This document shows positions 1-32,368 of a stretch of DNA of 32,368 bases, in pieces (position 1 is the stretch's first letter; every line of letters starts with the position of its first letter). A model generated the notes under the pieces. The model had not been told where the DNA came from. It worked only from the letters and a program-made list of their open reading frames with translations, and searched no databases. The DNA lies in contig JAHLWR010000031.1 in the NCBI GenBank assembly GCA_019057815.1, forward strand, positions 1 to 32,368, read 5' to 3'. Source of the stretch: Candidatus Heimdallarchaeota archaeon. Its GTDB lineage: Archaea; Asgardarchaeota; Heimdallarchaeia; Heimdallarchaeales; Heimdallarchaeaceae. A program made the position numbers and the translations under genes.

Positions 1-56
1 GTCCCCTTGACTCTCCAATTACCCTCAAGTGTAACCCATGTCTGTTGAGTTAACAC
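1..56 (-). CDS. Possible 5' end of a gene running off the left edge
   Basis: Minus strand GTG at 56 opens VLTQQTWVTLEGNWRVKG to the window edge. It is divergent from 117..1043 across an AT-rich spacer. Confidence 0.3.
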   Translation of the reverse strand, partial: MLTQQTWVTLEGNWRVKG

Positions 57-116
57 ACCAAAAAAATATACAAAAAACTTCTTATAAATAATCAAGGTTG
101 ACATACATGAAAAAGA

Positions 117-1043
117 ATGCTTGAAGAAGAATTTTGCCCTTTCTGCAACAGAGAAATTAAAAAAGAGTCTAATTTTTGTAAGTACTGTGGTACCTCTTTG
201 AAAAGTTGTCCAAAGTGTAAGTTTCTTAATAAAGCAGAAGATTCATTTTGTGGAAAATGTGGAATAGATCTTAAACACATCGAAAGCCTTCAACCTTTGA
301 CTAGACCAAAACCTAGTCTCTCAAAACAGCAACAATACGAAATTGATCAAGACATAACAGATGTAATGCAACCAAAAAAGCAACAACCAACATCTTTCTT
401 GCCTTTTACTTATAGACAATACACACAACAACCTGTAAAATATGAATATCCAACTGAAAAGGAAGAAGTGTTTCAACCTGCTCAAATTAAATATTCTTAT
501 AGTAAAGTTCGTGCTTTAGGTTTCTTAGGTGGTCCTTTGCCAACCAGTAATGTATTTGCTGTGACCATAGAAGCATTTGGTTTTGCACTGGCGTTTATTG
601 CAGTTGGGATAACTATTGTAGGTATAGGTTTAACATTCTTTTCAACACTAATCTTACCTATAATAGGAGCTATGTTAGGAGGAACATTCGTAGTATCAGC
701 ACCATTTTTTGGGATATATTATGTAAGTTCGAAATGGTTGTATAACACTTTTGAGATAAAGAGACCCGTAAGAATGAGTACACTGTTTTGGAATTATTCA
801 CTTGGTACACTATTATTCTCAATTATTGGGATAATGCTAGCTCCTCTATTCTCAGAAGGGGGAGCTGTCGCTATATCACTAGCTGTTGTGGGAGTGATAG
901 TGATCTTAATGGGTTTGATTATCATCCCGTTAAAAGCATTCTTAGCAGATTTGATCTATGTAAAAGCAGCTATAAACGAAAGAGATACAGATAAAAAAGA
1001 TGGAAAAGACGAAACTGATGAGATAGAAGCTGAAAAGAAATAA
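117..1043 (+). CDS. Double zinc-ribbon membrane protein
   Basis: Four N-terminal CxxC motifs (CPFC, CKYC, CPKC, CGKC), a Q/P-rich linker, then about 4 hydrophobic TM segments. Confidence 0.8.
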   Translation: MLEEEFCPFCNREIKKESNFCKYCGTSLKSCPKCKFLNKAEDSFCGKCGIDLKHIESLQPLTRPKPSLSKQQQYEIDQDITDVMQPKKQQPTSFLPFTYRQYTQQPVKYEYPTEKEEVFQPAQIKYSYSKVRALGFLGGPLPTSNVFAVTIEAFGFALAFIAVGITIVGIGLTFFSTLILPIIGAMLGGTFVVSAPFFGIYYVSSKWLYNTFEIKRPVRMSTLFWNYSLGTLLFSIIGIMLAPLFSEGGAVAISLAVVGVIVILMGLIIIPLKAFLADLIYVKAAINERDTDKKDGKDETDEIEAEKK

Positions 1044-1108
1044 GTGATAAAAATTAATACTCTTTGCTAAAATTAATATATAGGAGATATTACTTCTATT
1101 TGATAAGA

Positions 1109-1678
1109 ATGGGAAAAGAGATTGCAGATCAAATCTACAAAATAATTAAGGAAAGAAGAAGCATTCGCTCTTTTACAACTCAAGATATTCCAGATGAGAC
1201 TGTACAAAAAATTATTGAAGCTGGTTGGCTGGCACCTTCTGCTGGAAACAGACAACCTGTTGAATATATTATTATAAGAGATGAAGCTGTAAAACAGAAA
1301 ATTTCAGTTCAAAAGTTTGTTGGAACAGCTTCAGTAGTAGTCGTTGTCGTAGTTAATAAAGACAGAGTAACAGAACGCTATGGAGAACGGGGTGAAAAAA
1401 TGTATATTTACCATGATTCAGGTGCAACCATACAAAATATGGTTCTTATGGCAAAGACTTTAGATATTGGAACTTGTTGGATTGGAGCTTTTAATGACGA
1501 AAGAGTATCTAAACTATTAAAATTGCCTGAAAACATCATACCAATGGCTATTATACCTATGGGTTATACAAAAAGTGAACCTTCTCCTCCAAGAAAAATA
1601 CCTTTAGAGAAAATTGTACATAATGAACAATATGAATCTCAAAAAATTAAGGAATATCTAATGTCTCTCGTGGATTAA
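1109..1678 (+). CDS. Nitroreductase family protein
   Basis: RRSIRSF, APSAGNRQP and GTCWIGAF motifs. ATG at 1109 is a more plausible start than 1064. Confidence 0.93.
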   Translation: MGKEIADQIYKIIKERRSIRSFTTQDIPDETVQKIIEAGWLAPSAGNRQPVEYIIIRDEAVKQKISVQKFVGTASVVVVVVVNKDRVTERYGERGEKMYIYHDSGATIQNMVLMAKTLDIGTCWIGAFNDERVSKLLKLPENIIPMAIIPMGYTKSEPSPPRKIPLEKIVHNEQYESQKIKEYLMSLVD

Positions 1679-1689
1679 TCTTTTCTTCC

Positions 1690-2271
1690 TTAAATTATTC
1701 TTTTGAGTAATTTTATCTCATTACTTGCTTCGTCCATCTCAATAATGCCATTATTTCGCAAATCATGAAGTGTTTTTAAAACTGCAGCTGGAGAGAACCC
1801 TGTTGTCATGGTTATTTCATTTCTGGTCCAAATTTCTTTGTTTGTCCCTTGTAAGAGTAACATTACTTTTGTGTGGGGGTTTGCAGCAAAAACTTGTTCG
1901 AATAATATAGAATAGATCGCTAACAACTCTTGCAAATCTAGTTCCTTTTTTTGTTCTTGAGCAACGTCTTCGTACATTTTTCTAAAACTTTCCATTTGCT
2001 CTTCTACTTTCTGATATCGGCTCTTATATTTCGTAAGCTCTGCTTCCATCTCCATAACACTAGATTGCTCTTTTTCATGCTCTTTTTGCATTGTTGAGAA
2101 TTTTTCTTCGATTTCCTTAACTCTTCCTTTCAAATCTGTGTTGGTTTTATTCATTTCCTCGTAATGATTAAGCATTTCAAGGATTGTGCGTGGTAATTGT
2201 TCAAGTTGGTTCTTTGCATCATCAAACAGTTTTTTGAACTTCTCAAAGGGAGTCTCATTTTCTGTTGACAT
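1690..2271 (-). CDS. Coiled-coil protein with C-terminal winged-helix-like domain
   Basis: About 110 aa of E/K/Q-rich heptads followed by a wHTH-like segment (WTRNEITMTTGFSPAAVLKTLHDLRNNGII). Confidence 0.7.
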   Translation of the reverse strand: MSTENETPFEKFKKLFDDAKNQLEQLPRTILEMLNHYEEMNKTNTDLKGRVKEIEEKFSTMQKEHEKEQSSVMEMEAELTKYKSRYQKVEEQMESFRKMYEDVAQEQKKELDLQELLAIYSILFEQVFAANPHTKVMLLLQGTNKEIWTRNEITMTTGFSPAAVLKTLHDLRNNGIIEMDEASNEIKLLKRII

Positions 2272-2374
2272 AATGAAATCAATGATTGCAGATTATTTTA
2301 AGTTTTCTCAACTTTGTCCAATATTGAGAAAATATGGGAAAAGTTTAAAAAAGTCAATAATTGCAGAATGAGCT

Positions 2375-3082
2375 ATGGATGCAATACTCCTATGCGGAGG
2401 ACTTGGAACTAGAATCCGCACAGTAACTCAAGATAGCTATCCTAAAGCTATGATTACTTTAAGTGGTAAGACAATCCTTCAATGGGAGCTTGAATGGTTA
2501 AGAAAAAACAGTGTTAAACATGCTATATTAGCAGTTAGACACTTAGCTGGATATATTGAAGAGCAATTTGGGAAAGTATTCGAAACTACTTACGGTGAAA
2601 TAGATGTATCCTATAGTAGAGAAACAGAAAAACTTGGTTCAGGTGGAGCAGTTAAGCTAGCTACTCAATATGTTAGTAGCAATCAATCTTTGATCATGAA
2701 TGGTGATATAATAACAAATTTCAATCTTGAAGATATGATAAATTTCCACAATAATGGGTCTGAAATAGGGTCAATAGCTGTTGCTAAAATGAGATCTCCT
2801 TTTGGGATTGTTGAAATAAATCAGGAGAATAAGATCGATTTATTCAGAGAAAAACCCATTCTAGACCATTGGATTCACGCAGGTGTGGATATCTTCAAAT
2901 CTGACATCTTAAATGATTTTCCTGATAAAGGGCAAATGGAAGAAACTATTTTTGTTGAACTAGCTGAACAAAGAGAATTACGAGCATTTCAAATAGAACC
3001 CAAATATTATTGGCGTAGCATTGATAATCCTAAAGATCTCCAAGAAACAGAAAAGGAATGGAAGGGGCTAGAAACTATTTAA
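2375..3082 (+). CDS. Sugar-phosphate nucleotidyltransferase (NTP_transferase family)
   Basis: AILLCGGLGTRIR, PKAM, LGSGGAV, MNGD and FREKP motifs. Confidence 0.92.
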   Translation: MDAILLCGGLGTRIRTVTQDSYPKAMITLSGKTILQWELEWLRKNSVKHAILAVRHLAGYIEEQFGKVFETTYGEIDVSYSRETEKLGSGGAVKLATQYVSSNQSLIMNGDIITNFNLEDMINFHNNGSEIGSIAVAKMRSPFGIVEINQENKIDLFREKPILDHWIHAGVDIFKSDILNDFPDKGQMEETIFVELAEQRELRAFQIEPKYYWRSIDNPKDLQETEKEWKGLETI

Positions 3083-3903
3083 ACACCCATAGTTAAGGGA
3101 TTCCAATCAAATCTTTTTTGTACATAACTTGTTTCAAAACCCATTTTTCTGTATAGCTCTTCAGCTCCACTGTTCTTATGGACTTGAAGGCAATAAGTCA
3201 TATTTGGTTTTGTAGCAAGTTGGTCATTTAAATAATTGGATAACATTGCAGTAGCATATCCTCGTCTTCTGAACATATTTCTTGTTCCCACACCGTATAT
3301 TCCAGTAATTTTATCATGGTTTAAAGTGCAAAAACAGCTTACATCCTTATCTGAAACATATCCGACGTAAAAATCAACACCATTATCAATTTGCATTGAT
3401 ACCATCCGAGTTATATATTTCGACAGATTCTTAGGATATTGAAAGGAATCAAAGAATATACTCACCCATTTGTCAATTTTCTTTTTAGATATGTGTTTTA
3501 TTTCTAGCGCAGGATTAGGTTTATTGAGATTGTTACTTGGTTGCCACTTCATAACTGAGATATCAACAAAGGATGGAATAAACTTTAAATCTCTCAAAAT
3601 CTTTGAGTTTCGTTGAAAATTTTCATTGTAAGGATGTTTAAGTATAAAATATTTGTTTCTATCTTCAAAAAACGAAAATGTATAATTTAGAAATTGTTCG
3701 AACTCTTCTTCACCATATGGTGTGGGCGTGATATAACTATATGTTTCAATAGAATTATTAAGAAGAAAAAACCCCAAATTGTTCTTCTTTACTTTGGAGT
3801 CTGGCATAAAAGTGTAAAATAAGTATTCGTTATTGTCTAACGTTTCTCTTTCTTGAGTTTCGTCTAAAGTGTTGGGCATTGTTCTCCAAATGTAATTTAA
3901 CAC
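3079..3903 (-). CDS. GNAT-family N-acetyltransferase
   Basis: IYGVGT..FRRRGYA acetyl-CoA-binding motif and C-terminal AEELYRKMGF. Confidence 0.88.
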   Translation of the reverse strand: MLNYIWRTMPNTLDETQERETLDNNEYLFYTFMPDSKVKKNNLGFFLLNNSIETYSYITPTPYGEEEFEQFLNYTFSFFEDRNKYFILKHPYNENFQRNSKILRDLKFIPSFVDISVMKWQPSNNLNKPNPALEIKHISKKKIDKWVSIFFDSFQYPKNLSKYITRMVSMQIDNGVDFYVGYVSDKDVSCFCTLNHDKITGIYGVGTRNMFRRRGYATAMLSNYLNDQLATKPNMTYCLQVHKNSGAEELYRKMGFETSYVQKRFDWNPLTMGV

Positions 3904-3991
3904 AGTGTAAATTAAATCTTGCTTTTATATTGATTATTTCTTCTAAAGCAAAAGACATTTAAAGAAAAAAAAATTTAGGATTTTGACGCAC

Positions 3992-4276
3992 ATGAGCACT
4001 AAAAAGAAGTTAGGAACAAATAGAGAATTTTTAAGAGAAGTTGCTAGAGGAGTGCTGGGTGTGGTTATTTTAATTATATTACTAATTGTCTGGTTAACTT
4101 GGGATGGAGTTTACCATTGGTTTTATAACTCCTTGGCACCTAATGCTAAATCAGGAACATTACTAATTATATGGTTATTATTTCTAGTTCCTTTGTTAAT
4201 CTGTGGTACTGCTCTGCTAATTTCAGGAGGAATGAAAGCTTACAAATTAGCGGTACCTCCCAAAGCAAAAAACTAG
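3992..4276 (+). CDS. Small two-TM membrane protein
   Basis: Two long hydrophobic stretches. ATG at 3992. Confidence 0.7.
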   Translation: MSTKKKLGTNREFLREVARGVLGVVILIILLIVWLTWDGVYHWFYNSLAPNAKSGTLLIIWLLFLVPLLICGTALLISGGMKAYKLAVPPKAKN

Positions 4277-4322
4277 AAAAAGGTCTTTTTACATATTTTT
4301 TTGAGAAAATATTATAATAGGT

Positions 4323-4796
4323 ATGTTTATTCTAAAGTTAATGAAACAGATAGATAAAGAAATAACTTTCACCAGTAAATGTTTTGGTTGTGGAAAAGAA
4401 AATCCTATTGGAGCTAAATTGAAGTTCTATGAAGATACTGAAAATAGCTTACAAACGACTTTTACAGCACCGGAAACTTGGGGTGGTTGGGGAGAAATAA
4501 TTCATGGAGGTTTACAGACTGTACTCTTGGATGAGATTTCTGCTTGGACTGCAATTAGCTTGTTGAGCATATATGGTTTAACGGTAAAAGCTGAAATAGA
4601 ATTCTTTCACCCTGTTTACGTAAATGAAAAACTTATCATCAAAAGTAGAATAGAGGTAGTAAAAGGAAAAGACATACAAATTTCAAGTTCTATTATGACA
4701 GAAGATGGAATGATTTGTACTAAAGGCCTCTTTACTTTTAGAACCATGCAAAAAGAAAAGTTAGAACAATTGGTTAAAAAAGATTTTAGCAGCTAG
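4323..4796 (+). CDS. PaaI family (hotdog-fold) thioesterase
   Basis: CFGCGKENPIG and IIHGGLQTVLLDE motifs. Confidence 0.9.
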   Translation: MFILKLMKQIDKEITFTSKCFGCGKENPIGAKLKFYEDTENSLQTTFTAPETWGGWGEIIHGGLQTVLLDEISAWTAISLLSIYGLTVKAEIEFFHPVYVNEKLIIKSRIEVVKGKDIQISSSIMTEDGMICTKGLFTFRTMQKEKLEQLVKKDFSS

Positions 4797-5016
4797 TATG
4801 TATTATAGCTCCAGTAGGGCAATCAGACACGCAAGCGCAACATTCGATGCACTCATCAACATTTGTAGCTTGCGATTTTCCATCTATCAATTTGAAAACT
4901 TCAGAGGGACAAACATCTATACAAACAGCAGACCCATCACATTTTTCATGATCTATTTTTATTGTCCAATCGTCTGAGACGAATTCTTTGACTGACATAT
5001 TTCTCAAAAAGACCAT
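4786..5016 (-). CDS. 4Fe-4S dicluster ferredoxin
   Basis: CDGSAVCIDVCP and CIECCACVSDCP. True start is probably ATG at 4998. Confidence 0.9.
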   Translation of the reverse strand: MVFLRNMSVKEFVSDDWTIKIDHEKCDGSAVCIDVCPSEVFKLIDGKSQATNVDECIECCACVSDCPTGAIIHTSC

Positions 5017-5077
5017 TTCTTTCTACTATATAAATTATATCTTTTTTTTATGTGCTTCATTCAGAGAATTCTAGGAA

Positions 5078-6571
5078 CTACTTTATTTCATACTTTTCTC
5101 CTAATTGAGGATTGAGGATATTGGAATGGAATGAACTGAAAGCGAGTGGTTCCTCCGTGTGAATAGGCATTACCTGTTTAGGGTTAATTATATTTATCAT
5201 TTCCTTTATATCTCCACTAGACGCATGACCTGAGCAGTGTAGTTGATGGTATGGATATAGATTGAAATATTTAAGCCACTCATCTACCCTTCTCTGGTCT
5301 AATTCCATTTCTTCGTCTATAGGTTCAGTTACTGATCTTATGTAGACAGATTTTTCTGGAGGTTTAATGTCGAACAAATGCTTCAATTCAAAAAAATCGC
5401 ATCTAAAAAGGTATTTTCGGGGATTAGCTACTATTTCTTCTGCTCTTACGCTGTTTGTATGATCTAAAAATTCTCTTTCCCAATTAGAGTAGTCTTGTAG
5501 TTGAATATCTTTTGGATAATTGTTATTACCTAAGACACCCCAGCCTTTTTTAGGAATAAATATACTTACTTCGTTAATCCTTGGAATGTCTTTCACACCA
5601 TTTTCTTCTAATGTTTTCAGAGCGTAAGCTTGCCTTAAACTGACTACTAATGTCCTATCGACAGATTCTGCTACCTCAATAAATGACCTCATGCGATCTG
5701 TATCTCTGATAGGGAAATTTGTCAAAATCAATCCCTCAACATCTGAAGAAAGTTTGAATAAATCTCTTTGTAAATCAAGTTCACCATAAGTTGTGGACTC
5801 ACTTATTCTTGTTCCTTCTGTTAACAGCAAGATTGGATCGTATTCAGCAGCTTTAGACACGAAAAAATCACTGTAATTAGATCTTCGACCGTGAAATCTT
5901 ATATCTCCTGTATATACTATTGCACCTTCAGAAGTTTCTATCACAAATGAGTGAGCTCCTGGAACAGAGTGATCAACAGGAAAAGCGTGAACAATGATGT
6001 CATCGACCTTAAAATCTGGCTTGAAAATATTTATATCTCGAGGGATAATTGACCCTTTATCTTTAGTTAATTTTGAGCTATCTCTCTTGCTTGGTCTAAG
6101 TTTGAAATTTTCTTTAAGTCTAGTATATTCATGAAAACCAAAAGAAGACTCTTCAAAGGTTTGTAGAATGGCCTTACTCCCTTGAGAGCAGAAAATGGGT
6201 ATGTCTGAACGAAGATATGAAATAAATCCTGCATGATCAAGATGAGGGTGAGATAGTATAATTCCGTCATATAATGGATCTTTACTACTCTCACGCATAC
6301 GATTTTCATAATCTTGTCTATAAAGACCTTCTAAATTTGGAAGTAAGCCAAGAGCAATAAAATCTTTAATATATTCCCAGCTTCTAGGACGAAGGTAGGG
6401 AGAAAAAAAACTATTCATTCTACCAAAACAGAGACCAAAATCAAGAAAAACTTTTGTTCCTTTATCTTCTAGCAGTAGTTTATTACCACCTATTTCCTTT
6501 ACAGCACCAAAAGCGGTTATATTCGTCATAACTAAAAATAAGAAGAACAAACTAATAACGTTTTTCCACAA
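5078..6571 (-). CDS. MBL-fold / beta-CASP metallo-hydrolase (RNase J-like)
   Basis: EIGGNK, LDFG, SHPHLDH, VDHS, YTGD, HCSGH and PIHTE motifs. Likely start is MTNITAFG. Confidence 0.9.
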   Translation of the reverse strand: MWKNVISLFFLFLVMTNITAFGAVKEIGGNKLLLEDKGTKVFLDFGLCFGRMNSFFSPYLRPRSWEYIKDFIALGLLPNLEGLYRQDYENRMRESSKDPLYDGIILSHPHLDHAGFISYLRSDIPIFCSQGSKAILQTFEESSFGFHEYTRLKENFKLRPSKRDSSKLTKDKGSIIPRDINIFKPDFKVDDIIVHAFPVDHSVPGAHSFVIETSEGAIVYTGDIRFHGRRSNYSDFFVSKAAEYDPILLLTEGTRISESTTYGELDLQRDLFKLSSDVEGLILTNFPIRDTDRMRSFIEVAESVDRTLVVSLRQAYALKTLEENGVKDIPRINEVSIFIPKKGWGVLGNNNYPKDIQLQDYSNWEREFLDHTNSVRAEEIVANPRKYLFRCDFFELKHLFDIKPPEKSVYIRSVTEPIDEEMELDQRRVDEWLKYFNLYPYHQLHCSGHASSGDIKEMINIINPKQVMPIHTEEPLAFSSFHSNILNPQLGEKYEIK

Positions 6572-6620
6572 TAGTCATTAAGAATAAAAAATAATAAAAA
6601 AAGCAAGAAACTTAAATTAT

Positions 6621-6854
6621 CTATTGCTCAACACAGATCATCGTCATTGTTGAACGAACATTTTCCAAATCTCTTAGATTTTGAGTCACAATATTTTTCA
6701 GAGTCGCAGTGTCCTCTGCTTCTATTTTAGCAATTAAGTCATAGACTCCGTAGAGAACATAAGCTTCTACAACATTTGGAAGTTTTAGAAGATGTTCTTG
6801 AACTTCTTGCTCTTTACCGATTTCGCTATTAATTAGTATATATGCTGTTGCCAT
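6621..6854 (-). CDS. Stand-alone Lrp/AsnC ligand-binding-domain protein
   Basis: AYILIN, LYGVYDLIAKI and VRSTMT. No HTH. GTGGT RBS-like sequence upstream. Confidence 0.9.
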   Translation of the reverse strand: MATAYILINSEIGKEQEVQEHLLKLPNVVEAYVLYGVYDLIAKIEAEDTATLKNIVTQNLRDLENVRSTMTMICVEQ

Positions 6855-6982
6855 TTGCTATACCACAGCAAAAAGAAAACAAAGCCATTTAAAAACATTT
6901 TTCCAACATAGTGAAGAACTGAAAAAAAAGAAAAGGGGAAAGGAACGATTCTAAAACTGCTGGGATTAGTTTCACTAGAAAA

Positions 6983-7966
6983 TCAAGACCTATGAAGAAT
7001 TAATTCGACTATATCAGTATCAGCTAATTCGTGATCAATTCCAACACTTTGTCCTTGAATTTCGCACGATGGTCCCCAGACTCGCGCATAACGAAATCTT
7101 CCGATGAAAGATGTATGAATTTTCTTCAACATATCTTTAATTGTAAAACCTTTAGGAAGCACAAATGGTTTTTCAAAATCAGCTTTCTTTTGAGGAGGTT
7201 TAGTATAGATTCGAACGACATCTAGAAACTTGAAAAGATTTTCCTTCAGCTTTTCAAGAGATTCTTCGTTCTTTACAGATGTTGGAAAGACATCCAAAGA
7301 GGTTATTTCTTGTAGATACTGATATTTCTCACTCGAATCTGGTAAATCACCTTTTGTGGCAATAATTCCAAGTTTATATGTGGTTTCACCATCAATTATA
7401 ATTTTAGCCTCTTCTAATTGTTCAATAAGGAAATCGTATTGTCTATCTATGTCCATGGATAAATCGATAACCATCATTACAGCATCACTTGTTCGAGCTA
7501 CTCTTCGAATTTGTCTGCTAATGTTCCAGTCTTCCTTAAAGTCTAAAAAACCAGGTAAATCAATTATCTGGATCTTGACGTTTTCATACTCACAAGTACC
7601 AGCGAGAGCTTCTCTAGTAGTGTGAAGAAAAGCTCCTGTTTTAACATTAGTATTAGTTATTGCATTCATTAGAGTGCTTTTTCCCACATTCGAAATACCA
7701 AAGAGAGCTATCCGACCATCACCTGAGGCAGGTATGTCAAAAGGATCATATGTCCTACCTTTTACTTTGGGTTTCTTTTTAGTTTCAGCTATTAATTCTT
7801 CAAGTTCCTTAATCTGTATCTTGAAAAGACCAATCTTATCTAATTTCTTGTTACGAATATCCTCGATTATATCCTCTAATTCTTGGATTAAATCGTCCCC
7901 TTCAAGATTTCTTATCCTTCTAGCAATATTAAATCGATACCATTTCAACTTGGTATGTGTACTCAT
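6983..7966 (-). CDS. DRG/OBG-family GTP-binding protein with TGS domain
   Basis: G1 GISNVGKS, G3 DLPG, G4 TKGD, and C-terminal TGS (FRYARVWG...DHELADTDIVE). GGTGA RBS upstream. Confidence 0.92.
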   Translation of the reverse strand: MSTHTKLKWYRFNIARRIRNLEGDDLIQELEDIIEDIRNKKLDKIGLFKIQIKELEELIAETKKKPKVKGRTYDPFDIPASGDGRIALFGISNVGKSTLMNAITNTNVKTGAFLHTTREALAGTCEYENVKIQIIDLPGFLDFKEDWNISRQIRRVARTSDAVMMVIDLSMDIDRQYDFLIEQLEEAKIIIDGETTYKLGIIATKGDLPDSSEKYQYLQEITSLDVFPTSVKNEESLEKLKENLFKFLDVVRIYTKPPQKKADFEKPFVLPKGFTIKDMLKKIHTSFIGRFRYARVWGPSCEIQGQSVGIDHELADTDIVELILHRS

Positions 7967-8199
7967 TTTCTCACCTTACTATCTAGTTATTTTTTATCAA
8001 CTTTTTGACCAAATTTCAATTCATATTCAAATAATATGGTTTTTTAAAGAATTAGTGACGAGAATGTTTTCGAAGATAGAGTGGTAATATAAAGAACATA
8101 ATCAGAGAAAGCACAGTTTGTTGAAGAAATTTTCAACAAATGAAAACAGCATAACAACACATACTCTACTCGCTACTAATTAAACGTTAAATAAATACT

Positions 8200-9660
8200 T
8201 TAGCGCGAGATCCCCTCGCTTGCCATTATAATGTAGGTTTAGGAGAAGACATTGTTATCATAGAGATTTTGACTCAGATAAATATAAATGCTTCTGTCAT
8301 ACTGTCATGTTAATATTTTCTGAGTTTATATAGGGAAAACTAAAGAAAAGTATGATGAACAAAGTCTTACGGACAGAAATAATGGAAGTGCGAAGAAATA
8401 AAGAGTTAAGCAAGCTTTGTCATCGAACTAAGAACCTATACAATCGAACAAACTTTCTGATAAAAGAAGAGTTGAAGAAAAACAGCAAATTATTATTCTA
8501 CAATGACCTAGATAGACTCTTGAAGGGTGAGGAATGTTACAAGCTTTTACCTTCTCACACCGCTCAACACACACTAAAATTGTTGTCAAGGAACTGGAAA
8601 GCTTACTTCCAAGCTCTGAAAGAGTGGAAGAGACAACCTAGCAAATTCCTCAGTTGTCCCCGTTCTCCATATTTTAAGAAACCTTCAGGGGAGACCGTAG
8701 CTATCTTTAGTAACCAGCAAGCGCGAATTGTTAATGGATGGGTAGTGTTACCACAGAAAGTTAAGTTTACTATCGAGACTCGCTTAACAGCCCAAGATAA
8801 CTTACGAGAGGTACGTGTCATCCCTAGAGGAATAGGTTATACTTTCGAGCTTGTCTATCACAAATATCTTCCAAAGGCAAAGCGAAAGAAAAAAAACAGA
8901 AAAGGTTCTATCGATTTAGGTACGATCAACCTCGTGACTTTCGTGGATAACATCGGATCGCGTCCGATTGTCATCAAGGACGAGGGAAAAGGGATAAAAT
9001 CTATCAATCAATATTATATGAAAGAAGTAAAAAAGTTACAACAGCAGTATGCGTCACAACAACACAAACAGTTACGTCAAAATAACAAGTTACATTATGG
9101 TAATCGTTTCCACCTTTATCGTCAACACTTGAGATGGAAGGTGAAAGATTGGTTACATCAAGTGAGCAATTTCCTCGTTGACCTCTGGGAAACTAGGGGT
9201 TTACACACCATTTACATCGGTTACAATCCTCTCTGGAAACAGCAACTGAGGTTGAGAAAGAAGACTACACAAATTTTTGTAAGTATTCCTTTTGAAAAAT
9301 TCATCAAAATCCTTCAATACAAGGCTGAAGAGAAAGGGATAAAGGTTGAACCTATTGAAGAAGAGTATACCTCTAAATGTAGTTTTCTAGATAATGAGTC
9401 TCCCCATAAACAGATCATGTATAAAGGTAAGAGATTGCACCGAGGACTGTTTCGTTCTGCAACAGGTGTCTCAATTAATGCCGATGTTAATGCTGCTTAC
9501 AACATTTTACTTAAAGGCGATCCGCAAGCGCTACCTAAACGTAGTGTGGGCGGGGTAGGAGGGTACGTGGTTTACCCCCTCAGAGTGAGCTATCCAGCAA
9601 TGAAACTCTAAGCAAGTGCTTGTTATATGCCATTATGACAAAATCAAATCATAAATGTAT
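8200..9660 (+). mobile_element. Non-autonomous tnpB-only IS element (ends approximate)
   Basis: Upstream hairpin GCGAG-ATCCC-CTCGC (8205-8219). 3' hairpins GAGGGTA..TACCCCCTC (about 9559-9581) and TTATGA..TCATAA (about 9633-9654). More GC-rich than the flanks. Confidence 0.65.
8352..9611 (+). CDS. tnpB: RNA-guided endonuclease TnpB (IS200/IS605/IS607 superfamily)
   Basis: KNLYN N-terminus, RuvC-I SIDLG, IYIGYN, EEEYTSKCS and RuvC-III NADVNAAYNI. No tnpA nearby. Confidence 0.93.
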   Translation: MMNKVLRTEIMEVRRNKELSKLCHRTKNLYNRTNFLIKEELKKNSKLLFYNDLDRLLKGEECYKLLPSHTAQHTLKLLSRNWKAYFQALKEWKRQPSKFLSCPRSPYFKKPSGETVAIFSNQQARIVNGWVVLPQKVKFTIETRLTAQDNLREVRVIPRGIGYTFELVYHKYLPKAKRKKKNRKGSIDLGTINLVTFVDNIGSRPIVIKDEGKGIKSINQYYMKEVKKLQQQYASQQHKQLRQNNKLHYGNRFHLYRQHLRWKVKDWLHQVSNFLVDLWETRGLHTIYIGYNPLWKQQLRLRKKTTQIFVSIPFEKFIKILQYKAEEKGIKVEPIEEEYTSKCSFLDNESPHKQIMYKGKRLHRGLFRSATGVSINADVNAAYNILLKGDPQALPKRSVGGVGGYVVYPLRVSYPAMKL

Positions 9661-9680
9661 CTAGTTGGAATAAAAACAAA
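9500..9680 (+). ncRNA. Putative omega/reRNA overlapping the tnpB 3' end
   Basis: TnpB guide RNAs derive from the element's right end, and GC-rich hairpins are visible here. Boundaries not determinable. Confidence 0.45.
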
Positions 9681-9888
9681 AAAAAGCAACCTTTTCTTCA
9701 TTTTTTATCGGATTCTGCATGAAAAATAGAGCATTGAATCAGAGATGAAGGTATTTCCTTATGCAATACCTTTTTAGGCATATTCGTTGGTAACGTAACT
9801 ATATATACCATCTAACAGCTGACATTACTGAATTGGGTTCAATATAAATTAATTACTGATTCAATCAAGGGGTGATTCTATCAGAATA

Positions 9889-11189
9889 GTGGAAATTACA
9901 AGAAAGTGGTTAGAAAAGTATCCAACTCGCGGCAAGAAAATTACACAACACCCTATTTCTGTTAGAATTTTTATTAGCCTAACAGCATTAGCTGCTTTAG
10001 CATTAATTGTAGTAACAGCTATTTTTTCTGAACTCACACGCCCTGATCCATGGTTTTTATGTACCTTTCTTGCCATTAATATCGTAATAAACCTATACTT
10101 TCTCGAAATTAGCATCAAACATCGAGGATCATTTCACGAGCAACCATCACTTTATTTTTCATTGGTCAATATTGTACTTTTCAACAATGTACTCATTTTA
10201 TTATTAACACCACTAATTATGATTTTAAGTTCATCAATTTATGGAATTAGACGCCCTCATGAGTTATTTTTCCCACTTTCCCCACTTAAGGGTAGTGGTA
10301 ATTAATTTTGAGGACTCTTCCCAACCCAAGAACGTTTAAGGTAGCATCGCATCAAGCAGTAGATTAGGGAGTTTCAAGCTCTGGGATTACACCTCCAACA
10401 CACAGTGTTAGCGGAGGTGAGGGGGTTCATCTCCTCCTCGGGACTCATTACTGGAGACTATGTTATTGAGAACCTTAGGCTCTCACTCCAACTCCGGGGG
10501 TAAGCAGATGACTCTGCTTTGTCTGTAGCCGTTGGCTTAAGACAGTACTTATATTAGACTTTCCTATATAAAGCTAACAGAAACATGGTAAAAATGGGGA
10601 AAAATAACCATGCTTCAATTTTTAATTTTTCCCAGCAAGTATTGGGGTTGATCGGTGCTTTTTGGGTTTTACAGTCTCCGTTAGTTGATTTATGGGAGAA
10701 TAGTTTTGATATCTTTTTAGTTTCAATTATATGTGCATTAATATACATAGTGAATAATAGAATAATGATTGGTATATTGTAAGCTTGTCATCTAAAAGAA
10801 AATTTAGAACAATTCTTCGTGGAATATCGAATGTCCAACCTGGATTGGAGACATTGATTTATTCAGCTATTTGTATGGTTATAGTTTTGGTTGATAGAGA
10901 GCTCTTTTTCTTGTTTTTCATACTCTTTTATGTGGTATTAAGAAGTAGATTAATATCAATAGCAACTTTTCAAAAAACTTTAGCAATACGCGAGATGTAG
11001 CTTGATAGCTTTGGGAATCCTCTTTTCATAATTGAAGGATTAATCAGCAAAATTAATGATGATATAAGTATTAAGAAAAAGGATGCGAACCAAATACTCA
11101 AAGATATAGAAAAGTTATCAGAGCAAATTTCGAGAATAAAATTAGAGCTAAAAAAGTTTAAAAAACCAGAAGGAGGGAAACCGAATTAG
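9889..11189 (+). pseudogene. Fragmented multi-TM sensor protein with a degenerate HisKA-like tail
   Basis: Hydrophobic fragments 9889-10252, 10585-10782 (IFNFSQ) and 10785-11000, then LDSFGNPLFIIEG plus a coiled coil to 11189. Broken by an insertion, stops and frameshifts. Directly upstream of a receiver gene. Confidence 0.6.
10253..10559. mobile_element. 307-bp non-coding, highly structured insertion flanked by a 7-bp direct repeat ATTAGAC
   Basis: ATTAGAC at 10246-10252 and 10553-10559. About 46% GC (hand count, 10261-10560) inside an AT-rich CDS. Many hairpins, no ORF, no terminal inverted repeats. Confidence 0.7.
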
Positions 11190-11571
11190 AATACTGTTAG
11201 TTGATGATGAAGAGGCGATTTTAACTCTATTAGAATACAGATTCAACGTTATGTATCCTAATATAGAAGTTTTAACAACAGATAGCGGGAAGGAAGCATT
11301 GCAGATAATTGAAAAAAAATCAAAAAATTTAAACCCAATAGATCTTGTTGTTTCCGACATTAGAATGCCTGAAATATCAGGCATAGATCTTGCACGTAGA
11401 GTGATAGCGGAGTATCCACGAATCAGCATAATACTTATGACAGCTTATGATTTAAGGGGAATAGAAGAAGAAGCAAAACACTTCGGAATCTCAAAGATTA
11501 TTTACAAGAGTATGGGTTTTAAAAAAGTAGTTAAGGAAATACATGAGTGGGCTCAAATGAAAATCAATTAA
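11185..11571 (+). CDS. Stand-alone response regulator (REC domain)
   Basis: RILLVDDE, DLVVSDIRMPEISG, LMTAY and IYK. The domain starts at ATT 11185, 8 nt after AGGAGG (11171-11176). The first ATG (11251) lacks the DD motif. Confidence 0.85.
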   Translation: MRILLVDDEEAILTLLEYRFNVMYPNIEVLTTDSGKEALQIIEKKSKNLNPIDLVVSDIRMPEISGIDLARRVIAEYPRISIILMTAYDLRGIEEEAKHFGISKIIYKSMGFKKVVKEIHEWAQMKIN

Positions 11572-11768
11572 GAGTAAGTCGAGGAATCATTATTCAACGA
11601 TTAATTGAATAAACTTCTAACTTCATCTCTTTTATCAATTTCAGAAGATATCAATTCCTCATAATCTGTTTTTTCATGTTTATTATTAAAAAAAAATTCT
11701 TCTTTTTATATCCAATTCTGCGAATAGAATAGAGTATTTCATCTGATGTGAAAAATCTGAAATTTTAG

Positions 11769-12215
11769 GTGAGTACATTGGAGTACATCCCCAAACATTA
11801 CATGATAACTAATCCCGTTTTTGCAGAAAAACCCTTTATTTCTTGGGATTATACTGATACCGTATTACTTACTGCTTATGACTTATTGAAAAACGACCCT
11901 CTAATCTATGAATTACACTCTAATTCAGTGACATTGAAAGAATACATGAACGATATTGGTTTTCCAAAAACAACAAAAATCTTAGCTGATTCAGGAGTAT
12001 TTGCTCTTGAGTGGATCAAAAGATCTAAAGGAAAAACATTCAAACAAGATTATTCACATGTTTCTTTGAAAGCAGACCAAATCTTATCAACCTATACGCT
12101 TATCGATCCAGATTTTATAGTTCCTTTAGATGAGATAATTTTACCGAAAGACACTGAAGATGAAGTTAAAGAGAAAATTCAAAAAATCAAGAACAATAGT
12201 CTTGTTTTCTTCTAA
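11769..12215 (+). pseudogene. Truncated tRNA-guanine transglycosylase/DpdA-like protein (N-terminal part)
   Basis: KILADSGVF and DPDFIVPLD resemble the TGT-family DSG and LD motifs. Only 148 aa, too short for a full TIM barrel. Confidence 0.55.
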
Positions 12216-12857
12216 TAAATCGTAAGAGTAGTTTAAGAGAATATTTCCTTTAGCAGCTATTGTTGCACCTATAGGTTTAGCAAAAACATTGATGGAAGAA
12301 GGATTTTGCACAAATGTTTGTTCGTTGTAAACATGAAAATTTCCAGCTAGGTTCTTTAATTTCCTTCCGAAAAGAATGATAATTTCTCCAAGACTTTCAA
12401 ATTGTAAGATATCTCCAAGTGCAGTAAGATAATCTTGACCAAGAGCAAAATAAACCAGATTATAATTAGAACTAACTAATTTAAGTAAACTAGGCTGAAT
12501 CTCCAAATTGTTGGAAAGAGTAAATATCTCATCTTTTGTTTTACCAGAAAAAGTGCAATCATAAGGAGGTAATAAAGTATCTTCCTTAACTAAGCCAAAA
12601 CCTGCAGAAATGATATAGTAATCGATAATATGACTTCTTCTTAATAAGTCAACAGCTTCAGCAATACTTTGAGCTTGAAGACCAGTATAAAGATCTCGAG
12701 CAGGTGTCAAATTATCCTTAAATTGAGAAATTGCTTTTTCTCGTTGATGTTTAGTTTGCAATTGTCCACAAATAGGTTGACTTAGACTAGTAGTTGCTTT
12801 AGCTTTTCCACATGAGCTAATTACAAGAATACGTTGTTTAATTGTAGTATTTCTCAT
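12141..12857 (-). CDS. DUF6884/YaaA-like protein (C-terminus probably truncated)
   Basis: VISSCGKAK, PARDLYTG, YIISAGFGLV and PPYD. Its tail overlaps the convergent TGT-like fragment by 75 bp. Confidence 0.7.
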   Translation of the reverse strand: MRNTTIKQRILVISSCGKAKATTSLSQPICGQLQTKHQREKAISQFKDNLTPARDLYTGLQAQSIAEAVDLLRRSHIIDYYIISAGFGLVKEDTLLPPYDCTFSGKTKDEIFTLSNNLEIQPSLLKLVSSNYNLVYFALGQDYLTALGDILQFESLGEIIILFGRKLKNLAGNFHVYNEQTFVQNPSSINVFAKPIGATIAAKGNILLNYSYDLLEENKTIVLDFLNFLFNFIFSVFR

Positions 12858-12976
12858 GGGTGAAAGCTCCTTATCAGAATAATCTAAATGCTATGCATCC
12901 TGAAAGTCGCATTAATAACAAGAAACTAGTATTTAAAGTTATAACAAGATTTGTAATATAAATGTACGTGGTAAAT

Positions 12977-13198
12977 ATGGCTAAAAATATTTTAGTGTCA
13001 GATGAACTATATAATATTTTATCGAAACTAAAGCGTCCTAATGAAAGCTTTACAGAAGTGATAATAAGATCAATTAAATATTCAACATCACTTATGGATA
13101 TTGCAGGTGAAGAAATAATTCCAACTAACAAATGGGAAAAAATCAAACAGATTTTTCATAAGAAAGAAGCCAAATATTTAGCAAGAAAAAAATTCTAA
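12977..13198 (+). CDS. Archaeal VapB-type antitoxin (DUF217-like)
   Basis: MAKNILVSDELYNILSKLKRPNESFTEVI pattern. Confidence 0.82.
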   Translation: MAKNILVSDELYNILSKLKRPNESFTEVIIRSIKYSTSLMDIAGEEIIPTNKWEKIKQIFHKKEAKYLARKKF

Positions 13199-13210
13199 CT
13201 AGAGAGATTG

Positions 13211-13267
13211 GTGATATATCTAGCTGACACTGATTTTCTCATTGATCTATCTAATTTCCTCAAATAA
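13211..13267 (+). pseudogene. VapC/PIN toxin remnant (first 18 codons)
   Basis: GTG start gives IYLADTDFLIDL (PIN beta1 DT motif), then a stop. Lies 12 bp after vapB. Confidence 0.7.
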
Positions 13268-13292
13268 CTAATTCTTGCAATATTAATCTTTT

Positions 13293-16200
13293 TTATTCTT
13301 TAATATATGTAAGATAGTTACGCTCTACTAAAGAAAAAATGCTCCCTAACACTTCTTTACTTGGCAGATATTCAAAATACTCGATTATTGAGTCAATGCT
13401 TACTTTTTCTTTTTCCTTTACAAAACTAATTATTTCTTTACTAATATTGTCTAATTTCTTAATTTTTTTCTTATAATCTGTTATTGTACAGGGGTAATGT
13501 ACCCACAAGTGTAATTGATTTATCATATGTTCTTCAATAGATTTTTTATTATGTTTGAAAATTTTTGTTGAACCATCCCAGTTCACTGCTATTTTTCCAA
13601 ACATTAGTTCAAACCACATCGCTATTTCTGAGACAATTAATTCCAATTCATCAATTAATTCTTCTTCAGAGAAAACCGTTGTTGAATACATATCTGTATA
13701 GGAGCTTGTCAGCACTAGATTTTGATATTCAATTTTTTTTATTATATTTGAAACACCGCTTAACAACTCTCCTCCCATTGTGGAAACAGCAGAGATGAAA
13801 CCAGTAATAAGTACAGAATCAATTTTTATATCTGACTCGAAATCTAGTTCAAAGAGTGGTAAACTCGTTTCACGATGAACAATCAATATTCTTTTAATAG
13901 ATAATGAGCTATTATAAGTTTCGTTAATTTTATCAATATATTGCTGATGCTTTAACAGTTTTGAATTTTTTCTAGTTCTTAAAATCATAAAGAGTACAAT
14001 ACTAATTATGATTCCCACCACAGTAGTAGCTATTATGAGGATATAATATGGAGAGAATCCATTATTTATTGATGAAATAAATGTATTAGTGTATAAGATA
14101 GTGTATGTTTCATTCAAGTAATTTGCTCTAAAATGATTTTTTAATACAACAACAGATATATTTTGTGAATCTGATGTGATACCGTACTTTGACATCATTA
14201 TCGTAAGTTCAATATTATGGGCACTCACATTGAGAGAATAAAACTCATCTGATACTGGATTTTCGTTTATCTGTAGGTTGATGGTATCAGGAAACATAGA
14301 TATGTTATTAGGATCTGTAATATTAATCATTTGAAAAGAACAGATAACATCATTTGCAGGATCTGTTTCGATGTCTATGTGGGATACTTCAATTTTATAC
14401 TTATAAAAAACCACCAAGTCTATTTCTATAATATGTTCTTGTAAAAATGAACCAGTGAATAATATCTCAATGCTTTGATTTGAAAATGAAGAGTTGACTT
14501 TTATTTCTTCATGATAATGCGATGAGATGTTACATAAACTACCACAAGTTCTCCAACTTGTAACATATCTTATAGAAGCATTTTCTATTACATGTCCATT
14601 ATCATTAAAGAATGGTTCGCTTACCTTGTAATAACTGGCTACAACTTTAAGATCATCACCAGTATATCTTATGACTTTAGTTGATGTGTCGTTGGTCCAG
14701 TCATCGAAACCCGGTAAAACTTCCCATTCAATGTTAAATAGAGTTGAAGTATTAATCGCAACCTTTTTTGTGAGAAAGCCTATTTCAGTTCCATTTGTCC
14801 AATAAATATAAATGGTCCAATAACCTGGTTGATCTGAACCATACACTGAAGGATCTAACGTGATTGATGCTGTAAACAAACTTGTTGTCACATTAATTTC
14901 ACCAATAGTTGTATAACTTGTCTCATCCGAATAAACAATATTTGACGGTAGAGAGTTTTTGAGAGGAATAATTTGCCCAGTGCTATTAAATAAAGTAAAG
15001 TTTAATGAACCACTAATCAACATCTCAATGATTTCAACCTCAATAAAGACACTAGAACCCTTTTCCCCTATCGCATGAGTTCCATTTGTGAACCATTTTC
15101 CTAAAGCAAAGTTTTTATCTTCACCTTTATCATCATAGAAGTCTAACTGACTTATGTAGTTGGGACTAGAAGTAATTAAACTAAAATTTCCACCATAAAT
15201 AGAAGAATTCAGATAGCATAGGTATCCATCCTTGATTTTCACACCTTGTAATACATCAGTATCGTTTTGATGAAAAGAAAAGGAAACATTGTTCCAATCA
15301 TTTGGAGTATTTAAGAAATGAGTTCTATTCAGGTTGTCATAAGTGGAACTAATACTATTATTAATGTTCCATTTAATATTCCAATGATTCTCGAACTCCC
15401 CACAAGAAGAATTATGTGAATTTATCGAAGAGAAACCAATAAAGGTTTGTGAGAAGCTGTAGAGGTTGCTAAAAAATATTTCAACAGAAGTATTAGCTTG
15501 AATGATATGAACTCCTGTATTATTAATTATGGAAGATAAAGAAACTATTGGTATGTCGTTATCTATTAGATCGATTGTTAAAGGGTTTGAAAAATGAAGT
15601 TTCTTTCCTTCTTCATCAGAAGGTAGTAACTCTAGAACAAGTGATAAATCTAAGCTTGCCTTTTTATCCCAATTCCCACTACTATCTCGGAAATAAGTTG
15701 TTCCATCAGAGTGTCCTACCTTACCATTCCAAATAATTTTGCTTGGGTTGTCATCTACAGAGGATAAATTAGCAATTACACAGTATTTTCCCCTTACAAG
15801 TACTGTATCTTCGAAATCATAAAACGAAAGCTGATTATCTAGTAAAGCATAGTTAGTCTCATTATATGGTGATGTTAATTCATATGATACTATATTATTG
15901 AGATCAGGATAGCCAGTATCATTTGCTTTAACTACGAATAACTCTAGTTCATAACTACCTAAAGTTCCTATTCTGTCTACATTTAATGATAAATTCGCTC
16001 CAAAAAAAACTGCATTATCCCACAAAACTTCAAAACCTTGAGCTAATGCTATATTTTCCGTATTAGACAAATAATATTGTTTATTCTGTTCTAGTTCAAG
16101 GGGATAATAATCTTGCAAAGAGGAAATATTAAGTATATTGTAGTTTAGCTGATCAGTGTTGTATTCAGATATATCATCTATAGTAAAAGAGGATTTATGA

Positions 16201-16550
16201 TTGTTATCAAGGGTTAGATTGAGGGAAAAATCATGATATATTGATAGATCATCAATAATTGAAAAATTATCTCCGTTTATTTGAACTTGATCTATCTCTT
16301 TATAAGACTTAGAGTTAGAGAAATCAGACTCAGTTATTAAATGGTTATGGTTAGTAGTTTCTATATCATTGTTAAGTGAATTGTAAGAATCTGATGATAA
16401 TGATCTTTTGGATGAAAAAAGAATAGAAGAGTTGTTAATAGAAGAAAGCGAAAAACAAGTAAAAAACAGACTAATTAGTAGAATAAACAAGATTAAACTA
16501 GTAAAAATAGTAGACTTGAATTTTCTAATAATAATAACCTCGGAAACCAT
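13293..16550 (-). CDS. Large membrane-anchored surface protein with cytoplasmic longin-like and wHTH-like domains
   Basis: N-terminal TM/signal, about 800 aa N/S/T-rich beta-type ectodomain, and a TM near aa 835-860. Then ILIVHRETSLPLF...LITGFISAVSTMGGEL (longin-like) and a C-terminal wHTH-like segment. Confidence 0.75.
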   Translation of the reverse strand: MVSEVIIIRKFKSTIFTSLILFILLISLFFTCFSLSSINNSSILFSSKRSLSSDSYNSLNNDIETTNHNHLITESDFSNSKSYKEIDQVQINGDNFSIIDDLSIYHDFSLNLTLDNNHKSSFTIDDISEYNTDQLNYNILNISSLQDYYPLELEQNKQYYLSNTENIALAQGFEVLWDNAVFFGANLSLNVDRIGTLGSYELELFVVKANDTGYPDLNNIVSYELTSPYNETNYALLDNQLSFYDFEDTVLVRGKYCVIANLSSVDDNPSKIIWNGKVGHSDGTTYFRDSSGNWDKKASLDLSLVLELLPSDEEGKKLHFSNPLTIDLIDNDIPIVSLSSIINNTGVHIIQANTSVEIFFSNLYSFSQTFIGFSSINSHNSSCGEFENHWNIKWNINNSISSTYDNLNRTHFLNTPNDWNNVSFSFHQNDTDVLQGVKIKDGYLCYLNSSIYGGNFSLITSSPNYISQLDFYDDKGEDKNFALGKWFTNGTHAIGEKGSSVFIEVEIIEMLISGSLNFTLFNSTGQIIPLKNSLPSNIVYSDETSYTTIGEINVTTSLFTASITLDPSVYGSDQPGYWTIYIYWTNGTEIGFLTKKVAINTSTLFNIEWEVLPGFDDWTNDTSTKVIRYTGDDLKVVASYYKVSEPFFNDNGHVIENASIRYVTSWRTCGSLCNISSHYHEEIKVNSSFSNQSIEILFTGSFLQEHIIEIDLVVFYKYKIEVSHIDIETDPANDVICSFQMINITDPNNISMFPDTINLQINENPVSDEFYSLNVSAHNIELTIMMSKYGITSDSQNISVVVLKNHFRANYLNETYTILYTNTFISSINNGFSPYYILIIATTVVGIIISIVLFMILRTRKNSKLLKHQQYIDKINETYNSSLSIKRILIVHRETSLPLFELDFESDIKIDSVLITGFISAVSTMGGELLSGVSNIIKKIEYQNLVLTSSYTDMYSTTVFSEEELIDELELIVSEIAMWFELMFGKIAVNWDGSTKIFKHNKKSIEEHMINQLHLWVHYPCTITDYKKKIKKLDNISKEIISFVKEKEKVSIDSIIEYFEYLPSKEVLGSIFSLVERNYLTYIKE

Positions 16551-16689
16551 TAATTGAAATCACCGAATACAGTTGCTTTTGATGAGTAATTATAGTATTT
16601 AAATATCATTATTGAAATAGGCAAACCAAGTTGAGTTGATAAAATGTTTAGGAACATTTTATGATAGGAATCAGAAAAAGTTAAATGAG

Positions 16690-16980
16690 AAATTCAATGT
16701 CATTCCTCAATATAAATGACCTCTTTCAAAATATAAGGACCAAGAGAGGGACTAAGAGCTTATTTAGTAACTAAATCAACCTTTTTCCTGAATAAATCTT
16801 CTAAAAAGAATAACAGATTCATAAAGTTGTGAAAATTCTTCATCTATCCTTAAATTCATCTAAAATATCAATATCAATATTATCTTTTTGTTGATTTTTA
16901 ATGTACGAACCAAAGATACCTATTTTTTTCACTCCTAATTTTTGAATCCCGTCAAATTTTCATTTAGTATAGATTCTAAC
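16690..16980 (-). pseudogene. Degraded MNT antitoxin plus HEPN start remnant
   Basis: Nucleotide paralog of 17991-18280, with 23 bp identical (16907-16929 = 18196-18218). Fragments KKIGIFGSY, KVDLVTK and EVIYIE are visible with lesions. Confidence 0.75.
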
Positions 16981-16989
16981 GATTGCACA

Positions 16990-17120
16990 AGTTACACATT
17001 ATATCAATACGCGATTAATTTATAGACTCAATGGCCATTAACTTGATTGATTTAATACAAAAAGAAATGGTGAGTATATATGGGTGAAAAGAACGATATA
17101 ATATATCTTAAACACATCTA
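16990..17120 (+). pseudogene. Remnant of an MNT-HEPN junction
   Basis: TATATATGGGTGAAAA at 17075-17090 is identical to 18711-18726. It continues MGEKNDIIYLKHI versus MGEKKDEIYLMHI. Confidence 0.7.
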
Positions 17121-17208
17121 TTACTAAGAATTTTAGATAACAAGTAGTCCTTAGTCAAACAGTTTATTCAACAACATTAACAATCAATTATCTAATTTTC
17201 ATTTAGAA

Positions 17209-17574
17209 TTAATTATTAAAATTTGATTCTTTATTTTCTATTTCATCAATGACTCTATTAAGGCCGAGTTTTAGAGTTTTAAGATTTATAGTGATTGTCT
17301 CCCATACAAGCTTATAATCAACCCCAAAATAACCATGAATGAGTCTGTCTCTCAACCCTGCAATTTCCTTCCAAGGAATTTCAGGATATTCAACTTTTAA
17401 GCTACTAGGAATATGCTTAACTGCTTCACCTATAATTTCAAGCTTACGGACAACTGCACTAGAAGTTTTATCATCCTCATTAAACTCCTCAAAGCTCATA
17501 TCTTTGATGAAAAAACTTATGCTCTCTATTGCAGAAAGAACGTCTTGAATAAAAAGCTTATAGTCTCTTTTCAA
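17209..17574 (-). CDS. HEPN (DUF86/HepT-like) RNase toxin
   Basis: LEIIGEA, IPWK and RDRLIHGY (RX4HXY). Confidence 0.92.
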   Translation of the reverse strand: MKRDYKLFIQDVLSAIESISFFIKDMSFEEFNEDDKTSSAVVRKLEIIGEAVKHIPSSLKVEYPEIPWKEIAGLRDRLIHGYFGVDYKLVWETITINLKTLKLGLNRVIDEIENKESNFNN

Positions 17575-17867
17575 ATTTTCACAACCTCTTCATATATGTG
17601 AGCTCTTAATTCTTCCCGTACAGCTCTCTCAGAAACAATATCAACATTGATGTTCAATTCATCCTCAAGAAAATTAGCCAAACCAACATAATCGAATAAT
17701 GAAGCACCATCAAAAAACTTGACCAATAAATCAACGTCACTTGTTGGTTTTTGTTCATTTCGAACAAATGAACCAAAAACGCCTATGATTTTAGCTTTAT
17801 ATTTGGTTTTTATAAAACCTTCAAGTTCTTTTAAAACATTAATTACAGATTCTAACTTTCTTTCCAT
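17571..17867 (-). CDS. Minimal nucleotidyltransferase (MNT) antitoxin
   Basis: FGSFVRNEQKPTSDVD (GSX10DXD). 4-bp overlap with the HEPN gene. Confidence 0.92.
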   Translation of the reverse strand: MERKLESVINVLKELEGFIKTKYKAKIIGVFGSFVRNEQKPTSDVDLLVKFFDGASLFDYVGLANFLEDELNINVDIVSERAVREELRAHIYEEVVKI

Positions 17868-17894
17868 ACAATAAAATGCAAGTCAATCTATATA

Positions 17895-17998
17895 AATGTC
17901 GAGTTTTATAAAATCTATAAAATTTAGTTGTTTGATACAATCTAATAGAAATTTATATTCATCTAGTATATGATAAGAAAACCAGAATCATTATTCGA
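17895..17998 (-). pseudogene. Truncated HEPN N-terminus
   Basis: Minus strand gives a frameshifted ...HILDEYKFLLDCIKQLNFIDFIK directly after MNT 17991..18362. The catalytic half is absent. Confidence 0.55.
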
Positions 17999-18362
17999 TA
18001 TAAACAACCTCTTTCAAAATGCTAGGTCCTATGTAAGGACTGAGAGCTTCTTTAGTAACTAAGTCAACTTTAACCTGTAATAAATCCTCTAAAAAGAAAA
18101 GCAAATCCATGAAATTATCAAAATTTTTCTTTCCAATTTCAAATTCAATTAATACATCAAAATCACTTCTAATTTCTTGTTCCTCCCTAACATAGGAACC
18201 AAAGATACCTATTTTTTTGATTCCAAAAGATTGGATTGGAATTGTATTTTTACGTAAGATATCAAGAATCCTTGTGAGATTGAGTTCTTCTTCCACGACT
18301 AGAGATATTACTGACAGATAATAAATAGATTTCGAAGATAAACAACAGAGAAAGAAGGACAT
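17991..18362 (-). CDS. Orphan MNT antitoxin
   Basis: FGSYVREEQEIRSDFD and KVDLVT. True start is probably near 18296. Confidence 0.88.
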   Translation of the reverse strand: MSFFLCCLSSKSIYYLSVISLVVEEELNLTRILDILRKNTIPIQSFGIKKIGIFGSYVREEQEIRSDFDVLIEFEIGKKNFDNFMDLLFFLEDLLQVKVDLVTKEALSPYIGPSILKEVVYIE

Positions 18363-18438
18363 ATAAAATGAGACTATTTTTATATATTGGGTTTAATGCC
18401 TCATATCTGCAAAAAACCAGAACAAAAGGTTGAAATCA

Positions 18439-18723
18439 ATGAATAAAGAAGAGGTACTAAGAATTTTAATTGAAACCTTAAAGAAGAATGGTGCTAACAG
18501 TATTTCAATCTTCGGCTCATATGCAAGAGGAGAAGAAGGACCCAATAGTGACATAGATATTATCGTAAATTTTTCATCAAAAAAAAGCCTTTTAGAATTG
18601 ATAAGAATTGAAAGAGAACTTTCTGAAAAATTAAATAGAAAGATCGATTTACTTACTGAAAAATCGATAAGTCCGTATTTAATTGAATCAATAAGAGAAG
18701 AGATGGTGAATATATATGGGTGA
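18439..18723 (+). CDS. MNT antitoxin
   Basis: FGSYARGEEGPNSDID and KIDLLT. Confidence 0.92.
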   Translation: MNKEEVLRILIETLKKNGANSISIFGSYARGEEGPNSDIDIIVNFSSKKSLLELIRIERELSEKLNRKIDLLTEKSISPYLIESIREEMVNIYG

Positions 18724-19063
18724 AAAAAAAGATGAAATATATCTTATGCATATCCAAGATGCCATTTTGAAGATAGAAAAATATACAAAAGACTGCAACT
18801 ATGAAAATTTCTCAGAGAATAGCCTTATACAAGATGGAGTAATAAGACAACTTCAGATTATAAGCGAAGCTACAAAACTAATAACAGAAGAAAAAAGAAA
18901 AGAATACACAGATATTCCTTGGAAAGACATATCAGGAATGAGAGATAAGCTAATTCATTCATATTTTGGCGTTGATCTTGAAGCAGTATGGGTAGTTGTG
19001 AAACAAGATTTACCAATCTTGAAAGAAAATATCTCAATTCTATTTAATAATATGAAATATTAA
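18716..19063 (+). CDS. HEPN (DUF86/HepT-like) RNase toxin
   Basis: IPWKDISGMRDKLIHSYFGVD. Overlaps the MNT stop codon. Confidence 0.92.
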   Translation: MGEKKDEIYLMHIQDAILKIEKYTKDCNYENFSENSLIQDGVIRQLQIISEATKLITEEKRKEYTDIPWKDISGMRDKLIHSYFGVDLEAVWVVVKQDLPILKENISILFNNMKY

Positions 19064-19308
19064 TGATAACCTGTCTACTCAGTTAAGTAATATACCATAC
19101 TAGAAGGTAGGTAGAATAACTTCTACGCGTTCTAAGTATGAAATACGCTTGTGCAACCTTTTAGGAAGATACCTCTTTAAGACAAGAAGATGCGTTATTG
19201 GAAAGTCCTACTTATGGGAATAGTTCTTACTAGAAGAAATTTAAACTATATTCTAAGAAAACACCACAAAATTAAATACTAATAAAAAAAATAAAACTTT
19301 GATTTAAT

Positions 19309-20832
19309 ATGGGTCAGAGAGAATTAGATTTTGGAGACGAGAAAAATACTAAAGAAGAAAGAAAATCAAAATTAGATCTTGATAAACTTAAACCATTTTT
19401 GTGGGGCGCAGCAGATATCTTAAGAGGAAGTATTGATTCAGCTGAATACAAACATTATATATTCGGATTATTATTTCTCAAACGATTGTCTGACCAATTT
19501 GATGAAGAAAGAAAGAATGTCAAAGGAGATTCTGAAGATCCAGATAATTATCAATTTTTTGTTTCGGAAAGAGCTAGATGGGCGTCTATTAGAAAGGTTT
19601 CAGAAGGAATAGGAAACGCAATTGACAAAGCCTTTGAAGCTCTAGAGGAGAATAATCCAATTTTGGAAGGAGTCCTAACACCCATACAATATGAAGATCC
19701 TAGAAAGTTAAATGATGAAGCTTTGAATAAACTAGTAGTTCACTTCAGTAAAGAAGGCTATAGTCTTGCTAATTCCAATCTTGCAGAACCAGATATACTT
19801 GGAAGAGCTTATGAATACTTAATTGCAGAATTTGCAGATGATGCAGGAAAGAAAGGTGGAGAATTTTACACACCAAATGGAGTGGTAAAATTACTAGTAA
19901 ATATTCTTCAACCAGAAGAAGGAATGCGAGTTTGCGATCCTGCCTGTGGTAGTGGTGGAATGTTGATAGAATGTATGCATCATCTACAAGAAAAAGGGAA
20001 AAACAAAATGAACATATCGCTTTATGGTCAAGAGAAGAATCTAAATACTTGGGCAATTGCTAAAATGAATCTTCTTTTGCATGGAATACTAGATGCAAGG
20101 ATAGAGAGAGGAGACACAATGGCTGAACCCAAGCTTCTTGAAGAAAATTCATTGATGCTATTTGATAGAGTAATTACAAATCCCATGTGGAATCAAAAAG
20201 AGTGGAGTAGAGAGTTGTTTGAAACAGGAGATCCATATGGAAGAGCAAAATATGGAGTTCCACCAAAAAGTTCTGGTGACTGGATGTGGGTTCAGCACAT
20301 GTTATCAACTCTGAAATACGATGGGAGATTGGGAGTAGTTTTGGACAATGGTGCACTTTTCAGAGGATCTAGAGAAGGAAAAATAAGACAGGGAATAATT
20401 GAAGATGATCTTATTGAAGGAGTAGTTGCATTACCTTCCAACTTATTCATGAATACTGGGTCACCAGGTTGTCTAATAATCATCAACAAACAAAAATCTG
20501 AGAAAATAAGAAATAAAATATTTTTTATCCATGCAGAAAATGAATTTGAGGAAGGAAAAGCACAGAATTTCCTAAGAGAGAAGCATATTAAGAAAATATC
20601 CGAAAAATATCATAGAAAGGAGGTTAGAGAAAAATTCTCTGATTTAATAGATATTAAAGAAATAAAAGAGAATGACTACAATCTGAATGTTTCAAGATAT
20701 GTGGATATTTTACCAGAAGAGGATCCCATTGATATAAAAAAGATATTAAAGTCATTAGCTGAAATAAAACAGGAAAGAGAAAAACTAGAAGAAGAATTTC
20801 ACAGAAATATGGTGGAATTGGGATATGAATAG
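19309..20832 (+). CDS. hsdM: Type I restriction-modification methyltransferase subunit M
   Basis: LWGAADILRG, GEFYTP, DPACGSGG, and motif IV NPMW. Confidence 0.96.
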   Translation: MGQRELDFGDEKNTKEERKSKLDLDKLKPFLWGAADILRGSIDSAEYKHYIFGLLFLKRLSDQFDEERKNVKGDSEDPDNYQFFVSERARWASIRKVSEGIGNAIDKAFEALEENNPILEGVLTPIQYEDPRKLNDEALNKLVVHFSKEGYSLANSNLAEPDILGRAYEYLIAEFADDAGKKGGEFYTPNGVVKLLVNILQPEEGMRVCDPACGSGGMLIECMHHLQEKGKNKMNISLYGQEKNLNTWAIAKMNLLLHGILDARIERGDTMAEPKLLEENSLMLFDRVITNPMWNQKEWSRELFETGDPYGRAKYGVPPKSSGDWMWVQHMLSTLKYDGRLGVVLDNGALFRGSREGKIRQGIIEDDLIEGVVALPSNLFMNTGSPGCLIIINKQKSEKIRNKIFFIHAENEFEEGKAQNFLREKHIKKISEKYHRKEVREKFSDLIDIKEIKENDYNLNVSRYVDILPEEDPIDIKKILKSLAEIKQEREKLEEEFHRNMVELGYE

Positions 20833-22081
20833 AGTAGGAATAGAAACCCCAAAAAATTGGAATTTACAAAAACTTGAAGATATCTGTAATTCTATTAGAG
20901 ATGGAACACATACACCGCCACCTAGAACTCAGACGGGGTTACCTATGTTAAGTGCAAGAAACATCTATGATGGTAGGATTAATTGGGATAAAGGTTTTTC
21001 TTTTATTTCAAAAAGAGATTTTGAAAAAATAGAAAGAACAAATCCAATCAAAGAGAATGATGTATTATTGACGATTGTTGGTACATTAGGTAAATGCTGT
21101 GTTGTTAAAGAAAAAACTAATTTCACAGTACAACGGAGTGTTGCAATATTTAGACCAAATAAGAATATGGTCATATCTGAATATTTGCATTATTATTTTA
21201 GTGCACAAAAATTTCAAAATTTGTTAATTAGGTTTGCCAATACTACTGCACAATCAGGAATATATTTGGGTATTTTAAAAAGAATGTTGATTAGTATTCC
21301 ACCAGTAGTTGAACAACAAGCTATTTCTTCTGTTCTCTCTAATGTTGACGACATCATCCACCAAACTAAGCAACTCATTGACAACTTGAAACTCTTGAAG
21401 AGAGGACTGATGCAACAACTCTTTACGCAAGGGATAGGACATACAGAGTTTAAAGAAACAAAGATAGGAAGGATACCAGAAGAATGGGAAATTAATAGAA
21501 TTGGAAGAATAAGTGAGGTGAGAAGAGGAGCTTCTCCACGCCCAATTAGAGACCCAAAATATTTTGCAGAAAAAGGTCGAGGATGGATAAGAATTAGTGA
21601 TGTTACAGCGTCCTTCAAATATCTTACTAGAACAACCCAATATTTGTCTGATTTAGGTGTTTCAAAAAGTGTAATAGTTAATCCTGGTGATTTAATAATG
21701 AGTATTTGTGCAACTATTGGAAAACCAATTATTCTCGATATGAAAGCCTGTATTCATGATGGTTTTGTACTGTTTAAGAATGTTAAACCAGAAGTTAAAT
21801 TAGAATTTCTCTTTTATCTACTTCAGAATTGGGAAAATAAATTTAAAGATATGAAACAAATGGGTACTCAAGGGAATCTAAACACATCTATTGTAAAGAA
21901 TTTTAGAATTCCAGTCCCATCATTGCAAGAACAGAAGAAAATTTCTCTTGTCTTATCAAACATAGATAGTAATCTGAAGAATGAAAGTGATAAGCTAAAG
22001 CAAACAAAACAAGCAAAAAAAGCTCTCATGCAAGATCTTCTCACTGGGAAGATAAAAGCCCCAATAGCTCAAACAAATTAG
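20825..22081 (+). CDS. hsdS: Type I R-M specificity subunit S (copy 1)
   Basis: Two target-recognition domains (TRDs), PP..EQ conserved regions, and LMQDLLTGK. Confidence 0.95.
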   Translation: MNRVGIETPKNWNLQKLEDICNSIRDGTHTPPPRTQTGLPMLSARNIYDGRINWDKGFSFISKRDFEKIERTNPIKENDVLLTIVGTLGKCCVVKEKTNFTVQRSVAIFRPNKNMVISEYLHYYFSAQKFQNLLIRFANTTAQSGIYLGILKRMLISIPPVVEQQAISSVLSNVDDIIHQTKQLIDNLKLLKRGLMQQLFTQGIGHTEFKETKIGRIPEEWEINRIGRISEVRRGASPRPIRDPKYFAEKGRGWIRISDVTASFKYLTRTTQYLSDLGVSKSVIVNPGDLIMSICATIGKPIILDMKACIHDGFVLFKNVKPEVKLEFLFYLLQNWENKFKDMKQMGTQGNLNTSIVKNFRIPVPSLQEQKKISLVLSNIDSNLKNESDKLKQTKQAKKALMQDLLTGKIKAPIAQTN

Positions 22082-22769
22082 GAGAAGAAAAATGAAAGCT
22101 GAGCAAATGGTAATTCCTGAAAACTGGAGAGAGGTGTCTCTCCTCGAAGTTGTTCAATCAGAAAAGCAAAAAATCGTAGGAGGACCTTTTGGTTCAAATC
22201 TCAAAGTTTCTGATTATCAAGAAGAAGGAGTACCAATTGTGAGGCTACAGAATGTCGAGATTTCCAAATTCAAAAATACCGACATCAAATTTATATCCAA
22301 AGATAAAGCAAAGGAATTAGCATATCATAATTTCAAAAAAGGCGATATAATTCTTGCTAAGCTTGGTAATCCTATTGGGAAAACATGTATAGTTCCTGAC
22401 TACTTGGATCACGGTATTTTGACAGCAGATGTTGTTAGAATTAGGGTAGATGGTGAAGAAATAGATAGAGATTTCTTACTATATGTACTTAACTCATACT
22501 ATGTAAATAAACAACTTAAAATTGGAACAATTGGGTCTACAAGACCTAGGGTTAATCTAGAAGATGTTAGAAACTTGAAGGTTCTTATTCCCCCCTTAAG
22601 AGAACAGCAAGCTATTTCTTCTGTTCTCTCTAATGTTGACAAAATCATCCACTCCACTCAACAACTCATCGACTACTTACAACTCTTAAGGAAAGGATTG
22701 ATGCAGCAGCTCTTTACGCAAGGGATAGAACATACAGAATTCAAAGAAACAAAGATAGGAAGGATACCA
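21317..22769 (+). repeat. About 160-bp direct repeat shared by the central conserved regions of the two hsdS genes
   Basis: 33 bp identical at 21317-21349 and 22608-22640, and 27 bp identical at 21452-21478 and 22743-22769. Both offsets are 1291 bp. Confidence 0.9.
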
Positions 22770-23384
22770 AAAGGATGGCAGTTGGTGAAACTTGAAGAAT
22801 TGCTTGAAGTAAGGAGTGGTAAAAGACTTCCCAAAGGTGAAAAATTCTCTGATGTGCAAACTAGTTTTCCATATATACGAGTTTTAGATTTCAAGGATGG
22901 AACAATAAATCCGAACAATTTAGAATATTTGACTCCTCAACACAAGAAAATTTTAAATAAATATACAATTTCATCTGAGGATGTTTATATCTCGATTGCA
23001 GGCTCAATAGGAATTGTTGGATTGGTTCCAGATGAACTTAATAATGCAAACCTTACAGAAAATGCAGCCAGTCTGTTTATAAAAGAGAAGAAAAAACTGA
23101 CAAAGGAATTTCTGTACTACTATCTTGATTCCAATATTGGACAAAAAGAGATCAGATTAAGAACAACTATTACTACACTACCGAAATTAGCATTTAAAAG
23201 AATAGAAAAGATTCCGATTATTCTGCCATCAATCTACGAACAAAATCAAATAACTTCTTGCTTTATTGGAATAGATCAAATTAGGGAAGAAGAAATTAAT
23301 AATCTTACCGAATTAAAGAAAATAAGGAATGGACTAATGCAAGATCTTCTAACAGGGAAGAAGAGAGTTTCTCTTAGAACTTAG
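22092..23384 (+). CDS. hsdS: Type I R-M specificity subunit S (copy 2)
   Basis: Two different TRDs (GGPFGS-type and GKRLP-type), PPLREQ, and LMQDLLTGK. Confidence 0.95.
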   Translation: MKAEQMVIPENWREVSLLEVVQSEKQKIVGGPFGSNLKVSDYQEEGVPIVRLQNVEISKFKNTDIKFISKDKAKELAYHNFKKGDIILAKLGNPIGKTCIVPDYLDHGILTADVVRIRVDGEEIDRDFLLYVLNSYYVNKQLKIGTIGSTRPRVNLEDVRNLKVLIPPLREQQAISSVLSNVDKIIHSTQQLIDYLQLLRKGLMQQLFTQGIEHTEFKETKIGRIPKGWQLVKLEELLEVRSGKRLPKGEKFSDVQTSFPYIRVLDFKDGTINPNNLEYLTPQHKKILNKYTISSEDVYISIAGSIGIVGLVPDELNNANLTENAASLFIKEKKKLTKEFLYYYLDSNIGQKEIRLRTTITTLPKLAFKRIEKIPIILPSIYEQNQITSCFIGIDQIREEEINNLTELKKIRNGLMQDLLTGKKRVSLRT

Positions 23385-23480
23385 CTTGACTTCACATATG
23401 TAAATACAACAACTTAAATATCCTATAATCAATTGAAGGAAGATAAATACAAATACAACCAATCTTTGAAGGATTAGTAT

Positions 23481-26400
23481 TTGGTCTTAGGTTGTGGTGT
23501 TGTGGATTTAATTAACTGGAATGAATGGTACAATTCCGAAAAACCTGCTATTGACTTGTTAAAAGAACTTGGTTATACTAACAAGAAGAAAGAAGATCTT
23601 TTAGATTTATCTAACAATGCTGAAAGATCTTCTCTTCGTCAAGTTCTTCTCCTCAAGACCCTTATAAATAAAATTAAGGAGTTCAATCCTTGGATTTCTG
23701 ATTCTAACATTAAGAAAGTCATTCGTGATTTGACAATTGTTCTTTCATCTAGTGAAATCGAAACTAATGAGCAAATTTGGAGATATCTAACCAAGAAAGG
23801 AGAACTTTATGTTGATCAGGATCTTTGTGATGGTAGAGGAAGACGTAAACATTGGGTTAAGCTCATCGAATGGGATAATGCTAATGCTAACGACTTTTTA
23901 GTTACTAATCAATTCAAAGTTAATGCTCCGAAAGGAAATAAGATTCCGGATATTGTTTGTTTTATTAATGGTATTCCTTTAGTCGTTATTGAATGCAAAA
24001 GCCCCACAATCACCAATCCTCTCCAGCAAGCTATACACCAAATCAATGTTTATCAAGAAGTAATTCCAAAACTCTTTCATTTTAATCAGCTCATTATAGT
24101 TACTAGTGGTCAATCTGCTAGATACGGGGTTATTGGAAACTCTTACGAACACTTCAAAGAATGGAAAGAACCTTATCCGATTAATCTTCAACAATTAGAG
24201 TATATTATAAGTAAAACTAATCGAAAATCCTCTGAACCTACTCCTCAAGACATTCTTATTTATAGTTTGTTAGAGAAAAACAACCTCTTAGATATTCTTC
24301 GAAACTTCATCATTTATGAGCGTTATCAAGGTAGAATCGTTAAGAAGGTTGCTCGTTATCAGCAATTTCGAGCTGTTAATAAAACAGTTAAGCGCATTCT
24401 TTCAGAGAAGGCTGTTAAGAGAGGAGGTACCATTTGGCACACTCAAGGATCTGGAAAATCAATAACTATGCTCTTTACTGCAATCAAACTTCGACGAGAA
24501 ACAAGACTCAAGAACCCTCTCATAGCATTTGTTACCGATAGAGTAGACCTAGTAGAACAGCTAAATGGTACATTTGAAAACTGTGGTTTTACTAATCCTG
24601 AAAAGGCAAAGAACACTGAAGATTTGAAAGTTTGGATCAAAACTGGTCAAGGTGTGACAGTTTTCACAACTATCCAGAAATTCCGAACTAAAGATGCTGA
24701 TACTAGAACAGGTATTTCTCGTAGTGGGATGAAATATCCAGAACTTAATACAGATGAAAATATCTTTGTTCTTGTTGATGAAGCTCATCGTTCTCAAAAC
24801 AAGATTTTTGCAATGAATATGCGAATAGCAATACCTAATGCCTGTTATATTGCTTATACAGGTACTCCTTTAGCAAAAAATGAGAAAAATAAAACTATTA
24901 CAGTTGGTAAAGGTAAGACTGTACGAAAGTTTGGTTCTTTCATAGATGTTTATAATATTCGTCAATCTGTAGAAGATGAATCAACTGTTCCTATTTTGTA
25001 TGAAAACAGACTACCAGAATTACAAGTTGTTGGGGGATCAATTGATGAAATCTTTAATAGGGTTTTCCATGACAAAAAGCCTGAGGAAAAAGAATTAATC
25101 AAAAAGAAATATGCAACACAAAAAGCCATTTTAGCTGCTCCTGAAAGGACTAAACAGATTGCTTTAGATTTAGTTAAACATTACGAAGAAAGAATCAAAC
25201 CTAATAATTTCAAAGCTCAAATTGTTGTCAATAGCAGAGAATTAGCTGTTATCTATAAGAAGTATTTTGAACAATTTAATGGTCCAGAATCTGTTGTTAT
25301 AATCTCAGCAAATGTTCGTTTTGATCAAGAACTCAAGAGACATGGAGTAGGTTTTGTAACTAATAAAACTGACCAAAGAACCTACATTGATAGATTCAAA
25401 GATCCCGAAGACCCTCTTAGTTTTCTCATTGTATGCGATATGCTCATAACAGGTTTTGATGCTCCAGTTGAACAGGTTATGTATCTTGACAAACCTCTTA
25501 CTGAACACACCCTCCTTCAAGCTATTGCTAGAGTGAATAGAACTTATGAAAACAAAACTCATGGCCTTATTGTTGATTACTGTGGTATATCTCAAAACCT
25601 TGAAGATGCTCTCAAAATCTTTGATGAGCCAGATATAGATGGTATATGGCAATCAGTTGACACTGAGATACCCAGGTTAGAACAATTCCATAAGAAAGTG
25701 ATGGCTTACTTTGAGGGAGTTGACCTTTCTGATTTAGAAGCTTGTGTTTTAGTTTTAGAACCTGAAGATGTGAGGTCCAGTTTTCGTTATGATTTCATTA
25801 AATTCAGTCAAAGCCTAGATATTATTCTTCCTGATTCCAGAGCCCATCCTTTTCTCTATGATCTGAGAGTACTTGGTCTAATTAGCAAAGCTGCACGAAA
25901 TCGCTTTAGAGATGAACAACTGGACATTGTTGGTTGTGGAGCCAAAGTCAAGGATATCATCGACAACCATATTCGTGTGACAGATGTTAGACAACTTGTT
26001 GAACCTCTTCCTATTTTATCTCCCAAATTTGATGAATATGTAAGTAGTCTTAAATCGGACAAAGCAGTAGCAAGCGAGATTGAACATGCGATTCGATATG
26101 AGATTACAATTAAAATACAAGAAGACGAAGTATTCTATACTAGCCTTCAAAAAAGACTAGAGGAGATAGTAGAAGTCTATACTCAAGGACGAATTGTTCT
26201 TGCTGAACAAATTAAACGTTTGAAAGCTTTAGTTGTTGATTTAAGAAAAAGACCAGATATTGCTAAGAATTTAGGTTTAAATATTGCAGAACTTGCTTTT
26301 TTCAACTTGTATAAAGAGATAATGAAAGGATCTGGTGTTGAAGATGATGAAAAAGAACTTATTGAATTTACTTACGAGATTTTAGAAAGCATTGAGCCCT

Positions 26401-26573
26401 ATATTTCAATTGTTGATTGGAACCAGAAACCAGATACAATCAGACAAATAAGAAAAGCGTGTAAAGAAAAATTCATTGAACTCCAAGATATTTATCCAAT
26501 TGATGAAGAAGAATATAATCAACTAGCTCGACAAATAGTAGATTTAGCTAAAGTACACTTTGTTGCTAGTTAA
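23481..26573 (+). CDS. hsdR: Type I restriction endonuclease subunit R
   Basis: PD..ECK nuclease motif, WHTQGSGKS, DEAHRS, LITGFDAP and QAIARVNR. Confidence 0.96.
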   Translation: MVLGCGVVDLINWNEWYNSEKPAIDLLKELGYTNKKKEDLLDLSNNAERSSLRQVLLLKTLINKIKEFNPWISDSNIKKVIRDLTIVLSSSEIETNEQIWRYLTKKGELYVDQDLCDGRGRRKHWVKLIEWDNANANDFLVTNQFKVNAPKGNKIPDIVCFINGIPLVVIECKSPTITNPLQQAIHQINVYQEVIPKLFHFNQLIIVTSGQSARYGVIGNSYEHFKEWKEPYPINLQQLEYIISKTNRKSSEPTPQDILIYSLLEKNNLLDILRNFIIYERYQGRIVKKVARYQQFRAVNKTVKRILSEKAVKRGGTIWHTQGSGKSITMLFTAIKLRRETRLKNPLIAFVTDRVDLVEQLNGTFENCGFTNPEKAKNTEDLKVWIKTGQGVTVFTTIQKFRTKDADTRTGISRSGMKYPELNTDENIFVLVDEAHRSQNKIFAMNMRIAIPNACYIAYTGTPLAKNEKNKTITVGKGKTVRKFGSFIDVYNIRQSVEDESTVPILYENRLPELQVVGGSIDEIFNRVFHDKKPEEKELIKKKYATQKAILAAPERTKQIALDLVKHYEERIKPNNFKAQIVVNSRELAVIYKKYFEQFNGPESVVIISANVRFDQELKRHGVGFVTNKTDQRTYIDRFKDPEDPLSFLIVCDMLITGFDAPVEQVMYLDKPLTEHTLLQAIARVNRTYENKTHGLIVDYCGISQNLEDALKIFDEPDIDGIWQSVDTEIPRLEQFHKKVMAYFEGVDLSDLEACVLVLEPEDVRSSFRYDFIKFSQSLDIILPDSRAHPFLYDLRVLGLISKAARNRFRDEQLDIVGCGAKVKDIIDNHIRVTDVRQLVEPLPILSPKFDEYVSSLKSDKAVASEIEHAIRYEITIKIQEDEVFYTSLQKRLEEIVEVYTQGRIVLAEQIKRLKALVVDLRKRPDIAKNLGLNIAELAFFNLYKEIMKGSGVEDDEKELIEFTYEILESIEPYISIVDWNQKPDTIRQIRKACKEKFIELQDIYPIDEEEYNQLARQIVDLAKVHFVAS

Positions 26574-26610
26574 TATATGAAACTGTCTATATATTATTTA
26601 GAGGTACATC

Positions 26611-27357
26611 ATGAGCAAAACTACCCCAGAAATCAGTTTTGGTAACATAAGCTTTACTTACTCTATAATTAGAACTGATAGAAAAACAATGGCTATTATA
26701 GTTGAGCCTGATGGCACCATCATTGTAAGAGCTCCTCATGATTTATTTGAAGAAACTATAAAAGAAAAAGTGAAAAAGAAAAGGAAATGGGTTGCTGAAA
26801 AGCTAACTAAAACTGATGAGATTATTAAACCAGTTCCCAAGAAAAGAGAGTTAGTTAGTGGAGAGAAGATTAAATTAAAGGACAAACTAATCAGGTTGAA
26901 AATTCACAAGTATGATAAAAAAAGAACAGTAGTAGAACTTGAAAAAAATATACTTCACATTTATATTAACAAGAATTTAAACGAATTAGAAAGGAAAAAA
27001 GGATTAAAGAAAGCTATTTTGAAATGGTATAAAGAACAGGCTAAGGATATCATTTCTGAAAGAGTTGAAAAATACTCAAAATCCTTTGATACAAAACCAA
27101 ATGGTATTATTATTAGAAGTCAACAACTTAGATGGGGTAGTTGTACGAAGGATAATTTACTAAATTTTAATTGGAGAATAGTAATGGCACCTGTTTCAGC
27201 AATAGATTACGTTGTTGTTCATGAATTGTGTCATCTTAAAGAACTTCTTCATTCTATTGAGTTCTGGAATTTGATTGAGGGACATTTTCCTGAATACAAA
27301 AAATGGAAAGAATGGTTAAGGATAAATGGACTTACACTTGATTTGCGAATTGAATAA
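26611..27357 (+). CDS. M48/YgjP (DUF45)-like zinc-dependent hydrolase associated with type I R-M
   Basis: RWGSC, YVVVHELCH and H..EFW. Typical position after hsdR. Confidence 0.92.
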   Translation: MSKTTPEISFGNISFTYSIIRTDRKTMAIIVEPDGTIIVRAPHDLFEETIKEKVKKKRKWVAEKLTKTDEIIKPVPKKRELVSGEKIKLKDKLIRLKIHKYDKKRTVVELEKNILHIYINKNLNELERKKGLKKAILKWYKEQAKDIISERVEKYSKSFDTKPNGIIIRSQQLRWGSCTKDNLLNFNWRIVMAPVSAIDYVVVHELCHLKELLHSIEFWNLIEGHFPEYKKWKEWLRINGLTLDLRIE

Positions 27358-27424
27358 AAAGATAAATTAATCTTTTTTCAAGAAAGTTATTTAAGGAGTT
27401 TTTAATCTATTAGTCAAGAAGTAG

Positions 27425-28303
27425 ATGGATACTGAAATTACTATGGAAAGAGAAAAACAATCTAAGGAAATAATTGAAGAAAGGATAAAGATTCTTAATA
27501 CTGCTCTAAGACTATTAAAAAAATTAAAGAAAGATGGTTTATTTGAAAATGAAATTGCGAAATTTCTAGAAATAACTCAAACAATTGCTCTTATATTAAA
27601 AGACAAAAAAATAGGATCTGGAGACTTCAAACCACCATTTTCTCCTAATGTTTCATCAAGTTATCAGAGAATGGATTTTTTTGCTAATTTTGATTATTTG
27701 CTTAGAACATTTACGGAGAGAGAAGAAGGAAGTTTGTTTGTTAACCAATGTATTTCTGCAATACATGCGGGTATACAATCTTACAATGAAGATTTAGTTA
27801 ACATTCAACGCAGTTTAACTAAAGAAACAGTTACAGAACAAGTACTATTAAATGAAACTGAACCAGAAAATACAGCAAATTATCTTAATAAACTTGAAAT
27901 TCTTTTAGTTAGTATGATATATAATCAGATTATGCTGAATCCAGATCTCTATAAATCAGAATCTCGTCATATTCCTGAACAAAGAAAAAAAGCTGTAAAA
28001 CAGAGGGATAAATTTCATTGTCAAATTTGCAATGAAAAATTTAAAGAAGAAGATTTAGAGGTTGATTACATATATCCTTATGGTTTAGGTGGATCTAATT
28101 TTCCAGCTAACTTAATGGCTTTATGTAAAGAATGTAATCAAAATAAAGGCGTAAGATTGGAGTATATTAAATCCAATGAAGGACGAGAGAAGATTCTGCT
28201 AAATATTCAAGAATTCGTAAGGAATTTACCAATTACATCTAACTTTGCTAAGTGGATAGAAGAAATGAGTAAGTACAGAAAAAAGGATGGAAAGGTCAAG
28301 TAG
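27425..28303 (+). CDS. HNH-domain protein with helical N-terminus; catalytic His replaced by Tyr
   Basis: RDKFHCQIC...EVDYIYPYGLGGSN..NLMALCKECNQNK. Confidence 0.85.
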   Translation: MDTEITMEREKQSKEIIEERIKILNTALRLLKKLKKDGLFENEIAKFLEITQTIALILKDKKIGSGDFKPPFSPNVSSSYQRMDFFANFDYLLRTFTEREEGSLFVNQCISAIHAGIQSYNEDLVNIQRSLTKETVTEQVLLNETEPENTANYLNKLEILLVSMIYNQIMLNPDLYKSESRHIPEQRKKAVKQRDKFHCQICNEKFKEEDLEVDYIYPYGLGGSNFPANLMALCKECNQNKGVRLEYIKSNEGREKILLNIQEFVRNLPITSNFAKWIEEMSKYRKKDGKVK

Positions 28304-28514
28304 TTTCTAGGTTAAAATTCTTATAGGAATTTCTAAGGATTTTAATATATACTAAGTTTTGTTTAGAACACAAAATTCAATTGAATTGGCTTATTTCTAT
28401 ATTTCATTAGTTAATCTCTATATTGCATTAGCTAGTTTTTAATGATAGGAGCTTTCAGGTATATTTTTATAAATTTCTTGATTATCATTAAAGGAACATA
28501 AAACTTAAAGGAAG

Positions 28515-29063
28515 TTGATATTTATGAAATTGGATTTTGCTAAAGAAACTTATAGTAGTGTAAAAAAATTCATAACTCTAGCGGATAATAAAGCGAATAT
28601 TACAATCACGATTCAGAGCCTATTAGTCAGTATTGGGCTTGGTGCTTCCTTATTGGCAAACACAATTCAAAATTTGAAAATACTAGATCAAATGATAGTG
28701 ACAGTTCTATTTATTCTGATTGTTTCAACATTTATTATTTTATCATTTGTCGGAATAGGCTTTTCAATTAGTGTTTATTTTGCAAAGTTGGACAAATCAA
28801 AATTTAATGACACAGATATAAATGGGTCAGTATATTTTGGTGATATAGCTAAAGAGGAAAATTCAGAAGAGTATTATAAGAAAATAAATAACCTTAATGA
28901 GGATACAATAATTAAAAATTATACTGAACAGATCTACATATTGTCTACGATTACGTCAAAAAAAATGAAAAATGCAAATAGATCAATTTTCCTAACTGGG
29001 ATAAATCTAATCTTAACCGTTCTTTTGTTAATCATTAGTGGAGTAATAAACTTCATTGTATAA
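28515..29063 (+). CDS. Pycsar-type transmembrane effector (PycTM/DUF5706-like)
   Basis: ADNKA motif, TM helices, SVYFGDIA and QIYILS.ITSKK. Adjacent to a cyclase gene. Likely start ATG at 28524. Confidence 0.85.
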   Translation: MIFMKLDFAKETYSSVKKFITLADNKANITITIQSLLVSIGLGASLLANTIQNLKILDQMIVTVLFILIVSTFIILSFVGIGFSISVYFAKLDKSKFNDTDINGSVYFGDIAKEENSEEYYKKINNLNEDTIIKNYTEQIYILSTITSKKMKNANRSIFLTGINLILTVLLLIISGVINFIV

Positions 29064-29077
29064 GAGGAATGTGAAAA

Positions 29078-29806
29078 ATGGTACATCTTAATACCTTAAA
29101 AAATAAAATTTCAAGTTATCTAAAAGAAAATTACATAATAGAAAGTATTGATTATATTCCAACTGTTTCTAATCTTTCTTATGGAAATAGAGGTAAAATC
29201 CTTGATTTATGCGTTTTCAGTATTGATTTAAGAGATTCTACTAAAATGTTAAAAGAATTAGGAAGAGAGAAAGCGGGTCGAATCCATAAAGCTTTCTTAT
29301 ATGTTGTTGCAGAGATGGTTAAGGATAATGGAGGGAAAATCAGGAAATATACTGGAGATGGGCTTTTAGCTTTTTGGATTGGAAATGATAAAAACAAAAT
29401 TTCAAGTGCTGTAAAAACTGCTATGCAAATCAAGTATTTAGTTACTGTAGATAAATCTCCAATTAAGGAAATGTTTGATGAAAATATAAAACTTGATTTT
29501 GGCATAGGTATAGATATTGGAGAAGTCTATGTATTTAGAGCGGGTATATCTTCATCATATTCAGATGACAGTGACTTAATTTTCATGGGAAACTGTATTA
29601 ATTTTGCTGTATTTATTTCAAATAATATAGGGAGTCCAGAACATATTGAAATTTCAGATTCAACTTATAATATGTTAAATGATAATTTAATATATAGTAA
29701 TAAGAATGATGAGAAAGTTAATATGTGGAAAAGCAATGAAGTTGAGGGAAAAGAAGGAAGAAAACATAAAACAAAAACAATTTCCTGGTATTGGAGTGTA
29801 AGTTGA
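29078..29806 (+). CDS. Class III nucleotidyl cyclase, PycC-like
   Basis: N-terminal PT..LSYGN.G, metal ligands D50 (IDLRDST) and D94 (GD), GIGIDIG, and DLIFMGNCIN. Confidence 0.88.
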   Translation: MVHLNTLKNKISSYLKENYIIESIDYIPTVSNLSYGNRGKILDLCVFSIDLRDSTKMLKELGREKAGRIHKAFLYVVAEMVKDNGGKIRKYTGDGLLAFWIGNDKNKISSAVKTAMQIKYLVTVDKSPIKEMFDENIKLDFGIGIDIGEVYVFRAGISSSYSDDSDLIFMGNCINFAVFISNNIGSPEHIEISDSTYNMLNDNLIYSNKNDEKVNMWKSNEVEGKEGRKHKTKTISWYWSVS

Positions 29807-29836
29807 TAGTTATTTGCTAAATAAGGATTAGTTAAA

Positions 29837-31558
29837 ATGAGAATTGTAACTTTGAAATTAAAAAATATCCGCTGTTGGTATGATGAACATATTTTCAACT
29901 TAAACAAATATACTGCTTTTATTGGAGAAAATAGTACGGGAAAATCTGCATTACAAGATGTTATCTATTATGGTTTATTGAATCCCACGATATCAGTAGA
30001 TTTTGTTTCAAGGAACACATACTCAAACTCAAATATATCTCTAAAATTATCTTTCTCGAATAAGGAAATTCAATTTTTTGTTCAAGAACTTCAGAAAGAA
30101 ATTCCTAGAGAGGAAGACTTGACTTATTTATTAAATCGAAATATAGATTTATGGAACCATCTAGTTGTTAAAAGAAAGAAATTAAGTAATGTAGCATTGA
30201 CAGTAAACGAACATCTAGTTTTGTATATTGTGAATCAATATAAATTAGAGGTTGAATCTTATGATCAATATATACGAACTTTAGTTAAAAGAGAAATATC
30301 AACTTACCAGCCTGTAATTGATCATATTGCTTACAATCTTAAACTACAAATACAAAATCATTTGAAAAATTCTATTGTTAGATTGCCTTCCTTACGAAAA
30401 TTATCAAATAGTGAAAGTGTAACGACAAGTGCTAGTTTTTCTACATACCATGACGGTAAGAATTTAAGAGGTCTATTGTTTAACGCAAAAAACTCACGTG
30501 AGATATCATCTAGATATAGATTTGAGATATTTCAGGAAATTGTGCAAAATTGGAGCTTTACACCGGGTAGACCAGAATTATTAGCCAAAACAGCAGAAAA
30601 TGTAGATCTATTTTTTGTAGATCAAAACGAAAATCAGTACAAAATTGAAGAAGTAGGCGATGGAATCAAAGAAGCAGTTATAATTGCAGGAATTAGTATT
30701 TTACAGCCTGACAGAATTATTTTAATTGAGGAGCCAGAGCTACATTTACATCCTAGAGCTCTTAGAGAGTTAAGAGAATTATTAAAACATGAACTTACAG
30801 GACAAGTTATTATTTCTACACACAATCCTGTTTTCGTTAATGAAATTGATGATAATTCTACTATTTTTAAAATTGTGAAGAAAGCTCAAAAATCTAAAGC
30901 TATAGAAATAAAAAACAAGGAAGATTTGCTCAACTTTAGAAGGGAATTTGGATTATTTAATAGTGATTTCCTTTTTGAAGACATTTTAGTTTTCGTTGAA
31001 GGAAAAATCGATGTTCAGGTTTTTAGTAGTTGGTTTGAAATACTTTATCCTGAAGATATGTCTGTTCGTTTCATATCAATGGGAGGTAAAGGAGATGTTT
31101 CTTCGACTATTGCTTTATCTCTTGTTCTTCAACTAGATCAATCTTTTAATTACTTTGTAATTCTTGATAAAGATGAAGAAACAAAGGAAGAGATTGAAAA
31201 CAAAATTATTACTAGTTTAAAGGGAAAAATACCTAAACTATTAGAAGAAATCGGAGAAGAAGTACTTAAAGAGAAAATTATAGTTCTTTCTAGAAAAAAC
31301 TTAGAGGAGTATTTTGATAAAGCAACTAGAATTTTTGCAGAACTATTGAAAATAGATGAAAAGGAAGTAATAGAGTTCTTTGAAAAATCTTCTATGAGCT
31401 TGAATAGAAAACTTAGAAGATTATTTTATAAATATGGTAAGGGTAATTACAAGATTTTCAAGAAATCTAAACATATACCCTTAATCGCTGAAAAGTTGAA
31501 AAAAGAGGATATTAGTGGGGAAATAATAAAAATATTTCAACTTTTCAAGACCAAGTAA
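29837..31558 (+). CDS. OLD-family ABC-ATPase/TOPRIM nuclease
   Basis: Walker A GENSTGKS, Walker B IEEPELHLHP, STHNP, and TOPRIM FVEGKID plus DKD. Confidence 0.88.
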   Translation: MRIVTLKLKNIRCWYDEHIFNLNKYTAFIGENSTGKSALQDVIYYGLLNPTISVDFVSRNTYSNSNISLKLSFSNKEIQFFVQELQKEIPREEDLTYLLNRNIDLWNHLVVKRKKLSNVALTVNEHLVLYIVNQYKLEVESYDQYIRTLVKREISTYQPVIDHIAYNLKLQIQNHLKNSIVRLPSLRKLSNSESVTTSASFSTYHDGKNLRGLLFNAKNSREISSRYRFEIFQEIVQNWSFTPGRPELLAKTAENVDLFFVDQNENQYKIEEVGDGIKEAVIIAGISILQPDRIILIEEPELHLHPRALRELRELLKHELTGQVIISTHNPVFVNEIDDNSTIFKIVKKAQKSKAIEIKNKEDLLNFRREFGLFNSDFLFEDILVFVEGKIDVQVFSSWFEILYPEDMSVRFISMGGKGDVSSTIALSLVLQLDQSFNYFVILDKDEETKEEIENKIITSLKGKIPKLLEEIGEEVLKEKIIVLSRKNLEEYFDKATRIFAELLKIDEKEVIEFFEKSSMSLNRKLRRLFYKYGKGNYKIFKKSKHIPLIAEKLKKEDISGEIIKIFQLFKTK

Positions 31559-31578
31559 TTAAAAAACCATACATAAAA

Positions 31579-32323
31579 GTGAGAACTTTGAATGAAAAAA
31601 ATGAGACTAAAAAGACTCTAAATGAGAAAAAGAAAGAAATGGAAAAAATATATAGAAAAAGATTTGGGAATACTAGTTATATTTCTCTTCCTACAAAAAC
31701 TCGTGAAAGAATTCTACAGGAAATCGAGCTTGAAAGAACAAAAAATATTCAGTTTATCGACAAGGTTGATAATATTCATTCAAATACTTATGTCGATAAT
31801 ATTTACTATCATTGGCTTAGCTTCTACTTTAATTATAGCTCAGCTTGTTTATCAGCAAGAAGTTTGAATATTATTATACAGGCAATTCTGGACATTTATT
31901 GGTTTTGTAATTGGAATTGTTCTTCTTATGGTTTTTTTCTACATAAAACAGAGGATGGTTCAGAAATCACCAAAACTGCTTCTTTTGGATGAATTAAAAA
32001 AAGATGAAGGCAATCAATCAGCTGTACAAAATGAAGAGATTCTTGTATTATCAATTTTAAATGACATTAGCGAAATAGAAGATATTTCAAAATCAAAAAA
32101 AACTCTGCTTACCGTTCATTTGTTTTTTACTTGTCTTTTTTTCGTTTTAATAATTCTTATTACTTGACTTGCATTTACTGTTGAAGGAGTAGACGTTGAA
32201 TTTTTCTTATGGATTTATATAATTTCTGATGCTTTAAACTTCGTTTTAGTAAGCATTTCCATAATTATTGGGAGTATTTTAGTATTTAGTTTATTATTTG
32301 ATATGCTACCAATTGTTAACTAA
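31579..32323 (+). pseudogene. Disrupted multi-TM membrane protein
   Basis: One hydrophobic frame runs 31622-32323 through two in-frame TGA codons (31865, 32165). The soluble N-terminus seems to lie in another frame (from 31579). Confidence 0.6.
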
Positions 32324-32368
32324 ACCCACCTTGGTAACAGTTTAAAATGATGGGTTACGGAGGGTATG

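Follow-up and report, generated by a model that had tools for sequence, protein, structure and literature searches.

OmegaRNA-only mini-elements without a protein gene are a kind of element that is already known (PMC10055086). Elements of the IS607 family are described as having no terminal inverted repeats and a GG core (PMC6188088), and TnpB proteins with a rearranged RuvC-II site, like the one treated here, have been described in two studies (PMC10691335 and PMC10711439). TnpB cutting followed by copy-back of the element has precedent in work on IS605 and IS607 (PMC10055086; 10.1101/2023.11.20.567912). A literature search found no paper joining TnpB, Heimdallarchae and terminal inverted repeat, and Wu et al. 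2022 mention neither TnpB nor MITEs.

The element described here lies in a window of 32,368 nucleotides (the whole stretch of DNA that was analysed) from a Candidatus Heimdallarchaeota archaeon, in which an earlier note, made from the sequence alone, had proposed a mini-element of the IS110 family that keeps a bridge RNA and borrows a recombinase in trans. Taken whole, the evidence is best explained by an internal-deletion derivative (mini) of a Heimdallarchaeaceae solo-tnpB transposon, a reading given a probability of roughly 0.85. The parts of the locus are as follows (window positions).

10259–10609, minus strand: whole insert, a non-autonomous mini-element of 351 bp made up of left end, promoter, omegaRNA and right end, the length counting the shared AT once; boundaries from 11 copies and the empty allele of a sister genome
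9889–11192, plus strand: interrupted host gene for a membrane protein, 316 aa and intact in the sister genome
10610–10613, minus strand: target motif in the left flank, GCAT (V-C-A-T as family consensus), which the cognate TnpB is predicted to use as its TAM
10610–10611 and 10259–10260: AT core at the left and the right junction, respectively
10584–10609, minus strand: left-end arm, which repeats the right end imperfectly in inverted orientation and contains two T-tract/CCCA boxes in tandem
10565–10572, minus strand: archaeal TATA box, predicted to act as promoter
10259–10544, minus strand: TnpB omegaRNA scaffold of about 286 nt, 88–91% identical to the 3' region of five tnpB copies and backed by covariation
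10443–10448, minus strand: internal AUGAGU, predicted to form a pseudoknot with the 3'-terminal ACUCAU at 10259–10264
10261–10286, minus strand: right-end arm, repeating the left end in inverted orientation and doubling as the 3' stem of the omegaRNA
10239–10258, minus strand: predicted guide in the host flank past the right end; the flank differs in every copy, and the role is assigned by analogy with TnpB

Boundaries, copies and full-length relatives

The genome of the window is designated G000 (95% complete), its sister genome G001, and the two circular Heimdallarchaeum genomes G004 and G007. The GC-rich block (46% for 10246–10559 against 33% for the genome), the lack of an ORF, the many hairpins and the insertion into a membrane-protein gene, all pointed out in the earlier note, were borne out; its limits of 10246–10559, giving 307 bp between two ATTAGAC copies taken as a 7-bp core, are replaced by those listed above. 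Alignment of the 11 genomic copies shows conservation from CATG at 10258–10261 to CATG at 10609–10612, and the empty allele of G001 contains a single CATG, is exactly 351 bp shorter and has an open frame of 316 aa; a second empty site of like kind, with one CATG, was found for copy C1. The ATTAGAC at 10246 is host sequence, present also in the G001 empty allele, and that at 10553 lies inside the element, in a linker varying between copies; random flanks give a 7-mer match like this by chance in about 10% of cases, and ATTAGAC as a core is ruled out by the alignment, the empty allele and this chance rate. Deleting the 307 bp, which according to the earlier note lets the frame run on to a stop at 10589, gives a stop after 131 aa, while deletion of the 351 bp gives 180 aa followed by a frameshift, the host gene in G000 carrying an additional frameshift beyond the insert. 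The interrupted gene lies directly upstream of a response-regulator receiver gene, and a Pfam search of its product gave no significant match.

Each insertion lands in C-A-T-(G/A), adds 351 bp and repeats only a short core. A duplication of CAT (3 bp) or CATG (4 bp) was rejected, since the symmetry is centred on AT and two of the G000 copies show CATG on the left but CAT-A on the right. Folding of the ends as an archaeal bulge-helix-bulge intron was likewise rejected, its bulges being judged unfit by eye.

The DNA search for further copies that the earlier note had proposed returned, in G000, 11 near-full copies and one fragment. This family comprises six minis and five long copies (about 1.77 kb) with tnpB, the ends being common to both, and minis and full copies are present also in nine other genomes of the family. 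The six minis lie in different flanks and are 92–99% identical (two copies 99.4%), which shows that the mini has spread to new sites; its reliance on proteins in trans is likewise shown, and no transposase was found in any of the copies, as had been noted from the window. A mini consists of a left end of about 68 bp fused to the final 286 bp of the parent, tnpB having been lost.

The long copies encode a TnpB of 488–492 aa in the window-minus sense, with tnpB intact in C10, C39 and C40 and frameshifted in C26 and C30. This protein contains the active-site residues D231 (RuvC-I) and D425 (RuvC-III) and a C4 zinc finger, while the canonical position of RuvC-II is occupied by glycine and an alternative glutamate, E390, is located six residues before the zinc finger; the closest solved structures are Cas12f and TnpB. 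The longer copies thus carry tnpB instead of the DEDD recombinase that had been expected in them, and the assignment to IS110 is wrong because longer relatives encode TnpB, a case that the earlier note had itself named as reassigning the family. What stands of its proposal is a non-autonomous element with a guide RNA and with enzymes supplied in trans.

A related subfamily occurs in the circular Heimdallarchaeum genomes, where the RNA model finds the core of 19 complete minis of about 380 bp. G004 contains at least nine paired full elements and at least four paired minis, and the minis of the two circular genomes are near-identical and recently spread. Right-end fragments alone (27–50 bp), with the rest of the element missing, were observed at L044, L047 and L049 and at G000:C27:90264-90313.

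Related tnpBs in genus g3 (L066–L071 and L103–L112) have a long structured leader upstream, and the end of the RNA is followed there by a variable stretch and then a run of pyrimidines complementary to a portion of the leader; the whole may be a larger or fixed unit. At L075–L091 lie relatives of family f11, assigned to Thorarchaeota from protein names; their end is TTCACTCAC, and some of them possess a direct repeat of about 17 bp upstream of tnpB and just past the RNA end, like the aCas1-linked group (PMC10691335); no aCas1 was seen near these f11 loci.

OmegaRNA, promoter and guide

The first ~70 nt of the omegaRNA overlap the final tnpB codons in the parent, and the hairpin block, for which an Rfam search had been proposed, has no match there at gathering thresholds. 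The earlier statement that almost the whole block can fold holds for a structure on the minus strand that is backed mainly by covariation; the fold of a single sequence has only a modest margin over shuffles (z = -2.05 for the minus strand and -1.02 for the plus strand). Covariation, also suggested as a check, is present across 26 copies, in which 98% of cells pair and two-sided changes occur in 12/66 pairs, against 2.6 in shuffles and 3–6 with slid partners, figures that represent support and not probability as the copies are related. The predicted pseudoknot is paired in 99% of cells of the 26 copies, with the compensatory change AUGAUU/AAUCAU in Heimdallarchaeum elements and G-U variants in two others, and such a pseudoknot is necessary in the IS607 TnpB RNA (PMC10711439). 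With TnpB relatives sharing its ends, a structured RNA ending at the right end and this pseudoknot, the element is assigned as a derivative of a TnpB OMEGA element. What it encodes is a TnpB omegaRNA, with a guide predicted to come from the flank; it is no bridge RNA, which would carry loops for target and donor within itself.

The TATA box is located about 30 nt upstream of the tnpB start in full elements and exactly 20 nt before the first omegaRNA hairpin in minis, the latter spacing being kept in G000-, G026- and Heimdallarchaeum-type minis despite differing linkers; two further, more diverged cassettes have spacings of 22 and 24. The omegaRNA tree is poorly resolved for the G000 minis; the one grouping that it supports is that of the G026 minis with the full element of G026 (bootstrap 95). 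The 20-nt spacing in three lineages, together with this grouping, points to separate origins of these minis, the design having probably arisen more than once, while a shorter deletion removing half of the RNA was seen in one case only. Judged from sequence, selection may have favoured a promoter-driven guide RNA, and the minis look like guide-expression cassettes since the TATA box stands exactly 20 nt before the RNA in all three lineages.

The predicted guide together with the left-flank GCAT matches the element's own empty site, and no other site for RCAT plus the predicted guide was found in G000 at ≤3 mismatches. The guides of the 11 copies gave just scattered 3-mismatch matches elsewhere in G000 and no strong target; there is thus no evidence that the guides target other elements.

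In the mechanism proposed, the deletion would fuse the tnpB promoter to the start of the omegaRNA, and the mini would be transcribed into a guide RNA that takes its 3' guide from the adjoining host DNA. TnpB from the three intact full copies could then load the mini RNA and cut the empty allele (TAM V-CAT plus guide), and repair off the filled chromosome copy would restore the element. The minis may be regarded as putative minimal cassettes, occurring in nature, for expression of a guide. For an uncharacterised clade of Asgard TnpBs they indicate where the promoter lies, where the RNA has its 5' end, where the guide boundary falls and what the TAM probably is (V-CAT), and in this way make a TnpB with a rearranged active site directly testable.

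Ends of the element and candidate enzymes for its mobilisation

The ends had been described as lacking terminal inverted repeats; they are in fact imperfect inverted repeats, and the joined ends are symmetric about AT, with 16/20 positions complementary, 13 at the next best axis, and the axis lying between A and T. The dinucleotide AT matches at both ends and in the target. Left junctions contain C-A in 20/20 cases, as demanded by the search pattern, and T in 18/20, while the first base past the right end is G in 19/28. Such AT-centred inverted-repeat ends match neither IS605 nor IS607. In G000, a minimum of four further tnpB families (25–34% identity or less) have arm-AT-arm ends with other flanking bases, and this common design in barely related tnpB families suggests one shared enzyme, which may exchange two bases as serine recombinases do. 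A second, unrelated solo-tnpB element with ends symmetric about AT was observed at 8352–9652 (plus strand) of the window, about 600 bp from the insert; its tnpB (8352–9611, 419 aa) is among those with the arm-AT-arm design and belongs to a family of five in G000. It is somewhat more likely than not that movement proceeds as a double-stranded circle with serine-recombinase exchange across the shared AT, in which the two arms would form an attP-like symmetric junction and the enzyme would be supplied in trans.

No transposase was found inside any copy or beside tnpB at about 60 loci, which were examined by tblastn (local IS607 and Y1 proteins as queries), by clustering of neighbouring genes and through contigs annotated with Pfam. 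Profile searches of the circular G004 revealed no IS607 TnpA, Y1, IS110, IS630, Harbinger-type or tyrosine recombinase. Long TnpB homologues, considered as transposase fusions, proved to be HTH/AbrB-type fusions, and unpaired right ends in G004 and G007 led to no autonomous parent.

A dedicated IS607-like, AT-specific serine transposase, encoded by an autonomous element that was unassembled or lost in the genomes examined, is somewhat less likely than not. The two-base core, the circle-compatible junction, the tandem end boxes and the right-end-like TAM are IS607 traits (PMC6188088; 10.1101/2023.11.20.567912), and MAGs often miss repeats, G000 being 95% complete; however, no such enzyme was found in the two circular genomes carrying near-identical, recently spread minis, and the IS607 TnpA elements of these genomes have other ends and unrelated TnpBs. 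A MerR-HTH serine TnpA in an element with the ends of the mini was not found, in assemblies that are incomplete except for G004 and G007. Another mini family of about 375 bp (G000:C27:57825-58204, C8:42394-42767, C1:35384-35757 and C20:11813-12187) has the ends and 3' RNA of an element with IS607 tnpA and a 652-aa tnpB at C27:145850-148590.

Cut-and-paste by a DDE or Cas1-like transposase, which would bind the terminal inverted repeats and duplicate AT, is rather unlikely. A DDE enzyme duplicating AT (2 bp) would leave an identical footprint, symmetric ends are typical of DDE-linked TnpBs, aCas1-linked Asgard TnpBs have been reported, and Thorarchaeota TnpB relatives end in TTCACTCA, the motif given for the aCas1-linked group (PMC10691335). 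Nevertheless, IS630 and Harbinger-type profiles have no match in seven carrier genomes, and the arms are imperfect beside the core. Three DDE profiles were searched and none was associated with these ends, only AT/CAT being repeated at insertions; the DDE_Tnp_1 element present has ends unlike those of the mini and a duplication of ~7–9 bp, and the solo cas1 element has 55-bp repeats of its own.

The DDE_Tnp_1 element occurs in more than 20 copies in G007 and has perfect inverted repeats containing CATG (G000:C33 ~3680-4775; L265–L282). A broken solo cas1 lies between terminal inverted repeats of about 55 bp (G000:C36 ~5630-7170; L196), and its repeat-only derivatives, abundant across the genome, form a mini-casposon-like family. 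Cas1 matches, examined as candidates for the mover, belong to CRISPR loci or to this separate solo-cas1 element.

It is also unlikely, by our estimate, that all these tnpB families are moved through their arm-AT-arm ends by conserved serine recombinases of the host, encoded in Heimdallarchaeaceae as stand-alone genes. In G004, which is full of elements, in which none of the enzyme types named above was found and whose DDE_Tnp_1 family has other ends and a longer duplication, PF00239 matches two stand-alone serine recombinase genes and no others. Such proteins (~240 aa) contain a catalytic domain and a large-serine-recombinase-like C-terminal domain, have a Bxb1-type integrase-like fold, and are syntenic and ~80% identical across Heimdallarchaeaceae with the catalytic Ser kept; they are found only in this family (13/14 genomes), where the CAT-ended elements occur, and in G000 are encoded at C1:82593-83312, C24:157170-157940 and C21 near 46270-47020. 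The convergence of unrelated tnpB families on one end design also agrees with such an enzyme. Against it, the argument is one of elimination only, a single clade counts as one event, no arm-like site was seen beside the recombinase genes, a transposase may be recently lost or too divergent for profiles, and such enzymes are not expected to show low target specificity. Unlikely as well is the wider proposal that unrelated Heimdallarchaeaceae TnpB families and their minis dropped their own transposase and converged on ends read by a conserved serine recombinase of the host, a shortened form of the large-serine-recombinase type, so that RNA-guided elements would be moved by a host enzyme. Should such an enzyme indeed move the minis, it would represent a new transposition route among the closest archaeal relatives of eukaryotes, with a bearing on the way in which TnpB/Fanzor nucleases change from one transposon type to another. 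PF00589 tyrosine recombinases were not seen in G000, G001 and the circular G004, and the stand-alone serine recombinases might replace Xer.

Peel-and-paste by a Y1 TnpA of the IS200/IS605 type, with V-CAT as TAM and TCAT as right-end motif, is quite improbable. The duplication is limited to the motif, the right end forms a hairpin, Y1 genes are present in G000, G001 and G007, and PATE-like minis are known from IS200/IS605; elements of that group have sub-terminal hairpins at each end and a Y1 TnpA to match, whereas here the left end is without a clear hairpin, the ends are inverted repeats, the first base past the right end is biased to G, the Y1-type elements of G000 have different, classic hairpin ends, and no Y1 gene occurs in G004, G014 or G026. 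G007 has a single Y1 tnpA, and a mini of the Heimdallarchaeum subfamily lies immediately at the start of this gene (L173, G007:C1 ~925480-925880).

A non-autonomous IS110/IS1111 element with a bridge RNA and a 7-bp core, to which the short core, the sub-terminal inverted repeats and the absence of a long duplication give an IS1111 likeness, is extremely improbable, as the junction is not a 7-bp core, long relatives encode TnpB, PF01548 (3/31 family genomes) is absent from G000, G001, G004, G007, G014 and other close-family genomes, and internal loops seem not to vary with the flanks, 99%-identical RNAs standing in unrelated flanks that share only CATG (an informal comparison).

Comparison with known systems

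The preferred reading, an internal-deletion derivative of a solo-tnpB transposon, shares traits with several described groups. Like IS110/IS1111 elements, the Heimdall mini has a short core, a scarless-type junction and a structured non-coding RNA; unlike them, it has an RNA that forms the scaffold for TnpB and would draw its guide from the flank, and a DEDD recombinase is absent. RuvC-I reads DLG in the Heimdall TnpB and DPG in Fanzor. The RuvC-II-rearranged TnpBs (Altae-Tran et al., PMC10691335; Yoon et al., PMC10711439) contain the same glycine and alternative glutamate. The Asgard aCas1- and DDE-linked TnpB groups are Asgard-restricted, as is the Heimdall clade, and its Thorarchaeota relatives carry the reported TTCACTCA end motif, whereas no aCas1 or DDE gene was seen beside any member and the CAT-ended inverted repeats of the Heimdall clade are its own.

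Members of the IS607 family (IS607, IS1535, ISC1926 and CboIStron; PMC6188088, 10.1101/2023.11.20.567912) have a two-base core at the junctions and in the target, as here, and share with the Heimdall element the short direct repeats in the ends, an omegaRNA overlapping the right end and a fixed or biased first flank base. The Heimdall core, however, is AT and not GG, terminal inverted repeats are present, and no MerR-HTH serine tnpA is linked to the Heimdall TnpB clade in the loci seen.

The PATE-like IS200/IS605 minis of Geobacillus stearothermophilus (Meers et al., PMC10055086) are likewise protein-less, keep both ends and the omegaRNA and, like the Heimdall mini, need TnpB and a transposase in trans. 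The Heimdall minis differ from them in that the ends are inverted repeats about AT in place of Y1 hairpins, a cognate tnpA was not found, and a fixed TATA-to-RNA spacing is reached in three lineages.
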